64,000 bases of DNA, from NCBI GenBank assembly GCA_964594835.1, contig CAZQNA010000001.1, forward strand, positions 128,001-192,000, read 5' to 3'. This document shows, one piece after another, positions 1 to 64,000 of the stretch (its first letter is position 1; the number at the start of each line of letters is the position of its first letter). Both the position numbers and the translations under genes were made by a program. The notes beneath the pieces were generated by a model. That model worked only from the letters and a program-made list of their open reading frames with translations. It had not been told where the DNA came from and did not search any database. The stretch is from an uncultured Nitrososphaerota archaeon. GTDB taxonomy: Archaea > Korarchaeota > Korarchaeia > Korarchaeales > Korarchaeaceae.

Positions 1-237
1 CTCGGGGAGGAGCTCCACGTCCTCGTGACGTCTGATCACGCCACCCCCTGCTGGGCCCGGGCGCACACCGACGACCCGGTCCCGACGTGCGTGGCAGGAC
101 CCGACGTCCCGCCGGATCCCGTGAACAGGTTTGACGAGGAGTCCTGCTCTCGGGGGAGTCTGGGGATCACGGAGAGGGGTTGCGAGCTCCTCCCCAAGAT
201 CCTGGGCATGCTTGGGCTCACTCGCCGATCCTCATGA
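1..237 (+). CDS. apgM: 2,3-bisphosphoglycerate-independent phosphoglycerate mutase, C-terminal part (runs off window start)
   Basis: Frame 1 reads LHVLVTSDHATPC..HTDDPVP...V.RFDE..C.RGSLG, the ApgM C-terminal metal-binding motif. Confidence 0.85.
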   Translation, partial: LGEELHVLVTSDHATPCWARAHTDDPVPTCVAGPDVPPDPVNRFDEESCSRGSLGITERGCELLPKILGMLGLTRRSS

Positions 238-817
238 TCCTGCCGGCCACCGCCACGAAGACGTCCGGGACCAGAGCCCTGAATCGCGCCACCTCCCAGT
301 GCTCGTGCGCCCACGGAAACACCACCAAGACGACCCGATTTCGCTCCTTCAGGGTCTCGAGCAGCGACCTCAGAGCCAGATAGGCCTCCTTGTGGCCGAC
401 CATTCCGACCAGGGCCGTGACGCTGTCGTAGATCAGGAGGCTCCCTCCCCGCCTGTTGAGGTCCTCGGCCAGGCGGAGGTGATCGCCGACGGACGGGTTC
501 AGCTCCCCCGGATCCCCCAGCCTCAAGACCTCCATCTCCGCCGAGCCGCCCCACCAGGGCTCCAGGAGGAGGCTGCTCTGGTCGCAGACGGCGATCACGT
601 CGTATCCGTCTCTGGTCATCCTCTCCGCGAGCTGGAGGAGCGGTCCGGCGTAATTGGGGTCGAAGGCAAACTCTAGGAGGATTGATCTCCTCTTCCTGAG
701 GGCCTTTCGGACCGGGGACACGTCCCAGGCAGACCTCCGGAGAACCATGCCGAGCCAGCCCAGAGTCGCGAGCGGGAGGAGCGCCAGCATCCCCTGGGGA
801 GCGGCTGGGCTCGGCAA
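218..817 (-). CDS. Hypothetical protein: N-terminal TM helix plus degenerate RecA/KaiC-like (DUF835-like) domain
   Basis: Hydrophobic N-terminus; LLIYDSVTALV Walker-B-like motif but no Walker A. Start could be 790 (ATG). Confidence 0.55.
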   Translation of the reverse strand: MPSPAAPQGMLALLPLATLGWLGMVLRRSAWDVSPVRKALRKRRSILLEFAFDPNYAGPLLQLAERMTRDGYDVIAVCDQSSLLLEPWWGGSAEMEVLRLGDPGELNPSVGDHLRLAEDLNRRGGSLLIYDSVTALVGMVGHKEAYLALRSLLETLKERNRVVLVVFPWAHEHWEVARFRALVPDVFVAVAGRIMRIGE

Positions 818-899
818 GGGCTATCCCTCTCAACCAGGTCGGAGGCGCGCGTTCACCGGCTTCAACAATTTTAGGATTTGTCCGGAGGAGGGCGGGGCA

Positions 900-1715
900 A
901 TGGCACTCCATCGCCGCCACAGCGCGGGTCTCATCTCCGTCGGGAACGAGCTCCTGATTGGGAGGACGGTCAACACCAACCAGACCTGGCTGGCGAGGCG
1001 CCTCACCGTCCTAGGGTACGAGGTGAGGGTCGGCCTCGTAGTCCGAGACAGGTGCGACGACATAGAGTGGGCCTTCCGGACGGCGGTCGACCTAGGCTGC
1101 GGGGTCGTGATATCGACGGGCGGGCTGGGGCCGACCTTCGACGACATGACGGTCTCTTGCATGGCAAGGGCCTTCGGCCTGCCCCTCGTTCGGAACGAGG
1201 AGGCGCTGAACATGGTCAGGGAGAGGTACTCCGCTCGGGGGCTTCCCCTCACGGAGCACAGGCTGAAGCTGGCGATGATGCCGGAGGGATCCAGGCCCCT
1301 GCCCAATAGGGTCGGCACGGCGCCCGGGGTCCTCCTCGAGCTGGGAGACGTCCTGGCGGTCGCCCTGCCGGGTGTCCCCGCCGAGATGAAGGCGATATTC
1401 GAGGACCACCTCGAGCCCCTCCTGAGGGAGCGGGGTCCACCCCTGACGCTGGCCGAGAAGTTCCTGGTCAGCGTGGGCGTCCCCGAGTCCTCCGCAGCCC
1501 CAGTGATAGAGAGGGCCATGAAGGTCTCCTCGAGGGTCTACGTGAAGAGCCACCCGTCGGGCGGGGAGCTGACAGAGCCTGTGCTCAAGATCCACATCCA
1601 GGCCTCAGCGGAGAGCCTCAGGGAGGCCGAGGAGGTCGTTGAGCGCGCCGCGGAGGTCTTAAGGGAGGGACTGACCTCCCTTGGCGCGAGGGTCCAGGAG
1701 GTGAACGGGCTGTAG
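900..1715 (+). CDS. CinA-like molybdopterin-binding domain protein
   Basis: SVGNELLIGRTVNTN, STGGLGPTFDDMT, NRVGTAPG, LPGVPAEM motifs; ATG at 900 after GGAGGAGG. Confidence 0.9.
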   Translation: MALHRRHSAGLISVGNELLIGRTVNTNQTWLARRLTVLGYEVRVGLVVRDRCDDIEWAFRTAVDLGCGVVISTGGLGPTFDDMTVSCMARAFGLPLVRNEEALNMVRERYSARGLPLTEHRLKLAMMPEGSRPLPNRVGTAPGVLLELGDVLAVALPGVPAEMKAIFEDHLEPLLRERGPPLTLAEKFLVSVGVPESSAAPVIERAMKVSSRVYVKSHPSGGELTEPVLKIHIQASAESLREAEEVVERAAEVLREGLTSLGARVQEVNGL

Positions 1716-1783
1716 GTGAGGCCCAGGGGGGCGCGGGGGTCAGGGGATCCTTCCTACTCCTCCCGCCCGCGCTGAGGGAAGCC

Positions 1784-4606
1784 TTGGCAGAGCGCGGTAT
1801 GCTGACCCCCACCGAGCCCCAGGAGATGGCCATTCCTCTGATCCTGAGGGGGGAGAACGTCCTCCTGATAGCGCCCACGGGGACGGGAAAGACCGAGGCC
1901 GCCCTCCTGCCGATGCTCGCCAGGATGATGGCCGAGGGGAGGGCCGCGGGGGGAGTCAGGATGCTGTACGTCACACCCCTGAGGGCCCTGAATCGCGACC
2001 TCATGCTCAGGATATCCTGGTGGGCCTCTCGCCTCGATCTAAGCGTCGCTGTGAGGCACGGGGACACGCCCGCAATAGAGAGGAGGGCTCAGCTGGCCAG
2101 ACCTCCGGACATACTGGTCACGACGCCGGAGACGCTCCAGATACTCCTGGTGGCGAGGAGGTTCCGCCAGCACCTGGCCTCGGTTCGGTATCTCATCGTC
2201 GATGAGGTCCACGAGCTCGCGGAGAGCAAGAGGGGCGCCCAGCTCTCCCTCGCCCTCGAGAAGCTCAAGGTCATGACGGGTGAGCACCCACAGATCGCTG
2301 GCCTCTCGGCGACCGTCGGATCCCCGGAGGAGGTGGCCCGATTCCTTGGGGGCTCCTCCCCGACGCCCCGCGTGGTGTACGTGTCCGCCGCGAAGACCAT
2401 GGAGATAGGGGTCGAGTACCCACTCCCCTCGCCCGAGGACGGGGAACTCGCCGCCAGGCTCTACGTGACCCCGGACGTCGCGGCCAGGCTGAGGAGGATA
2501 AGGGAACTCATACGGGAGGCCAAGACCGCCCTCATCTTCACGAACACCAGGTCCATGACCGAGATCCTGGGCAGCAGGCTGAGGATGTGGGACGCGAGCC
2601 TCGCCATGGCGGTTCACCACGGCTCTCTCGCGGCAAGGGCGAGGGTGACGGCCGAGAGATCCCTCAGGGAGGGGAGGGTTAGGTCCCTCGTCTCCACCAG
2701 CTCCCTGGAGCTGGGCATAGACGTCGGCCACGTGGACCTGGTGGTCCAGTACATGAGCCCCAGGCAGGCCACCAGGCTCGTCCAGAGGGTGGGGAGGAGC
2801 GGCCACAGGGTAGGGGAGGTGAGCAGGGGCGTCGTGATAGTCATGACCCCCGACGACGCCCTTGAGTCCATGGTGGTCAGGCGGAGGGCCCTGGAAGACA
2901 GACTAGAGGCCGTGAAAATACCCGAAAAGCCATATGACGCCCTCCTTCACGAGATAGTGGCCCTCCTCATGTGGAAGCCCGAGTGGACCGTTCCCGAGGC
3001 CCTTGGAATTATCAGGAGGGCGTACAACTACCGGCGGCTCGGGCCCGAGGAGCTGCTGGACCTGGTCAAGTTTCTGGCCAGCCTGCCCAGGAGCCCGGTG
3101 CTCGTCTCGGAGCCCACCCGCTTCAGGAGGGGGCCGGGGTTCTCCGGCCTCTACCCATACTACTTCGAGAATCTGTCCATGATCCCCGAAATCCGAGCCT
3201 ACCTCGTCGTGGATCAGGACACTGAGGAGCCCGTGGGCACGCTGGACGAGCCCTTCGTGGCGGAGAGGGGAGAGCCTGGGTCCAAGTTCATCATGGCCGG
3301 GGAGGTCTGGAGGATCGTCCAGATCTTCAGGGACAGGGTGTACGTGGTGAGGGACCCAGATCCGGAGGGGGCGGTCCCCCACTGGCTGGGGGAGGAGATA
3401 CCGGTGCCCTGGTCGGTCTCGCAGGAGGTGGGCCTCATAAGGGGAAGGGTGGCTGAGGCGATCTCCTCTGGGCTCTCTCGGCGAGAGGTGGCCAGGTCCC
3501 TATCCAGGGACTACGGGGTGGCGGAGGACACGGTCCTGAGGGCCATCTCTCCGACCGTGGAGACCGCAGAGAGGGGGCTGTCGGTTCCCACGCACCGGAG
3601 GGTGGTCGTTGAGGCCGTGGGGAACACGGTGATCGTTCACGTTCACGCTGGGACGCTTGCCAACAGGGCCCTCGCCAGGTACCTGGCAGAGATAGCGGCC
3701 CGAGAGACTGGAGGGGCCGTCGGCGTGGCCGAGGATCCGTACCGCCTGTACCTGACCGGTCGCCTGGTGACCCCGGGATTGGTCGCGGACGGCCTGGCGT
3801 CCCCTCCCACGGACGTGGGGGAGGTCCTGAGGGCGGCGGTCGAGAGGAGCGGATACTTCAGGTTCAGGCTCCTCCAGGCCGCCAGGAAGATGGGGGTATT
3901 GTCGAGGGACGCCGAGGTCACCCCCTCGGTCCTGGACAGGCTGAAGGTCAGCTTGGAGGGCACCCCGGTGTACAGGCAGGCGGTCAGGGACGTATTGGAG
4001 AGGGACATGTCCATACCCGGGGCAGAGGAGGTGATGGGCCGCCTGGCATCCGGGGATTGGGAGCTCGTCAACCTCGGCAGGACCGCCGAGCCCACCCCCA
4101 TCTCCAGGGACGCCCTGAGGTGGATAAGGGTCAGGGTGGAGTCGATCCCCCCGGACAAGAGGCGGCTCCTCAGGAGGGAGAGGCTGAGGGTGAAGATCCT
4201 CACGGAGACCGTGACCCTTGCGTGCCTCAGCTGCCGCGGATACGTCGAGGAGGTCGAGCCCTACGAACTCCCGCAGCGTCCGGAGTGCCCCCTGTGCGGC
4301 TCCAGACTCCTGGGAGTCTCCCGAGAGCCGGATATAGCGGTTGAGCAGGCCCTCTCCCTCTCTGAGCGGGCCCTGAGGTCGAAGTCCCGCCGGAGGATGA
4401 GGAGGATCGTCTCGGAGATCAAGATGACCGCCCGCCTGGTGGAGGCCCACGGGAGGCTGGCCGTCATGGCTCTTGCGGCGGGCATCCCGCCCAGGGCCGC
4501 CGAGGATATCTTGGAGCGGTCCGGGGGGAGTGAGGCCGCCCTGATCGACGCCATACTGGAATTCACGTCTCGCCGGAGGATCCGCGGGCGCCGAGGAGCA
4601 GGCTGA
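1784..4606 (+). CDS. lhr: Lhr-family SF2 helicase with C-terminal Zn ribbon
   Basis: APTGTGKT, YVTPLRALNRD, DEVH, GLSAT, SSLELGID, QRVGRSGH; CxxC...CxxC near C-terminus. True start probably upstream (see findings). Confidence 0.93.
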   Translation: MAERGMLTPTEPQEMAIPLILRGENVLLIAPTGTGKTEAALLPMLARMMAEGRAAGGVRMLYVTPLRALNRDLMLRISWWASRLDLSVAVRHGDTPAIERRAQLARPPDILVTTPETLQILLVARRFRQHLASVRYLIVDEVHELAESKRGAQLSLALEKLKVMTGEHPQIAGLSATVGSPEEVARFLGGSSPTPRVVYVSAAKTMEIGVEYPLPSPEDGELAARLYVTPDVAARLRRIRELIREAKTALIFTNTRSMTEILGSRLRMWDASLAMAVHHGSLAARARVTAERSLREGRVRSLVSTSSLELGIDVGHVDLVVQYMSPRQATRLVQRVGRSGHRVGEVSRGVVIVMTPDDALESMVVRRRALEDRLEAVKIPEKPYDALLHEIVALLMWKPEWTVPEALGIIRRAYNYRRLGPEELLDLVKFLASLPRSPVLVSEPTRFRRGPGFSGLYPYYFENLSMIPEIRAYLVVDQDTEEPVGTLDEPFVAERGEPGSKFIMAGEVWRIVQIFRDRVYVVRDPDPEGAVPHWLGEEIPVPWSVSQEVGLIRGRVAEAISSGLSRREVARSLSRDYGVAEDTVLRAISPTVETAERGLSVPTHRRVVVEAVGNTVIVHVHAGTLANRALARYLAEIAARETGGAVGVAEDPYRLYLTGRLVTPGLVADGLASPPTDVGEVLRAAVERSGYFRFRLLQAARKMGVLSRDAEVTPSVLDRLKVSLEGTPVYRQAVRDVLERDMSIPGAEEVMGRLASGDWELVNLGRTAEPTPISRDALRWIRVRVESIPPDKRRLLRRERLRVKILTETVTLACLSCRGYVEEVEPYELPQRPECPLCGSRLLGVSREPDIAVEQALSLSERALRSKSRRRMRRIVSEIKMTARLVEAHGRLAVMALAAGIPPRAAEDILERSGGSEAALIDAILEFTSRRRIRGRRGAG

Positions 4607-5135
4607 GCAGGCGCTCCACGTCGATCTCCACCCGAGTCCTCCACCCCATCTCGACCCCCTCCTCCGTCTCGGAGAGGTAGCCGTGCCTGATCAGCCTTGT
4701 GAGAATGCCGGGGACCTTCCAGTCCGGTAGCTTCGACTTCAGGAGGTCCTCCAACTCCTCCCTGCTCGCTCGCCCGCCCTTTGCGGATATCAGGGCCACG
4801 CAGGCCGCCAGCGCGGCGAGCTCGTCTATCCTCCAGCCAGACCCCCTCACCTCCGGCCAGTCGGGGGCCTCCCGGAAGGTGACGTAGAAGGTGGCCTCAG
4901 CGAACTCCTCCTCGCCCGCGTCCCGCCCGTCCGGAGCTTTGGCGACCACCCTGAAGCCTATGTCGGAGAGTTCCTCGTCTAGGAGGCGGAGAACGGTCTT
5001 GTAGTCCCTCCCGAGGGCCCTCCTCAGCTCCCACCCCTTGACCCCCGGCTTCGCGTGGCTCCTGAGGAGCAGCATGTGGGCCGCGCGCCTGACCTTCCTG
5101 CGCAGGTCCTCGGGCCCGCCCCTCGAGTCAGCCAT
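4563..5135 (-). CDS. Tandem winged-helix KITE subunit (MAGE/Nse3/Nse1-like)
   Basis: About 190 aa with two wHTH-like halves; C-terminal LIRHGYL...MGWRTRVEID; third gene of the SMC operon. Confidence 0.65.
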   Translation of the reverse strand: MADSRGGPEDLRRKVRRAAHMLLLRSHAKPGVKGWELRRALGRDYKTVLRLLDEELSDIGFRVVAKAPDGRDAGEEEFAEATFYVTFREAPDWPEVRGSGWRIDELAALAACVALISAKGGRASREELEDLLKSKLPDWKVPGILTRLIRHGYLSETEEGVEMGWRTRVEIDVERLLSLLLGARGSSGET

Positions 5136-5880
5136 CCCCACCACCGCCCACGTCGAGCCAGGTGACCACGGACCCCCTCAGGCCGCCGGAGCCCCCCGGC
5201 CTTACTATGAGGACCCTCCCGGTGGCCGGGTCTCGCCTGATCGAGGCGAATCCCTCCGAGATCAGGAAGCTCAGGACGTAGGCCCGCTCCGCCGCCTCCC
5301 ACGGGTCCCCAGCCCGGACGTACTCCAGGTAGTCGACCTCCCCGCGCTCCTCGAGCGCCTCGGCCAGCCGCCTCGCCTCCAGCTTCAGCCTGCGCTCAAA
5401 CTCCTCCCCAGCTGGGGGAGGCCCGGGGGCCCCCAGCTCGGTGGGCTTGGGCAGCCCCCGACGCCTGTCCGAGGCGGGCGGGAGCTCCATCCAGTACCTC
5501 ACGGCTGCCTCGAGGAAGGCGGGCGTGACCCCCCTGGCCTCTACTATCGGCCTCCACGCCCTTAGGAGGAGCCCGGCCAGGGCCTTAGGCTCCATGGCCT
5601 CGACCTTCAGGGCCACCAAGAGGGGGTCGACGAAGAGCCTCGATGCCCTGTGCTCGATCCACTCCTCCTGCCTCTCGACGACTCGGGACAGCCCGACCAG
5701 GGCCTCCAGGTCGAGGTTGATCTCGTCCCAGCTCCTGAGACGGGGGAACTCCTCCCTCAGCCTCGAGGCCAGCCTCACCACGTTCACGTCGAAGGGGTCC
5801 ACCCTGCCGGAGAGGGCCTCCCTGACAAGCTCCAGGATCCTCTCGAAGAGCTCCCTCCTGGCCCTGCCCGATCGGCTCAC
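5128..5880 (-). CDS. Kleisin subunit (ScpA/Nse4-like)
   Basis: N-terminal VDPFDVNV (ScpA-like); C-terminal ERAYVLSFLISEG wHTH (Nse4-like); overlaps the SMC stop. Confidence 0.75.
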   Translation of the reverse strand: MSRSGRARRELFERILELVREALSGRVDPFDVNVVRLASRLREEFPRLRSWDEINLDLEALVGLSRVVERQEEWIEHRASRLFVDPLLVALKVEAMEPKALAGLLLRAWRPIVEARGVTPAFLEAAVRYWMELPPASDRRRGLPKPTELGAPGPPPAGEEFERRLKLEARRLAEALEERGEVDYLEYVRAGDPWEAAERAYVLSFLISEGFASIRRDPATGRVLIVRPGGSGGLRGSVVTWLDVGGGGDG

Positions 5881-7601
5881 GCGCTCACCACCCTCGAGAT
5901 CTCCCCGACCCTCTGGACGAACACCAGGTGGACGGGGCCCTCCACCCTGGGGGGCGGGCCCGGCGTCACCAGGATGCTCTGCCCTCCGGACCTCGCCAGG
6001 ACCCTGGCGAACTCCCTGAGCGCAACCTCCCTCCTCTCCGGGTCCATGTGGACGTCGAACTCGTCTATGACCCTTATTGGGGACCTGACGTGCCTCTGGA
6101 GGCTGAGCATGAAGGCCACAACGGTGGTCGCCCTCTCCCCCCCGCTCAGGGCCCTCGACTCCAGGGGGACCGGGTCCATGCCTCGGAAGCCGGCGGCCAC
6201 CTCGAGCCCCGCCGTCTCAACGTCGTCTCCGTCCACGAGCTTGACGTAGCCGACCCCGCCCAGCCTACCCAGTATCTCCGCGAACTCCCGGTCGACTTCG
6301 GAGATGAGCCCCCTCACCTCGCGCCTCCAGAACTCGGCCCTCTCGCTCAGGGCCTCCAGTAGCCCCCTCCTGTTCTCCTCCAGCCTATTCAGCCTCTCGC
6401 GTATCTCCCTATAGGTCTCCAGGTAGCGGTGGTACATCCTCTCAACGTCCTCCGAGACGTCCCCAAGGGACGCCAGCCGGGCCCCCACAAGCTTGAGCTC
6501 GTCGGCCACCTGCTCCGGATCCCTGAGCCTGCCTGCCGGCCGCTCGAGGTGCTTGGCCTCCCCCTCAAGGGCCGCGAGCTCCGACTCGGCCTTCCTGAGC
6601 CTGGCCCTCAGGCGGGATGCCCTCGCCCTGAGGTCCCTGAGGCGGTATTCCAGGACAGCCCTCTGGACGGCCGATTCGACTATCCGCCCGTGGAGATCGA
6701 GGACCCTCCGCCAGAGTTCTCCCCAACCCCCTTCGACATCCCGGGAGCCCAGCTGGAGGAACTCCCGCTCGAGCCCCTCGAGGGTCTCGCTCAGCTCGGC
6801 GATCTCAGCCTCCACGCCCTCTGACTCCCTCTGGACGGAGTCCAGCTCATCCTCAAGCTGGGAGACCAGCTCCCTCTGACGCTCGTATCGAGCCCACGCG
6901 AGCTCCGCCCTGAGCCTCCTCGCCCTGTCCTCCAGACGCCTCTTCTCCAGGAGCCTATCGTACTTCTCCTTCCACACGCTCAGGGTCTCTTCCGCCCTCC
7001 TCAATAGGTCCTGCGTCTTGGAGACCTCTTCCTCGACGCCGCTGAGCTCTCTCATTGCCTGGAGAACTCTCTTCCTGTACTCGTGCAGCCCGGCCGCCTC
7101 CTCGACCATGACGAGCCTCTCTTCCGGCCCCATGGCGATGAACTCGGACATGGTGCCCTGGTGCATGATCACAAGCATGTTGTCGGGGTCCACGCCCATC
7201 CTCGCCAGCCGGCTGGTCAGCTCGTACTTGTCAACGGTCCTGTAGTTCAGCTCGAACCAGTAGGTGCCGTCGGCCCTGATGTACCTGGACACCCGCACCT
7301 CGTCCTCCCTGAATCCCGGCACGGGGCGCCTCCCGTCGACCGGCCTGTTGTCGAACACCACGGTGACCCTGGCGAGGTTGCTGCCCCTCCTGATCAGGTC
7401 CCTCAGCCTCCTGGACCTCTCGGTCCTCGTCTGGCCGAGGGCGATCGCTATCGCGAGCACGATCGAGGACTTGCCGGCGCCGTTGGGCCCGGCGATCAGG
7501 TTCAGTCCCGGGGCAAACGGTATCCTCGAGTACTCGTGCGACATGAAGTTCTCAAGCACGACCTCCCTGATGTAGGTCCCCCTCGGTCCCCCCTGATCCA
7601 C
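5877..7601 (-). CDS. Short SMC-family ATPase (SMC5/6 / ClsN / Arcadin-4-like), about 574 aa
   Basis: LENFMSH, GPNGAGKSS, Q-loop IMHQG, long heptad coils, LSGGE, PIRVIDEFDVHMD; GTG start at 7601 after GGAGGTG. Confidence 0.92.
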   Translation of the reverse strand: MDQGGPRGTYIREVVLENFMSHEYSRIPFAPGLNLIAGPNGAGKSSIVLAIAIALGQTRTERSRRLRDLIRRGSNLARVTVVFDNRPVDGRRPVPGFREDEVRVSRYIRADGTYWFELNYRTVDKYELTSRLARMGVDPDNMLVIMHQGTMSEFIAMGPEERLVMVEEAAGLHEYRKRVLQAMRELSGVEEEVSKTQDLLRRAEETLSVWKEKYDRLLEKRRLEDRARRLRAELAWARYERQRELVSQLEDELDSVQRESEGVEAEIAELSETLEGLEREFLQLGSRDVEGGWGELWRRVLDLHGRIVESAVQRAVLEYRLRDLRARASRLRARLRKAESELAALEGEAKHLERPAGRLRDPEQVADELKLVGARLASLGDVSEDVERMYHRYLETYREIRERLNRLEENRRGLLEALSERAEFWRREVRGLISEVDREFAEILGRLGGVGYVKLVDGDDVETAGLEVAAGFRGMDPVPLESRALSGGERATTVVAFMLSLQRHVRSPIRVIDEFDVHMDPERREVALREFARVLARSGGQSILVTPGPPPRVEGPVHLVFVQRVGEISRVVSA

Positions 7602-7665
7602 CGGGCCTTCCCACCTCCGGGCCCGGGCAGCCTTTTCAATTTGCCCCGTAACTCGACGCAGAGTC

Positions 7666-8361
7666 ATGGCGCTGGTGGGTAAGGTCTTCAGGGTGGACGC
7701 GGACGTCACCCCCGAGCTGGCCGCAGAGAAGCTCAGGGGGTGGAAGGCAGAGAGGACCATAGCGCGGGGAGACGCAGAGCTCACGCTGAGGATCCAGTCC
7801 GAAGTCACCTCCGTCAGGGAGGGGGAGGTCTGGGGAGAGCTGTACGAGGAGTACCCGGTGCCTCTGTTCGGGAGGGAGGGCGTGAGATACGAGATATCTG
7901 CCCGCGTAATCCCCTTCGTGTTCTTCTGGACCGAGAAGGGGGTTCTCCTGCTGATCCTGGCCAAGAGGCCCAAGGCGAACGCGGCGGCGTCTCTCCTCTC
8001 CAACGCCCTGCTGCTAGGGAGCGGCGGGATGGTCGAGGCCAGGATATCGCACGAGACCCTGAGGAGACTGCACGAGTCGAACCCGGAGGCCACGAAGGTG
8101 GTCTACTTCGACCAGGTGGACCTGCCCAACATAAGGAAGCTCTCCCTGTTCGGGGAGGCGCTCGCGGACACCAACCTCTACCAGGAGTACCTGAGGCACG
8201 GGAAGATATGGTACGTGGTGTTCGAGGACAGGGAGTGGGGCCTCACGGTGGGCGTGACCAGGAACTGCGTGGTGACCGTCTTCACGGCAACCGAGGTTGA
8301 GAATTTCGTGAGGTACGTCCTGGAGAGGATAGTCCCCCTTATGGAGACCCCTCATGAGTGA
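7666..8361 (+). CDS. Conserved-looking hypothetical alpha/beta protein
   Basis: ATG start, typical codon usage, divergent from SMC, overlaps the next ORF frame. Confidence 0.8.
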   Translation: MALVGKVFRVDADVTPELAAEKLRGWKAERTIARGDAELTLRIQSEVTSVREGEVWGELYEEYPVPLFGREGVRYEISARVIPFVFFWTEKGVLLLILAKRPKANAAASLLSNALLLGSGGMVEARISHETLRRLHESNPEATKVVYFDQVDLPNIRKLSLFGEALADTNLYQEYLRHGKIWYVVFEDREWGLTVGVTRNCVVTVFTATEVENFVRYVLERIVPLMETPHE

Positions 8362-8393
8362 AACTTAATCCATTGGCGGGGTGGCGGGAGGAG

Positions 8394-9638
8394 ATGCCTG
8401 CGGTGAAGATTGCGGACATCCTGGAGGGGAGGGTCGAGAGGGGGACAGAGGCTCAGATCGAGGGCAAGATAGTTGAGGTCCTACCGACGGCCAAGCTCGG
8501 AGAGGAGACCTACGAGAGGCTCATACTGGACGACGGGACGGGGAGGCTCACCATAGTCGTGAGGGTGACACCGTACTACTTCTTCCCCGGAGACGTGCTC
8601 CGGGTCAGGGGAACCGTCAAGCCCTGCTTCTACATGACGAAGATGACCTGCCTGGAGACCACCGCCGAAGACCTGGAGTTCGTGAGCGAGTACAGGGTTC
8701 CGCTGGCCAGGCGCGAGTCCATGAGCACCATGGGGCCCTTCAAGCTCATGGCCCTGCTCGCGTTCACCAGGCTGGACGATTACCTGATAGACGTCATCCT
8801 GGACACGGAGCTGGATCCCCTTAAGATAGCCGAGGAGGCCGAGAGGTCAGAGAGGCTGGACTGCCTCATCGAGCTCCTTGGCGGGATGACCCTCTACAGC
8901 GTCTTCATCAAGAGCGTCGAGGCCGCAAAAATTACGGAGACGGCCATTCTGCTGGTCAAGCCGAAGGTGGGGGACCCCAGGCTCCTAGGGAAGCTCGAAC
9001 TCATGGAGTCCTTTCTCAGGGCCATGCTGGAGGACCAGGGGTTCAGGCACGTCATAGAGCCCGTCCCAGTCCCGCCCGTCGAGGAGGTCGAGCCCAGGCT
9101 GAGCCCAGAGGAGATGGAGGCGATCAGGCCGCTGGCCGAGGGGGCCAGCGAGGTGGTCAAGGACCTCATCCACGCAGAGGGTCCCCACATAGTGGTCGTG
9201 GACCTCCCCGACGAGGATCCCATGGAGGGCAGGCGCCTCGCCAAGCTGATAGCCTCCATGGCTAAGGCCAGGCTCCTCCTCGTGAGCGTTCACGCGATGA
9301 GGAACAACATGGACGGGGTGATATCTGAGCTGAGGGCCTTGGCAGGCTCTCTCAAGGGTCCAGCCGTGGTTTACCTGGAGGGGATCGAGTTCATGCTCCC
9401 GACCTACCTGTTGAAGTCCGCCATGAGTTCTGAGATGGCCTCTTCGTTCGACGCCTTCACGTCCGAGGTGATCCAGATGCTCGAGAGGCTATCCTCCAGG
9501 CCCGAGGTCCTAGTCTTGGCCGGGACGATATCTCCGGCCATGGTCTCCTCGAGGCTCCTGTCCGTCGCTAGGAAGAAGCTCGCCATGAAGGCGGAGGAGT
9601 CAGAGGAGGAGTCGGAGATGCCCCCCTACATGGGTTGA
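8394..9638 (+). CDS. OB-fold protein fused to a degenerate AAA+ domain
   Basis: IEGKIV...LILDDGTGRLTI...PGDVLRVRGTV OB motif; C-terminal LAKLIA...PAVVYLEGIE...VLVLAGT. Confidence 0.65.
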   Translation: MPAVKIADILEGRVERGTEAQIEGKIVEVLPTAKLGEETYERLILDDGTGRLTIVVRVTPYYFFPGDVLRVRGTVKPCFYMTKMTCLETTAEDLEFVSEYRVPLARRESMSTMGPFKLMALLAFTRLDDYLIDVILDTELDPLKIAEEAERSERLDCLIELLGGMTLYSVFIKSVEAAKITETAILLVKPKVGDPRLLGKLELMESFLRAMLEDQGFRHVIEPVPVPPVEEVEPRLSPEEMEAIRPLAEGASEVVKDLIHAEGPHIVVVDLPDEDPMEGRRLAKLIASMAKARLLLVSVHAMRNNMDGVISELRALAGSLKGPAVVYLEGIEFMLPTYLLKSAMSSEMASSFDAFTSEVIQMLERLSSRPEVLVLAGTISPAMVSSRLLSVARKKLAMKAEESEEESEMPPYMG

Positions 9639-9687
9639 CCGACGGGTTGGGGGCGACACCCGTTATAGCTCTCAACGTTCCCACATC

Positions 9688-9765
9688 CGGGGGGCGGGAT
9701 GACCAGTGCTCCCGGCTGCGAGTCATCGCGGATGAGCTGCCTGGGCTTCGGGGGACCGCCCCCCG
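9688..9765 (+). ncRNA. Candidate C/D-box guide sRNA
   Basis: Perfect 10-bp terminal stem CGGGGGGCGG/CCGCCCCCCG; box C GATGA (9698), D' GCGA, C' GGATGA, D GGGA; TTATA about 25 nt upstream. Confidence 0.65.
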
Positions 9766-9802
9766 AGAACCTTGATTAGGTTCCGAGGGTGGGACTCAAG
9801 GG

Positions 9803-10456
9803 GTGGTGGCCGTGTACGAGATCGGCCCCGTGAAGGTGTCCTGGCTGGGTCACGCGGCCTTCAGGGTCTCGGACTCCGCCGTCGTTTACGTCGATCCCTA
9901 CGAGATTGCCGGGGGGAGGAGGGCCGACGTAGTGCTGATCACGCACGATCACTTCGATCACTGCTCTCCCGAAGACGTCGCCAAGATCGCGAGCCCCGAA
10001 ACCGTCATAGTGGCGCCCGCCCCGTGCCTCAAGAAGCTCGGCGGCCTCCCGGGCAGGAGAGCCGAGGTGTCTCCGGGGACAGAGGTGGACGTGGGCGGCG
10101 TCAAGATAAGGGCGATCCCGGCCTACAACGTGCGCCCCGAGAGGAGGAAGTTTCACCCCAGGGAGAAGGGATACGTCGGATACGTCTTCGAGCTGGACGG
10201 GGTGAAGGTGTACCACGCCGGCGACACCGACCTGATCCCGGAGATGGAGGGGCTCGAGGTCGACGTGGCCCTGCTCCCTGTGAGCGGCACCTACGTGATG
10301 GATCCGGAGGAGGCGGCGAGGGCGGCGGAGGCGATAGGACCGAGGGTCGCTATCCCGATGCACTACGGCTCCATCGTCGGATCCGAGAGGGACGCCCAGA
10401 GGTTCTCCGAGCTCGTGAGCTGCTGCGAGGTCGTCGTACTAAGGCCAGAGGACTGA
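9803..10456 (+). CDS. MBL-fold metallo-hydrolase (UPF0173/UlaG-like)
   Basis: WLGHAAF, ITHDHFDH, YHAGDTD, IPMHYG. Confidence 0.92.
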   Translation: MVAVYEIGPVKVSWLGHAAFRVSDSAVVYVDPYEIAGGRRADVVLITHDHFDHCSPEDVAKIASPETVIVAPAPCLKKLGGLPGRRAEVSPGTEVDVGGVKIRAIPAYNVRPERRKFHPREKGYVGYVFELDGVKVYHAGDTDLIPEMEGLEVDVALLPVSGTYVMDPEEAARAAEAIGPRVAIPMHYGSIVGSERDAQRFSELVSCCEVVVLRPED

Positions 10457-11044
10457 CCTCCAACCAGCCCTGGGGCTGGTCAAGGCGCCGAGGTAGAGCG
10501 CGGCGGCCTCCTCGAGAGCCTCCGCCCTGGCCGCGGCGATCTCCAGGGTCGGACCGAGCGTCACAGCCCCGTGTCGCTCTATTATGACTGCATTCGAGTC
10601 CCTCAGGGCGTTCGCCACGGCCTCTGCGAGCTCCCAGGTTCCGGCGCGCCTCCAGCGAATGCACCTGACGGCGCCCCCCAGGTAGATGACCCCCTCCTCC
10701 GACATCGGCCTCACCACCCCCGACGTCGTGCCGAGGGTGGTTGAAAGCGGCCCGTGAGTGTGGACCACTGCCCTCGCGTCTGTACGAGCCCTGTAGACGG
10801 CCGCGTGCATTCTCCACTCGGAAGAGGGCTTCCTGCCGGAGGTCTCCACCACCTCGCCGGAGGTGCTCATCAGGACGACGTCCGAGGGGGATAGCGTACC
10901 CTTGTGGGGGCCGGAGGGCGTGATCCAGAACATCTCATCGGAGACCCTGAAGCTCACGTTTCCCCCTGCCGCGGTGACCAGCCCCCGAAGGTACAGGAGT
11001 CTGGACACCCTCACCAGCTCCTCTCTGGGGTCCGCCAGGCTCAC
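10439..11044 (-). CDS. Class II aldolase/adducin family protein
   Basis: GGNVSFR, ITPSG, KPSSEWRMH, VVHTHG, ERHGAV. Confidence 0.9.
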   Translation of the reverse strand: MSLADPREELVRVSRLLYLRGLVTAAGGNVSFRVSDEMFWITPSGPHKGTLSPSDVVLMSTSGEVVETSGRKPSSEWRMHAAVYRARTDARAVVHTHGPLSTTLGTTSGVVRPMSEEGVIYLGGAVRCIRWRRAGTWELAEAVANALRDSNAVIIERHGAVTLGPTLEIAAARAEALEEAAALYLGALTSPRAGWRSVLWP

Positions 11045-11148
11045 CGAGGGTTTCCGAAGGCAGTCGAAAAAAGGGTTATTCGCGGCTGCCCCCCTCGAAA
11101 CCGCCCGGGGGCCGGAGTCAGAGTGAAAGGGGAAAGATGGGGGGAGGC

Positions 11149-12471
11149 TCACGGCCAGATGCCGCGGAGCCTCATGGCGGCGACTATCCTGTCGATGGCC
11201 AGCCAGTAGGCGGCGGTCCTCATGTCGATGTTCTTCTCCTTGTGGAGGTTGTAGATGTCCCTGAAGGACTTGGTCATCCTGGCCCTGAGCTTCTGCCTGA
11301 CGGTCTCGACGTCCCACCACTCCCTGGTCCTGGCCTGCACCCACTCGAAGTAGCTCACGGTCACGCCGCCCGCGTTGGCCAGCACGTCGGGTATGACGAG
11401 TATGCCCTTCTCGTGGAGCACGAGGTCGGCCTCGGGCGTGGTGGGGCCGTTGGCAGCCTCGGCCACGATCTTGGCCTTGATCCTGTCCGCGTTATCCTTG
11501 GTTATCACGTTCTCGATGGCGGCGGGGATGAGCACGTCGACGTCGAGCTCCAGGAGCTTGGCGTTGCCGACCCTCGGGTCGGGGTCGAGGTTGGTGGCGC
11601 CCGGGAAGTCCTTCACGCTGCCGGTCTCCCTCTTGTGCTTGAGCACCGCGTCGGGGTCGAGGCCGTCGGGGTTGTAGATCGCTCCCCTGCTGTCGCTGAC
11701 GGCCACCACCTTCATGCCGAGCTCGTGCATGAACTTGGCCGAGAAGTAGCCCGCGTTGCCGTAGCCCTGCACGGCGGCGGTCGCCTTCTTCGGGTCGATG
11801 TTCAGGACCTTGATGGCCTCCTCCACGGTGTACTGCAGGCCCCTGGCGGTCGCCTCCGTCCTGCCCTCGCTGCCGCCCAGCTCCAGCGGCTTGCCCGTGA
11901 TAACGCCGGGCTCGGGGTAGCCGACGATCTGGCTGTAGGTGTCGTAGATCCAGGCCATCTCCCTAGGGCTGGTGTAGACGTCGGGTGCGGGGATGTCCCT
12001 GTCGACGCCTATGATAGGGGCAATCGCCCAGGTGAACCTCCTGGTGAGCCTCTCGAGCTCGTTGAGGCTGAGCTTGTGCGGGTCAACCCTGATTCCGCCC
12101 TTGGATCCGCCGTAGGGGATGTCGACCACGGCGGTCTTGATGCTCATCCAGGCGGCGAGGGCCTTAACCTCGTCCTCGTTCACCGCGGGGTGGTACCTGA
12201 TGCCTCCCTTGCAGGGACCCCTAGCGTCGTTGTGCTGGACCCTCCATCCCACGAAGAGTTCAATGCTTCCGTCGTCCATCTTGACGGGCAGCTGGACCTC
12301 GAGGATCCTCTTGGGGGTGGCAAGTATCTTGTAATAGCCCGGGTCGAGGCCCATGATCTTGGCGGACCTCTCCAGCAGCTTCAGGAAGTTGAACCAGGGG
12401 TTCATTTCCGAGGGGGCGGCCCCTCCCGTAATCCGGAACATCTCCTCAGCAGATGGAATCACGGTCCCCAT
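11149..12471 (-). CDS. gdhA: Glutamate dehydrogenase
   Basis: QHNDARGPCKGGIRYHP, PYGGSKGG, DIPAPDV, TGKPLELGGS, QGYGNAG, EAANGPTT, NAGGVTVSYFEW. Confidence 0.96.
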   Translation of the reverse strand: MGTVIPSAEEMFRITGGAAPSEMNPWFNFLKLLERSAKIMGLDPGYYKILATPKRILEVQLPVKMDDGSIELFVGWRVQHNDARGPCKGGIRYHPAVNEDEVKALAAWMSIKTAVVDIPYGGSKGGIRVDPHKLSLNELERLTRRFTWAIAPIIGVDRDIPAPDVYTSPREMAWIYDTYSQIVGYPEPGVITGKPLELGGSEGRTEATARGLQYTVEEAIKVLNIDPKKATAAVQGYGNAGYFSAKFMHELGMKVVAVSDSRGAIYNPDGLDPDAVLKHKRETGSVKDFPGATNLDPDPRVGNAKLLELDVDVLIPAAIENVITKDNADRIKAKIVAEAANGPTTPEADLVLHEKGILVIPDVLANAGGVTVSYFEWVQARTREWWDVETVRQKLRARMTKSFRDIYNLHKEKNIDMRTAAYWLAIDRIVAAMRLRGIWP

Positions 12472-12703
12472 GCCGGTCACCCTGCGGGCCGCGCCCGCGC
12501 TGTGTGTGTGGCGAGTTTTCATTAAAAAGATTGACACATTCCCTCGATCTCAGAGCTCTCATCCCCTCGTGCTGAGATGGTGGATTTAATCGGCTCAAGC
12601 AGTCGGATACTCGCCTGGACTGCTTAAAATTTGGATCTGAGGTTTTTGGGGGGACTCCCTGGAGGAATGATACGTTAATTTCCAACGGCTCGCCTAACAC
12701 CGA

Positions 12704-13930
12704 GTGTCCGCGCGCTCGAGGGTTCCACTTGTTGTGGCCAAGGGTCGGAGGACGGGGCCCGAGCACGAGGCGGCCGCACTAACCCTGTTCGCTTGGAAGA
12801 ATTCCAAGAGAGGTAGGTTTCCCTGGTCCAAGTTGGAGAAGCCGTGGGGGATAGGGATAGTCGAGCTGAGGCTTGATGTCCTCGAGGTCGGGGGGCGTTG
12901 GAGGGTCCTCTGGGATCCCTCTGGCCTCCTCTCCCTGAGGCTCTCGATGGCCGACAGGGAGTCGCTGGCCTCGGCGCTCAGCTTCCTGGAGGAGGCCATC
13001 GTGGCGAGCCCCGAGTCGCTCACGAAATCCGTTGAGTTCTCCTACTCCAGGATAAGGGCCTCCAGGAGGGAGCTAGAACTCACCGGAATCCCAGACCCCA
13101 GGATCATTAGCTGGGTTGCCTCTGAGGTCGGCGAACACGAGGGCCTCCCGGGCGGGGCGCTGCCGCCGTCCCTCAGTGAGAGGAGGGCTAGAGACACCTT
13201 CAGGGCCCTTAGGGAGATGGCCGGTGATCTGAGGAGGGATGTTGAGCTGATCAAGAGATATCGGGCCAAGCTGGAGGCGCTGATCAGCTCCGTGAGGAGT
13301 CTGGAGGAGTCGGAGAAGTCGGCGGTCTCCAGGGCGTACGCGGCCAGGCTCGCCGAGGCGGAGGTCCACCTCTCGGGCGATGAGCTCGCCCTTAGGAGGA
13401 GCCAGCTCAACTCAGAGCGGCAGGAGAGGATCTCGGAGATAGAATCCAAGTACGGCAGGCTCCTCGATGCCCTTGAAAATCTATCTCAGGAGCTGGAGGA
13501 GGAGCTGAAGTCGAGGGAGCTTATGATCTCCCTCAGCGAGCGCGCGGGGGAGGTTCAGCCAGCCTCGGTCCCTATGGGAATCGTCCTCTTCGGTCGCGGG
13601 AAGAGGCAGAGGCTTGAGATGCTCGCGCCCTGTGAGCTGACGGAGCCGGGCCTAGGAACCAAGCTGAGGAGGGTCTTCGGCGGTCGCCCGATCCCGCTGG
13701 AGCCGAGAGGCTGGGGAGAGGCCGTGGTCGCCAGGGTGAGGGAGGCCGCCGACGAGAGGAGCATGATACACTCCGGGCTCGTTACGATCGTGGAGAGGAA
13801 GAACCTCCTCCGGAGCCCCAACTTCGTTGAGCTCTCCGGCGCGGGCCTCCTGAAGTTCGCCGAGTGGGGCTACTTGCCGGATGAGTGGGTTGGAGAGGCC
13901 TTGGCCGTCGTCGTGGGTGAGGGCGAGTGA
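12704..13930 (+). CDS. Hypothetical protein with central coiled coil
   Basis: 408-aa ORF with host codon usage; heptad-rich E/R/L middle. Confidence 0.7.
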   Translation: MSARSRVPLVVAKGRRTGPEHEAAALTLFAWKNSKRGRFPWSKLEKPWGIGIVELRLDVLEVGGRWRVLWDPSGLLSLRLSMADRESLASALSFLEEAIVASPESLTKSVEFSYSRIRASRRELELTGIPDPRIISWVASEVGEHEGLPGGALPPSLSERRARDTFRALREMAGDLRRDVELIKRYRAKLEALISSVRSLEESEKSAVSRAYAARLAEAEVHLSGDELALRRSQLNSERQERISEIESKYGRLLDALENLSQELEEELKSRELMISLSERAGEVQPASVPMGIVLFGRGKRQRLEMLAPCELTEPGLGTKLRRVFGGRPIPLEPRGWGEAVVARVREAADERSMIHSGLVTIVERKNLLRSPNFVELSGAGLLKFAEWGYLPDEWVGEALAVVVGEGE

Positions 13931-13981
13931 TCCCCGAGATCCCTGGGGCGAGGCTTTTATCTCCAGACTCCGATGGGGTGA

Positions 13982-14048
13982 GGGGCCGATGAGGGTAGCT
14001 CGCTAGGTCCGCCGACCCGTGACGACCCTGGATCCCTCCCGAGGCCCC
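13982..14048 (+). ncRNA. Candidate C/D-box guide sRNA
   Basis: Stem GGGGCC/GGCCCC; C GATGA (13988), D' CCGA (14012), C' GTGACGA (14019), D CCGA (14039); TTTTAT about 25 nt upstream. Confidence 0.7.
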
Positions 14049-14060
14049 GCCCAGGACGTC

Positions 14061-14405
14061 TCACTCCCCAGATCCGTCCCCTTCCCCTTCGAGGACGCGA
14101 AACTCGATCATCCAGAGCTGGTCCTCCTCCAGGACCCTCTTACCGTAGTGTCTCTTGAGCGCCTTCACCAGCTCCTCCTTGGACTCGAACCCGTCCCTCC
14201 TGGCCTCCTCGTCGGTCAGCCCCGAGAGCCTCACCCTGGTGACCCCCTCGACAACGGCCTCCCCGAAGACCTCACCCCCGGCTACCAGGTCGACGACGTC
14301 CCCCGGCCTGAGCCTGGTGGTTCGCCTCAGGGTGGTCACCTTCTCCCCCCTGAGGATGCGGTCCACGTACCTCTTGTCAAACCTCAGCGACTTCCTCCTC
14401 CCCAT
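14061..14405 (-). CDS. ASCH domain protein (YqfB-like)
   Basis: LRF...DRILRGEKVTTLR, PGDVV, LTDEEARRDGF. Confidence 0.9.
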   Translation of the reverse strand: MGRRKSLRFDKRYVDRILRGEKVTTLRRTTRLRPGDVVDLVAGGEVFGEAVVEGVTRVRLSGLTDEEARRDGFESKEELVKALKRHYGKRVLEEDQLWMIEFRVLEGEGDGSGE

Positions 14406-16656
14406 AGTGGACCACCAGCTTCCTGACCGCCCCCCGTACGACGTCCATGACCTCGACCACCTTCTTAACCTTCAGGAGCCCCGCCACCATGCCCCACCCC
14501 CTACCCTGAAGGACCCTGGCCAGCAGAGCAGCCTCCTCCTCAGCCGAGAGGGGCCTGACCTTCGGAGGGGAGAGGAAGTAGGACCTGACGATCTCCCAGA
14601 CCGCGTCGGACGCCATCTCGTAGGTGTTGTACCCCGCCAGGTAGTCCCTTAGCCTGAGCTTCTGACTGAACCTGAGCCTCGGCCTCGCGCCTCCCCAGCT
14701 CGGAGACAGGAGCATCCTGGCGACCCAGGGGGACAGATCGAAGTACACGTCGTGCAGGGAGTTCAGGAGTCTCCTCTTGAACTCCCCCAGTATCTCACGC
14801 ACCATGTCCCGAGCCTGCCTGCTGATCGGGAGCACGACGAACACGCTGTACTCTCCCGAGACAGGGTTCCTCTGCGGGCTGATGTGCACGGGCACGAAGC
14901 CCGCCCTCACCCAGAACCTGAGGAGTTCCTCGCTGACTCCGAACCCCGCCCCGACCCAGTCTACCCCGGCCTCCTCAGCCTCGGAGATCAGGGACCTGAG
15001 CGCCCTCGTCCCCAGGCCCCTGCCCTGAAGGGCCGGATGGGTGGCTATGCGGACCACCCTCCAGCCCCAGAGCTTCGGGAATCCCTTGTGGCCGTAGTGT
15101 GCCAGGAGCCTCGAGGGTATCATGTGACCGGGGGGATTCTCTGTCCTCCTGAGGATGCCCTCCACGTACCTCCTGCTGAGCCTCCCCTCCTCGCATATCT
15201 GAATTGAGACTACGGGCTCGCCGTCGATCAACAGGGCCCTCGCGGAGTGGTGGGGCGCGTCCAGGAGTGTCGCCAGGTCGTTGGGCCTGTTCCTGTAGTG
15301 AGCCAGGACGTATATCCCGTAGAACTTCCTGAGGAAGTCCTCGTCCGCCGATGGGAGGTCCACCCTGACGTACCTCCCCGACTCCGGGGACGCGTCCTCG
15401 GGGGGATCCCCAGGCTCCGCGTCGAGCAGCAGGAAGTCGTAAAGCCACCTCTCAACCGGGTCCCCCTCGGGGTACCTTATCGGGGTCCTCATCTCCACCC
15501 TCTCGACGGCCACACCCTGAAGCGACTCGAGCCTCGACATGAACCTCTGAGAGAAACCCCTGCCGGCCCCCTCGTACCCGTGGATTGTGCTGGAGAAGAT
15601 CGCGAGCCTGCTGGACCCGAGCACCCTGAAGAGCAGGTGCGTCGGGATGCCGGCCGCCTCGTCAACCACCTTCACCCGGACGTTAGAGTCCACTAGGCTC
15701 AGGGGAGTCAGGTAGAAGGCCGACCTCCCCCTGGCGGTCACCGCCACGACCTCTCCATCCCTCACCACCTCCCGGCCCCGTATCCCCAGGGCCTCCAGGC
15801 CCCTTGAGACGAACTTGAACAGGGTCTGAACCGCGGGGAGTGTGGGGGCCGTGACCGCCACCCCCCTGACCCCCCTCCTCGCCATTAGGTGGGCTATCCC
15901 GAGCCCGAGAGCGGCGGACTTTCCCCTCCCCCTGTTCGCCACCACGAGGAGGGCCGCCCTCCCGGAGACCCTCGAGAGCCTGTCGATGGCCTCCACCACC
16001 TCGACCTGCTCGGGGGTCAGTGCGAGCGCCAGTACGGGGTCCTCCGATTCGGGCCGCTCGAGCTCCCTCCTGGCGGCCTCTCTTGGGCGCCCCTCAACGC
16101 TTCCCGAGGACAGGTCGACGAACCTCGCCCCCTCAGCCCTCCTGACGGTCTCTAGGAACCTCCTCTTGAACTCGCTCCTGACGTCGGACTCTCTGTAGGG
16201 GGGCGACGCCAGCCTCCTCTGGAAGTCGGTCAGGGTTCTGAGCCACTCCTCGACTGGGGGTATCGCCATCACGACGAGCCCGCCCCCCCTGACGGTCTCC
16301 ACAAGTCTCCCCACGTCATTCGCCCTCATCTGGACGGAGAAGTCCGTCAGGAGGAGATCCCAGGTTCCCCCCATGGCCTCCTCGCTCCTGTCAAAGTCTA
16401 TTGGGTGGACGCGGACGTCTCCGGGCACCTGGCTGGCGAGCCTTCGACCGCCCAGCACCTCGTCCCCAACCCAGACGTTGGAGTAGAGGGCGTCGACCCC
16501 CTGGCCAGTGACCCGCCGGTAGACCCTGGCCACCCTTGCCAGGGCGTCCACCCGATCCTCGCAGGAGACGAGGAGCAACCTCCGCTCTCCACTGGCCACG
16601 GCCTCCGCGCTGAGTTCTGCTGCCACCTCCTCGACGAGGTCGCCCAAGATGATCAC
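14377..16656 (-). CDS. tmcA: RNA cytidine N4-acetyltransferase TmcA/Nat10
   Basis: ETVRGGGL, ANRGRGKSA, VDEAAGIP, STIHGYEGAGRGF, PIRY...DPVE, AHYRNRPNDL, RIATHPALQGRGLG. Confidence 0.95.
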   Translation of the reverse strand: MIILGDLVEEVAAELSAEAVASGERRLLLVSCEDRVDALARVARVYRRVTGQGVDALYSNVWVGDEVLGGRRLASQVPGDVRVHPIDFDRSEEAMGGTWDLLLTDFSVQMRANDVGRLVETVRGGGLVVMAIPPVEEWLRTLTDFQRRLASPPYRESDVRSEFKRRFLETVRRAEGARFVDLSSGSVEGRPREAARRELERPESEDPVLALALTPEQVEVVEAIDRLSRVSGRAALLVVANRGRGKSAALGLGIAHLMARRGVRGVAVTAPTLPAVQTLFKFVSRGLEALGIRGREVVRDGEVVAVTARGRSAFYLTPLSLVDSNVRVKVVDEAAGIPTHLLFRVLGSSRLAIFSSTIHGYEGAGRGFSQRFMSRLESLQGVAVERVEMRTPIRYPEGDPVERWLYDFLLLDAEPGDPPEDASPESGRYVRVDLPSADEDFLRKFYGIYVLAHYRNRPNDLATLLDAPHHSARALLIDGEPVVSIQICEEGRLSRRYVEGILRRTENPPGHMIPSRLLAHYGHKGFPKLWGWRVVRIATHPALQGRGLGTRALRSLISEAEEAGVDWVGAGFGVSEELLRFWVRAGFVPVHISPQRNPVSGEYSVFVVLPISRQARDMVREILGEFKRRLLNSLHDVYFDLSPWVARMLLSPSWGGARPRLRFSQKLRLRDYLAGYNTYEMASDAVWEIVRSYFLSPPKVRPLSAEEEAALLARVLQGRGWGMVAGLLKVKKVVEVMDVVRGAVRKLVVHYGEEEVAEV

Positions 16657-16666
16657 CCAACCGCGG

Positions 16667-17398
16667 TCACAGCGCCAGACCGAGGGCCGTCGGGGCGAAC
16701 TTGAGCAGGACCAGCGCCGCGGCCAGGGAGGCCGACCTACCCCTACTCAGGCCAAACATCGTCCTGAGGAGTTCCGTGAGGAGGAACCACTGCCAGGCCG
16801 CCACCAGGCCGGAGAGGGAGAGCATGACGGGAGAGCGCTCCACCAGGCTGGTCACCTCCCCGACCTGCGAGGAGTACGGGTTGGATAGGTCTATCGTGAT
16901 CACGACCCTCTGCGGGATCGTCAAGGCCGTAGCGATCACGCTCAGGAGAGACCTAACGCCCTCGGTCAGGTAGACCACGCCAAACCCGGTTAGGGTGGAG
17001 GATGGGCTCACCGGGTCGCCTCCAGCGAGCCTCGCCGCGACGTGAACGAGCCCCCCGGCGATGAAAGCGACGACGACCCCGGAGACCACCGTGGTGACCC
17101 CGACGAACGCCGGGCCGCTGAAAACCCTCAGGGCGGACTGGATCTGCTCGGCGCTCACGCCCTCCGGCGGGTTGACGAACCGGTACTCCACCCTCGACGC
17201 GATCAGCGCGCCTCCGGCGCCCCCAAGCGCCGAGACCGCCAGAGCGGCCATCAGGAACAGCCTCAGCCTGGGCCGACTGAGGCCCCCCCTGAAGACGGAC
17301 CACGGATCTCGGACCGGGGAGAGGAGGTACTTGATCGGCCCGACGCTCTCCCCTGCACGGGCCTCGCCGACCTCGAACTCCCCGCCCCCCTGGGACAT
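16667..17398 (-). CDS. Yip1-domain membrane protein
   Basis: LLSPVRDPWSVF N-terminal motif followed by about 5 TM segments. Confidence 0.65.
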   Translation of the reverse strand: MSQGGGEFEVGEARAGESVGPIKYLLSPVRDPWSVFRGGLSRPRLRLFLMAALAVSALGGAGGALIASRVEYRFVNPPEGVSAEQIQSALRVFSGPAFVGVTTVVSGVVVAFIAGGLVHVAARLAGGDPVSPSSTLTGFGVVYLTEGVRSLLSVIATALTIPQRVVITIDLSNPYSSQVGEVTSLVERSPVMLSLSGLVAAWQWFLLTELLRTMFGLSRGRSASLAAALVLLKFAPTALGLAL

Positions 17399-17449
17399 CG
17401 TGCCGCCCCCCTGAGTCGACTTAAAAAGGCCGGGGGGGCGACGCACACC

Positions 17450-17524
17450 GGGGGCGGGCGATGATTAGAGCGAACATCATTCGAAGGGAGGATGTGAATC
17501 CCAGCTCACGCTGAGTCCGCCCCC
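17450..17524 (+). ncRNA. C/D-box guide sRNA with guides complementary to the 23S A-loop and 2573-2583 region
   Basis: Stem GGGGGCGGGC/GTCCGCCCCC; C GATGA, D' TCGA, C' GGATGT, D CTGA; guides GCGAACA and CCCAGCTCACG; TTAAAA about 25 nt upstream. Confidence 0.85.
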
Positions 17525-17583
17525 CACGGTTTAACCTGATCCGACGCGATAAGTTGAATAGCCTCCCAGCCCAGGCTCCAACC

Positions 17584-18150
17584 GTGAGGTCGGTAGATCT
17601 CCACAGGGAGTCCGCCAGGTCCAGGCTGACCTTCGCGGTGTTCGTCGTCAGCTCCTCGAGGTACGAGTTGAAGTCCCGGGGGGAGGCCTTCGTCGACGAG
17701 AGCGGAGACGTGGCGGTCAGCCTCATAGAGTCGGCTGGCCACGTCGTCGTGAGGAGGGACATCCTCCCCGACTCGGTCCCGGAGATAGGGGAGGCGCTGA
17801 GGGCCGCCGCCGGCAGCGCGGACGTGGTCCTCTTCATCGGCGGTACGGGTCCCCACCCGAGGGACGTCACGGTCGAGGCCGTCCGACCCGCGTTCTCCAA
17901 GGAACTACCCGGCTTCGGGGAGCTCTTCAGGATGCTCAGCTACGAGCAGGTGGGGCCCGCTGCCTTCCTGTCGAGGGCCACGGCGGGCGTGGTCGAGGGG
18001 TCCGTGGTCTTCTGCCTCCCAGGCTCCCCTGACGGGATAAGGCTCGCCCTCGAGAGGCTCATCCTGCCCGAGGCGGAGCACGCCGTCTGGGTGGCGAGGG
18101 GCTACAGGCACGCTCACGGCTCGGGTCGCCAAGACGACCCGGGGGGCTGA
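17584..18150 (+). CDS. moaB: Molybdopterin adenylyltransferase MoaB/MogA
   Basis: DESG, ILPD, GGTGPHPRDVTVEA, KELPGFGELFR, LSRATAG, FCLPGS. Confidence 0.92.
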   Translation: MRSVDLHRESARSRLTFAVFVVSSSRYELKSRGEAFVDESGDVAVSLIESAGHVVVRRDILPDSVPEIGEALRAAAGSADVVLFIGGTGPHPRDVTVEAVRPAFSKELPGFGELFRMLSYEQVGPAAFLSRATAGVVEGSVVFCLPGSPDGIRLALERLILPEAEHAVWVARGYRHAHGSGRQDDPGG

Positions 18151-18152
18151 GC

Positions 18153-20156
18153 TCAGCCGACCCGGGGGTCGTGGATTATCTCCCCGGTCCTTTCGTCCGC
18201 CTCTATGCCGGGTAGCCTGCTTAGGGCCTCGCGGAACTCGTCGGACCTTAGGGTCTCGAGGACGACCTGGACCCCGCGCTTCGAAAGGCGGTCGATCCTC
18301 ACCAAGAAGTCGTACCGCTCCCTCCAGAGGGGTATGAAGTCCAGCCCCCTCAGCCTCGCGGCCGCCTCTATCCCGGGGCCGATGTCCACGATCCCTTCCC
18401 TGACCGCCGAGGCCACCGCCGCGTGGGACTTCGCGGCGCTCATGTACCCCCGGATCGACGACCTCAGCTCCTCCGCGCTCACCCCCCTCTCCCCTGCCAA
18501 CCTCTCGGTCAGCCAGTCCATCAGGATCCTGGTTCCCGAGCCCGGGTTTCTGTTCAGCATCCTGACGTCGGGCCTCAGGAGGTCCTCCACTCCCCCTATT
18601 CCCTTGGGGTTCCCGGGGGCGACCATCAGGCCCTGGATCCTCGAGTACCCCCTGACGAGCAGGGCGATCTTGGACACGCCCATGGGCTCGAGGAACGGGA
18701 GGTTGTACTCGCCCGTGGTCGGATCCAGGGCGTGGACCCCGGCCAGGTCGGCCTCCCCCTTCCTCACGGCCAGGAACCCGCCCGTCGAGCCCACGGAGAC
18801 CACCTTCACCCTGCCCCCCCTGAGCCTCGGCCTCGCGATCCTGAGGAGCTCCTCCAGCCCGAGGCAGTGGCTCCCCACGATGGACAGGTCCGCAGGCCCC
18901 CTGTCCGGGTCTAGGAGGGTGACCACCACTGGCTCGCCCTCCTCCAGGTACTCCACCTCCTCCGGCACTTCTAGGATCCCGTCGGCCCGGGCAAACGTGG
19001 TTATGGCCTCAGAGCCACCGGGAACCTTGAACGCCAGCACCTCGCCCTCGGCCGTCCTCACGAGGTGCACCGGGAGGAAGTCCCGCCTCCCCCTGGCGAC
19101 CCTGGTCCTCTCGGCCAGCTTGGCCCTGACCCTCAGGGACTCAGGCTCGGGCTCCAGTCCGGCCAGGTACCTGATCACGGGCGCGACGAACACCCTGTAG
19201 GCGGTCATCGCGCTGGTCGGGTTGCCTGGCAGTCCGAAGGCGAGCTTTCTGCCGACCTGAGCCATGACGGTGGGCTTCCCCGGGTGCATGGCCACGCCGT
19301 GGACGAACACCCCGGGCGCCCCGATCCCGTCCAGCACCCTGTAGATGACATCCCCCGCCCCCGCGCTGGTGCTTCCCGAGACGACGAGGAGGTCTGCCAC
19401 CGACAGCCCCCTCTCGATCGCCCCCGCTATCTCAGACTCCACGTCGCCGACTATACCAAGGTAGATGGGTTCCCCCCCGTCCCCCCTTATGGAGGCGCAG
19501 AGGGCCGGGCCGTTTATGTCGTAGATCCTCCCGTACTCGAGGTCCTCCCCCTGAGCGGCCAGCTCGTCTCCAGTGCTGATCACGGCGACCCTCGGCCGGG
19601 AGTAGACCCTCACGGTCCGGATGCCGGCGGCGGCCAGCACGCCGACCTCCCTCGGCCCGACGACGTCTCCCCTCCAGGCCAGGGTCTCTCCGAGGTTGAC
19701 GTCCCTGCCGGCGGACTGGACGTTCTCGCCGGGCGCGACGGCCCTGTACACGAGGACCTCTCCACCAGACCGGCGGGTGTACTCGACCATCACGACCGCG
19801 TCGGCCCCCGGGGGCAGGGGCGCCCCAGTCGCTATCTCGACGGCCTCACCCTCCCCCACCGACCCGCTGAAGGGGTGGCCGGCCGAGGCCACTCCCACGA
19901 CCCTGAGCGCCGCGGGCCTCTCCTCGTCTGCCCCGAAGGTGTCCTCCGCGCGCACCGCGAACCCGTCCTTGGTGGCCCTGTCGAAGCTGGGGATGTCCAC
20001 CGGGGACACCACGTCCTCCGCCAGCACCCTGCCCAGCGCCTCGGAGAGCGTGACCTCCTCCACCCTCCTTTTCATCTCCCGAACGCGGGACCAGATCTCA
20101 TCCCTGGCCCCGTCTACAGAGCTGAGCCTCCTGAAGATCCTCCTATCTTCCCTCAT
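18153..20156 (-). CDS. moeA: MoeA fused to PBP/LysR substrate-binding domain
   Basis: DGFAVRA, EIATGA, ISTGDEL, HGVAMHPGKP, GLPGNP; C-terminal GSHC, VGSTGG, NRNPGSGTR. Confidence 0.93.
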   Translation of the reverse strand: MREDRRIFRRLSSVDGARDEIWSRVREMKRRVEEVTLSEALGRVLAEDVVSPVDIPSFDRATKDGFAVRAEDTFGADEERPAALRVVGVASAGHPFSGSVGEGEAVEIATGAPLPPGADAVVMVEYTRRSGGEVLVYRAVAPGENVQSAGRDVNLGETLAWRGDVVGPREVGVLAAAGIRTVRVYSRPRVAVISTGDELAAQGEDLEYGRIYDINGPALCASIRGDGGEPIYLGIVGDVESEIAGAIERGLSVADLLVVSGSTSAGAGDVIYRVLDGIGAPGVFVHGVAMHPGKPTVMAQVGRKLAFGLPGNPTSAMTAYRVFVAPVIRYLAGLEPEPESLRVRAKLAERTRVARGRRDFLPVHLVRTAEGEVLAFKVPGGSEAITTFARADGILEVPEEVEYLEEGEPVVVTLLDPDRGPADLSIVGSHCLGLEELLRIARPRLRGGRVKVVSVGSTGGFLAVRKGEADLAGVHALDPTTGEYNLPFLEPMGVSKIALLVRGYSRIQGLMVAPGNPKGIGGVEDLLRPDVRMLNRNPGSGTRILMDWLTERLAGERGVSAEELRSSIRGYMSAAKSHAAVASAVREGIVDIGPGIEAAARLRGLDFIPLWRERYDFLVRIDRLSKRGVQVVLETLRSDEFREALSRLPGIEADERTGEIIHDPRVG
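19989..20061. repeat. 73-bp exact direct repeat, copy 1 (in moeA-PBP)
   Basis: Base-for-base identical to 22009-22081. Confidence 0.9.
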
Positions 20157-20917
20157 ACGATCCCCCACGCCTGCAGCGCCATCCTGATCGCCACCAGCAT
20201 GAGGAAGGCGGCGAATATGCGTCTGACCGTCGTCCCCCTCAGCCCCATGGTCTTCTTGGCGCCCGCCCTGGCTCCCAGGACGAGGCCCGCCGCCGTTATC
20301 AGGGCGATGAGGGGGTGCCCCCGGCCCTCCATGTAGTGGGTCGTCGCCCCCACGGAGGACGTTATGGCGATCATGAACATGGAGGTGGCGACCGCCGTCT
20401 TGGCCCCCAGGCCGCAGACCAGGACCAGTATGGGGACCTTGATGGTCCCTCCCCCTATGCCCAGGAGTCCGCTGAACGCCCCCGCGAGGAAGGACACGCC
20501 CATCGCGACCGCTAGCCTCGAACACCCCCTCCCAACGCCGTCGTCCGAGCCCCCGCGCCTCCGGAGCATGTTCACCGAGACCACCCCGAGGACGACGGCG
20601 AAGGCCATCCTCAGCGCCCTCTCCGGGACCGCCGTCACCGCCCTGGCCCCCGCGTAGGCTCCGATTGTCGTGGTGAGTTCAAGCGTGATGCCCAGCCTGT
20701 AGTCGATGAGGTCCCTGTACACGAGGATGGAGCTCAGGGCCGTGAGCGGCATGGTCATGAGGCTGGTGGCGACGGCAGACTTCATGTCCATCCCGAGCAC
20801 CAGGCTGTAGAGGGGGACCAGCAGAGTACCGCCGCCCGTCCCCGTCATGGCGCTCACGGCCCCTATCCCCAGTCCGCCGACCGCCGCGAGCAGAACCCTC
20901 AGGTCCACTCTCTCCAC
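20153..20917 (-). CDS. TSUP/TauE/SafE sulfite-exporter family protein
   Basis: GTGGGTLLVP and GIGGGTIKVP repeats, AVATS motifs, about 8 TM. Confidence 0.9.
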   Translation of the reverse strand: MERVDLRVLLAAVGGLGIGAVSAMTGTGGGTLLVPLYSLVLGMDMKSAVATSLMTMPLTALSSILVYRDLIDYRLGITLELTTTIGAYAGARAVTAVPERALRMAFAVVLGVVSVNMLRRRGGSDDGVGRGCSRLAVAMGVSFLAGAFSGLLGIGGGTIKVPILVLVCGLGAKTAVATSMFMIAITSSVGATTHYMEGRGHPLIALITAAGLVLGARAGAKKTMGLRGTTVRRIFAAFLMLVAIRMALQAWGIV

Positions 20918-22176
20918 CTCTCGTAGGGGGTCAGGAGCTCGACTGGGACCTCAGACCCCTCTGGAAAACCCTCCACGTCTTCCGGAACCTCAACCAGGCC
21001 GTCAGCCCTCACGAGAGAGCTCAGTATCCCAGAGCCGCTGACCCCGACCGGGTCCGCCAGCAGGACGCCCCCCGCGCCCTCGCTTAGCCTGACCCTGGCG
21101 AAGTGCCTCACCCCGGGGGAGGAGGGTATCGGCCTGACGAGCCTGCCCCTGACCACAGGGCTGAGGGGCGTCCACCTGAGCCCCAGCATCCTCCATATCA
21201 CTGGGGCGACGAAGAGCCTGAAGTCCATGGCGGCCGCCACGGGGTAACCCGGCAGGCCTATCCACGGCCTCCCGTCAGGGAGCCTGGCCAGCAGGGCCGG
21301 TCGTCCCGGCATGGCGGCGACGCCGTGGATCAGGATCTCGCCTCCAGACTCCAGGACTCCCCTGTAGACCACGTCCGCCCTCCCGACGCTGGTCCCCCCG
21401 GTGGTCACCACGAGGTCGGCGTCCCGGGCTCGGCCGACGACCTCCGCCAGCTCTCGAGGGTCGTCCTCGACGATCCCCAGGTAGACGGGCTCTCCCCCCT
21501 CCTGCCTGATCATGGCCTCTACCATGAACCTGAGCGAGTTCGGCACCTTCCCGAGGGGGACCTCGCCGCCCACCTCCACGATCTCGTCCCCGGTGCACGC
21601 AACCGCCACCCTGGGCCTCCTCCTGACGGCCACCCGGGGGACGTTCAGCTCAGCTAGGAGGCCGATCTCGTATGGTCCGAGGGGCGTCCCGGCCTTGAGG
21701 ACCACCTCTCCACGCTTCACGTCCTCTCCCGGCCTTGCCACGTTCTTCCAGGCTGGAACCTGGGTGTAGACCTCAACCGAGGACTCGAGCTCCTCGGAGT
21801 ACTCCACCGGAACCACGGCGTCGGCGCCCTCGGGCAGGTACGCCCCTGTGTAGATCCTCACCGCCTCCCCGGGAGAGAGGGCCCGGTCCGGCGGCCTCCC
21901 GGCTCGCACCTCCCCCACGAGCCTCAGGGAGACTGGAGACTCTGTGGAGGCCCCGAGGACATCCCTCGACCTCACGGCGTATCCGTCGAGGGCCGCCCTG
22001 GGTCTCGGGGGGATGTCCACCGGGGACACCACGTCCTCCGCCAGCACCCTGCCCAGCGCCTCGGAGAGCGTGACCTCCTCCGGATCCGTCGGGTCGAGCC
22101 TCACCGACCTCAGGTACACGGCCCTGGCGTCCTCAATCCTGGTGAGCCTGCGGAACCCCCTCCAGACGTGGCTCAT
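20899..22176 (-). CDS. moeA: Molybdopterin molybdotransferase MoeA
   Basis: ALDGYAVRS, IYTGA.LP.GADAVVPVE, CTGDEI, TGGTSVG, GLPGYP. Confidence 0.93.
   Translation of the reverse strand: MSHVWRGFRRLTRIEDARAVYLRSVRLDPTDPEEVTLSEALGRVLAEDVVSPVDIPPRPRAALDGYAVRSRDVLGASTESPVSLRLVGEVRAGRPPDRALSPGEAVRIYTGAYLPEGADAVVPVEYSEELESSVEVYTQVPAWKNVARPGEDVKRGEVVLKAGTPLGPYEIGLLAELNVPRVAVRRRPRVAVACTGDEIVEVGGEVPLGKVPNSLRFMVEAMIRQEGGEPVYLGIVEDDPRELAEVVGRARDADLVVTTGGTSVGRADVVYRGVLESGGEILIHGVAAMPGRPALLARLPDGRPWIGLPGYPVAAAMDFRLFVAPVIWRMLGLRWTPLSPVVRGRLVRPIPSSPGVRHFARVRLSEGAGGVLLADPVGVSGSGILSSLVRADGLVEVPEDVEGFPEGSEVPVELLTPYERWREWT
22009..22081. repeat. 73-bp exact direct repeat, copy 2 (in moeA)
   Basis: Base-for-base identical to 19989-20061. 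Confidence 0.9.
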
Positions 22177-22262
22177 TGGACTCGGGCCCGCCCCCTGGAT
22201 GGGTCGTAAAAAGTGTGGCCTGGCCGCCCGGGTTTATTGGCCCCCGGGGGGGAGGTGAAACC

Positions 22263-23006
22263 GTGGGCCTCCTGAGGGAGATCCTCGACCTGCTCCGCGG
22301 AGATCTGGAGGAGTCGACGGTCGTCGACCTGGCGGTCAGCTTCCCCTACACGGGGGTCCTCCTTGACCGGCGGAGGCTGGGGGTGTGCTACACCGTCCTG
22401 GAGGGGAGGAGTCACGAGAGGGACCCGCCCCCGGGGAGGGCCAGGGGGGTCAGGGCGATCACCCTGGCCAGGCTGGCCTCGTCCCCGACGGGGGTCGAGT
22501 CCTCCATAGGCGTGGCGACGCTCTCCGCCGCGGCCAGACCCGGCGAGTACCTGAGGGCCGACCCCCTCGACGTGCTCGACCTGAGGCCGGACGACAGGGT
22601 CTGCGTCCTCGGAAACTTCCCGAGGACATACCTAGACCGCCTGAGGAGATCGGTCTCCAAGCTCTGGGTGCTGGAGAGGCCTCCGAGGATCTCCCGGGGG
22701 ACGCTTCCGGACTGGGCCGTGGAGGAGCTCGCCCCCAGCTGCACCGTGCTCCTGGCCACCGGGTCGACCATCCCAAACAAGACCCTGGAGAGGGCGCTCG
22801 AGCTGGCCTCGGACGCGCGCGAGAGGATCGTGGTCGGACCGAGCGTTCCCCTGGTCCCCGAGCCCTTTGAGTCCAGGGGGGTGACGGCCCTGGCGGGCGT
22901 GAGGTTCACCGACCCTGAGTCGGCAATGCGGGTCGTGGCCGAGGGAGGCGGGACCAGAGACCTGAGGCCGCACTCGGAGAAGGTCCTGATGCGCCTGCGC
23001 GGCTGA
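22263..23006 (+). CDS. DUF364 (putative heavy-metal-chelation Rossmann-like) protein
   Basis: SIGVATLSA, VLGNFP, LATGSTIPNKTL, VGPSVP, V.EGGG; GTG after GGAGGTGA. Confidence 0.85.
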   Translation: MGLLREILDLLRGDLEESTVVDLAVSFPYTGVLLDRRRLGVCYTVLEGRSHERDPPPGRARGVRAITLARLASSPTGVESSIGVATLSAAARPGEYLRADPLDVLDLRPDDRVCVLGNFPRTYLDRLRRSVSKLWVLERPPRISRGTLPDWAVEELAPSCTVLLATGSTIPNKTLERALELASDARERIVVGPSVPLVPEPFESRGVTALAGVRFTDPESAMRVVAEGGGTRDLRPHSEKVLMRLRG

Positions 23007-23096
23007 GCGCCCCCCACGAGTCGGCCCCGGCCGCGCGAGGGCTGGCCAGGGATCGGACAACCTCAATATACCCTCCGCGGGGGGTCGAGCGGGGGG

Positions 23097-25748
23097 ATGA
23101 TCTCCCGGGCCGAGAGGAGGTACAGCTACGAGGAGGTGCTGTCGAGGCTCGACCCGACGGTGGCCGAGTGGTTCTCGACGAGTTTCAGCTCGCTCTCTCC
23201 CCCGCAGGAGTACGCGGTGGTGCCGATACTTGAGGGGAGGAACGTCCTGGTCTCGAGCCCGACCGGCACGGGGAAGACCCTGGCCGCCTTCCTGGGGATC
23301 GTCAGCAGGCTCTTCTCCCTGGCCAGGAGGGAGGAGCTGGAGGACAGGATCTACGCCGTCTACGTCTCGCCCCTGCGGGCCCTCAACAACGACATCTACA
23401 GGAACCTGGAGGTCCCCTTGGAGGAGATCTACCGTCTGGCCCGGGAGGAGGGAGTGGAGGCTCAGGAGATCAGGCACGCCGTCAGGACCGGTGATACCCC
23501 TCCCAGCGAGAGGCAGAGGCAGCTGAGGAGACCGCCTCACATCCTGATAACGACCCCGGAGACCCTCGCAATAGTCCTGGTCGCCCCGAAGTTTCGCCGA
23601 CACCTGGAGGGGGTGGAGTGGGTCATAGTCGACGAGATCCACAGCCTGGTGGAGAACAAGAGGGGGGTGCACCTGAGCCTCTCCCTGGAGAGGCTCGAGG
23701 AGCTGGCCGGGCGCCCCCCGGTCAGGATAGGCCTCTCGGCCACGATAAATCCGCTGGAGACGGTGGCCGAGTTCCTGGTCGGCTACAGGGACGGGAGGCC
23801 CAGGGACTGCCTGATAGTGGACGCCAGGTACGCCAAGCCCCTGGACCTGAGGGTTCTCTGCCCCGTGGACGACCTCATCCACACACCGTCGCCCCAGGTG
23901 AGCCAGAGGATGTACGAGCTGCTGGCGGACCTCGTCAGGGGGCACAGGACCACGCTGATATTCACCAACACCAGGAGCGGCACCGAGAGGGTGGTCTTCC
24001 ACCTCAAGAGGCTCCTCAACGAGGGGGTCGAGGACCTCGACGCGGGGGAGTCGATAGCCGCGCACCACAGCTCCCTCTCGAGGCACGTGAGGCACGACGT
24101 CGAGGAGCGCCTCAAGAGGGGTGAGCTGAGGGCGATAGTCTCCAGCACCAGCCTCGAGCTGGGCATAGACATAGGGTACATCGACCTGGTGGCTCAGATA
24201 GGGTCCCCGAAGTCCGTGACCAGGGCCCTCCAGAGGGTGGGGAGGGCGGGCCACAGGCTCCACGAGGTGAGCAAGGGGAGGTTCGTCGTCGTCGACAGGG
24301 ACGACGCCGTCGAGGTCGCGGTCATGGTGAGGGAGGCCCTCAACGGCCACCTCGACAGGGCCCGGATACCAGAGAAGGCGCTGGACGTCCTGGCCCAGCA
24401 CCTGGCCGGCATGGCCGTGGAGAGGAAGTGGGACGCGAGGGAGGCCTTTGAGCTCGTCAGGAGGGCCTATCCCTACAGGGACCTGACCTGGGAGGAGTTC
24501 GAGTCGGTCCTCAGGTACCTGTCGGGAGGGTACTCCGAGCTGGAGACCTACAAGGTGTACGGGAAGATATGGTACGACCCCGAGGAGGGGACGTTCGGCA
24601 GGAGGGGGAGGTACGCGAGGGTCATATACGCCACCAACATCGGCACAATACCTGACGAGGTCGCTGCGAGGGTCTACAGCGTCGAGGACAGCAGGTACAT
24701 CGGAAATCTGGAGGAGGAGTTCGTCGAGCGCCTCTCCCCGGGGGACAGGTTCGTCCTGGCAGGCAGGGTCTACGAGTTCGTGAGGTCCAAGGGCCTGAAG
24801 GTGTACGTGAGGCCGGCCTTTGACCAGAAGCCGACGGTCCCATCCTGGTTTAGTGAGATGCTCCCGCTCAGCTACGACCTGGCGATTCAGGTGGCGAGGT
24901 TCAGGGCCCGCGTCGCGCAGCAGATAGTCGCCGGTCGAGACGAGGGGGAGATCATCGAGGAGATTGCGAGGGAGTGCTCCACGGGCGAGAGGGCCGCCAG
25001 GGCGATATTCGAGTACATCAGGGAGCAGGTCAACTTCCTCAGATCCCTGGGCGTGGAGGACTTCCCCTCGGACGACGTCATCCTGGTGGAGACGTACCTG
25101 TCCGAAGAGGGGAGCGCCTACAGGGTGTTTCACACCCTCGTCGGCAGGAGGGCCAACGACGCCCTGTCCAGAGCCCTGGCCTACCGGGTCGGGGGGAGGG
25201 TCGGCAGGAACCTGGGCGTCGTCGTCGCGGACAACGGTTTCGCCCTCGTGTTCCCGAGAGGCGTGAGACCTCAGGGGCTCCTGAGCGAGCTCGACCCAGA
25301 TGACCTCAGGGGCGTCCTCCGGTCGGCGCTCGCGAACACGGAGCTGCTGAAGAGGAGGTTCCGACACGTTGCTGCCAGGGGCCTGATGATCCTCAGGAAC
25401 TACAAGGGCCACGAGATAAGGGTCAGCAGGCAGCAGGCCAGCGCCGAGACGATTCTCAGGGCCGTATGGGACATAGAAGGCTTTCCCCTGCTCAGGGAGA
25501 CCTTCAGGGAGATCATGGAGGACTTCATGGACGTGGAGACGGCCGAGCTTGTCCTGAGGTCCCTCAAGGACGGCGTCGCCAGGGAGGTGGAGCTCCCGCC
25601 CATGAGGGTCCCATCGCCGTTCTCCCATGGAATAGTGCTGCAGGGGCTCAGCGACGTGGTCCTCATGGAGGACAGGAGGGCAATGCTGGAGAGGTTCCAC
25701 CGCATGGTTCTGGAGTTCGTCGAGGCTCAGCGCGCCGGCGGGGGGTGA
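23097..25748 (+). CDS. lhr: Lhr-core SF2 helicase
   Basis: SPTGTGKT, SPLRALNND, DEIH, GLSAT, STSLELGIDIG, QRVGRAGH, NIGTIPD, SPF.HG. Confidence 0.95.
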   Translation: MISRAERRYSYEEVLSRLDPTVAEWFSTSFSSLSPPQEYAVVPILEGRNVLVSSPTGTGKTLAAFLGIVSRLFSLARREELEDRIYAVYVSPLRALNNDIYRNLEVPLEEIYRLAREEGVEAQEIRHAVRTGDTPPSERQRQLRRPPHILITTPETLAIVLVAPKFRRHLEGVEWVIVDEIHSLVENKRGVHLSLSLERLEELAGRPPVRIGLSATINPLETVAEFLVGYRDGRPRDCLIVDARYAKPLDLRVLCPVDDLIHTPSPQVSQRMYELLADLVRGHRTTLIFTNTRSGTERVVFHLKRLLNEGVEDLDAGESIAAHHSSLSRHVRHDVEERLKRGELRAIVSSTSLELGIDIGYIDLVAQIGSPKSVTRALQRVGRAGHRLHEVSKGRFVVVDRDDAVEVAVMVREALNGHLDRARIPEKALDVLAQHLAGMAVERKWDAREAFELVRRAYPYRDLTWEEFESVLRYLSGGYSELETYKVYGKIWYDPEEGTFGRRGRYARVIYATNIGTIPDEVAARVYSVEDSRYIGNLEEEFVERLSPGDRFVLAGRVYEFVRSKGLKVYVRPAFDQKPTVPSWFSEMLPLSYDLAIQVARFRARVAQQIVAGRDEGEIIEEIARECSTGERAARAIFEYIREQVNFLRSLGVEDFPSDDVILVETYLSEEGSAYRVFHTLVGRRANDALSRALAYRVGGRVGRNLGVVVADNGFALVFPRGVRPQGLLSELDPDDLRGVLRSALANTELLKRRFRHVAARGLMILRNYKGHEIRVSRQQASAETILRAVWDIEGFPLLRETFREIMEDFMDVETAELVLRSLKDGVAREVELPPMRVPSPFSHGIVLQGLSDVVLMEDRRAMLERFHRMVLEFVEAQRAGGG

Positions 25749-26512
25749 CGCGCCTGTTCCTCAGGATTGGCGACATCACGCTCTTCCCCCACGGCGCCAT
25801 GCTCGCCGACGTCGGGGCCCTCGTCGTGGTGGACCTCCACATAGGGTACGAGGAGGTCCTCTTAGAGAGCGGGATACACCTCCCCCGCAGTCAGTACGGC
25901 AGGATCAAGCTGTCCATCGTCGAGGCGCTCGAGAGGTTCGACCCCGACTCGCTGGTCCTGCTGGGGGACGTCAAGCACGAGTTCGGCGGGGCGACCCGGC
26001 AGGAGTGGGTCGAGGTCCTGGACCTCATCCGGAGCCTGAAGAGCACCGTCGACATCCAGGTCGTCCGCGGGAATCACGACAACTACCTGATCCCCATCCT
26101 CAGGAGAGAGGGTATCCCGCTGCTCGACCCGGGCCTCTCCGTGGGCAGGTACTACTTGGTCCACGGCCACAAGCCCCTTGAGGGACTCCCCGAGGGGGCG
26201 GAGTTCCTTGTGATGGGCCACGAGCACCCGGCTGTGGGGCTGAGGGACGAGCTTGGAGTCAAGAGGAAGTTCAAGTGCGCCCTCCTGGGGAGCCTTGACG
26301 ACCTGTCGGTGCTTGTTCTCCCCGCGATGTCCCCGCTGGCCCCCGGCACGGACGTGCTTGCGACTCCGAGGCGGGACCTCCTAAGCCCCATCCTCTCGCG
26401 GCTCGACGTGGGTCAGTTCGAGGTGGTGGTCACCGACGAGGAGGCTGGCACGATGAGGATGGGGACCGTGGCTCAGCTGAGGAGGGTTCAGGGGATACCC
26501 GTCGACCTCTGA
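25745..26512 (+). CDS. Lhr-associated metallophosphoesterase
   Basis: DLHIG, LGDVKH, GNHD, HGH, GHEHP, PAMSP; overlaps the lhr stop. Confidence 0.9.
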   Translation: MTRLFLRIGDITLFPHGAMLADVGALVVVDLHIGYEEVLLESGIHLPRSQYGRIKLSIVEALERFDPDSLVLLGDVKHEFGGATRQEWVEVLDLIRSLKSTVDIQVVRGNHDNYLIPILRREGIPLLDPGLSVGRYYLVHGHKPLEGLPEGAEFLVMGHEHPAVGLRDELGVKRKFKCALLGSLDDLSVLVLPAMSPLAPGTDVLATPRRDLLSPILSRLDVGQFEVVVTDEEAGTMRMGTVAQLRRVQGIPVDL

Positions 26513-26523
26513 GCCCGCCTCGG

Positions 26524-28095
26524 TCAGATGAACATCATGACGGCCAGCGTCACAAAGGACATGAACCCGAGCTCCCTCAGGCCGGACGTGAAGTGCCCAG
26601 TCCTCACGGTGCCGAGGCTGAGGGCTATGACGGTGGTTTGGGCGAAGGCCTGGAATAGGATGGCGCTCCTCACCGTCTTCGATGCCACCTTTGAGATCGC
26701 CTCCACGTTCAGTATCCTGAACATCAGCACGTAGGACCCGACGACCAGGAAGAACGCGAGGAGCGCCGTCAGGTAGTTGGCCATCTTCTGCCCCTCCGTG
26801 TCCATCCAGAGCTCCCTTATTCGGCCGGTGAACTCGGATATGGTCTCAAAGGTCTCCTCCAGGTCGGCCCCGGCGTTGAGCGCGTTGATTATGAGCAGGC
26901 TGATGAGCCTGGAGACGCTGTACCTGACCTCCCTGGCGACGCTCTGCAGTATGACCATGTAGGGCAGCCTGAGCTTCGCCCAGGCCTTCATCTTGGAGAC
27001 GAGCTCCCTCAGCGGCTTGTAGGGCGCCTTAGCTGAGAGTATGGCGTCTGAGAAGGGCCTTCCCCCCCTGAGCTCGGCGAATATGTCCTGCAGGAGCATC
27101 GGAAAGTCGAAGGCCTGCCCCTTCAGCACCCACTCCTCCCTCCTTATGGTGAGCCACCCGACGATCCCGCCGACCCCCACGGCCAGCATGGCAATCCGGG
27201 TCGTCCCGAGTTCGACGGGCAGGGGGCTCATCCCCCTGGTCTCCAGGTATGAGAAGGCTGAGAAGGCGATGGCCATCACGCTCAGCGACCTGGCCCAGGC
27301 GTGGATGACTGTGTCCTGCTTGAAGTAGAAGAGCCTGGTGCTGAACACCTTGAAGAGGAAGACGAATATTGGTGAGGGCACGACCGTGGTGGCTATGGTG
27401 GCGACGAGGGGGCCCGAGCTAACCGCGCCCTCCTGGGCGAGGGCCTGGAAGGAGAATATCATGATCATGACGAACGGGAAGATCGTGGCCGTGAGGGTGT
27501 AGATGATGAGGACCATCATCAGCCTCTCGGTCCTCTCGCGCAGCGCTATGATCGTCCTGTTGATGGAGTCCTCCAGCTCCACCTTGAGCATCTCGCTGAC
27601 GGCCTCCCCCCTGGTCGCCAGGTAGTCGTGGAGCCTGGCGTACACCCTGGACCATGCCTGGCTCGGTGACAGCCGCCTGTTTATCTCCAGTCCCGCGAGC
27701 GAGCCGGCCGCGGCTATCCTGCTGGCCACCCTCCTGAAGTACTCCGCCGCCTCCTTCTTCGGAGCTATGTTGGCGGCCACCCTGAAGCAGTCGCTGAGGG
27801 CTCTCCCCACCCTCTGGAGGATCCACAGGGATGCTAGGTAGGCCCAGAGGTCCTCCTCGACGCTGCTGGCCAGGGCCAGCATTCCCAGGAAGGGGGTCAC
27901 CAGGTAGATCAGTGGGGGTATCGCGGCCAGGGGCACGGCGTAGTAGGGCTTCTTCAGCAGCCCGAAGTAGGCCGCGGCCGCGGAGAGCCCCGACGACACC
28001 ACCGCGATTAGGATCAGCCTCCTCTTGAAGCCCTCAGGTCTGACGTCGTACATCCCGGCCTTTATCAGCAGCTCGTTGGAGATCAACTGGATCAC
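26524..28095 (-). CDS. Type IV pilus membrane platform (TadB/TadC-like, two T2SSF domains)
   Basis: Multi-TM; two FP.LL...GRP / L..GRAL-type cytoplasmic domains; directly downstream of the assembly ATPase. Confidence 0.8.
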   Translation of the reverse strand: MIQLISNELLIKAGMYDVRPEGFKRRLILIAVVSSGLSAAAAYFGLLKKPYYAVPLAAIPPLIYLVTPFLGMLALASSVEEDLWAYLASLWILQRVGRALSDCFRVAANIAPKKEAAEYFRRVASRIAAAGSLAGLEINRRLSPSQAWSRVYARLHDYLATRGEAVSEMLKVELEDSINRTIIALRERTERLMMVLIIYTLTATIFPFVMIMIFSFQALAQEGAVSSGPLVATIATTVVPSPIFVFLFKVFSTRLFYFKQDTVIHAWARSLSVMAIAFSAFSYLETRGMSPLPVELGTTRIAMLAVGVGGIVGWLTIRREEWVLKGQAFDFPMLLQDIFAELRGGRPFSDAILSAKAPYKPLRELVSKMKAWAKLRLPYMVILQSVAREVRYSVSRLISLLIINALNAGADLEETFETISEFTGRIRELWMDTEGQKMANYLTALLAFFLVVGSYVLMFRILNVEAISKVASKTVRSAILFQAFAQTTVIALSLGTVRTGHFTSGLRELGFMSFVTLAVMMFI

Positions 28096-29528
28096 CTTGC
28101 CAGGGCCATCTTCGCCCTGAACTTGGCGACCCTGGCGGCGAGCTCGTCGACCCTCCTCAGGTACTCGTCCACCACGTCATTGAGCGGGCGCCCCTCCTTC
28201 TTGGCAATCTCCCTGAAGAGGACGCTGCTCCTGAGCGGGTCTCCCACCAGCTCGTCGTACTTCAGGGTGAACACGTCGTTAAGCCTAAGCTCCTCATCCT
28301 CGTAGAGGATCTCCGAGATTCTGACGACCCTCCTCTTCTTCCCCTCCCTCCTGAGGAGGACCGCCACCTTGAAGTCGGCCACCCTCTCCTCGGGCAGGTT
28401 GATGGGGTCGCTGGTCAGCCTTGCGAGCACGCCCTCCAGCGTGTCCGAGTGGAAGGTCGTGAGCGCGGTGTGGCCCAGGTGGATGAACTGGACCAGGAGC
28501 CTGGTCTCGGCTCCCCTGCTCTCGCCCACGACCACATAGTCAGGCCTCATCCTCAGCACGTCCCTCATGAGGTCGGCTATGGTGAGTCCCGCCGCAGATA
28601 CCCCGGGGGGCTGACCGATCAGGGAGGTCCAGTTCCCGTGCTCCGGCAGGTGTATCTCCGGCGTGTCCTCAACCGTGACTATGTGCCTGTCCTTGGGCAG
28701 GAGGGAGAGGAGGGCGTTCAGGAAGGTGGTCTTCCCGCTCCCCGTCTCCCCGACTATGAAGCCTGACATCCCGTGCTCCGCGACCAGCCAGAGGTACGCG
28801 GCCGCCTCGACGGTGATCGTGCCGTACATTATAAGCTCCTCTATCCCGGGCCTCCTGACGAACTTCCTTATGGTGAAGGTGGTCCCGCCCTCGCTGGCGG
28901 CGGGGCCGAAGAGGGCGTGGACCCTGCTGCCGTCGGGGAGCCTGCCCTCCAGCCTCGGCCGGGCCAGCGAGACCTGCCTGCCCACCATCTCGGCGAGCTT
29001 CAGGACGATGAACCTGGCCTCCTCCTCAGAGATCTCCACGTTGCTCTCGAACCAGCTCGGCCTGCCGGAGAGGAAGACGTAGATCTTCCTGGAGCCCCTG
29101 GCCGGCAGGGTGAGGTCCTCGACCTCCCCGTCCCTGAGGATGGGGTCTAGCTTCCCGAGGCCCTGGATGTCCCTCCTCAGATAGTAGGTGAAGGCCCTGA
29201 TCGCCCTGTCGACCCTCTCGTTCGGCGGCCTGCCCTTCTTCAGCTTCACCTTCAGCGCCCTGGTGGCCGCCTCCAGGTAGAGGTCGTTCAGCTTCTCCAT
29301 CTCGTCCATGGTTATCCTGGAAAGGACGAACTCCTTGGCCTCCTCCAGCAGGTCCGCCGGGGGCTCGGGGGGCTCCAGGATGACGTACTTGTCCCCGAGG
29401 AGGCCGCGCCACGCCAGCCCCCCCTCTATCTCCAGGACGTCCTCTAGGCCCTCCAAGAGGGAGTAATGCTCCTCCCAAACGTCAACGAAGGCCAAGGGAT
29501 CCTCCTTCTTCTTCCCGCGGCCGAACAA
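28092..29528 (-). CDS. Type II/IV secretion (TadA/VirB11-like) pilus assembly ATPase
   Basis: FTIRKF, GETGSGKTT, TVEDTPE, LRMRPDYVVVGESRG.E, GH..LTTFH. Confidence 0.95.
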   Translation of the reverse strand: MFGRGKKKEDPLAFVDVWEEHYSLLEGLEDVLEIEGGLAWRGLLGDKYVILEPPEPPADLLEEAKEFVLSRITMDEMEKLNDLYLEAATRALKVKLKKGRPPNERVDRAIRAFTYYLRRDIQGLGKLDPILRDGEVEDLTLPARGSRKIYVFLSGRPSWFESNVEISEEEARFIVLKLAEMVGRQVSLARPRLEGRLPDGSRVHALFGPAASEGGTTFTIRKFVRRPGIEELIMYGTITVEAAAYLWLVAEHGMSGFIVGETGSGKTTFLNALLSLLPKDRHIVTVEDTPEIHLPEHGNWTSLIGQPPGVSAAGLTIADLMRDVLRMRPDYVVVGESRGAETRLLVQFIHLGHTALTTFHSDTLEGVLARLTSDPINLPEERVADFKVAVLLRREGKKRRVVRISEILYEDEELRLNDVFTLKYDELVGDPLRSSVLFREIAKKEGRPLNDVVDEYLRRVDELAARVAKFRAKMALAR

Positions 29529-29592
29529 TGGCAGCCCCTCACCTCGGCCGGGGTGCCCTACCTTTTTTCGATTCCGCTCCGGAGGCCGCCCC

Positions 29593-30057
29593 TCAGCCTC
29601 CCACGCCGGGCAGCTGCGCTATTATGTTGGCCACCTTGATCAGGTAGGAGTCCGTTCCTTGGTCGTAGGCCAGTACTATGAAGATCTTTCCGCTGTAGAG
29701 CTTCGGGGGGGACGTGACGTTGATGGACGAGTAGTAGGGCGCCTCGGCCTTGACCCTTATCTCCCCGGTCAGGGTCCTCGCCACCACCCAGACCTCCACG
29801 ACCGACCTGTTCTCGTCCACGTGCATCTCGTAGTACTTGTTGGGCGACTCAGGCGCCTCCACGACGGCCACCTGGGACATCACGCCAGACTCGTACGCTC
29901 GAGCGACGAACGTTATCTCGGTCGCCAGGGTGGTGGCCAGGTCCCTCGCCTCCCTCTCCAGCTTGTAGGACACCACCGCTGGCCTGATAGCGATTATGTA
30001 CGCCGATATGATGAGCGCGACGAGGATTATGGCCCCCCAGGTCACGGCCTGCTCCAA
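29593..30057 (-). CDS. Minor pilin-like protein
   Basis: Single N-terminal hydrophobic helix plus beta-rich head; within the pilus operon. Confidence 0.65.
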   Translation of the reverse strand: MEQAVTWGAIILVALIISAYIIAIRPAVVSYKLEREARDLATTLATEITFVARAYESGVMSQVAVVEAPESPNKYYEMHVDENRSVVEVWVVARTLTGEIRVKAEAPYYSSINVTSPPKLYSGKIFIVLAYDQGTDSYLIKVANIIAQLPGVGG

Positions 30058-31173
30058 CTACACACCCCCTGCGGCGTATACCCTCACGAACAGGACGTAT
30101 GGTGCTATTAACACTAAGTTCGACGAGTTGTACTCGTCGTCCGCGCGGGTCATGTGGATGACCCAGGGTCCCGGGGAGACCCTCAGCGGATCGTTCAGCC
30201 TCCAGTTGTATGACGAGACCCCAGAGACGTTGAAGAGGAGCTTCCCCGTCACGGGAGACCGAACCTCCATGTTCCCCGCAACCCCGTAGGATATGGAGAT
30301 GGTCTCGCCGACGAAGGCCATGTGCTTGTCGACGTCCACCCAGGGCCTGTTCGGGACGGTCACCTTCTCCCTCACCGGCGCCTGCGCGTCGGCGACTATG
30401 TTGAGGTGCCCGGCGCCCGGGTCGTAGACGAACCTGATGGACATGCTCCCGGCGGACTCGCACGGGGCCAGGGGACAGCAGAAGGTGCCGTCTGAGTGAT
30501 AGCAGTACTCTATCGGCTCGAGCCTGCCCTCGTAGAAGTAGGTTCCGTTCTGGTAGTCTCCGTTTCCTGAGAGCGAGTGGTCCGGTGGGCAGCTCGTGCA
30601 GTTGTGGCAGCCCGTGCAGCTTCCGCACGACTGATACGGCAGGTCGATGTCGACGCTCACGTTCTTCTCCTCGGCCGGCACGCCGGAAGGCAGGTGGACG
30701 AACGTAGAGTAGACGCGGACGTAGTCCATGTCGAGGCTCTGCGTCCCGTACCTGTACACGTCCCTCGCTGGGACGATGAACCCCTTGACGGTCCCGTTGG
30801 AGGGCAGGTAAACGGGGGCGGGCTTCTCCACGACCGTCACGTCTCCACGCAGAGTCTGGTTGATCACGTAGAACGATCCCGCCTCGCCCGTCCCGTTGCT
30901 CACCACGAGCTGGACGACTAGGCTGAGGCCGGTGTCCGTCGCGACGGCCAGGGACCAGTTGTAGAGGGTCGCGCTGAGCTCCGTCCCGTTGAGGGGGCCG
31001 TAGGCGAACTCGTGGACGTAGTAGTAGGCCGCCACGGAGGCGAGGCTCCTGGCCACCTGCCTCCTGTAAAGCTCCGAGCTGATCTCCACCCTCGGTCTGA
31101 GGGCAAGGACGGTCGTCAGGGCTATCCCTATCAGGACGATCCCGAGAACCGCCTCGAGTGGCTCCACGTCCAT
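30058..31173 (-). CDS. Minor pilin-like protein with Cys-rich insert
   Basis: N-terminal LEAVLGIVLIGIAL helix; several N-x-S/T sequons; CGSCTGCHNCTSC. Confidence 0.7.
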   Translation of the reverse strand: MDVEPLEAVLGIVLIGIALTTVLALRPRVEISSELYRRQVARSLASVAAYYYVHEFAYGPLNGTELSATLYNWSLAVATDTGLSLVVQLVVSNGTGEAGSFYVINQTLRGDVTVVEKPAPVYLPSNGTVKGFIVPARDVYRYGTQSLDMDYVRVYSTFVHLPSGVPAEEKNVSVDIDLPYQSCGSCTGCHNCTSCPPDHSLSGNGDYQNGTYFYEGRLEPIEYCYHSDGTFCCPLAPCESAGSMSIRFVYDPGAGHLNIVADAQAPVREKVTVPNRPWVDVDKHMAFVGETISISYGVAGNMEVRSPVTGKLLFNVSGVSSYNWRLNDPLRVSPGPWVIHMTRADDEYNSSNLVLIAPYVLFVRVYAAGGV

Positions 31174-31177
31174 GCCA

Positions 31178-31693
31178 TCACCCCGACACCGTTATCGTGA
31201 CCTTGTAGAGCCCCCTCGGCAGCGTCGTGGTTCCTATAGAGGCGTCCCCAGCCAAGTAGACAACCAGGGTCGACGACAGGACGCTCTCCCTGAGCACCGG
31301 AGTACCGAGGGTCAGAGCCGGCGAATCCTCAAATGTCGCGGTGGAGGCGTTGTACTGGAAGAAGACGAGCCTGAAATCTATCCCCGAGGCCACCACAGAC
31401 CTCCTCAAATCCTCGTAGTCCATGCGCGAGAGGTTCTCCAGCTTCTCGGGGTCGACCACGTAGGGCCAGACGGTCGTGAAGTTGACCCCCCTCTCCTCCA
31501 GTGCGAGGCCCACCGAGGGTGGTGTTGCGTTCCAGTCCCCGGGGTTCTCGAACAGCTGGACTGTGGCCAGCTCCAGCGCGGTCTCGAGCGCCTGAGGGCT
31601 GGAGGCGGAGTGGCTCCTCAGGATGTTTATGGCGTACCCCCCAAAGATCAGGACGGGGATCATCGACGCGAGGAACACCAGGGCCTTCCTCAT
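31178..31693 (-). CDS. Minor pilin-like protein
   Basis: N-terminal TM; NPGDW...SVGLA...D.EKL..L..MDYEDLR pattern typical of archaeal pilus accessory subunits. Confidence 0.7.
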   Translation of the reverse strand: MRKALVFLASMIPVLIFGGYAINILRSHSASSPQALETALELATVQLFENPGDWNATPPSVGLALEERGVNFTTVWPYVVDPEKLENLSRMDYEDLRRSVVASGIDFRLVFFQYNASTATFEDSPALTLGTPVLRESVLSSTLVVYLAGDASIGTTTLPRGLYKVTITVSG

Positions 31694-31697
31694 GCGC

Positions 31698-32192
31698 TCA
31701 TCCCCCCGAGGCCACTACGCGGATCGTCTTGTTCCCAACATTCTCCACCACCAGCGGGACGTCGGAGCCGGATGGGATCGCGCCTGACAGCGTGAGGTTC
31801 CACCCCCCGATGGCCATAACCTTGAAGACGAGCTGAGATTCTTCCACGGTCTGATTGACGATCGAAACCGCCCCGGTGGCGAGTACAACCGATCCTGAAA
31901 ATCTCGGGGGGTTCTTTAGCATGATCCAGATGCTCTTGTTCACTTCTGTCCCCTTTCCGGCTAGGACTACAACTTCAGAGGGAACCTCAAATCTCAGAGT
32001 CGTTCTGGCCCCTCTTCCGGCGGCTGCAACGCTCTCTAAGGCATCGTGAAGCTGAAGGGCAATGTTTCTTGCCTGAACAAAACTCGCCTCCCTCTGTCTC
32101 TCCTCAATCATCGGAAAGAAGAGAGTGTACGCCACCAGGATTATTGTCAAGCCGAGAAGAATCCCCACAGCGGTCTCTATTGAGGCCTCCAC
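31698..32192 (-). CDS. Minor pilin-like protein
   Basis: ASIETAVGILLGLTII pilin helix; L..V...G.GART.L.F.VP. Confidence 0.7.
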   Translation of the reverse strand: MEASIETAVGILLGLTIILVAYTLFFPMIEERQREASFVQARNIALQLHDALESVAAAGRGARTTLRFEVPSEVVVLAGKGTEVNKSIWIMLKNPPRFSGSVVLATGAVSIVNQTVEESQLVFKVMAIGGWNLTLSGAIPSGSDVPLVVENVGNKTIRVVASGG

Positions 32193-32300
32193 CGCCGATC
32201 ATTCTTTGGTCCTGCGGGGAGTAGTTATAATGGCTGCGATCTTGGGCGATTCGCGGCCACCCAAGGTGGGTGGAGGCCTCGCCTTTGAGTAATCTTTTAG

Positions 32301-32327
32301 GGGAAAAAGGAAAAGGTAAGGAAAAGT
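32301..32327 (-). terminator. U-rich terminator candidate after the pilin gene
   Basis: Minus strand reads CTTTTCCTTACCTTTTCCTTTTTCCC just after the stop. Confidence 0.5.
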
Positions 32328-32356
32328 GAGGGGACAATCTTAGAGAGGCCTAGGAT

Positions 32357-32812
32357 CTAGGGCCTGTATATATACTCGGCCCTCGTTCCCTCTGGGCCGT
32401 ACACGATTACAGTAAAGGTATCGGTCTGGCTCGCATCTGAAGGCCAGCTGGATACCTGCAGGACTACCGTCTCTCCTGGATCAAAGTTGTCGTCACCATT
32501 TCCTGAGTGTTCTTGAGCAGTGGCAGAGGTCGTGTTCTCACCAGACTTGGTCTTGAAGGTCACAGTCCACCCGGTCGCGTTCGTGCCAACAGCACTCGTT
32601 AGGGTGTTCGGGCCCTGATTCTTTACGTAGATCTGGTGACCGCTGGTATCGACGCTGATGATCTCCAGCGTGGTGGTTCCACCCACGAGCTGGGTCCTCC
32701 CAAGGGCGCTGAAGATGAAGCTGCCCACGGGAGAGAATATCAGCAGCGCGAGGGCCACCGCCAGGACGAGCAGTATGACTTCTACAGCCACCCTTGATAT
32801 GCCTGCCCTCAA
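32357..32812 (-). CDS. Archaeal type IV pilin (probable major pilin)
   Basis: Class III signal RAG|ISRVAVEVILL; IYVKNQG; DPGETV; own TTTTATTT promoter and terminator; TTG after GGTGA. Confidence 0.85.
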   Translation of the reverse strand: MRAGISRVAVEVILLVLAVALALLIFSPVGSFIFSALGRTQLVGGTTTLEIISVDTSGHQIYVKNQGPNTLTSAVGTNATGWTVTFKTKSGENTTSATAQEHSGNGDDNFDPGETVVLQVSSWPSDASQTDTFTVIVYGPEGTRAEYIYRP

Positions 32813-33097
32813 GGGTTTCACCCAGTAGGATGAGTTCGCGCAAGCTCAAATAAAAACTTCCCCGGGGTTTGACGGGTTAAGTCAGCCTGAGATTTCTCCC
32901 TCAAGCCATTTACAGGAAATTCTTCCGGAGGGTTCGATGAATCATCCACCTCTGCCGCCCTGCTCTGCGTTAAAATGGCGGCGCTTGAAAGCCCCAAGCA
33001 GCATAGGCTTTGTCAAAAAGAGGGCAAGCAAACGCAGTTTACATCACAGAGCTGCGCGTCCTTCACCCTCTCCGCCGAGAAAAATGGTTGGGGGAGT

Positions 33098-34147
33098 CTA
33101 GGACCACTCCCTCTCTCCTACTCTGACGTAGGTCGCCTTGCCCTGCGCCAGGAGGGCCCCTCCCTGCGCAGGGTGTCCCGCCATTCCTATGAATCCCCTC
33201 GCTATCCCGTCGATCTCGATCTCCAGCCTGATCCTCCCGAACTTGAAGTCCTTCCAGTCCTCGACCTCCACGTAGAGGACTCCCCTCTTGATGTAGTAGT
33301 AGAGGCTGAGGTCTGCGTTAACGGTTCCATCTTCGGCCTCCGCGGCCAGCAGGATGAGGCTCGGGCCGTGGACCACCTCGTTCCCGTTGACCTTTATGGA
33401 GGTGACCTCGACCGGCTTGCCGGCCTGGCCCACTATGACCCAGCAGTCCCTCACCTCCACCAGCGAGGCCCCTATGTTCTGGCCGATGTTCACCTCCACG
33501 GAGGCCCCCGCGGGTATCTGGTAGATCGGATCGCCGCTGGGCGCCGAGAGTATCCAGGCGAAGTCGGCGGCCACGAAGGATATGGTTCCGCTGAGTTCGA
33601 ACTGGGATCTCCCCGCACCGGCTACCAGGAAGTCGTAGTAGTTAACCTGCGGCGGATTCGTATCGTTTCCGCCTCCTCCACCTCCGCCGCCTCCTCCACC
33701 TCCGCCGCCTCCTCCACCTCCGCCGCCTCCTCCACCGCTCTCATTTCCACCTCCGCCGCCTCCTCCACCGCCTGAGGTCACGTTGACCTCAATTATGTAC
33801 GGGACCTTTCCGAGGGCCGTGTTGTTCCCGTGGACCATGAAGTAGGTGATCTCGCCAGTGGAGTCGTCGACGGAGAACAAGACCGTGACTCCCCTATCCT
33901 CCGCCTCCTGAGAGTAGGAGTTGAGCCTCTCCCTCACGAAGTCGGCCCTCTGGTCGGAGGGCAGGGTCTGGGCCTCGGCCACGACCCCTGCCACGTAGTC
34001 TCTGAGGTCGTAGAACTCGTCGTGGTAGGTCTCGTCGACTACTATGGGATTAGCCGTCATCAGCTCGGCGGAGAGCACCACTATTAAAGCGAGTGCGAAG
34101 GCCACAAGGGCGACGCCTCCGGCCGCCCTCCTCTTGGTGATTCTCAC
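33098..34147 (-). CDS. Pilin-like surface protein with poly-Gly linker
   Basis: Basic N-terminus plus hydrophobic helix; Gly9-NES-Gly23; beta-rich C-domain. Confidence 0.7.
   Translation of the reverse strand: MRITKRRAAGGVALVAFALALIVVLSAELMTANPIVVDETYHDEFYDLRDYVAGVVAEAQTLPSDQRADFVRERLNSYSQEAEDRGVTVLFSVDDSTGEITYFMVHGNNTALGKVPYIIEVNVTSGGGGGGGGGNESGGGGGGGGGGGGGGGGGGGGGGGNDTNPPQVNYYDFLVAGAGRSQFELSGTISFVAADFAWILSAPSGDPIYQIPAGASVEVNIGQNIGASLVEVRDCWVIVGQAGKPVEVTSIKVNGNEVVHGPSLILLAAEAEDGTVNADLSLYYYIKRGVLYVEVEDWKDFKFGRIRLEIEIDGIARGFIGMAGHPAQGGALLAQGKATYVRVGEREWS
33668..33772. repeat. 18-bp tandem repeat encoding poly-Gly
   Basis: GCCTCCTCCACCTCCGCC x3 at 33671-33724 plus partial copies. Confidence 0.9.
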
Positions 34148-34285
34148 GGCTTATCCCCGCTAATAGGGGGCCACTCCCCAATAATAAAACATTTCCCCCA
34201 GGCGGCCCCGTTAAATACCCTTCATTTTATGTCCGAGGGGCGCGAAGGTCAATTCTGCTCGCCCCCAAGGCCCGGAGGGGTTCAC

Positions 34286-34741
34286 TCAAGGCGAGTAACC
34301 GGCCCTCGCCCTGGTTGAGTAGGGCCCGTAGACGGCCACGTCGTGGGGCTCCCCCAGGTCCACGGTCGTCCCTAGGGCCAGCCTAAACACCTGGCCGACG
34401 GCTATCTCGTCGGAGCTCGAGAACGCAACCCCGTTGAGGTCCTCTATACTCGTCACCGACACGACGGAGCCGTCTATGACGACCGTCCAGACGTCGGTCC
34501 CCTCGACGGGCAGGGGGTCTGGCCCCAGGTTCCTCAGAAAGACGTAGGTAGTCCCGCCTGAGTTGTTCAGGCCCGGCGGGACGATCTCTATGTTCGAACG
34601 GGGGGTCCGGCTCTCAGCCAGACCTACGAAATGCAGCAGGGCGCCCCTGGTGAGCACGAAGACCATCCCCGCCGCAGCGACCCCCAGGACAAGGAGTACG
34701 GCGGTGATGGCCACCCTGGAGATGCCAGCCCTGGTCCTCAG
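34286..34741 (-). CDS. Archaeal type IV pilin
   Basis: RAG|ISRVAITAVLL; VFLRNLG; C-terminal VYGP as in the 32357 pilin; probable CTG start. Confidence 0.82.
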   Translation of the reverse strand: MRTRAGISRVAITAVLLVLGVAAAGMVFVLTRGALLHFVGLAESRTPRSNIEIVPPGLNNSGGTTYVFLRNLGPDPLPVEGTDVWTVVIDGSVVSVTSIEDLNGVAFSSSDEIAVGQVFRLALGTTVDLGEPHDVAVYGPYSTRARAGYSP

Positions 34742-34820
34742 CTTCGACCCCCCTCGGATCTCCCTCGCGGACGAGAAGCGCCCCTCCACGTTAAAAATGT
34801 GATACGTCGGCGGGCCTCAC

Positions 34821-35510
34821 GTGCCGACCTGCGCGCTCAACTCAGCCGTCTTGATCGCCACCCTGGCCGCGGCGGCCGCGCAGGACGTCAGGCGACGGCT
34901 GGTGGACGACTGGACCTGGCTGGGAGGGGTGGCCGCCGGCCTCCCGGCCCTGGCCTACTCGCTCTGGAAGTGCGGACTCCCCCAGAACCTGGGCCAGCAG
35001 GTCGCCGCGGGCGCTATCTTGGCGGTCATCCTGGTCGCCTCTTGGAGGCTGAGGCTCATGGGGGAGGCCGACATCCTGGCCTACGCCTCAGTCGAGCTGA
35101 TACACCCCGTGGGACCCGGTTACCTCCCCCCCTCGTTCTCGACGTTCCTCTACTCCAAGGCCCTCCTCCTCTTCGCCCCTCCTGTTCAGCTGGCGGTGAA
35201 CCTCGTGAGGGTCGCCAGAGATCCCTCCCTCCTGGAGGGGTTTGACGAGCCGGTCTGGAGGATTCTCCTCGCGCTTGCCCTCCTCACCCCTCGGCCCGGC
35301 CTTGGGGCGGTCCCGGCGGAGGAGCTCAGGCCCGGCGTGAGGAGGTTTAGGCTGTCCAGGGTTCTGGCCCCGGTCGAGGCGAAGGAGCCGGAGGGGGGGC
35401 CTTGCAGGTGGTACGTCCCGGCGTACCCCCTGCTCCCCCTGATAGCCGCCGGGTACCTCGTCTACCTGGTCGCAGGCGACCCGCTCGCGCTGGTGGCCGG
35501 GGCGCTCTGA
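34821..35510 (+). CDS. Prepilin peptidase, A24 family (PibD/FlaK-like)
   Basis: QDVRRRLVDD and MGEAD catalytic Asp motifs; C-terminal PAYPLLPLIAAG. Confidence 0.85.
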   Translation: MPTCALNSAVLIATLAAAAAQDVRRRLVDDWTWLGGVAAGLPALAYSLWKCGLPQNLGQQVAAGAILAVILVASWRLRLMGEADILAYASVELIHPVGPGYLPPSFSTFLYSKALLLFAPPVQLAVNLVRVARDPSLLEGFDEPVWRILLALALLTPRPGLGAVPAEELRPGVRRFRLSRVLAPVEAKEPEGGPCRWYVPAYPLLPLIAAGYLVYLVAGDPLALVAGAL

Positions 35511-35561
35511 CTCAAGCGTTATAAGCGGAGTCCCACGAGGGCGGTGCGAAGGTGATACCGC

Positions 35562-35825
35562 CTGGAGTACAGACTGCGGGAGGGCGCCTACGTCGAGGGG
35601 AGCTTCCTGGTGGACGAGGAGAGCGGGAACATCTACGAGCTGAACGATGAGGCGGCGGTGGTCCTTAGCCTCATCTCCGGGGAGTGGCTCTCTCCGGAGG
35701 GGATAGTCGAGCTGCTCTCGAGTGAGTGGGAGTTCGACGGTGAGGAGCAGGCAGCCAGGGATATAGAGGCGTTTCTAGAGAGCCTCTGCAGGGAGGGCGT
35801 GGTCCTCAAGAGGGAGCCCGCGTGA
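35562..35825 (+). CDS. Stand-alone PqqD/RRE family protein
   Basis: LVD..SG.IYELNDEAA.VL.L....IVE.L..E......RDI..FL..L...GV; probable CTG start. Confidence 0.85.
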   Translation: MEYRLREGAYVEGSFLVDEESGNIYELNDEAAVVLSLISGEWLSPEGIVELLSSEWEFDGEEQAARDIEAFLESLCREGVVLKREPA

Positions 35826-35868
35826 GCCCGGGTCGACCTGAGAGTCGGGCGGGGCGAGGTGAGGGGGT

Positions 35869-36708
35869 TTGTCCCAGCCTCCCGAGGATGTTCCCAGGCC
35901 CATCCAAGAGCACATCGTTGAGCTCCTGGTGAGGCTCAGGAGGGTCCTGTTCGCCGTAATCGGGGCCTCAATAGCCGTGACGGCGATCCCCTCCTCCCTG
36001 ATACTCGGGGGGAATCCGGGGGGCGGGGGGTACACGCCCCTGGTGCTGAGCATATTCTTCTACATGAGGGATCACCTCCTCGAGTCCACCAACCGGTTTG
36101 CCAACAGGTTCGGGGCCCTCCTCGGATCTCAGGAGGTCAACATCAAGCTGATAGCGTACGGATGGCTCGACGGGATAGAGGTGATGATCTACCTCGCCAT
36201 CCTGCTCGGGCTCCTGATCACCTCCCCCTACGTGGGCTACGAGATCTACGCCTACCTCAGGCCCGCCCTCTTCCCGAAGGAGAAGAAGCTCCTGGTGGGG
36301 TTCTCTCTTGCCTTCGCCGTCCTGTTCCTGATGGGCGCCTTCTACGCTTACTACCTCATTGTCCCCGCCACCTTCGCCATCCTGGCCTGGATCAACCTGG
36401 GATCGGGAGTGGAGCTCACGTTCTCCGTCAAGCAGTTCTTCAACTTCGTCCTCCTCGGCATGGTCTCCTCCGGGCTATTCTTCACCTTCCCCCTGGCCGT
36501 CGCCCTGGCGGCGAAGATGGGGTTCATAAGGTCTGAGACTCTCAGGAGGAAGTGGAGGATGGTGTTCTTCATCATCTCAGCGGTCGCGGCGATAATAACG
36601 CCGGACCCGACCCCGGTGAGCATGATCATGCTGACCGTTCCATTCTTCCTCCTCTACGGCTTGGCCACGCTGCTGGCGGCCAGGCTGGAGCCTAAGAGGA
36701 CCCCGTGA
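35869..36708 (+). CDS. tatC: Twin-arginine translocase TatC
   Basis: EHIVEL..RL, Y.RPALFPKEKK, AAIITPDP. Confidence 0.93.
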   Translation: MSQPPEDVPRPIQEHIVELLVRLRRVLFAVIGASIAVTAIPSSLILGGNPGGGGYTPLVLSIFFYMRDHLLESTNRFANRFGALLGSQEVNIKLIAYGWLDGIEVMIYLAILLGLLITSPYVGYEIYAYLRPALFPKEKKLLVGFSLAFAVLFLMGAFYAYYLIVPATFAILAWINLGSGVELTFSVKQFFNFVLLGMVSSGLFFTFPLAVALAAKMGFIRSETLRRKWRMVFFIISAVAAIITPDPTPVSMIMLTVPFFLLYGLATLLAARLEPKRTP

Positions 36709-36982
36709 TCATCTTCCTGACGATCTCCTCCAGCTCCTCGTCGGTCCTGCCCTCCGTGTCTATCCCCAAATCTCTCGCCAGGTCCCTGACGGTCTTCGCT
36801 CCCCCCGCGGAGGGGACCCGGACCCCCTGGGCGGGAGGGGGGGACCTCCCCTGAGAGGCCTCTCTGAACTCCCTCAGAGCCTCCCCAAGGCTCCTCCCGA
36901 GCTCCGGGAGCTTGCCCGGGCCGAAAAGAATCAGGGCGAGTATCATCAGCAGGAGAATCTCCGAGGGGCCCAAGTCGATCAA
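36692..36982 (-). CDS. tatA: Twin-arginine translocase TatA
   Basis: GPSEILLI..LALILFGPGKLPELGRSLG..LREFR. Confidence 0.93.
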   Translation of the reverse strand: MIDLGPSEILLLMILALILFGPGKLPELGRSLGEALREFREASQGRSPPPAQGVRVPSAGGAKTVRDLARDLGIDTEGRTDEELEEIVRKMITGSS

Positions 36983-37103
36983 CGCGATCAGCCCTCCCCT
37001 ACCCCGGGCCGCGTTCGGCCACCGAGTCAGGCACCGACCCCGGCGCACGTTTAAATTTCATCCGAAGCTTGGGAGCCCAACGAACCGAGGAAGTGCGAAC
37101 GAG

Positions 37104-37544
37104 ATGGAGAAGAAGATATCCGATCTCAGGCCCGGGGAGGACGGCGTGGACGTCAAGGGCCGGGTCCTGGAGGTCGGCGAGACGAGAGATGTTGAGACCA
37201 GGTCTGGTTTTAGAACCTTGTCCGAGGCCGTCATCGGCGACGAGACCGGCCGGATAAAGCTCACCCTGTGGGGGGAGCACGCCGGGTCGGTCTCCGAGGG
37301 CCAGGTGATCGAGGTCCAGAACGGCTTCACGACAGCCTTCAGGGGCAAGGTTCAGTTGAACGTCGGGCAGAGGGGCTCGATCAGGGTCCTAGAGGACTCC
37401 GAGGTCGTGCCCGCGGATCAGATCCCGGAGGAGTCCCCCGACGCTCCAGAGGGCTGGCGCCCGAGGAGGAGAGGGGGCAGGGGCTACGGCAGGAGCGGAG
37501 GCTACTATCAGGGCGGAAGCTCCTACCGGAGGCCTCGCTGGTAG
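37104..37544 (+). CDS. ssb: Single OB-fold ssDNA-binding protein (crenarchaeal SSB-like)
   Basis: KKISDLRPG, GDETGRIKLTLWG, G.VQLNVG; Gly/Arg-rich tail. Confidence 0.88.
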   Translation: MEKKISDLRPGEDGVDVKGRVLEVGETRDVETRSGFRTLSEAVIGDETGRIKLTLWGEHAGSVSEGQVIEVQNGFTTAFRGKVQLNVGQRGSIRVLEDSEVVPADQIPEESPDAPEGWRPRRRGGRGYGRSGGYYQGGSSYRRPRW

Positions 37545-37546
37545 GC

Positions 37547-37573
37547 GGGGCCGGGGCCCCCTTCAACTTTTTT
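37547..37573 (+). terminator. Terminator candidate
   Basis: GGGGCC-GG-GGCCCC followed by T6 after the ssb stop. Confidence 0.5.
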
Positions 37574-37682
37574 GGAGGATTGGCGATCCACGCGGGCCCG
37601 CGGCCCGAGGGAGGCCGAACGGCGGCGCGTTGCCCCATAGATAGGGTTTAAATTATTAACAGTATAGTTGGCCGCCTGACGG

Positions 37683-38996
37683 GTGTCAGTTTTGGCTGGC
37701 GAAGAGCTGCCGGTAGCCTTCGATTTCGCCACCTGGACCCGCCTGATACCTGAGTCCGAGATAAGGAGGCTCCTCAGGGTCAAGGTCCGCTACTACTTTG
37801 CCGGAGGCAAGCCGGGGGTCCTCCCGACGGGGGTGTTCCCGCGGCTGCTGGTCGAGCTGGGCTTGGAGGAGATGGACCTCCTGCTGCGCGGCCAGCACAA
37901 GGAGATAATAGAGCACTTCAACTACGGCCCCTCAGAGGGACTGCCGGAGCTGAGGGAGCTCCTGGCGAGGAAGATGCTGAGGGCCAGGGACGGCCTGGAG
38001 ATAGACCCCGAGGAGGGGTGGAGGGAGGTCATCATAACAACGGGATCTCAGCAGGCCCTGTACGCGATCTTGGACTCTCTGATCGATCCGGGCGATGTCA
38101 TCATCACGCAGAGACCCGCCTACCTCGGGTTCGTGAACGTGGCGGCGAAGTTCCAGGCCAGGATAGTCACCGTGCCCGCCGACGCGGACGGGCTCGTCCC
38201 CGAGTACGTGGAGTCCGCCATAAGGCTGGCCGAGAGGGAGCTAGGGTCAAAGCCCAAGCTCATCTACCTCGTCCCCGACTCCGACAACCCGACCGGCACG
38301 ACCATGCCGGAGGCGCGGAGGAGGGAGTTCTTCGACATGGCGGCGAGCATAGGGACCTTCATACTCGAGGACGCCGCCTACAGGGAGATACAGTTCAGGG
38401 GGGAGCCCAACAGGCCCATAAAGTACTTCGACAGGGACAACGAGTACGTCATCTACCAGAGGAGCACCAGCAAGGAGGTTGCGGTGTTCAGGATCGGGTA
38501 CAGCTACATGCCCCCCAAGCTGAGGGAGCAGGTGGTCAAGGCGAAGGGCTACATGGACCTCTGCACCCCCACGCTCATGCAGAAGCTGGCGCTCATGTAC
38601 TACGAGAAGTACTTCGACGAGCACATCCTGAAGGTGAGGGATGGGTACAGGGAGAGGTGCGTGGCCATGGAGGAGTCCATGGACGAGAGCTTCCCGCCCG
38701 GCCACAGGACCACCCCGACCGGCGGGTTCTTCATCTGGTGGTCCTCCGACGAGAGAGACTTCGACTCCGACTGGTTCCTCAACGAGGTTGCCCTCAAGAA
38801 CGACCTCTCCTACGTTCCCGGCTCAGCCTTCTACCCGCCCTTCGGCTACTCCTACGAGCCTGAGACCAACCGCCTGGAGACTCTTAGGCCTAGGAAGCAC
38901 GGGATGAGGCTGGGCTACAGCTACCTGACGCCGGAGGAGATAAGGCAGGGGATCACTAAGCTGGGCAGGCTGCTGGCGTCTCACCTCTCGGGGTGA
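37683..38996 (+). CDS. PLP-dependent aminotransferase class I/II (2-aminoadipate/aromatic type)
   Basis: FAGGKP, YGPSEG.PELR, TTGSQQAL, NPTG.TM, EDAAY, STSK, RIGY, GGFFIW. Confidence 0.92.
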   Translation: MSVLAGEELPVAFDFATWTRLIPESEIRRLLRVKVRYYFAGGKPGVLPTGVFPRLLVELGLEEMDLLLRGQHKEIIEHFNYGPSEGLPELRELLARKMLRARDGLEIDPEEGWREVIITTGSQQALYAILDSLIDPGDVIITQRPAYLGFVNVAAKFQARIVTVPADADGLVPEYVESAIRLAERELGSKPKLIYLVPDSDNPTGTTMPEARRREFFDMAASIGTFILEDAAYREIQFRGEPNRPIKYFDRDNEYVIYQRSTSKEVAVFRIGYSYMPPKLREQVVKAKGYMDLCTPTLMQKLALMYYEKYFDEHILKVRDGYRERCVAMEESMDESFPPGHRTTPTGGFFIWWSSDERDFDSDWFLNEVALKNDLSYVPGSAFYPPFGYSYEPETNRLETLRPRKHGMRLGYSYLTPEEIRQGITKLGRLLASHLSG

Positions 38997-39002
38997 GGGC
39001 TC

Positions 39003-39872
39003 CTGCTGGCCGACGCCGTCGAGGAGGGCATCTACAGGGCGATCAGCAGGGCGGCGGTCAGGCTCCCGGAAGACGTGGAGACCGCCCTCAGGGCCGCTCT
39101 CGACAGGGAAACGTCGCCGATGGCCAGGTCAATCCTGGAGGCCATTCTCAGGAACCTGAGGGCGGCGGAGGAGAGGGGCCTGCCCATCTGTCAGGACACC
39201 GGCACCCCCACCTTCTACCTCGAGGTGGGCGAGGACTTCCCGCTCAGGGCCAGCCTCAGGGAGGCCATCCTGTCGGCGGTCAGGAGGGCCACCGAGGAGG
39301 TTCCCCTCCGGCCGAACGCCGTGAACCCCTGGACCAACCGGAACTCCGGCGACAACACCGGGAGGGGCGTCCCCATCATACACTGGGAGGTCGTCGAGGG
39401 GGACGGACTCATGGTGAGGTACCTGGCCAAGGGGGGAGGCAGCGAGAACGTGTCAGCCCTCTACATGCTCAGCCCCTCCAAGGGAGTGGCCGGAATTGAG
39501 AGGGCCGTCATAGACGCCGCGCTCAGGGCCGGCCCGAAGCCCTGCCCCCCGGTGATAGTCGGGGTCGGGGTGGGGGGCGGGGCGGACGCGGCCCTGGCGG
39601 CTGCCAAGAGGGCCACTATGAGACCCGTCGGCGTCAGAAGTTCTGACCAGGAGGCATCCAAGCTGGAGGAGAGGCTGTTGGATGCGATAAACTCGCTCGG
39701 AATGGGCCCGATGGGTCTCGGAGGAAGGACCTACGCCCTGGACGTCCACGTCGAGTGGCTGCACAGGCACCCGGCGAGCCTCCCGGTAGGCGTCTCCATG
39801 ATATGCTGGGCTGCCAGGAGGGCGACCGTCGAGTTCAGGCCGGACGGATCCTACGAGATCCTCGAGCCGTGA
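39003..39872 (+). CDS. Fe-S hydro-lyase (fumarate hydratase/tartrate dehydratase) alpha subunit
   Basis: PICQDTG, LRPN, KGGGSEN, PCPP..VGVG.GG, GPMGLGG, HPASLPV, CWA.R; CTG start inferred. Confidence 0.92.
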   Translation: MLADAVEEGIYRAISRAAVRLPEDVETALRAALDRETSPMARSILEAILRNLRAAEERGLPICQDTGTPTFYLEVGEDFPLRASLREAILSAVRRATEEVPLRPNAVNPWTNRNSGDNTGRGVPIIHWEVVEGDGLMVRYLAKGGGSENVSALYMLSPSKGVAGIERAVIDAALRAGPKPCPPVIVGVGVGGGADAALAAAKRATMRPVGVRSSDQEASKLEERLLDAINSLGMGPMGLGGRTYALDVHVEWLHRHPASLPVGVSMICWAARRATVEFRPDGSYEILEP

Positions 39873-39888
39873 GAGGAGGGAGTGGGAG

Positions 39889-40479
39889 ATGGTGGAGCAT
39901 CGCCTGAAGACCCCGATATCGGAGGGAGAGGCCCGGAGGCTCAGGGCGGGAGACGTGCTGTACATCTCCGGGATCATAGTCACCGCCAGGGATCAGGCCC
40001 ACAGGAGGGCGCTCGAGCTCGCCCGCAGGGGGGAGGAACTCCCCGTCGACCTCCAGGGCGGCGTGGTGTACCACTGCGGTCCAATAGTCAGGCGAGAGGG
40101 GGAGGAGTGGAGGATCTACGGGTTCGGCCCCACGACCAGCGCCCGCATGGAGGACCTGGAGGCCGAGTTCATCGAGAGGTTCGGCGTCAGGGTCGTGGTG
40201 GGGAAGGGCGGGATGTTCGAGAGGACCACCGAGGCCCTGAGGAGGTTCGGGGCGGTCTACGCCCAGCACCCGGGCGGCGTCAGCGCCCTGGCCGTCTCCA
40301 CGGTTAGGAGGGTGGTTGACGTCCACTGGCTTGACCTCGGCGTCCCCGAGGCCATGTGGGTGGTGGAGGTCGAGGACTTCGGGCCGCTCACGGTCACGAT
40401 AGACTCGACGGGCCGCAACCTCTATCAGGAGGTCCTCGAGGAGGCCAAGAGAAGGGCCGGGCGCCTGACGCTCGGCTGA
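39889..40479 (+). CDS. Fe-S hydro-lyase beta subunit
   Basis: TARDQAH, YHCGP, GPTTSARM, GKGGM, LG.PEA, FGPL.V.ID. Confidence 0.93.
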   Translation: MVEHRLKTPISEGEARRLRAGDVLYISGIIVTARDQAHRRALELARRGEELPVDLQGGVVYHCGPIVRREGEEWRIYGFGPTTSARMEDLEAEFIERFGVRVVVGKGGMFERTTEALRRFGAVYAQHPGGVSALAVSTVRRVVDVHWLDLGVPEAMWVVEVEDFGPLTVTIDSTGRNLYQEVLEEAKRRAGRLTLG

Positions 40480-40494
40480 GGGGGACCCCAGGAG

Positions 40495-41166
40495 ATGATC
40501 GAGACCCTGCTGGAGCGAGCCGTGGAGGCGATAGTGGGCGCCGTCTCGGCCGGCTCGTACCCGGCCGTGGTGGCGCTCATGGCGCTCGAGAGCGCCCTCA
40601 TGCCGGTGCCCAGCGAGGTCGTCATGCCCTTCGCGGGATTCCTCGTGGCCAGGGGGGAGATGACCTTCTGGGGGGCGGTGTCCGCCGGCGTGATCGGGAA
40701 CCTGCTGGGGTCCTCGGCCGCCTACTGCGCCGGGAGGAGGTGGGGGAGGAGGGCAGTCCAGAGGCTCCCCTGGGTCGACGAGGGGCACCTCCAGCTCGCG
40801 GAGGGGTTCTTCCAGAGGAGGGGCGCCCTGGCCCTGCTCCTCGGCAGGATGGCCCCGGTGATCAGGACCGTGATATCGCTCCCCGCGGGCGCGGCCGGGG
40901 TGAGCCCCGCCACGCTCGTCCTCACCACCCTGGCGGGATCGATACCTTGGAACGCGGCCCTGGTGTGGGCGGGAATAATCCTGGAGGAGAACTGGGGGAT
41001 GGTGAGGACACTCCTGGAGCCCGTCTCGATCGCCCTGGTGGTCGCCGTCATCGCATACGTTCTCCTGAAGGTGAGGTCCCTGACCTCGGGGGGTCAGAGT
41101 CCAAGTCCCAGTAGGACCGCCGCCCAGTACACCCCCGCCGCCAGAGTGACGGCCACTAAGAGCTGA
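40495..41166 (+). CDS. DedA family membrane protein
   Basis: LESALMPVPSEVVMPFAG, GR..PVIRT.ISLPAG. Confidence 0.92.
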   Translation: MIETLLERAVEAIVGAVSAGSYPAVVALMALESALMPVPSEVVMPFAGFLVARGEMTFWGAVSAGVIGNLLGSSAAYCAGRRWGRRAVQRLPWVDEGHLQLAEGFFQRRGALALLLGRMAPVIRTVISLPAGAAGVSPATLVLTTLAGSIPWNAALVWAGIILEENWGMVRTLLEPVSIALVVAVIAYVLLKVRSLTSGGQSPSPSRTAAQYTPAARVTATKS

Positions 41167-43238
41167 TAGACGAGCTGCTTGAGGACCAGGCTGGTGAGCC
41201 TCACTTCCTGCTTTATCACGGCCAGGGTGGCCGCGCACGGCGTGTACGCCATGCTGAGGATTGCGAGGGAGAGGGCCTGAGCGGGCGAGAGGCCCAGGGC
41301 GGCGACGGCCTCCAGCGGATCCGCAACGCCCGTGATAGCGGCCAGGGTGGTCAGGACTGCCTCCCTGGCTATGAACCCCGAGATCAGGGCTAGGACGATC
41401 CTCCAGTCCCCTAGGCCTATCGCCGCCGCGATGGGCTCGAGGGCCCGCCCGAAGAGCGCCCCGAGACTGCGGGTGGAGATTTCCGCCCCGGTCACGAATC
41501 CGGATGGGCTGAGGTGCAGGAGCGCCCAGAACGTGAGGTTGGCGGCGAAGATTATGGTTCCGGCCTTTCTCAGGAAGTGGAGCGAGTTTGTCCTCGCGTA
41601 CCACCAGGCGACCTTGATGCTCGGGGTGTGGTACGGCGGGACCTCCAGGAGCAGGTCCGGCGCGGCGGAGGTCCTGAACAGGAGCCTGTTCATCACGAGG
41701 GCCGTCAGGAGGTAGAGAGCTATCTGCGTGACGTAGAGGGCCACAAGCACGGCTGCCTGCCCGGCCGGGGTCTCAGCGATCGAGGCCGCCAGGGCGACGG
41801 TCACGATGAGCCTGGCCTGGCAGGGTATCATGGGCGCGGCCAGCGCGGTGACCACCCTCTCCCTGTCGTCGTCCATGGCCCTCGTGGCCAGGATGGCCGG
41901 GACGTTGCACCCGAACCCGAGGACCGCCGGAAAAACGGCCCTCCCGCTGACGCCGAACCTCCTGAAGAACCTATCCAGGCTCACGGCAATCCTGGACATG
42001 ATACCGCTGTCCTGGAGGACCCCGAGGAGGAGAAAGACCGTGAATACCAGCGGCAGGAAGCTCAGCACGAGGCCGAGCCCGGAGACGACCCCCTCCGCGA
42101 GGAGCGAGGTTAGCCAGTCCGGGGCCCCGGCCGCCGAGAGGGCGGACCCGAGGGCCTCGGCCAGGGAGTCGAAGGCCCCCCCTATCATGGAGACGAGGCT
42201 GTACTCGGCGACGATCTCGGCCGCGCGGTGCAGGCCCATGTGGTCCAGCAGCATGTCCACGGGGCTCCCGGTGTTGAGCGCGAAGACGGCTACGAAGGCC
42301 GAGAAGAGTACCGCCAGAGAGAAGACGGGTCCGACGATCGGGTGGAGGGCTATCCTGTCGAGTCGCTCCGCCAGCCCGAGGGAGGCGAGCCTCGTGACCT
42401 TGACCTTCCCCTCCAGGATCTTGGAGACCAGGGCGTACCTCGCCTGGACCATCAGCTCCTCGGGTGGCGACCTGAGTTCCCTCTCGGCGCGCTCCCTCAC
42501 CCGCAGCGCCCGGTCTAGGAGCTCGGGGTCTGCCTTGGAGAGGGCCTCGAGGACCCCCTCGTCCCCCTCCAGCAGCTTGACGGCCACCCACCTGGTGGGG
42601 TAGCCCGACAGCGCCAGACACCCGCGGACGAGCCTCTCCACCTCGGCCAGGTACGGCTCGAGCGGGCCGTAGTCCACCCTGAGGGGCTTCCTCACCGTCC
42701 TGCCCTCCGCCACGTCGAGCACCCTGTCGAGGAGGACGCCAAGTCCGATCCCCTTCAGCGCCGAGATCCCCACTACCGGCACGCCCAGCTCTCCCTCCAG
42801 CCCGTCCAGGTCCACGTGTATTGCCCTCTTCTGGGCAACGTCCATCATGTTGACGGCCAGAACCACCCTGCCGGTGAGTTCGAGCACCAAGACCGCCATG
42901 TAGAGGGTCCTCTCCAGGGCCGTGGCGTCGGCCAGCACCACCACGACGTCCGGGCTGTGCCTGACGATGAACTCCCCGGTGATCGCCTCAGCCACTTGCT
43001 TCGCCCCGGCGGAGAGGCCGTAGGTCCCCGGGAGATCTACGACCTTGAGCCGAAGTCCGTGGTGTCTCACGTATCCCTGATTGACCGCCACCGTCACGCC
43101 CGGCCAGTTTGCCACGTGCGCCGTCTCCCCGGTCAGGGAGTTGAAGAGGGTGCTCTTTCCCACGTTCGGATTCGCCACGAGGGCGACCACGATCTCTCCT
43201 CTGCCCTCAGACCCACCTTCGATCGAGCTGGATCCCAA
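41094..43238 (-). CDS. feoB: Ferrous iron transporter FeoB
   Basis: NPNVGKST, NWPGVTV, DLPGTY, NMMD, GFGCNVPA, PCQAR, YTPC. Confidence 0.96.
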   Translation of the reverse strand: MGSSSIEGGSEGRGEIVVALVANPNVGKSTLFNSLTGETAHVANWPGVTVAVNQGYVRHHGLRLKVVDLPGTYGLSAGAKQVAEAITGEFIVRHSPDVVVVLADATALERTLYMAVLVLELTGRVVLAVNMMDVAQKRAIHVDLDGLEGELGVPVVGISALKGIGLGVLLDRVLDVAEGRTVRKPLRVDYGPLEPYLAEVERLVRGCLALSGYPTRWVAVKLLEGDEGVLEALSKADPELLDRALRVRERAERELRSPPEELMVQARYALVSKILEGKVKVTRLASLGLAERLDRIALHPIVGPVFSLAVLFSAFVAVFALNTGSPVDMLLDHMGLHRAAEIVAEYSLVSMIGGAFDSLAEALGSALSAAGAPDWLTSLLAEGVVSGLGLVLSFLPLVFTVFLLLGVLQDSGIMSRIAVSLDRFFRRFGVSGRAVFPAVLGFGCNVPAILATRAMDDDRERVVTALAAPMIPCQARLIVTVALAASIAETPAGQAAVLVALYVTQIALYLLTALVMNRLLFRTSAAPDLLLEVPPYHTPSIKVAWWYARTNSLHFLRKAGTIIFAANLTFWALLHLSPSGFVTGAEISTRSLGALFGRALEPIAAAIGLGDWRIVLALISGFIAREAVLTTLAAITGVADPLEAVAALGLSPAQALSLAILSMAYTPCAATLAVIKQEVRLTSLVLKQLVYQLLVAVTLAAGVYWAAVLLGLGL

Positions 43239-43249
43239 GCGGAGCCCCC

Positions 43250-43486
43250 CTAGGCGGGCTGGACGAAGACCTTGGAGGCTATTCCCCGGCCGAGGGAGAG
43301 GGTGACCCCCCGAACGGAGACCAGGAGGGGGCCCGCGGAGTTGAAGAGGACCGTGACCTCGCTGCCGGGCAGGAGGCCCATCTCCATGAGGCGCCTCGTC
43401 AGCCCCCTGCCCGCCCTTATCTCCCTGACTATGCCCCGGGCGCCCGGAGGCAGGCTGGATAGGGGGATCATCGGCCGCGTCGACAA
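43250..43486 (-). CDS. feoA: FeoA
   Basis: RRLMEMGLLPG, GPLLVSVRG..LSLGRG.A.KV. Confidence 0.92.
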   Translation of the reverse strand: MSTRPMIPLSSLPPGARGIVREIRAGRGLTRRLMEMGLLPGSEVTVLFNSAGPLLVSVRGVTLSLGRGIASKVFVQPA

Positions 43487-43578
43487 GCCCTCCACCTCTC
43501 TGAGAGTTTCGGCGGGATACTCGACGGCCTCGAGATAACCCTTGCCCCGGAGCCCCCTCCCCACCCTCAACTCACCGT

Positions 43579-43594
43579 TTTAGGTCAGCCTAAA
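43579..43594. promoter_or_regulatory. DtxR/IdeR/SirR-type operator upstream of feoAB
   Basis: Palindrome TTTAGG-TCAG-CCTAAA immediately downstream (minus strand) of TATAAATA at 43598-43605. Confidence 0.75.
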
Positions 43595-44096
43595 TTGTAT
43601 TTATACTTGCCCCTGGGGCGCCGGGCGGGTCCTGCCCCCGCCTCTCCTCGCACTCCTCCGGGCACTCTCCGGTCTCCACAAACACCTGAAAGTGCTTCAG
43701 GAAGTTGGGCTGATCTCTGGGGCACCTCGATATGAACTCCAGGAAGAGCAGTATCCTCTCGAGAGTCTCAGCGTGTATTCCGTGCTCGAGGTAGCAGGCG
43801 TCCCTCTCAGCCACCTCCTCACTGATCCCGAGGACCTCGACGAAGAACCTCTTGAGGATCCTGTGGCGGTGGGCGATCTCCCTGGCCATCCTGAGCCCGG
43901 TCTCCGTGAGCGAGATCTCCTCCCTCTTCCTGTACTCCACCAGCCCCTTCTCGGCGAGCCTCTCAAGCGCGTCGACCACGCTGGCGGGTCTGACTCCGAG
44001 CTCCCTCGCGAGGTCGCACACCCTGATGGCCCCCTTCCTCTCGACGAGGAAGAGCATCGCCTCCAGGTACTCCTGATCCCTGACCGTCAGATCCAT
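43590..44096 (-). CDS. DtxR/MntR family metal-dependent repressor
   Basis: EYLEAM, LARELGV.PASV, LTE.G, HRILKRFF, ACYLEHGI. Confidence 0.93.
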   Translation of the reverse strand: MDLTVRDQEYLEAMLFLVERKGAIRVCDLARELGVRPASVVDALERLAEKGLVEYRKREEISLTETGLRMAREIAHRHRILKRFFVEVLGISEEVAERDACYLEHGIHAETLERILLFLEFISRCPRDQPNFLKHFQVFVETGECPEECEERRGQDPPGAPGASINTI

Positions 44097-44197
44097 CTGG
44101 GCCGACGACCCCGGCCGTTGGTTGGATAAGGTCTTTTTCCGTTGACGGCCGAGGTCCGATCTTTTAATAGGGCCACCGGGCCCGGGGCCGCGGCTGA

Positions 44198-44866
44198 GTG
44201 AGCGAGATGGACGCCTCAGACCCCGCCCTTCTGGCCTCCAGGGCCACGGCCTACTCGGTCATATCCCTGGCGCTCCAGTACCCGGAGGAGGAGGTCGCGG
44301 AACTCCTGCTCGGGGGATGGGCCAGGGAGGCGCTGTCGAGCTGCCTACCCGGGCTGAGAGAGCTGGGATACGGCTCGGTCGAGGAGTTCGGGAGGCTGGT
44401 TGAAGCCCTCTCCTCCGACTGGGACGCCTCGGACCTGCGGAGGGAGTACACCAGGCTGTTCATCTCCTCCCACCCGAAGCTCCCCTGCCCCCCGTACGAG
44501 TCAGTTTACGTGTCAGGGGAGAGGGAGGTCATGTCTGATCAGGTCTCGGAGGTCCTCGGGATCCTTCGCGGGTGGGGACTCGGGCTCTCGGACAGCTTCA
44601 GGGATCTCCCGGAGCACATAGCCGTCGAGCTCGAGCTGGCGGCCTACCTCCTGGAGCAGATGAAGCTGGCCATACAGGAGGGAGACCCGGATGAGGCCGA
44701 GAGGGCGGAGAGAGACCTCCAAAGGCTGGTCTCCCACCTGACCAGGTGGGTGCCCGAGTTCGCGGACTGCGTCAGGACCGAGTCCAGGGTGGAGTTCTAC
44801 AGGGTGGTCGTATCCTCTATGGAGGCATTTGTTAGGGACGAGTCGGCCTCCCTCGGGGTGGAGTGA
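44198..44866 (+). CDS. TorD/DmsD family molybdoenzyme chaperone
   Basis: EYTRLF, CPPYESVY, PEHIAVELE, HL..WVP.F. Confidence 0.92.
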   Translation: MSEMDASDPALLASRATAYSVISLALQYPEEEVAELLLGGWAREALSSCLPGLRELGYGSVEEFGRLVEALSSDWDASDLRREYTRLFISSHPKLPCPPYESVYVSGEREVMSDQVSEVLGILRGWGLGLSDSFRDLPEHIAVELELAAYLLEQMKLAIQEGDPDEAERAERDLQRLVSHLTRWVPEFADCVRTESRVEFYRVVVSSMEAFVRDESASLGVE

Positions 44867-44910
44867 GCACGGAGAGGAGCGAGGCCGACGAACTGGTGGG
44901 TAGAATTGGG

Positions 44911-44956
44911 GAGAAGAGAAGAAAGAGGGGGAGAAAAGAGAGGGGAGGGGGAGGGG
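44911..44956 (-). terminator. Pyrimidine-rich terminator candidate after the nrfD-family gene
   Basis: Long C/T tract on the minus strand right after the stop. Confidence 0.45.
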
Positions 44957-44957
44957 T

Positions 44958-45896
44958 TCACGGCATGAACTGGGTCATGACCCCAGCCTCGAGTATCGTC
45001 CTCCTGAGTAGGAGCCCTCCGACTATGATCAGGATGGCCCCCAAGAGCGGGAGTATGCAGCTCTTCACGACGCTCTGGTCTCTCCCCGCGATGAGGTCCG
45101 CCTTCCTGACGTGATACAGCATGGAGAGCAGGGCGGCTCCCAAGAGCACGAAGTCTAGGTAGGCCACGAAGGACCTCCTGAGTTCTCCGAAGAGCATCAT
45201 CGCCACGGCGGCAGAGGCCTCCGCTGGCCCGTACATGTTGACGTAGTAGTACAGCGCCAGGATGAACATCTCCGCGCCCACGACTATGGCCGCCCACTTG
45301 GAGAGCGTGGTGCAGTAGCTGACGAACCTGGTCCTCTCCTCAACCGGCCTCCTGAGTCCCTGGAACGCGTTGATTATGCCCATGGCCGCTATCCCGGTGG
45401 CGAGCCCGCTCGCGACGAACAGCGCCGGCAGCGCGGGGGAGTGCCAGAAGGGCACGGCCTTGAGCACGCCGAGGAGTATTCCCGTGTAGGTCGTCACCAG
45501 GAGCCCGAAGGCGGAGGCGATCAGCCCCAGGATGTCCATCGCCCTCTCGCTCTTGGACCACGGGACCCACTGGAACCAGGGGAGCAGGCCTGCGGCGTAT
45601 AGGGCGCCGAAGAGGATGAACCCGCTGAGGATCATGGTCCCCCTGAAGACCCAAGAGGACGTCTGGAACTTGATCACCGCCAGGTAGAACTTCTCCGGCT
45701 TCTCTAGATCTAAGATCAGGAACAGGGCGCCCAGAATCACCATGACCAGCGAGGCGACCGCCCCGGGTGCCGCGAGGGACTTCTCCCTCCTGCTGGCGTA
45801 GAAGTAGTGGGCCACTATCATGATGGCTCCGCCCATACCTCCCAGGAACAGGTAGAGGGCTATCAGCCAGCCCCAAACGTGCTGGACCAGAGGCAT
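44958..45896 (-). CDS. nrfD: NrfD/PsrC membrane anchor
   Basis: WGWLIALYLFLGG, LDLEKP, SW..RG, YTG.LL, PFW..P.LP.LF..S, LLRR. Confidence 0.92.
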   Translation of the reverse strand: MPLVQHVWGWLIALYLFLGGMGGAIMIVAHYFYASRREKSLAAPGAVASLVMVILGALFLILDLEKPEKFYLAVIKFQTSSWVFRGTMILSGFILFGALYAAGLLPWFQWVPWSKSERAMDILGLIASAFGLLVTTYTGILLGVLKAVPFWHSPALPALFVASGLATGIAAMGIINAFQGLRRPVEERTRFVSYCTTLSKWAAIVVGAEMFILALYYYVNMYGPAEASAAVAMMLFGELRRSFVAYLDFVLLGAALLSMLYHVRKADLIAGRDQSVVKSCILPLLGAILIIVGGLLLRRTILEAGVMTQFMP

Positions 45897-45917
45897 ACAA
45901 CATCACCTCACATCACA

Positions 45918-46481
45918 CTACAGGGACTTCACCTTGGGTATGTAGAGCACCTTGGGCTTGGTCCCGAGCTCTGGCCTCAGAGGCTTGGCGAGCCCGCTGG
46001 CCGCGATCCTCCCGGCCTCGCTGTTGGGGTCGTCGAGGTCTCCGAATATCCTGACCCTGCCGGGGCAGGTGGCGTCGCAGGCGGGGACGTCTCCCTTGAG
46101 CACCCTGTTGGTGTAGCAGAAGGTGCACTTGTCGACGGAGCGTATCCTCTCGTCCACGTACCTGGCGTCGTAGGGGCACGCGACGACGCAGTACTTGCAC
46201 CCTATGCACAGGTCGTGCTCCACTAGGACCACGCCGTCGGCGGTGACGTGACTGGCCCCAGTCGGGCAGACCGACACGCAGGGCGGGTTCTCGCAGTGCA
46301 TGCAGAGCCTGGGCATGTAGACGACGGTGACGTTGGGGAAGCTCCCGAAGGTGAACCTCGGCACGTGCGTCCTGCGCTTGCCCTCCTCCCACGGGGTCTC
46401 GTTCTCCATGTCGCACGCGGCTATGCAGGCTCCGCAGCCTATGCAGCTGCGGAGGTCTATAATCATCCCGTACCTCGCCAT
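45918..46481 (-). CDS. 4Fe-4S electron-transfer subunit (PsrB/NrfC)
   Basis: CIGCGAC..AC, CMHCENPPCVSVCP, CIGCKYC..ACPY, KCTFC, PAC..TCP. Confidence 0.94.
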   Translation of the reverse strand: MARYGMIIDLRSCIGCGACIAACDMENETPWEEGKRRTHVPRFTFGSFPNVTVVYMPRLCMHCENPPCVSVCPTGASHVTADGVVLVEHDLCIGCKYCVVACPYDARYVDERIRSVDKCTFCYTNRVLKGDVPACDATCPGRVRIFGDLDDPNSEAGRIAASGLAKPLRPELGTKPKVLYIPKVKSL

Positions 46482-46491
46482 ATCCACCACC

Positions 46492-49017
46492 TCACGCCCT
46501 CTCCACCTTAACAAGGACCTCCTGAGTCATTGCGTTGGGCAGCAGCGTGAACAGGTCCTCGTGCATCGGCCACAGCTTGTTCAGGGGAACTCCACCGATC
46601 CTCTTTGCCACCTCGAGCCTGTCGCTCTCCGCGCCCCAGGCGGACACCGTGAACACCGTGTCCGGCCTGACGCCGTCGGTGACGAAGGCCCTGGCCACCA
46701 CAGACTCGCCGGTGGCGAGGCTTGTGATCCTCACAGTGCCTCCGTCTCTTATGCCGAGTTCCGCGGCCTTGGCCGAGTTTATCCAGACGCCGAAGTGCTC
46801 CGGCCTGCCTATGCTTGCGAGGAGGTCGTTGTCGGCCGTGTGGGTGTGGCTGTTCACGGGGCTCCTTCCGTAGGTGAGGTAGAACACGTTTCCGCCGACG
46901 CCGTCCAGGACCCTCGGCGGTATCCAGACGGGGATCGGGTCCCAGTGCTCGTTGTATCCCTTCTTCCCCATGATGCCGGCCATCTTCAGGCTGTAGATCT
47001 CCACCTTCCCGCTCGGGGTTCCGAGGGGCTTCTTGTAGGGCATCGTCCCGACGAGCTGATCCCTGGTCTTGAGGACCAGGCTGCCCTTCGCCACGAGGTC
47101 GTCGTAGCTGACGCCCTTGGCCTCCACCTGAACCCTCCTTATTCCGGCAATGCCCTCGGACTCGTACGCGGACTTGAGGGCCGCCCCGTCGACGCCCAGC
47201 ATGGCCCCAAGGTTCTGGAAGTAGGCGTCCCTCTTGCCCAGCCTGTCCGCCAGCTGCACGAGGATGTCGATCATTGGCCTGCAGTCGTAGATCGGGTCGA
47301 TGGCCCTGACGCTGGTGGCCACGGCGGCGTCCGGCGAGAACCCGACGCCGAACATGGGGTCGTCCCTCTCGGGATACATGGTGTCCGGCAGGATGATGTC
47401 CGCGTAGGAGACCGTGTCGTTGGGCATGACGTCTATGGCTATGACGTCCTCCAGCTTCTTGAACGCCTCCTTCCACTTCCTGTCCTCTGGGAGGGTCCTT
47501 ATCCAGTTGCCCCCGGTCAGCACGGCGGCCTTGATCGGGTAGGGGTCGCCGTTGACTATGGCGTCGTAGTAGGCCAGGATCATCGGCTGGGCCGTGGACA
47601 CAATGATCCCCTTCTTCTTCATCCACTGGACGTCTGCCCTGGCGTCCGGCAGGGCGGATGACTTCAGGCTCCTGCCCGCGGCGTTGAATATCAGGCCTCC
47701 GGGCTTGTCGATGTTGCCCACGAGGGCGTTGAGTATGGCGACCATCCTCCAGGTCTGCACCGAGTTCTGGTACTTGGGGTCGTGCCAGCCTGGGTCTATC
47801 ACGGCGGGCTTTATCGTCCCGAACTCCCTGGCCACCTGCACGATGGTCTCGGTGGGCACGTCGCAGATCTGCGAGGCCCACTCCGGCGTGTACTGCTCCA
47901 GCCTCTCCGCGAGGGCCTGGAAGGCCGTCTTCACCCTCACGGTCTCCCCGTCGATCTCCGCGTCGTACTCTCCGAGGAGCGCGGGCCTAACGGCGTCATC
48001 GTGAGGCTTCGCCTCTCCGGTCGCCTCGTCGTACACGAGGTACTTCCTCTTGCCGGTGTCGGGGTCGTCCCACGCCTTGGCGGGGGCGTTAGTGTCGGCC
48101 TTGAGGAGCATGGGGGCGTTGGTGTACCTCCTCAGGAACTCCTCGTCGTAGAGGCCCTCCCTCACGATCACGTGGCCCATGGCTAGGAGGAAGGCCAGGT
48201 CGGTTCCGGGCTTGATGGGAACCCACAGGTCGGCCAGCGCCGCGCTCTCGCTCATCCTGGGGTCAAGCACCACGATCTTGGCGCCCCGCTTCTTGGCCCT
48301 GGCGAACTGCCAGGCGTACGGCACGCCTATGCTGCCCGCCAGGTTCCTCCTGAGGACCACGATGTAGTTGGCGTACTCGTGGTCGGCCCTGATGTGCGGG
48401 TGCCCTCCGGCCCCTATCGTTACTGTCCAGGCGAATGCCTTCGGGAAGAAGCACATGGGCGGGGGGCTGCCGACGAAGTTGGGCGTCCCGATGGCCTTGG
48501 CGAACGCCACCACGTACGGCTTGTAGACACCGCAGGGGAGCCAGCCTCCCCCGATCATGATGGACTTCGCCTCCCCGGCGTCGATGTACTTCTTCAGCAC
48601 ACCGGCGGCCTCGTCCAGCGCAGTGTCCCAGTCGGCGGCCTCGAAGCCATCCCACGTTCCCCTGAGGGACTTGTCCCTCCTGATGAGGGGTCTCTTCAGC
48701 CTGTCTGGGTTGTAGACCCTCCTGACGCCGGACTGTCCCCTGGCGCACAGGTTCCCGGCGCTGGCCGGGTTGTTGGGGTTGGGGTCGATCTTGCAGAGCT
48801 TCCCGTCCCTCACTCGGAAGAAGGTTCCGCAGCTGTTGACGCACATCCTGCAGAGCCCTGGGACTGAGTACTCCTGAGGCTCAAGCGCCTTGGCCTCTGC
48901 CCTCTTTAGAGTCCTTATCACCACATCTTCCGGTCCAGAGAGCGTGGCCAGCGCACCCGTGACGGCCGCAACCTTCAGGAAGTCCCTTCTCGCGATCTTC
49001 ACTGAGGCCATGGCCAC
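46492..49017 (-). CDS. Tat-exported Mo/W-bis-PGD oxidoreductase catalytic subunit (PsrA/PhsA-like)
   Basis: ARRDFLK Tat signal; CRMC...C, LCARG; Cys ligand in PPMC; DPRMSE.A, PGTD, ADIILP. Confidence 0.92.
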   Translation of the reverse strand: MAMASVKIARRDFLKVAAVTGALATLSGPEDVVIRTLKRAEAKALEPQEYSVPGLCRMCVNSCGTFFRVRDGKLCKIDPNPNNPASAGNLCARGQSGVRRVYNPDRLKRPLIRRDKSLRGTWDGFEAADWDTALDEAAGVLKKYIDAGEAKSIMIGGGWLPCGVYKPYVVAFAKAIGTPNFVGSPPPMCFFPKAFAWTVTIGAGGHPHIRADHEYANYIVVLRRNLAGSIGVPYAWQFARAKKRGAKIVVLDPRMSESAALADLWVPIKPGTDLAFLLAMGHVIVREGLYDEEFLRRYTNAPMLLKADTNAPAKAWDDPDTGKRKYLVYDEATGEAKPHDDAVRPALLGEYDAEIDGETVRVKTAFQALAERLEQYTPEWASQICDVPTETIVQVAREFGTIKPAVIDPGWHDPKYQNSVQTWRMVAILNALVGNIDKPGGLIFNAAGRSLKSSALPDARADVQWMKKKGIIVSTAQPMILAYYDAIVNGDPYPIKAAVLTGGNWIRTLPEDRKWKEAFKKLEDVIAIDVMPNDTVSYADIILPDTMYPERDDPMFGVGFSPDAAVATSVRAIDPIYDCRPMIDILVQLADRLGKRDAYFQNLGAMLGVDGAALKSAYESEGIAGIRRVQVEAKGVSYDDLVAKGSLVLKTRDQLVGTMPYKKPLGTPSGKVEIYSLKMAGIMGKKGYNEHWDPIPVWIPPRVLDGVGGNVFYLTYGRSPVNSHTHTADNDLLASIGRPEHFGVWINSAKAAELGIRDGGTVRITSLATGESVVARAFVTDGVRPDTVFTVSAWGAESDRLEVAKRIGGVPLNKLWPMHEDLFTLLPNAMTQEVLVKVERA

Positions 49018-49069
49018 ACCTGAACCTCTGCCTCTATAGCCATTGATATAAATTTGAAGGATATTACAG

Positions 49070-49103
49070 ATGTTAAATATAACATGCGTTGTGTTCTACA
49101 ACG
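49070..49103. promoter_or_regulatory. Two adjacent palindromic operator candidates in the divergent promoter
   Basis: ATGTTA-AATA-TAACAT (49070-49085) and CGTTGT-GTTCT-ACAACG (49087-49103) in an AT-rich intergenic region. Confidence 0.55.
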
Positions 49104-49173
49104 ATATTCTCATAGTGGAATAACCATGGTGTCGACCGCGGGCTTTTTCTACACCCCGGCCGAGAGAGGCCGG

Positions 49174-50679
49174 ATGGGCGATAGACCGCCTAGAGCGATC
49201 ATCGTGACGCCGACTGAGGAGTGGATCGAGGGTTTAGTTTCGGAGTTCTTCGACTCCATCGCCCTGTCCCCCTCAGACCTGCTTGGAGACCTGAGGAGGT
49301 ACCTCTCGGGTACCACCATCCTGATAGTGAGTTCCTCTGGGGAGCCCGACCTGGAGGAGCTGAGGCGCAGGATGGCGAGTTCGGATGTCAACCCGCTGAG
49401 CCTCATCCCACTCTCGCTCTCTCACCTGGCCGGAGAGGGGAGAGAGGAGGCCGCGAGGGCTGCGCTGAGCTACGCCCTCAGCTGGGCTCGGGAGGCCCCG
49501 AGGCTCACCCGTCACGTGAAGAGGGTGGTGAGGCCCCCTCCGAGGAGGATCTCAAGGAGGGAGCTCCTTCGCCTCCCGAGAACGGTCTGGGCCTATCCCG
49601 AGGCCCCCAAGCTTGTCGGCAGCTGCGCCGGCCCACTCGCGTCCAGCTGCAGGAGGTGCGAGGAGGCCTGCCCCCACGAAGCCCTCACGGTGACGGACGC
49701 GGGCCCGGCCATATCCGAGGTCTCCTGCCTGGACTGCGGCCTCTGTGCGGCCGTGTGCCCCACCGGAGCCCTTCAGATCCCAACCTTCACAGACTGGCAG
49801 GCGTCCCACCTACAGCTCCTCTCGCCGGAGGGGGAGAGGACCCTGCCCTGGATCGCCCTATTCACCTGCGACGCCGGACTGTCTGAGCTGGCGAGGTTGA
49901 GGGTGGAGTCGACTCACATCCTCCCGATCAGGGTCCCATGCGTAGGCGCAGCTGGGTGGTTCGCGATCCTGAGGGCCGCTGAGTCTGGCGTAGATGCCGT
50001 GGCCCTGTACTGCCCTCAGCCGGACTGCGAGAGGAGGGGGGCCCTCGACGGGATCTCCAGGGAGGGCTCCAAGCTGGCTCTACTGCTCAGACAGGCCGGA
50101 GTTGAGCTCTTTTTCCTGGAGGGCGGCCCTCAGTCCATCCTTAGGGCAGCAGACGCCGTCAAAGTCCGGGAGGGCGGGGCGAGGGTCAACCCCAGCGAGC
50201 TCACGCTACAGAGGAGGAGGGACCTCGTGGCGATGGCCCTCAACCTGTGCACCAGCCCGGTGACCGTCGAGGGGTTGATCTACGGGATCGACGTCGACGA
50301 GAGATGCACGCTCTGCGGCGTGTGCGCGGAGAAGTGTCCCCTGGGCTCGCTCCGCATGGAGGAATCGGGGGATCAGGTGAGCCTGACGTTCAGGCCGGAC
50401 CTCTGCATAGGCTGTGGTCGCTGCCTGGAGGTGTGCCCGGAGTCCGCCATGACGCTCCGACCGGCGGAGCTCGACCCCGGGGAGGACCCGTCCGCGCCCC
50501 GCGTCCTCCGCTCGGACGAGATCGCCAGGTGCGCAGAGTGCGGGGCCCCAATCGGACCCAAGAGTCTGGTGATGGCCGTGTACTCCAGGCTCAGGGACCA
50601 GGGTATGGAGAAGGCTGCGGAGGCGGTCCTCCTCTGCCAGCGGTGCAGGGCCAGGAAAATGCTCGAGGGGCTGGCGTGA
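49174..50679 (+). CDS. Multi-[4Fe-4S] polyferredoxin-like protein
   Basis: C.RCEEACP, CLDCGLCAAVCP, CTLCGVCAEKCP, CIGCGRCLEVCP, IRVPC.G, terminal CxxC..CxxC. Confidence 0.85.
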   Translation: MGDRPPRAIIVTPTEEWIEGLVSEFFDSIALSPSDLLGDLRRYLSGTTILIVSSSGEPDLEELRRRMASSDVNPLSLIPLSLSHLAGEGREEAARAALSYALSWAREAPRLTRHVKRVVRPPPRRISRRELLRLPRTVWAYPEAPKLVGSCAGPLASSCRRCEEACPHEALTVTDAGPAISEVSCLDCGLCAAVCPTGALQIPTFTDWQASHLQLLSPEGERTLPWIALFTCDAGLSELARLRVESTHILPIRVPCVGAAGWFAILRAAESGVDAVALYCPQPDCERRGALDGISREGSKLALLLRQAGVELFFLEGGPQSILRAADAVKVREGGARVNPSELTLQRRRDLVAMALNLCTSPVTVEGLIYGIDVDERCTLCGVCAEKCPLGSLRMEESGDQVSLTFRPDLCIGCGRCLEVCPESAMTLRPAELDPGEDPSAPRVLRSDEIARCAECGAPIGPKSLVMAVYSRLRDQGMEKAAEAVLLCQRCRARKMLEGLA

Positions 50680-50697
50680 TGGCCGGGTGATGGGCCC

Positions 50698-51339
50698 TTG
50701 GGAGAGGCGGGACTGTCCGGCGTGGTCCTGGCGGGAGGGAGGTCTAGGAGGATGAACGGCGTCTACAAGCCCCTAGTCGAGGTCGGGGGGCGGCCGATGA
50801 TCTCCTACTCTCTGGAGGCCCTCCGTCCCTCGGTGGACGAGCTCTTGGTGGTCGTCAGGGGGAGCGACAGGGCGGCAGAGCTGTCGAGGGCGGTCGTTCC
50901 GAGTGTGAGAGTGGTCGAGGAGCCCGACTCCGCCCCCCGGGCACCGCTCACCGGCCTCGTCTGGGGAGCACGATCGGCGAGGGGCTCCGCGATACTCGTC
51001 GCCCCTGCGGACACCCCCTTCCTCCCCCCAGAAGTCTACGAGAGGCTGGCGTCTGAGCTGGCCGCCGACGTGGACGCGGCGGTCCCAGTGTGGCCCAACG
51101 GGTACATAGAGCCCCTGGTGGCGGCCTACAGAAGGAGGCCGCTGATAGAGGCGGCCGGGGAGGTGGCCGCGGGCGGCGAACTGAGGATCTCCTCGGTCCT
51201 GTCGAGGATGAGGGTCAGGCTGGTCCCGGTGGAGGCTCTCTCGGATGACCCCCGAGTCACCTTCCTGAACGTGAACACATTCGAGGACCTGAGCCTGGCC
51301 CGGAGGATCCTGGTCCGCCTAAGGGCCCGGCGAACCTAG
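50698..51339 (+). CDS. mobA: Molybdenum cofactor guanylyltransferase
   Basis: VLAGGRSRRM, ADTPF, EPL.A.Y, FLNVNT.EDL. Confidence 0.92.
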   Translation: MGEAGLSGVVLAGGRSRRMNGVYKPLVEVGGRPMISYSLEALRPSVDELLVVVRGSDRAAELSRAVVPSVRVVEEPDSAPRAPLTGLVWGARSARGSAILVAPADTPFLPPEVYERLASELAADVDAAVPVWPNGYIEPLVAAYRRRPLIEAAGEVAAGGELRISSVLSRMRVRLVPVEALSDDPRVTFLNVNTFEDLSLARRILVRLRARRT

Positions 51340-51353
51340 CCTAGCCTACCTAT

Positions 51354-52226
51354 CTACTCCCCTCCCATGCCCTCCAGTATCTCAACGAGCTTCTTGGCCA
51401 GATCCTCAAACGCCCTCGCGGTCTCAGACTCGGGGGCGCAGAGGGGGACGGGCCTTCCCTCGTCGAGGCACCTTGCGACCTCCGGATCCAGCGGGAGGCG
51501 GCCCAGAAGCCTAGTTCCCTCCTCCTCCGCTATCCTCTCACCCGCCCCGCTGCCGAAGATCTCCGTGACGGTACCGCAGTGCGGGCACCTGAAGTAGCTC
51601 ATGTTCTCTATCACCCCAAGGAGCGGGACGTTGAGCTGCTTGCAGAACTCGGCGGACTTCTCCACAGCCACCTGGGAGACGACGCTCGGTATCGTGACGA
51701 CCACGGCCCCCGTTATCTCGGGTATGTTCTGGGCTATGTTCAGCGCCTCGTCCCCGGTCCCTGGGGGGAGGTCGAACAGGAGAAAGTCCAGCTGCCCCCA
51801 GATGACGTTGCTCATCAGCTCCTGAAGGGCCTTGTTCTTCAGGGGCCCCCTCCATATAACCGGCGTCTTCTCGTCCGGCAGGAGGAAGGCCAGCGAGATC
51901 ACCTTGACGCCGGCCGCGCCCGTGATCGGGAAGATTCCCATGGGGAACGCCTGAAGCTGGGCGCCGAGGACCCCCAGCATCCTGGCCATGGCTGGCCCGT
52001 GGAAGTCGTAGTCGAACACGCCGACGGAGTAGCCCATCTTGGCCAGCGTGGCCGCGAGGTTCGCCGTGACCGTTGACTTGCCCACTCCGCCCTTCCCGCT
52101 CAGGACTATGACCTTGTACCTGACCCCGCTGAGCTTCTCCCTTATCTGCTGGTTCATCCCCACCTGGGCCGGCGGGGTCAGCGCCGGCGGAGGGGGAGCC
52201 GGCCTGCCTCCTTGACTTTCTGCCAA
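51354..52226 (-). CDS. Mrp/NBP35/ApbC Fe-S cluster carrier ATPase
   Basis: SGKGGVGKST, VIWRGP, DLPPGTGD, ENMS.F.CPHC. Confidence 0.95.
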   Translation of the reverse strand: MAESQGGRPAPPPPALTPPAQVGMNQQIREKLSGVRYKVIVLSGKGGVGKSTVTANLAATLAKMGYSVGVFDYDFHGPAMARMLGVLGAQLQAFPMGIFPITGAAGVKVISLAFLLPDEKTPVIWRGPLKNKALQELMSNVIWGQLDFLLFDLPPGTGDEALNIAQNIPEITGAVVVTIPSVVSQVAVEKSAEFCKQLNVPLLGVIENMSYFRCPHCGTVTEIFGSGAGERIAEEEGTRLLGRLPLDPEVARCLDEGRPVPLCAPESETARAFEDLAKKLVEILEGMGGE

Positions 52227-52331
52227 TTCTGACTCACCTCGCGACGCCCGATACAACGACGTTAAAATCGCTTCGACCGCGGCGGGACCTCCCTCCACAT
52301 CCTTAATTAGGGCAGGCGCCAGAGACGAGGG

Positions 52332-54254
52332 ATGCTCGACCCTCGAGATCCTCTCGGCTCCCTGAAGGAGAGCATAGCCAGGGAGATTGCGGAGGCCGCC
52401 TCCAGGCTTGGGGTCGGTGTTGATCCGGGGGACGTTCCGGTTCAGAGGACTCCGAGCAGGGAGGTCGGCCACCTGGGCTCTCCAATAGGATTTAAGCTGG
52501 CTGGAAGGCTGAGTGTGAGTCCGGAGGAGGCCTCAAGGGCCCTCGTGGAGGGGCTCAACCTCGCCTCACTCCCCATCGCGGCCTCCGCCTCCCCCTCCCG
52601 GGGGTTCGTGAACTTCAGGTTCGACGAGCCGACCCTGATCCGCTCGGTGGTGGACGCCGCCTCCTCTCCCGACTTCGGCAGGGGGGAGCGGAGAGAGGGC
52701 CTGGTCATGGTCGAACACACCAGCGCCAACCCGGCGCATCCGCTCCACGTGGGCAGCGGTAGGAACGCGGTCATCGGAGACTCCTTCGCGAGGATGCTGA
52801 GACACTCCGGGTGGGAGGTGGAGACCCACTACCTCGTGAACGACTCCGGAAACCAGACGATCCTGATGTCCTACGGGTTCTCCAAGGTGCCCGGCGAGAG
52901 GCCCAGGGGCAAGGTGGACCACTGGTTCGGGGCCGTATACGCGGCGACCAACATAGCAATCGAGCTCAGGGGGGCCGAGGGGGAGGAGAGGGAGAGGCTG
53001 GAGCGGGCCCTTGAGAGGCTGAGGTCCACGCACGGGGAGATAGTCGACAGGGTGCTCAGGGCCGTCCAGGAGGACCCTGACCCCGAGGGAGGGATCAGGA
53101 ACCTCCTCTCCGCCTACCAGGCGGGGGAGACCTGGGCCAGGGAGCTGGTTAGGACGGCCGTGGAGTCCGTCATGGAGGGATTCGTCGAGACGCTTGGACG
53201 CCTCGGGATCGGGCACGACGCCTACGACTGGGAGAGCGACCTTATCTGGAACGGCTGGACCTCCGAGATGCTGGAGAGGCTGAGGTCCTCCGGGTACGTG
53301 GGGTTCGAGGAGGGCGCGGCCTACGTGGACGTGGCCAGGGCGGTGAAGGAGAGGGAGGACGTGGCCAGGGTCTTCGGACTCACCCCGGATAGGGCCAGGG
53401 AGCTTGAGGCTGAGGGGAGGCTGGAGGAGGTCATTCCCCCGAGGTTCTACCTCACCAGGTCAGACGGCACCTGGCTGTACACCGCCACCGACGTCGCGTA
53501 CTCGCTCTACAAGATCGAGGGGGTGGGCGTGAGGGTCTGCTACAACGTGATAGGCGCGGAGCAGAGGCTGGAGCAGCTCGAGGTGAGGGCGAGCGTGGCG
53601 CTCGCCGGGGAGGACCCCGACAGGATACAGCACTTCAGCTACGAGATGGTCAACCTTGTGGGCGTAGCCATGTCTGGGAGGCTGGGGATCTACGTCACGC
53701 TGGACGAACTCATGGACGAGGCCAGGAGAAAGGTCATGGAACTCCTCAGGGAGAGGGAGGGGCTCTCTCGGGAGGAGGTGGAGGAGATAGCCGAGAAGGT
53801 CGCGGTCGGGGCCATAAGATATGCCCTGGTGTCCGTGGACCCGTCGAAGCCTGTGGTCTTCTCGTGGGACAGGGTGCTCAACCTGGAGGCGAACAGCGGG
53901 CCATTCATCCAGTACGCCTACACCCGCGCCTCGGGGATACTGAGGAAGGCGGGAGGTCCTCCTGGAGAGTACCAGGCCGCGGCCCTCGGGACAGACGCCG
54001 AGTACGACCTGGTGATGCACCTGGCCGAGTTCCCGGAGGTCCTGAGGTCGGCGGTCTCTCTGAGGAGGCCGGACGTCGTCGCCCAGTACGCGGGCGATCT
54101 TGCCTCCAGGTTCAACAAGTTCTACGAGACTCACCCCGTCCTACCGACGGAGGAGCCCACCAGGTCCGCCAGGCTGGCGCTCGTCTCAGCGGTGAGGAAC
54201 ACCCTCGGCCTGGCCATGGATCTGATAGGCGTTCCAAGGCTGGAGAAGATGTGA
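52332..54254 (+). CDS. argS: Arginine--tRNA ligase
   Basis: EHTSANP..PLHVG.GRN, RSDG..LY..D, MSGR.G, QYAYTRA, FNKFY, C-terminal EKM. Confidence 0.96.
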   Translation: MLDPRDPLGSLKESIAREIAEAASRLGVGVDPGDVPVQRTPSREVGHLGSPIGFKLAGRLSVSPEEASRALVEGLNLASLPIAASASPSRGFVNFRFDEPTLIRSVVDAASSPDFGRGERREGLVMVEHTSANPAHPLHVGSGRNAVIGDSFARMLRHSGWEVETHYLVNDSGNQTILMSYGFSKVPGERPRGKVDHWFGAVYAATNIAIELRGAEGEERERLERALERLRSTHGEIVDRVLRAVQEDPDPEGGIRNLLSAYQAGETWARELVRTAVESVMEGFVETLGRLGIGHDAYDWESDLIWNGWTSEMLERLRSSGYVGFEEGAAYVDVARAVKEREDVARVFGLTPDRARELEAEGRLEEVIPPRFYLTRSDGTWLYTATDVAYSLYKIEGVGVRVCYNVIGAEQRLEQLEVRASVALAGEDPDRIQHFSYEMVNLVGVAMSGRLGIYVTLDELMDEARRKVMELLREREGLSREEVEEIAEKVAVGAIRYALVSVDPSKPVVFSWDRVLNLEANSGPFIQYAYTRASGILRKAGGPPGEYQAAALGTDAEYDLVMHLAEFPEVLRSAVSLRRPDVVAQYAGDLASRFNKFYETHPVLPTEEPTRSARLALVSAVRNTLGLAMDLIGVPRLEKM

Positions 54255-54279
54255 GGAGGCCCGGGCGGCCCGGCCCGGC

Positions 54280-55494
54280 TCAGAGTCCGGCGGCCGCCAT
54301 GGATATGGCCATCTCTATCTGCCGCCTCAGCGCCTCCGGTATACCCTCTATCTTGACCTCCATGAACCCCCTGACGAGCATGCTCGTGGCCTCCTCCTCC
54401 GAGAACCCCCTCGACATCAGGTAGAAGATCTGGTCCTCGCTAAGCCTTCCCACGGCGGCCTCGTGGGAGAGCTGGACGTCGCTGTGTCTGGCGTCTAGGG
54501 CCGGCAGTGTCAGTATCCGGGACCGGTCCGATAGCAGGAGGCCGTCGCACTCTATGTGCCCCCTCACCCCCGGCGCCTCAGCCGATATGAGGGACCTCGC
54601 CGTCATCTCAGCCTCATCCTTGGTGACGGCCCTGGAGACTATCTCGGAGGAGGTGTTGGGAGCCTGCAGGTAGACCGTCCCCCCGACGTCCATGACCGAC
54701 CTTCCCTTGGCCACTATGACAGACGAGAGGTGGGCCCTGGCCCCCTCGCCCACCAGCCACACCCTCGGGTCGGTCTGGAGGGTCGCGGTCGGGGTCATGT
54801 TGACGTAGTGGCTTATGAACTGGCCCCCCTCCTCCACGATCACCCCCGTCCTCGGCCTCACGTGGGTCTGCTCGTCCCAGGCGTGTATCATTGTGTATGT
54901 GAGCTTCCCGCCCCCCTTGACGTAGAACTCCGACACGCCAGCGTGAAGGCCCGCCCGCTCCATCATGGTGAGGCAGCCGGTCACTACGTGAAGCTCGGCC
55001 CCCTCCTCCACCACGACCACGTTGTGAGGCGCCTGTATCGCCCCTGGCGCGGACATGAGGAGGCAGGTCTGGACGGGGGTCTCGATCCTGGCGCCCTCCT
55101 CGGCTATCACCACGTACCCCTGCCTCCGACCGAAGAGCTCCGCGGCCGCGGTGTACTTGTCGGAGTCCACCGGCACGGCCCTCCAGAGGTAGTCGTCCAC
55201 GACCCCCTCCTCTATGGCCTGCTGGAGGTTCATGACCCTGAGCCCCGGAGCCCTCACCTCGACCTCCAGGGCCTCCTCGTCCACCTGAAGGTAGGTCCCG
55301 GCGGCCCCCCTCCCCGTCGGGTCGATCCCAACGCTTGCCAGGAGGTGGGAGCTGGCCCTCAGGACCTCCTCGTAGGAGGCTGGAGCCGGGGGGATGGAGA
55401 ACCTGGTGACGTCGACGTCGGGGCCGTACCTGGCCGGCTTGTCCAAGGCTAGCTCCGCCCTCCTCCTGAGCTCCTCCAGTCTCGCCTCATTCAA
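54280..55494 (-). CDS. sufB: SufB/SufD-family Fe-S scaffold (SmsB-like)
   Basis: GHIECDGLL, LSHEAAVG, YLMSRG.SEEEA..M.VRGF. Confidence 0.9.
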   Translation of the reverse strand: MNEARLEELRRRAELALDKPARYGPDVDVTRFSIPPAPASYEEVLRASSHLLASVGIDPTGRGAAGTYLQVDEEALEVEVRAPGLRVMNLQQAIEEGVVDDYLWRAVPVDSDKYTAAAELFGRRQGYVVIAEEGARIETPVQTCLLMSAPGAIQAPHNVVVVEEGAELHVVTGCLTMMERAGLHAGVSEFYVKGGGKLTYTMIHAWDEQTHVRPRTGVIVEEGGQFISHYVNMTPTATLQTDPRVWLVGEGARAHLSSVIVAKGRSVMDVGGTVYLQAPNTSSEIVSRAVTKDEAEMTARSLISAEAPGVRGHIECDGLLLSDRSRILTLPALDARHSDVQLSHEAAVGRLSEDQIFYLMSRGFSEEEATSMLVRGFMEVKIEGIPEALRRQIEMAISMAAAGL

Positions 55495-56246
55495 AGCCTC
55501 CTCACCCCCGTGAAGATGCAGTTGATGCACCCGTCGAACCCGTACCTCTCAATGTCCCTCAGGATGGCCTGGGCGTCTCCGTAACACTTGATGACCCCGT
55601 CGACCATGATGAAGGCCCTGGAGGCCTGGAGGTACTTTGCTATGTGCCCGGTGTGCGTCACGACGAGGGCGGACCTCCTCTCTTGGGCCCTGTCCCCGTC
55701 CTCCGATACCACGCTCATTATGGATCTCCCGAGCACGGGGAGGCTGTCCAGGTCCACCCCAGAGTCGGGCTCGTCCAGGAGGGCCACCTTGGGCCTCTGA
55801 GCGGCGAGGAGCAGAACCTCGGCACGCTTCACCTCCCCTCCGCTGAAACCGGCGTGGAGGTCCCTGTCGAGCAGGTGCGCCGCGCCCATATCCTCCGCCA
55901 TCCTCACGAGTCGCTGGTAGTCGGTCCCGCTCCTCTCCGCGAGCCTCTTGAGCAGGTCCCTGAGCCTGATCCCCCTGAGCCTTGAGGGCATCTGAAACAC
56001 GGCCCCAAGACCGAGGGACGCCCTCTCGTTCGCCGGCAGGTCGGTTATGTCCCTGCCGTCCAGCAGGATCCTGCCAGACCTGACCACATACCTCGGGTTC
56101 CCCAGGAGCGTCTGGATGAGCGAGGACTTCCCGGAGCCGTTGGGTCCCAGTAGGAGGGCCACCTCGCTGGCCCCGAGCTCGAGGTCCACCCCCTTCAGGA
56201 CCTCCCTGCCTTCCACCTCGACCCTGAGGTTCTCGACCCTTAGCAT
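55491..56246 (-). CDS. sufC: SufC-type ABC ATPase (SmsC-like)
   Basis: GPNGSGKSS, GFSGGEVKR, DEPDSGVD, VTH, C-terminal CINC. Confidence 0.92.
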   Translation of the reverse strand: MLRVENLRVEVEGREVLKGVDLELGASEVALLLGPNGSGKSSLIQTLLGNPRYVVRSGRILLDGRDITDLPANERASLGLGAVFQMPSRLRGIRLRDLLKRLAERSGTDYQRLVRMAEDMGAAHLLDRDLHAGFSGGEVKRAEVLLLAAQRPKVALLDEPDSGVDLDSLPVLGRSIMSVVSEDGDRAQERRSALVVTHTGHIAKYLQASRAFIMVDGVIKCYGDAQAILRDIERYGFDGCINCIFTGVRRL

Positions 56247-56337
56247 CTGGGCCTCACCCGCTGTCCCGCTGATTAACTCAGCCCCGAATTTAACGGCGTT
56301 ATAAAAAGTTATGACCCCCCGACCGGAGGGAGGGGGA

Positions 56338-57174
56338 GTGCGAGAACTCAGGCTGGGGAGGAGGGCCTTCATCCTGGGTGCCCTGGGGGCCGCGGCCGCG
56401 GCCACGGTCTCCTACGCGAGGTTCTCCGAGCTGAACGACGTCACGGTCGAGAGGCTCGAGGTGAGACTGGGCTCGTCTGGGGCCTCGCTGAGGATCGCTC
56501 ACCTCTCGGACCTGCACCTCCACGGCGTTGGGCCGAAGGAGGAGGCCGCGCTAAGGGCCGTTGAGGCCGCCTCCCCCGGCCTGATAGCGGTTACCGGGGA
56601 TCACGTGGACGCACCGGACGGGTGGGAGCCCCTCAAGGAGTTCTACTCTGAGCTGTGCGGCATCGGCCCGGTGTACGCCGTTTTGGGGAACTGGGACCAC
56701 TGGGCCGCGGGGAGGGGTGGGCCCTCTGCCAGGCAGATCGCGGGGGCGATAGAGGCGGCGGGGGGAGTCGTGCTCACGAATCGCGGGATCCGCATCGAGT
56801 CAGAGGAGGCCTCCCTGTGGCTCGCTGGCGTAGACGACCCCCACACGGGGAGGCACGATGTCAGATCCGCCCTGGCCGAGATCGAAGGGTCCAAGGAGGA
56901 GCCAGTGGTGCTGCTGGCCCACTCCCCAGAGGTAGCGCCGGACCTCACGGGGCGTGAGGGGCTCGTACTCTGCGGGCACACCCACGGGGGACAGGTCAGG
57001 TTCCCGCTGCTGGGTCCCATCCACGTCCCATCTCGGCTCGGCAGGAGGTACGTGGCCGGACTCTATCGAGTGGGAGGGGCGTGGATGTACGTCAACAGGG
57101 GCCTTGGATGGTCGTTCGCCCCGCTCAGGCTGAACTGTCCGCCGGAGGTGACGGTCATCGACGTGAGCCTGTGA
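56338..57174 (+). CDS. YkuE-like metallophosphoesterase with Tat-like leader
   Basis: RRAFI leader; SDLH, TGD, GNWD, LAHSP, CGHTHGGQ. Confidence 0.9.
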   Translation: MRELRLGRRAFILGALGAAAAATVSYARFSELNDVTVERLEVRLGSSGASLRIAHLSDLHLHGVGPKEEAALRAVEAASPGLIAVTGDHVDAPDGWEPLKEFYSELCGIGPVYAVLGNWDHWAAGRGGPSARQIAGAIEAAGGVVLTNRGIRIESEEASLWLAGVDDPHTGRHDVRSALAEIEGSKEEPVVLLAHSPEVAPDLTGREGLVLCGHTHGGQVRFPLLGPIHVPSRLGRRYVAGLYRVGGAWMYVNRGLGWSFAPLRLNCPPEVTVIDVSL

Positions 57175-57180
57175 GGCCAG

Positions 57181-58227
57181 TCACCGCCGGGAGACCCTCA
57201 CGCTCCCGACGATGGGCACGGCGGATCCGCAGCCCGGGCACCTCCCGTCCCTCAGCCTTACCTCCAGGACCCTGGGCCCGAACCTCCTGATCAGGAGCTC
57301 GCCGCAGTCCGGGCAGTAGGTGCTCTCGAGTCTGTGACCGGGCACGTTTCCCACGTATGCGAACCTCACGCCCTCCTCTCTGGCAACCTCGCAGGCCAGC
57401 TCCAGCTTGCTGACGGGCGTCGGGGGCGCGCTGTGGCGGTGGGCCGGGAAGTACCTGGTGAAGTGGATGGGCGTGTCTCCGTCCCTCAGACGCGCCGCGA
57501 GCCTGGCGGCGGCCCTGAGGTCCTCCACGCGGTCGTTCACCCCGGGGATGACGAGGTAGACGAGTTCTACGTGGACCCCCATCTCGACGGCCAGATCGGC
57601 GTTCCTCCACGGGACCCTCCAGTCCGCCCCTGGCGCGTAGACGGCGTAGGCCCGCTCTCCCCCCTTGATGTCTATCTTCAGCCCGTTCAAACCGGCCTCA
57701 ACTAGGCGCTCCAGGGCCTCGGAGGTCATGTACCCGTTGGAGACGTACGTGCAGTACAGCCCCCTCTCCCTCGCGAGCCTGAACAGGTCGAGGGAGTACT
57801 CGAAGAGCATGGTGGGCTCGTTGAAGCTGACGCAAACCCCCTCATCCCCCAGGGCGAAGGCAGTCTTTACTACGTCCTCCGGGGGGACGTACCTGGGGTT
57901 CTCTGGCGGATCGACCTGGCTGAGGTGCCAGTTCTGGCACCACGGGCACCTGAAGTTGCAGCCCCAGGTCGAGATCGTGGTGGCGCTCGAGCCCGGCCAG
58001 AAGTGGTAGAAGGGCTTGATCTCGATTGGCCTGCTCTCCAGGGCGCTCAGCGCGCCGTAGACCCTCGTGTACAAGGCGCCCTCCCGATTGAGCCTGGTTT
58101 GGCAGAGCCCCACCTGGCCCGGCCGAAGGACGCACCTCCTCTCGCAGACCAAGCACCTGACCGCGCCGCCCGAGAGCCGCTCGTATAGGGGCGACTCCCT
58201 CAGGGTCGGGCGGCCGACCTCACTCAT
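57181..58227 (-). CDS. amrS: AmmeMemoRadiSam radical SAM enzyme
   Basis: CLVCERRC, PIEIKPFYHF.PG, GCNFRCPWCQNW, NEP, YVGNVPG, TYCP.CG. Confidence 0.92.
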   Translation of the reverse strand: MSEVGRPTLRESPLYERLSGGAVRCLVCERRCVLRPGQVGLCQTRLNREGALYTRVYGALSALESRPIEIKPFYHFWPGSSATTISTWGCNFRCPWCQNWHLSQVDPPENPRYVPPEDVVKTAFALGDEGVCVSFNEPTMLFEYSLDLFRLARERGLYCTYVSNGYMTSEALERLVEAGLNGLKIDIKGGERAYAVYAPGADWRVPWRNADLAVEMGVHVELVYLVIPGVNDRVEDLRAAARLAARLRDGDTPIHFTRYFPAHRHSAPPTPVSKLELACEVAREEGVRFAYVGNVPGHRLESTYCPDCGELLIRRFGPRVLEVRLRDGRCPGCGSAVPIVGSVRVSRR

Positions 58228-58897
58228 CGCCGGTCAGGGAGATGCGGAGCTCCACCTTCTTAATGTCCCTCGGGACGCCCTTGAGGGTCCTGAGGTAGGC
58301 CAGCGCCAGCTCCCGCAGCTGGCGCTCCACGAACCTCACGAGCCCGACGGGCCTGTCGTTGACCCTCAGGACGGTGGGCTTGGGCTCCCCCGGGGGGCAG
58401 AAGACGTCCTCACCCCCGGCGGCGGCCCTGAGGTAGTCGAAGCAGGTCTCGAAGCCGCACTCCCCGCAGTTGAGCCAGGCGGGGTAGATGGGCAGGTCCG
58501 CTATGAAGGCGCCCAGCTCCCCCATGGGCACGAACCTGAGGCCTTCGACGTCTATCTTCCTCCTCGAGGTGACAGCCACCGTCAGCTCGTCGGCCAGCCC
58601 CCAGGCCTCGCCCTCTCCCTCGACGGCGAGTATCCTGAGGGCCAGCGGCGAGGTGAGCCCCACGAGGATCGCGTGGTCGCAGGCCTCGGATCCCGCGATC
58701 AGGGTGAGCGGGTCGACCTCCGCCGCCCTGTGCTCGAGCACCGCCCCGCGCTGCAGGACCATCCTCTTCACGACGCCCCTCGGCAGAGGCTCGAGATCCC
58801 CGCCCTCCACCAGGCACGTGGAGCCCAGCTGGGCCGCGGCCTCGAGGGCGGCCTCCTCGGCCAGGGACCCGACGATCGAGACCACTCTGGTGGGCAT
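58220..58897 (-). CDS. MobB-like protein with FeS domain; P-loop degenerate
   Basis: NCGECGFETC...C; C-terminal L.VN..PV.L..FV...L......TLKGV as in archaeal MobB. Confidence 0.7.
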   Translation of the reverse strand: MPTRVVSIVGSLAEEAALEAAAQLGSTCLVEGGDLEPLPRGVVKRMVLQRGAVLEHRAAEVDPLTLIAGSEACDHAILVGLTSPLALRILAVEGEGEAWGLADELTVAVTSRRKIDVEGLRFVPMGELGAFIADLPIYPAWLNCGECGFETCFDYLRAAAGGEDVFCPPGEPKPTVLRVNDRPVGLVRFVERQLRELALAYLRTLKGVPRDIKKVELRISLTGDE

Positions 58898-59018
58898 CTC
58901 CCCGGCCTGCAGGGTGTCGGTAATTATGGTTCGGGAGTGGGGCTTCACCACCCGGCCTCTCGTTAACGTTTATCCCATGTCCCCGACCGCAGCCAGGGGT
59001 GCCCGATTGGATCCTAAG

Positions 59019-60326
59019 ATGGCTTACGAGAGGATATTCTCCCTCCTGGAGGAGCATCACGCCTGGTTTGACTCCTCGATCCCCCTCATAGCCAGCGAGA
59101 ACGTGACCAGCTACGCGGTGCGGGAGGCGCTGCTGTCGGACTTCGGCCACAGATACGCCGAGGGCTGGGTGGGCGAGCGCGTCTACGCCGGCTGCAGGTA
59201 CATCGACCAGGTGGAGCAGCTGGCCATGGACCTGATGAAGGACATCTTCAGGGTCAGACACGCGGACGTCAGGCCGATCAGCGGCGTCATGGCGAACCTT
59301 GCCGTGTACACCGCCTTCACCCAGCCGGGAGACGTTATGATGGCCCTCCCCATCACGAAGGGCGGCCACATAAGCATGGGCCCGCTATACGGGAAGAAGG
59401 GGACAAGGATAGGCGGGACCGCAGGGGCGGTCCACGGCCTGAGGGTGGAGTACATCGCGTTCAACGACGAGGAGTTCAACATCGACGTCGACAGGACCAT
59501 CAAGAGGGTCGAGAAGTACAAGCCCAAGCTGGTCATGTTCGGCGCCTCCGAGATCCTGTTCCCGCAGCCCGTTCGGGAGATAGCGGAGGTGGCCCACTCC
59601 CTCGGGGCCCACGTGAACTACGACGCCGCCCACGTGGCCGGCCTCATCGGTGCCGGGAGGTTCCAGGACCCCATCCGGGAGGGCGCCGACACCATGACCA
59701 TGAGCACCCACAAGACGCTGCCTGGGCCCCAGCACGGGGCCGTGGTGACCAACGACGACGAGAAGTTCGAGCTGATCAAGCAGGCCTGCTTCCCCGGCCT
59801 GCTCAGCAACCACCACCTGAACGCCGTCGCCGCCCTTGCCGTGGCGCTGGCGGAGCTGAAGGCCTTCGGGGAGGCCTACGTGGATCAGATCCTCAGGAAC
59901 GCCAAGGCCCTGGCCCAGGCCCTCTACGACCAGGGATTCAAGGTGCTGGGCGAGAAGAGGGGCTTCACCGAGAGCCACCAGGTGATGGTGGAGGTCGCAG
60001 ACCTGGGAGGCGGGATGTGGGCCGAGAAGACGCTGGAGGAGGCGAACATCATCGTCAACCGGAACCTCCTGCCCTGGGACATCAAGATGGGCAGGAGCTT
60101 CATAGACCCCGGCGGAATCCGCCTGGGGACGTCGGAGGTCACGAGGCTCGGGATGAAGGAGGGTGACATGGAGGAGATAGCCAAGTTCTTCAAGAGGGCC
60201 CTGATAGACAAGGAAGATCCCAAGAAGGTCGCCAAGGACGTGGCGGAGTTCAGGAGGAACTTCAGGCACATACACTACGCCTTTGAGAGCGCGAAGGAGG
60301 CCTACGCCTACATCAGGCTGAGGTGA
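59019..60326 (+). CDS. glyA: Serine hydroxymethyltransferase
   Basis: LIASEN, YAEG, GGHIS, YDAAHV.GLI, STHKTLPGP, GIRLGT. Confidence 0.96.
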   Translation: MAYERIFSLLEEHHAWFDSSIPLIASENVTSYAVREALLSDFGHRYAEGWVGERVYAGCRYIDQVEQLAMDLMKDIFRVRHADVRPISGVMANLAVYTAFTQPGDVMMALPITKGGHISMGPLYGKKGTRIGGTAGAVHGLRVEYIAFNDEEFNIDVDRTIKRVEKYKPKLVMFGASEILFPQPVREIAEVAHSLGAHVNYDAAHVAGLIGAGRFQDPIREGADTMTMSTHKTLPGPQHGAVVTNDDEKFELIKQACFPGLLSNHHLNAVAALAVALAELKAFGEAYVDQILRNAKALAQALYDQGFKVLGEKRGFTESHQVMVEVADLGGGMWAEKTLEEANIIVNRNLLPWDIKMGRSFIDPGGIRLGTSEVTRLGMKEGDMEEIAKFFKRALIDKEDPKKVAKDVAEFRRNFRHIHYAFESAKEAYAYIRLR

Positions 60327-60344
60327 GGGCTCGGCCGGTCTTCG

Positions 60345-60545
60345 CTATCCCTCCCTCTCCTCTTTCTTCGCCCCATCGTCCCCGACCTCCACCTCTATCT
60401 CCCCGTATATCTGCCCCCTGTACCCACAGTCCGGGCACACCCAGATCTCAGGCGTGAGCCATCCCGAGAGGGGGGACTCCTTCCTCAACTTCGTGCTGCC
60501 ACAGATGGGGCAAACCCTAACCCTCTGCGTCTTTCGCTTGCCCAT
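60345..60545 (-). CDS. Small Zn-ribbon protein
   Basis: CPICGS...CPDCGY.G. Confidence 0.8.
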   Translation of the reverse strand: MGKRKTQRVRVCPICGSTKLRKESPLSGWLTPEIWVCPDCGYRGQIYGEIEVEVGDDGAKKEEREG

Positions 60546-60551
60546 CTATCG

Positions 60552-61334
60552 TCACCACAGCGGCGGACCCCTCTTCTCCTTCGTTGGCTCGAATCGAGGC
60601 AGCCTCGGAGATATGGGCAGTGGAACCTCCTTGACGCCCTCGGGCAGGGTCACCACGAGGTAGGTCTCCGTTCCAAACCTTATCCCGCCGAAGTCGGCGG
60701 AGAAGGTGTAGGGGTAGAAGAAGAACAGGTCCTTGGGGACGGTGGGGTCGTGCGGCAGCTCGACCCTGATCGCCGTCTCCCCGGCGAGCGTGCCGGAGTC
60801 GCCCGGGGCGAGGGTCCAGGTGTACTCCCTCCTCTCGCCGTCCACCTCGAGCCACTCCTTCACCACCAGCTCGGCCGTCACGTCCTCGGGGGCCACGCCC
60901 TCGACCTTGATTCTGCCGAGGAGTTCGTCGTCGGGGTGGAACCTCCGACTGTTCAGGATCAGCCAGCCCAGGTCAGCCTCTACCTCATCCGGAATCGGGG
61001 GGAGGACCTTTATCCGCAGGGTCGACCTCGGGAACAGGATCTTCCCACCCAGCCGGGGGACCCCAAAGGTTATCGACCACCTCACCTTGTGCGCCCTTGT
61101 GGAGATGGTGGGCGGAAGCCCTTCTGGGTAGCGTATCTCGAACCTCCCGGGCTCGAGCCAGAAGGACTCCTTGTAGAGCAGCCTCGCGCTGGGGATCGCC
61201 TCCCCCCTCGTCAGGAGGGTCGACGCCATCCACACCGAAAACACGGCGTAGACCCTGTCGCCTTCGACCACCCCGGTTATGGGCTCGCCCAGTCTGATGA
61301 CGCTCCTCTCCACCCTAACGCTGGCCCGCGGCAT
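60552..61334 (-). CDS. Hypothetical protein, probable tandem arrestin-like beta-sandwich
   Basis: LGEPITG, FEIRYPEGLPPT...VRWSI; second repeat FHPDDELLG...VELP...PYTF. Confidence 0.55.
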   Translation of the reverse strand: MPRASVRVERSVIRLGEPITGVVEGDRVYAVFSVWMASTLLTRGEAIPSARLLYKESFWLEPGRFEIRYPEGLPPTISTRAHKVRWSITFGVPRLGGKILFPRSTLRIKVLPPIPDEVEADLGWLILNSRRFHPDDELLGRIKVEGVAPEDVTAELVVKEWLEVDGERREYTWTLAPGDSGTLAGETAIRVELPHDPTVPKDLFFFYPYTFSADFGGIRFGTETYLVVTLPEGVKEVPLPISPRLPRFEPTKEKRGPPLW

Positions 61335-61992
61335 CCAGCAGCACCTCCACCACGTACGTGTCCCTCAGGATGTTGGGCTTCTTGATCACGCGGATCCCCT
61401 CGTAGTCCGTCTTGAAGAGATGGAGCTTGTGCTTCTTGGGATTGAGATCGTGCTCCTTGATAACCTGGGCCAGCTTCCTGATCAGGCGGTTCACGGTCTC
61501 CCGGAGGATCTTGTCGCGACCGGGCCTCTTGGCGAACTCCTGGATGTAGAACTCCTCGAGCTTGACGAGGCTGTACCACCTCAGGAAGAAGACGACGTAG
61601 AGTATGCCGGTTGAGGTGTAAAGGAGCCAGGGGGCCCAGTCCTTTCCGAGCGTCACCACGATCAGGCTGACCATGAATCCGAGCAGGGCGATCCTGAGGA
61701 GGAACCTGACCACCAGGAACACGGCCGACCATTTTCTGGCTACTGGGTCAATAGCGGGAAGATTGATCACGTAATCCGCGGTCTTCTCAAACTTCTTCCT
61801 CAAACCCCCCGCGAAGACGTCGGTCAACTCCTTTGCCCGGCGGTCCATAACGTCTCTTATCCTGCGTAGGTCAGTATTTCGGCCAACTCTATAACCGTCT
61901 GCCGCCTCTATTAGCAAAGCAATGTCCTCAGCAAGCTCCTTGTGCGGTTTCTTTGCACGCAGCTTCAACCCATCACCACCGCTCTCCAGCAC
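61315..61992 (-). CDS. Hypothetical membrane protein (2 TM)
   Basis: Two hydrophobic segments; basic C-terminal domain; overlaps the next gene. Confidence 0.7.
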   Translation of the reverse strand: MLESGGDGLKLRAKKPHKELAEDIALLIEAADGYRVGRNTDLRRIRDVMDRRAKELTDVFAGGLRKKFEKTADYVINLPAIDPVARKWSAVFLVVRFLLRIALLGFMVSLIVVTLGKDWAPWLLYTSTGILYVVFFLRWYSLVKLEEFYIQEFAKRPGRDKILRETVNRLIRKLAQVIKEHDLNPKKHKLHLFKTDYEGIRVIKKPNILRDTYVVEVLLDAAGQR

Positions 61993-62134
61993 CCGTCAGC
62001 GGCTCACTAAAACGTTTCATGGAGGCTGGGCGGGTCATCTTGTCGAAAGAGTTTTAATATAGACTTTCGTTGAGGGATTCAGCCGTATCTTACGGCATAA
62101 GTCGAACATAGGGGTTGTAGGGGGGTGTATTGCG

Positions 62135-63841
62135 ATGTCTGAGACCCCGACCCTGTTCGTAAGGAGGGCTTCAGGGCTGGTCAGGACAGTGGGTCCCTTC
62201 ACGGCCTTCATGATAGTCTTCACGCACACCGTCGGCGGAGGCATCCACAAGCTGGCGATCATCGCGGCCTACGCTCACCCCGACGCCTTCGTGCCCTTCT
62301 CGTTCCTGGTTACGGGCATCCTCGCCATGATCCCGACCGCCCTCGTCTACACCATGCTGGGCTCCATGATGCCCAGGACCGGCGGCGACTACATCTTCAT
62401 CACCAGGGGTCTGAGCCCCGCCCTGGGCTTCCTAGCCTCCTGGGGATTCTGGTTCACTGAGGTGCTGAGCTACGGAATTATAGCGTGGTACAGCATCGAC
62501 TTCTTCGTCAGCGCCGCCACGGCGGCCGGTATCGCCCTGAAGAGCGAGGCCTGGCTCGCGAGGGCCCAGTGGATGGCCAGCACCGAGGGACACTGGGTGC
62601 TGGGCCTGCTGTTCGTCATAGTGTTCGGAGCCATAGCCCTCTTCGGAATGAAGATCTACGGCTGGATCATCAACGTCCTGGGAGTCATCGCGATCATAGG
62701 TTGTCTCAGCAACCTGCTCATCCTCGGCGCCTGGGGCGGCAACACCGTCGCTGGGTGGAACTCCATCTACGGCTCTGGGGCCTATGAGAAGATAGTCGAA
62801 GAGGCCTTCAGGCTCGGCATTCAGAACGGAGACCTGCCCGTCGCCGCATTCACCTGGGGCGGCACGATGAAGGCCAGCATAGGCGCCATCTGGGCCTACA
62901 TCGGCATCGTGTCCGCCGTGTTCGTCGGCGGTGAGCTGAAGTCCCCGGCCCTGTCCCTGCTCGTGGCTCAGGTTGTCGGCACCCTCATCATCATGGCCTA
63001 CTACATCGCCCTGCCGTTCCTCGTCTACGGCGCCTGGAGGGTGCCTGAGTCCGTAATCCCGGCCGACGGCCTCGCCTACCTCAGGGCCAACGGCATACCC
63101 ACCGATAGGGTGTACTTCACCGCGCTCTACGCGTACCTGATGGACAAGCTGGGAGCCGACGGGGTGGCTCAGCTGCTCGGCGTGCCGTCCAGCTGGCTGC
63201 TGCCCCACAAGGTCATCACCAGCTTCACAATCCCGCTCGTCCCGAAGGGCATGGAGTGGCTCCAGGTGCTCAACGGCACCATAGTCGGCATCATCCTGCT
63301 GAAGGACATCCCGGCGTTCTTCGTCGTCGCCAGCAGGATGGTCTTCGCCTGGGCGTTCGACAGGTTCTTCCCGGAGGTCTTCGCCTCGGTCAACGAGAGG
63401 TTCCACAGCCCGCACTGGGCCATCATCCTCACGATGATAGGAGGCATCGTGGGCGTCTGGCTCACCGCCCAGGGTGACTGGGCCGCCGCCGCGGACACGA
63501 CCAACCTGTACCAGTTCGCCGTCATGATGGCCTCGTTGGCAGCCGCGGTCCTGCCGTTCCTCAGGTCTGACCTCTACGAGAAGGCTCCGTACAAGTGGGA
63601 GATCGGCGGGATCCCGATCCTCAGCATCATAGGCGCCTACGCGTTCGCTGTGAACTTCTTCTTCTTCTTCGTCGCCACCCACGAGATCTTCTACTACTTC
63701 GGCGGCTTCAGGCTGATGATCGCTCTGCACCAGGCCTTCTGGATGGGTCTCGGCGCCTTCATCTTCATGGGCTTCCTGGCGTACAACCAGAGGCGTGGAA
63801 TCGACGTGAGAACCATCTACACCGAGATCCCGCCCGCCTGA
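62135..63841 (+). CDS. APC family amino-acid permease
   Basis: LFVRRASGLVR, MPRTGGDY, SRMVFAWAFDR.FP, C-terminal EIPP. Confidence 0.93.
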   Translation: MSETPTLFVRRASGLVRTVGPFTAFMIVFTHTVGGGIHKLAIIAAYAHPDAFVPFSFLVTGILAMIPTALVYTMLGSMMPRTGGDYIFITRGLSPALGFLASWGFWFTEVLSYGIIAWYSIDFFVSAATAAGIALKSEAWLARAQWMASTEGHWVLGLLFVIVFGAIALFGMKIYGWIINVLGVIAIIGCLSNLLILGAWGGNTVAGWNSIYGSGAYEKIVEEAFRLGIQNGDLPVAAFTWGGTMKASIGAIWAYIGIVSAVFVGGELKSPALSLLVAQVVGTLIIMAYYIALPFLVYGAWRVPESVIPADGLAYLRANGIPTDRVYFTALYAYLMDKLGADGVAQLLGVPSSWLLPHKVITSFTIPLVPKGMEWLQVLNGTIVGIILLKDIPAFFVVASRMVFAWAFDRFFPEVFASVNERFHSPHWAIILTMIGGIVGVWLTAQGDWAAAADTTNLYQFAVMMASLAAAVLPFLRSDLYEKAPYKWEIGGIPILSIIGAYAFAVNFFFFFVATHEIFYYFGGFRLMIALHQAFWMGLGAFIFMGFLAYNQRRGIDVRTIYTEIPPA

Positions 63842-63847
63842 GGGATC

Positions 63848-63870
63848 TCCCCCCTCCTTTTTCCCTTTTT
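63848..63870 (+). terminator. U-rich terminator candidate
   Basis: CCTCCTTTTTCCCTTTTT after the stop. Confidence 0.55.
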
Positions 63871-64000
63871 GGCTGCTTTCATCCCCTGGAGTGTCTTGTC
63901 TGACATCCGAATTGCCCCCTCACACACTTCAACCTTTATTTGGGTCGGAGTTGGTTTAGCGGCCCCGACGATAGGGAGAGGTGGGTTGTGTTGGAGAGTT

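Follow-up and report, generated by a model that had tools for sequence, protein, structure and literature searches.

What might a small ASCH protein do if its gene starts inside the end of an RNA acetyltransferase gene? The question is raised by a tmcA-ASCH pair in a 64,000-nt stretch of DNA (the window) from the genome of an uncultured, heat-loving korarchaeon (assembly GCA_964594835.1, contig CAZQNA010000001.1). A first-pass annotation of the window had read the pair as a module that installs N4-acetylcytidine (ac4C) and removes or recycles it. The linkage of the genes, the residues of the ASCH protein, its YqfB-like fold and the biochemistry of its relatives support this reading, but the idea is not new. 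A preprint from August 2026 already describes TmcA/Nat10 and YqfB-clade ASCH genes as partners in a conserved operon (bioRxiv 10.64898/2026.08.01.741249). The features of the locus are listed in Table 1.

Table 1. Features of the tmcA-ASCH locus, in positions of the window
Feature	Position	Strand	Basis
tmcA, Nat10/TmcA-type RNA cytidine N4-acetyltransferase, 759 aa, GTG start	14377..16656	minus	ORF and Pfam
TmcA_N domain, aa 14-181	16114..16617	minus	PF08351, E=2.4e-28
NAT10/TmcA helicase (P-loop) domain, aa 238-412	15421..15945	minus	PF05127 (NAT10_TcmA_helicase), E=7.1e-50
Walker A motif GRGKS in tmcA	15916-15930	minus	read in translation
GNAT acetyltransferase domain, best stretch aa 446-557	14986..15321	minus	PF13718 (GNAT_acetyltr_2), E=3.3e-39
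Acetyl-CoA loop QGRGLG in the tmcA GNAT domain	15010-15027	minus	read in translation
ASCH gene, 114 aa, ATG start, YqfB clade (Thr-type octapeptide), predicted N4-acetylcytidine amidohydrolase	14061..14405	minus	ORF, Pfam, model
ASCH octapeptide G20-x-K22-x-x-T25-x-R27 (in full, G20-E-K22-V-T-T25-L-R27)	14325..14348	minus	translation and alignments
Stretch L63-TDEEARR-D71, with D71 opposite YqfB Glu74	14193..14219	minus	alignments
Tyr87, opposite YqfB Tyr89	14145..14147	minus	phmmer alignment
29-nt overlap, ASCH start codon within the last 10 tmcA codons	14377..14405	minus	ORFs, frame check
GGTGG, Shine-Dalgarno-like, 7-11 nt upstream of the ASCH ATG, within tmcA	14412..14416	minus	read from sequence
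Yip1-like membrane protein gene, upstream, 10 nt from the tmcA start	16667..17446	minus	PF04893, 28.5 bits

The order of Pfam domains in the tmcA product is that of the TmcA/Nat10 family, namely TmcA_N, P-loop helicase and GNAT. A Walker A sequence GRGKS and a GNAT loop Q-G-R-G-x-G are the motifs that define this family. In an alignment of seven Korarchaeota TmcA sequences, the Walker A region (R242-A248) and residues G547 and G549 of the acetyl-CoA loop are invariant. Homologues in Korarchaeia match the protein over its full length at 48-83% identity. The NCBIfam model for the haloarchaeal TmcA equivalog, NF041296, matches it at 471.7 bits (E=3.4e-141, profile positions 2-740 of 746), which is below the model's cut-off of 700 bits. 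The window TmcA is a clear homologue from another lineage, and not that equivalog itself.

The ASCH protein matches the Pfam ASCH profile PF04266 over its entire length (positions 1-103 of 103; 60 bits against a cut-off of 21.2; E=4.1e-16), and its chain ends 8 residues beyond the profile. This is the sole ASCH match in the 1.82-Mb genome. An AF2 model of the protein (pLDDT 86.3) predicts a PUA-like beta-barrel flanked by helices. In a Foldseek search with this model, the best 15 matches (E<=0.001) are all ASCH structures, and PUA-related structures occur at low rank. The best structural match is YqfB (9kyf/9kyh; for 9kyf_A, E=8.4e-08, TM 0.78/0.87 and rmsd 1.9 A over 107 columns), and the top PDB matches by sequence are 9kyf and 1te7 (phmmer). 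An exhaustive HMMER search found 339 representative relatives at E<=0.001; a word-indexed search gave just 4 close proteins.

The first-pass annotation had noted a G.KxxTxR motif and an acidic residue in LTDEEARRD, and had aligned K/T/D with the Lys-Thr-Glu of YqfB. Both points hold: the translation has G20/K22/T25/R27 and D71, and three independent alignments (phmmer against PDB, hhalign and BLASTP) place K22, T25, R27, D71 and Y87 on K21, T24, R26, E74 and Y89 of E. coli YqfB. By hhalign, the 71-sequence ASCH subfamily aligns with YqfB at 98.3% probability (E=1.1e-14, 95 columns), and BLASTP with the window protein gives 26% identity (2e-07). According to the study of YqfB (PMC6972931), catalysis uses a Lys-Thr-Glu triad and an Arg oxyanion hole. 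The K21A, T24A and R26A variants are inactive, E74A is ~1000-fold slower with ~0.1% of kcat left, and H70A lowers activity about tenfold. K22, R27 and Y87 do not vary across the 71 subfamily sequences, in which the conservation of T25 is 90% or more. In a set of 26 sequences, made up of 24 tmcA-linked rows, one of them a duplicate, and 2 unlinked Korarchaeia copies, F9, K22, T25, R27, G72 and Y87 occur in all 26. The position of D71 is not invariant, since its column holds D in 21 sequences, E in 2 and A in 3; the Ala cases belong to two genomes of one genus.

These Ala cases count against a YqfB-type assignment, as do a low score for the YqfB model and two replacements. The sole NCBIfam match of the protein is this model, NF003443, at 24.9 bits (E=1.9e-05), far below the equivalog cut-off of 93 bits. 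We therefore file the protein in an archaeal sister subfamily within the Thr-type clade, and not as a YqfB equivalog. In the phmmer alignment, Asp27 and His70 of YqfB are replaced by Arg28 and Glu67. The YqfB paper gives these two residues and Tyr89, which is kept as Y87, as 100% conserved among YqfB-like proteins (PMC6972931). Like the window protein, E. coli YqfB (9KYF/9KYH/1TE7) is a single ASCH domain of ~100-115 aa, and the two align end to end, sharing the octapeptide with its Lys, Thr and Arg as well as the Tyr. They differ at Glu74, which is Asp in the window protein, and in charge and context. YqfB is acidic (pI 4.68), whereas most members of the archaeal subfamily are basic (median pI of 9.66 for the 26 sequences; 59 of the 71 above pI 9), with poly-basic tails in several tmcA-linked members. 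The E. coli gene lies between trhA and bglA, and tmcA is absent from the 20 kb inspected around it.

Other relatives have been assayed. Afu2ASCH, Afu3ASCH, Pku2ASCH and Pku4ASCH (the GKTR group) resemble the window protein in their Thr-type octapeptide and their origin in thermophilic archaea. A C-terminal helix-turn-helix (HTH) extension gives Afu3ASCH and Pku4ASCH strong tRNA binding (10.64898/2026.02.27.708502). By contrast, the 114-aa window protein has no such C-terminal HTH extension (~80 aa, as in the AAAD_HTH type). The Archaeoglobi genomes contain one short tmcA-linked Thr-type ASCH and one long copy of ~180-200 aa, fitting the short Afu2 and the 177-aa Afu3, and the tmcA-linked copy is probably orthologous to Afu2ASCH. 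Foldseek matches of a long-form model cover its ASCH half only. Human EOLA1 and the ASCH domain of TRIP4 have the fold and the octapeptide Lys and Arg in common with the window protein, and EOLA1 deacetylates ac4C. However, both are of a different clade, with Glu replacing Thr at the nucleophile position, and their structural matches to the window protein are weak (5y7d TM 0.50/0.38; TRIP4 entries E>0.1).

The two genes overlap on the same strand in different frames, with ASCH beginning within the 3′ end of tmcA, as the first-pass annotation had stated. An overlap of the same 29 nt occurs at loci G005, G006, G039 and G041, and at G038 if a later in-frame ASCH start is used; it is 4 nt at G001, G002 and G004. 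In a survey of 80 archaeal tmcA loci, run from the tmcA side, ASCH is directly downstream of tmcA in 21, and in 20 of these it starts inside the tmcA 3′ end (overlaps of 4-71 nt). This overlapping arrangement spans Korarchaeota, Archaeoglobi and Bathyarchaeia. Counted by genome, the genes are adjacent in 13 of the 29 Korarchaeia genomes holding both and in 22 of 31 Archaeoglobi genomes, and likewise in a second Korarchaeota class (G041). The sample has no linked pair in 30 Thermoprotei or 6 Thermococci loci. Given its recurrence in several archaeal lineages, the adjacency is more than chance. Lack of such conservation had been named as a ground for giving up the module reading, and the conserved linkage removes it.

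Upstream of ASCH, the Shine-Dalgarno-like GGTGG has a similar purine-rich counterpart in 18 of the 21 linked loci. Because the pattern is loose and has no shuffle control, we regard this motif as descriptive only.

TmcA can do without the ASCH gene. In Korarchaeia genus g4, all four genomes have tmcA without ASCH, and in genus g3 the genes are apart in all 16 genomes holding both. ASCH without a detected tmcA was seen in only two Korarchaeia genomes, which are incomplete (70% and 80% complete). The genus g3 ASCH gene has ACT/DUF711 genes on one side and a thioredoxin-reductase-like gene on the other; these neighbours are uninformative on ac4C.

The ASCH protein is most likely an ac4C amidohydrolase that is made together with the writer. 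TmcA-type enzymes use ATP and acetyl-CoA to form ac4C in RNA, and the ASCH protein, as a minimal single-domain enzyme of the YqfB clade, would convert ac4C to cytidine and acetate. By analogy with YqfB, we infer that Lys22 is the base, Thr25 the nucleophile and Arg27 the oxyanion hole, with Asp71 and Tyr87 as helpers. Our leading, still tentative, reading is that the genes form a translationally coupled operon whose hydrolase mainly clears and recycles ac4C nucleosides or nucleotides from degraded TmcA-modified RNA. Coupled translation would then scale clean-up capacity with the abundance of the writer. Acetylated cytidine cannot enter the normal cytidine salvage route, which is why we propose clean-up as the main role. 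In the organism's own genome, which is 97% complete, a search for the uridine/cytidine kinase family PF00485 alone gave no match, and there is one PF00383 deaminase-fold gene. Cytidine kinases of the PfkB type exist in archaea.

Several observations point to free ac4C as the substrate. YqfB acts on it with a kcat/Km of ~2e6 per M per s (PMC6972931), and cytidine deaminase is inactive on ac4C (10.64898/2026.08.01.741249). RNA ac4C is unchanged in E. coli without yqfB (10.64898/2026.02.27.708502). The window protein itself is near neutral (net +1, pI 8.0) and has no RNA-binding extension.

It is also possible, although we find it more doubtful, that the protein acts as an eraser or proofreader at the RNA level, removing the acetyl group from ac4C within RNA, for example at misplaced, unstructured or condition-dependent sites. 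A writer and an eraser in fixed ratio would shape or tune the ac4C pattern, and the start/stop overlap, kept strictly in 20 of the 21 linked loci, suggests that the stoichiometry needs to be fixed. In a preprint from February 2026, the 19 ASCH proteins tested, some of them archaeal, all deacetylated ac4C in tRNA in vitro, and most of them reduced tRNA ac4C when overexpressed in E. coli (10.64898/2026.02.27.708502). Among these, the short, Thr-type Afu2ASCH of A. fulgidus removed tRNA ac4C efficiently and also took ac4C12 off the D-stem of wheat tRNA, but it caused no tRNA shift in EMSA (10.64898/2026.02.27.708502). Together with the basic charge and tails of the tmcA-linked subfamily and the helical C-terminal extension of the linked G041 copy (205 aa), these activities count against a purely free-nucleoside role. 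However, the in-vitro tRNA data come from one preprint and mesophilic substrates, and a writer co-expressed with a bulk eraser would amount to a futile cycle. In vitro, EOLA1 takes the acetyl group off ac4C-RNA that is unstructured and leaves structured ac4C-RNA as it is. RNA ac4C is unchanged in human cells without EOLA1/2 (10.64898/2026.08.01.741249), as in E. coli, the other organism tested in vivo. The charge and length of the window protein also fit clean-up of free ac4C better than action on RNA.

A further, rather unlikely possibility, prompted by the near-universal overlap from Korarchaeota to Archaeoglobi and Bathyarchaeia, is an editing system with a fixed ratio of writer to deacetylase. 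TmcA would acetylate broadly and ASCH would strip exposed, unstructured or wrong cytidines, so that only structurally protected ac4C persists. If true, such a proofreading circuit would set the pattern of ac4C sites in archaea and perhaps also how ac4C responds to temperature; in thermophilic archaea, ac4C is reported to increase with growth temperature (introduction of 10.64898/2026.02.27.708502). Lineages lacking the linkage, such as Thermoprotei and Thermococci, would then regulate acetylation and deacetylation separately. The reversibility of ac4C and its fate after RNA decay are live questions, and the apparently translationally coupled genes for a writer and a predicted deacetylase, present across several archaeal lineages, are the strongest genomic argument that the two belong together in vivo. 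Archaeoglobi and Korarchaeota, which have the linked pair, and the Korarchaeia genus that has lost ASCH are suited to testing this.

We consider it improbable that the ASCH protein has another substrate (a different N4-acylated cytosine, for example, or some acetylated small molecule) or that shared regulation alone explains the adjacency. YqfB accepts N4-acylated cytosines and cytidines of differing structure (PMC6972931), and the low NF003443 score and the gene neighbours in genus g3 would fit a different function. However, the tight overlap recurs specifically with tmcA in distant lineages, every assayed relative hydrolyses ac4C, and the only Korarchaeia genomes with ASCH but no detected tmcA are the two incomplete ones.

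Eukaryotic Nat10 has a partner, THUMPD1/Tan1, that serves as a comparison for a non-catalytic role. We hold it very improbable that ASCH is such a partner, whether it reads ac4C or serves TmcA as an adaptor subunit that recruits RNA: gene overlap is frequent for subunits of one complex, and the fold is PUA-like with some ASCH proteins binding nucleic acids (10.64898/2026.02.27.708502), but the hydrolysis residues Lys/Thr/Arg, which a mere binder would not need, are invariant in 26 of 26 sequences, tmcA occurs without ASCH in genus g4 and unlinked in genus g3 and the Thermoprotei and Thermococci loci, and a search for longer fused forms found no TmcA-ASCH fusion, which is weak evidence. Because the catalytic residues are strictly conserved, the pure reader role that the first-pass annotation had also offered is the least supported of the options.

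A predicted complex of TmcA (7-row alignment) and ASCH (71-row alignment) gave an ipSAE of 0.00 in two runs without controls, and speaks neither for nor against a complex. P0089, a 556-aa protein with a C-terminal ASCH domain, was considered as a TmcA fusion and rejected, as it has no similarity to TmcA.

The tmcA-ASCH pairing is real and widely conserved, and has already been described in general terms by 2026 preprints. The operon report concerns the same gene pair and draws the same inference, that ASCH works on ac4C made by the acetyltransferase; it consists of one sentence and a supplementary figure, and the word “archaea” occurs 0 times in the main text (10.64898/2026.08.01.741249). The text of the other preprint mentions no gene neighbourhood, synteny or co-localisation, and its single “operon” concerns RudS (10.64898/2026.02.27.708502). 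Since the general idea is present in these two preprints, the locus adds detail and counts, not a new principle. The additions are the lineage counts, the near-universal start/stop overlap, the Korarchaeota example, and the losses in Thermoprotei, Thermococci and one Korarchaeia genus.

The Yip1-like gene upstream of tmcA may be co-transcribed with it, but is outside the conserved pair. Its PF04893 score is just under the cut-off of 28.6 bits, and among the 17 loci searched (L001-L017) just two, those of the same genus, have a homologue upstream of tmcA. No RNA run with the stretch was found; four sequencing runs from 2 studies, two of them possibly the source of this DNA, contain it, and all four are DNA.

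The locus in the window belongs to the tmcA-ASCH (YqfB clade) operons, a kind already known. An intact gene for a Nat10/TmcA-type RNA cytidine N4-acetyltransferase is followed by a gene for a putative N4-acetylcytidine (ac4C) amidohydrolase that starts inside tmcA, an arrangement that recurs across distant archaea. The first-pass annotation had described a 29-nt same-strand overlap with the ASCH start within the tmcA 3′ end, which the open reading frames and the window sequence confirm, the ASCH ATG being positioned ten codons ahead of the tmcA stop. New here are the linkage counts by lineage, the finding that the ASCH start is nearly always within the tmcA 3′ end, and the loss pattern, which comprises Thermoprotei, Thermococci, a relocation in one Korarchaeia genus (g3) and loss of ASCH in another (g4).

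Features of the tmcA-ASCH pair and its surroundings in the window and in other archaeal loci
Feature	Sequence	Position	Strand	Remarks
408-aa ORF	window	12704-13930	plus	convergent with ASCH gene
ASCH gene	window	14061-14405	minus	ORF, 114 aa, ATG start
tmcA	window	14377-16656	minus	ORF, 759 aa, GTG start
tmcA/ASCH overlap	window	14377-14405	minus	29 nt, reading frames differ
GGTGG motif	window	14412-14416	minus	7-11 nt 5′ of ASCH ATG
TmcA_N domain	tmcA product	aa 14-181		Pfam
NAT10/TmcA helicase domain	tmcA product	aa 238-412		Pfam
GNAT_acetyltr_2	tmcA product	aa 446-557		Pfam
Yip1-like membrane protein gene	window	16667-17446	minus	ends 10 nt before tmcA start
MoaB-type molybdenum cofactor gene	window	17554-18150	plus	PF00994, E=1.4e-32
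790-aa ORF	window	18153-20525	minus	adjoins MoaB-type gene
ASCH gene	locus L078	3580-3951	minus	divergent from tmcA
tmcA	locus L078	4001-6298	plus
g3 ASCH cluster	locus L009	1215-4190
g3 ASCH cluster	locus L011	1927-4664
Long-form ASCH gene	locus L015 (genome G041)	2085-2702	minus	205 aa, tmcA-linked
Tandem ASCH gene	locus L034	8206-8868
ASCH match	contig C18 (G044)	20096-20404		tandem with next
ASCH match	contig C18 (G044)	20439-20738

The TmcA protein scores 471.7 bits against the NCBIfam model of haloarchaeal TmcA, under its cut-off of 700. The ASCH domain spans the full length of the small protein (Pfam, E=4.1e-16), whose sole NCBIfam match is the YqfB ac4C amidohydrolase model (24.9 bits versus a cut-off of 93). 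Its nearest homologues bear Korarchaeota names, and it is encoded by the one ASCH gene in the whole genome (1.82-Mb assembly, 24 contigs, estimated to be 97% complete). The top PDB sequence matches are two structures of E. coli YqfB, 9kyf and 1te7, found weakly by phmmer (E=0.029 and 0.11), and BLASTP gives 26% identity to YqfB. A profile of 71 subfamily members matches YqfB with 98.3% probability (E=1.1e-14, 95 colinear columns). The YqfB crystal structures are also the best structural match of the AlphaFold2 model (pLDDT 86.3), with TM scores of 0.78/0.87 and an rmsd of 1.9 Å.

The available text of PMC6972931 establishes the activity and mechanism of YqfB, in which K21, T24 and R26 are indispensable and the E74A change slows the enzyme about 1000-fold. 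An alignment of Lys, Thr and Asp to the YqfB Lys-Thr-Glu had been proposed at first pass, and it holds up: every alignment places K22, T25, R27, D71 and Y87 on YqfB K21, T24, R26, E74 and Y89. Two residues conserved among YqfB-like proteins differ in the window protein, where Asp27 is replaced by Arg28 and His70 by Glu67.

An exhaustive HMMER search over 1.84 billion representatives retrieved 339 relatives at E≤0.001, of which 68 also pass E≤1e-10; they form two length classes of about 105-125 and 170-200 aa. Across 71 short members K22, R27 and Y87 never vary, and T25 is conserved to at least 90%. We also aligned 26 ASCH sequences, namely 24 tmcA-linked rows (one of which, L020, duplicates L003) and two unlinked Korarchaeia copies. 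The YqfB catalytic Lys, Thr and Arg are strictly conserved in this alignment, with F9, K22, T25, R27, G72 and Y87 kept in 26/26. The D71 column holds 21 D, 2 E and 3 A, the three Ala coming from two genomes of one genus.

The synteny survey that the first-pass annotation had proposed found that the linkage recurs. A scan with a TmcA alignment, using one genome per species, confirmed 572 loci, and the 80 closest to the query were retained. In this sample, which is biased to relatives of Korarchaeota TmcA because only the closest were kept, a subfamily HMM run on the fetched flanks (up to 4 kb) matched ASCH in 23/80 loci, and in 21/80 the gene lies directly downstream of tmcA on the same strand. 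The other two are L034, with ASCH 2 kb downstream and not adjoining, and L078, with a divergent ASCH about 50 nt upstream; this head-to-head arrangement occurs in L078 only among the 80. Of the 57 loci lacking a match, three (L044, L062, L072) are not judgeable, as their sequence downstream is shorter than 400 nt. With the ASCH start codon taken nearest the domain start, the overlap with the tmcA stop measures 4-71 nt in 20 of the 21 linked loci (8 nt in L024), the single exception being L025 with a 43-nt spacer. Linked loci carry the record labels Korarchaeota-type MAGs, Bathyarchaeia, Methanomethylicota, Nezhaarchaeota, Geothermarchaeota, Nitrososphaerales MAG, Scotarchaeum, Archaeoglobus, Ferroglobus, Geoglobus, Alkanophaga and Thermoplasmatales-labelled MAG.

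On a FastTree phylogeny of 87 TmcA rows, linkage is absent from the Thermoprotei (0/30), Thermococci (0/6) and judged Nanoarchaeota rows (0/3). This tree requires 12 or more changes of the linkage label, 8 of which well-supported branches make unavoidable, and it does not separate gains from losses. The 20 kb inspected at E. coli yqfB contain no tmcA.

Of 31 Archaeoglobi genomes drawn evenly, 22 have tmcA next to an ASCH gene. The 31 mostly carry 2-3 ASCH paralogues (range 1-4). In all 22 the tmcA-linked copy is short, with open frames of about 108-138 aa; a long copy of about 180-234 aa is present in most genomes as well.

The Korarchaeia sample comprises 40 genomes, the window's own included. 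Both genes were found in 29, only tmcA in 6, only ASCH in 2 (70% and 80% complete) and neither in 3. The pair is adjacent on the same strand in 13/29: 5/5 in genus g1, 5/5 in g5, 1/1 in g6 and 2/2 in g7. In g3 it is separated in 16/16 genomes with both, either on different contigs or, in a one-contig genome, about 800 kb apart; ASCH is flanked there by ACT/DUF711 genes on one side and a thioredoxin-reductase-like gene on the other. In g4, tmcA is present and ASCH was not found in 4/4 genomes. G041, from a second Korarchaeota class, also carries the pair. The overlap is likewise 29 nt in the fetched loci of G005, G006, G039 and G041, and in G038 provided that ASCH begins at a later in-frame codon, as the alignment suggests; G001, G002 and G004 have a 4-nt overlap.

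The linkage, the YqfB fold and the conserved Lys, Thr and Arg support the initial reading of the locus as a module for ac4C installation plus removal or recycling. The ASCH protein would hydrolyse ac4C to cytidine and acetate, and would be translated in step with TmcA. We tentatively favour free ac4C as its physiological substrate, and hence recycling, because of the kinetics of YqfB, in-vivo results in E. coli and in human cells, and the block of cytidine deaminase by acetylation; moreover, a bulk eraser made together with the writer would be futile, and the window protein is near-neutral (net +1, pI 8.0) without a C-terminal extension. According to the available text of bioRxiv 10.64898/2026.08.01.741249, YqfB-clade ASCH genes share a conserved operon with TmcA/Nat10, human EOLA1 deacetylates free ac4C, acetylation blocks cytidine deaminase, and loss of EOLA1/2 leaves rRNA and tRNA ac4C unchanged; the word "archaea" is absent from the main text as available.

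An action on RNA itself, as eraser or proofreader, is somewhat less probable. In the available text of 10.64898/2026.02.27.708502, the 19 ASCH proteins assayed, among them three A. fulgidus and six P. kukulkanii proteins, all deacetylated the ac4C of E. coli tRNA in vitro, and this favours such a role. The Thr-type group there includes Afu2ASCH plus the HTH-bearing Afu3ASCH and Pku4ASCH. Afu2ASCH hydrolysed free ac4C completely within 4 h and deacetylated tRNA efficiently, yet gave no tRNA shift in EMSA. Archaeoglobi combine a single short Thr-type copy next to tmcA with one long copy, which makes Afu2ASCH the probable orthologue of the linked gene; the same text does not mention gene neighbourhood or synteny of ASCH. 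Charge also points to RNA: unlike YqfB (pI 4.68), the archaeal subfamily is basic (median pI 9.66, 59/71 above pI 9), and several tmcA-linked members in the 26-sequence alignment have poly-basic tails. The linked copy in G041 has a confidently folded helical C-terminal extension, probably the HTH extension that the preprint, in its available part, ties to strong tRNA binding.

Beside recycling and RNA-level action, it is improbable that the ASCH protein has a different substrate or that adjacency is mere co-regulation, and a non-catalytic reader or adaptor is very improbable; the catalytic residues are retained, and the arrangement recurs.

The G041 extension is Lys-rich and all-helical (helices at about 134-194, AlphaFold2 pLDDT 91). 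End-to-end alignment of this long form with a 190-aa Infirmifilum lucidum protein gives 33% identity, and Foldseek matches of the G041 model are confined to the ASCH half. P0089, a 556-aa protein on a 2999-bp contig, has a C-terminal ASCH domain (aa 459-553) preceded by about 450 residues without a Pfam match or similarity to TmcA. The Thermococcus genome G044 has seven ASCH matches, two in tandem; its tmcA (L043) has no match to the ASCH subfamily within 4 kb. The L034 protein and P0044, of about 220-235 aa, each contain two ASCH-profile stretches. The g3 clusters consist of an ACT-domain gene, DUF711 (PF05167), ASCH and then a thioredoxin-reductase-like flavoprotein gene, with gaps of 1-6 nt or a 4-nt overlap.

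Beside the pair in the window, the 408-aa ORF matches nothing in Pfam or NCBIfam at E≤0.01, and is conserved in the two same-genus loci only (53-55% identity). The Yip1-like gene, whose Pfam score of 28.5 bits is just below the cut-off of 28.6, lies upstream of tmcA within the same genus only.
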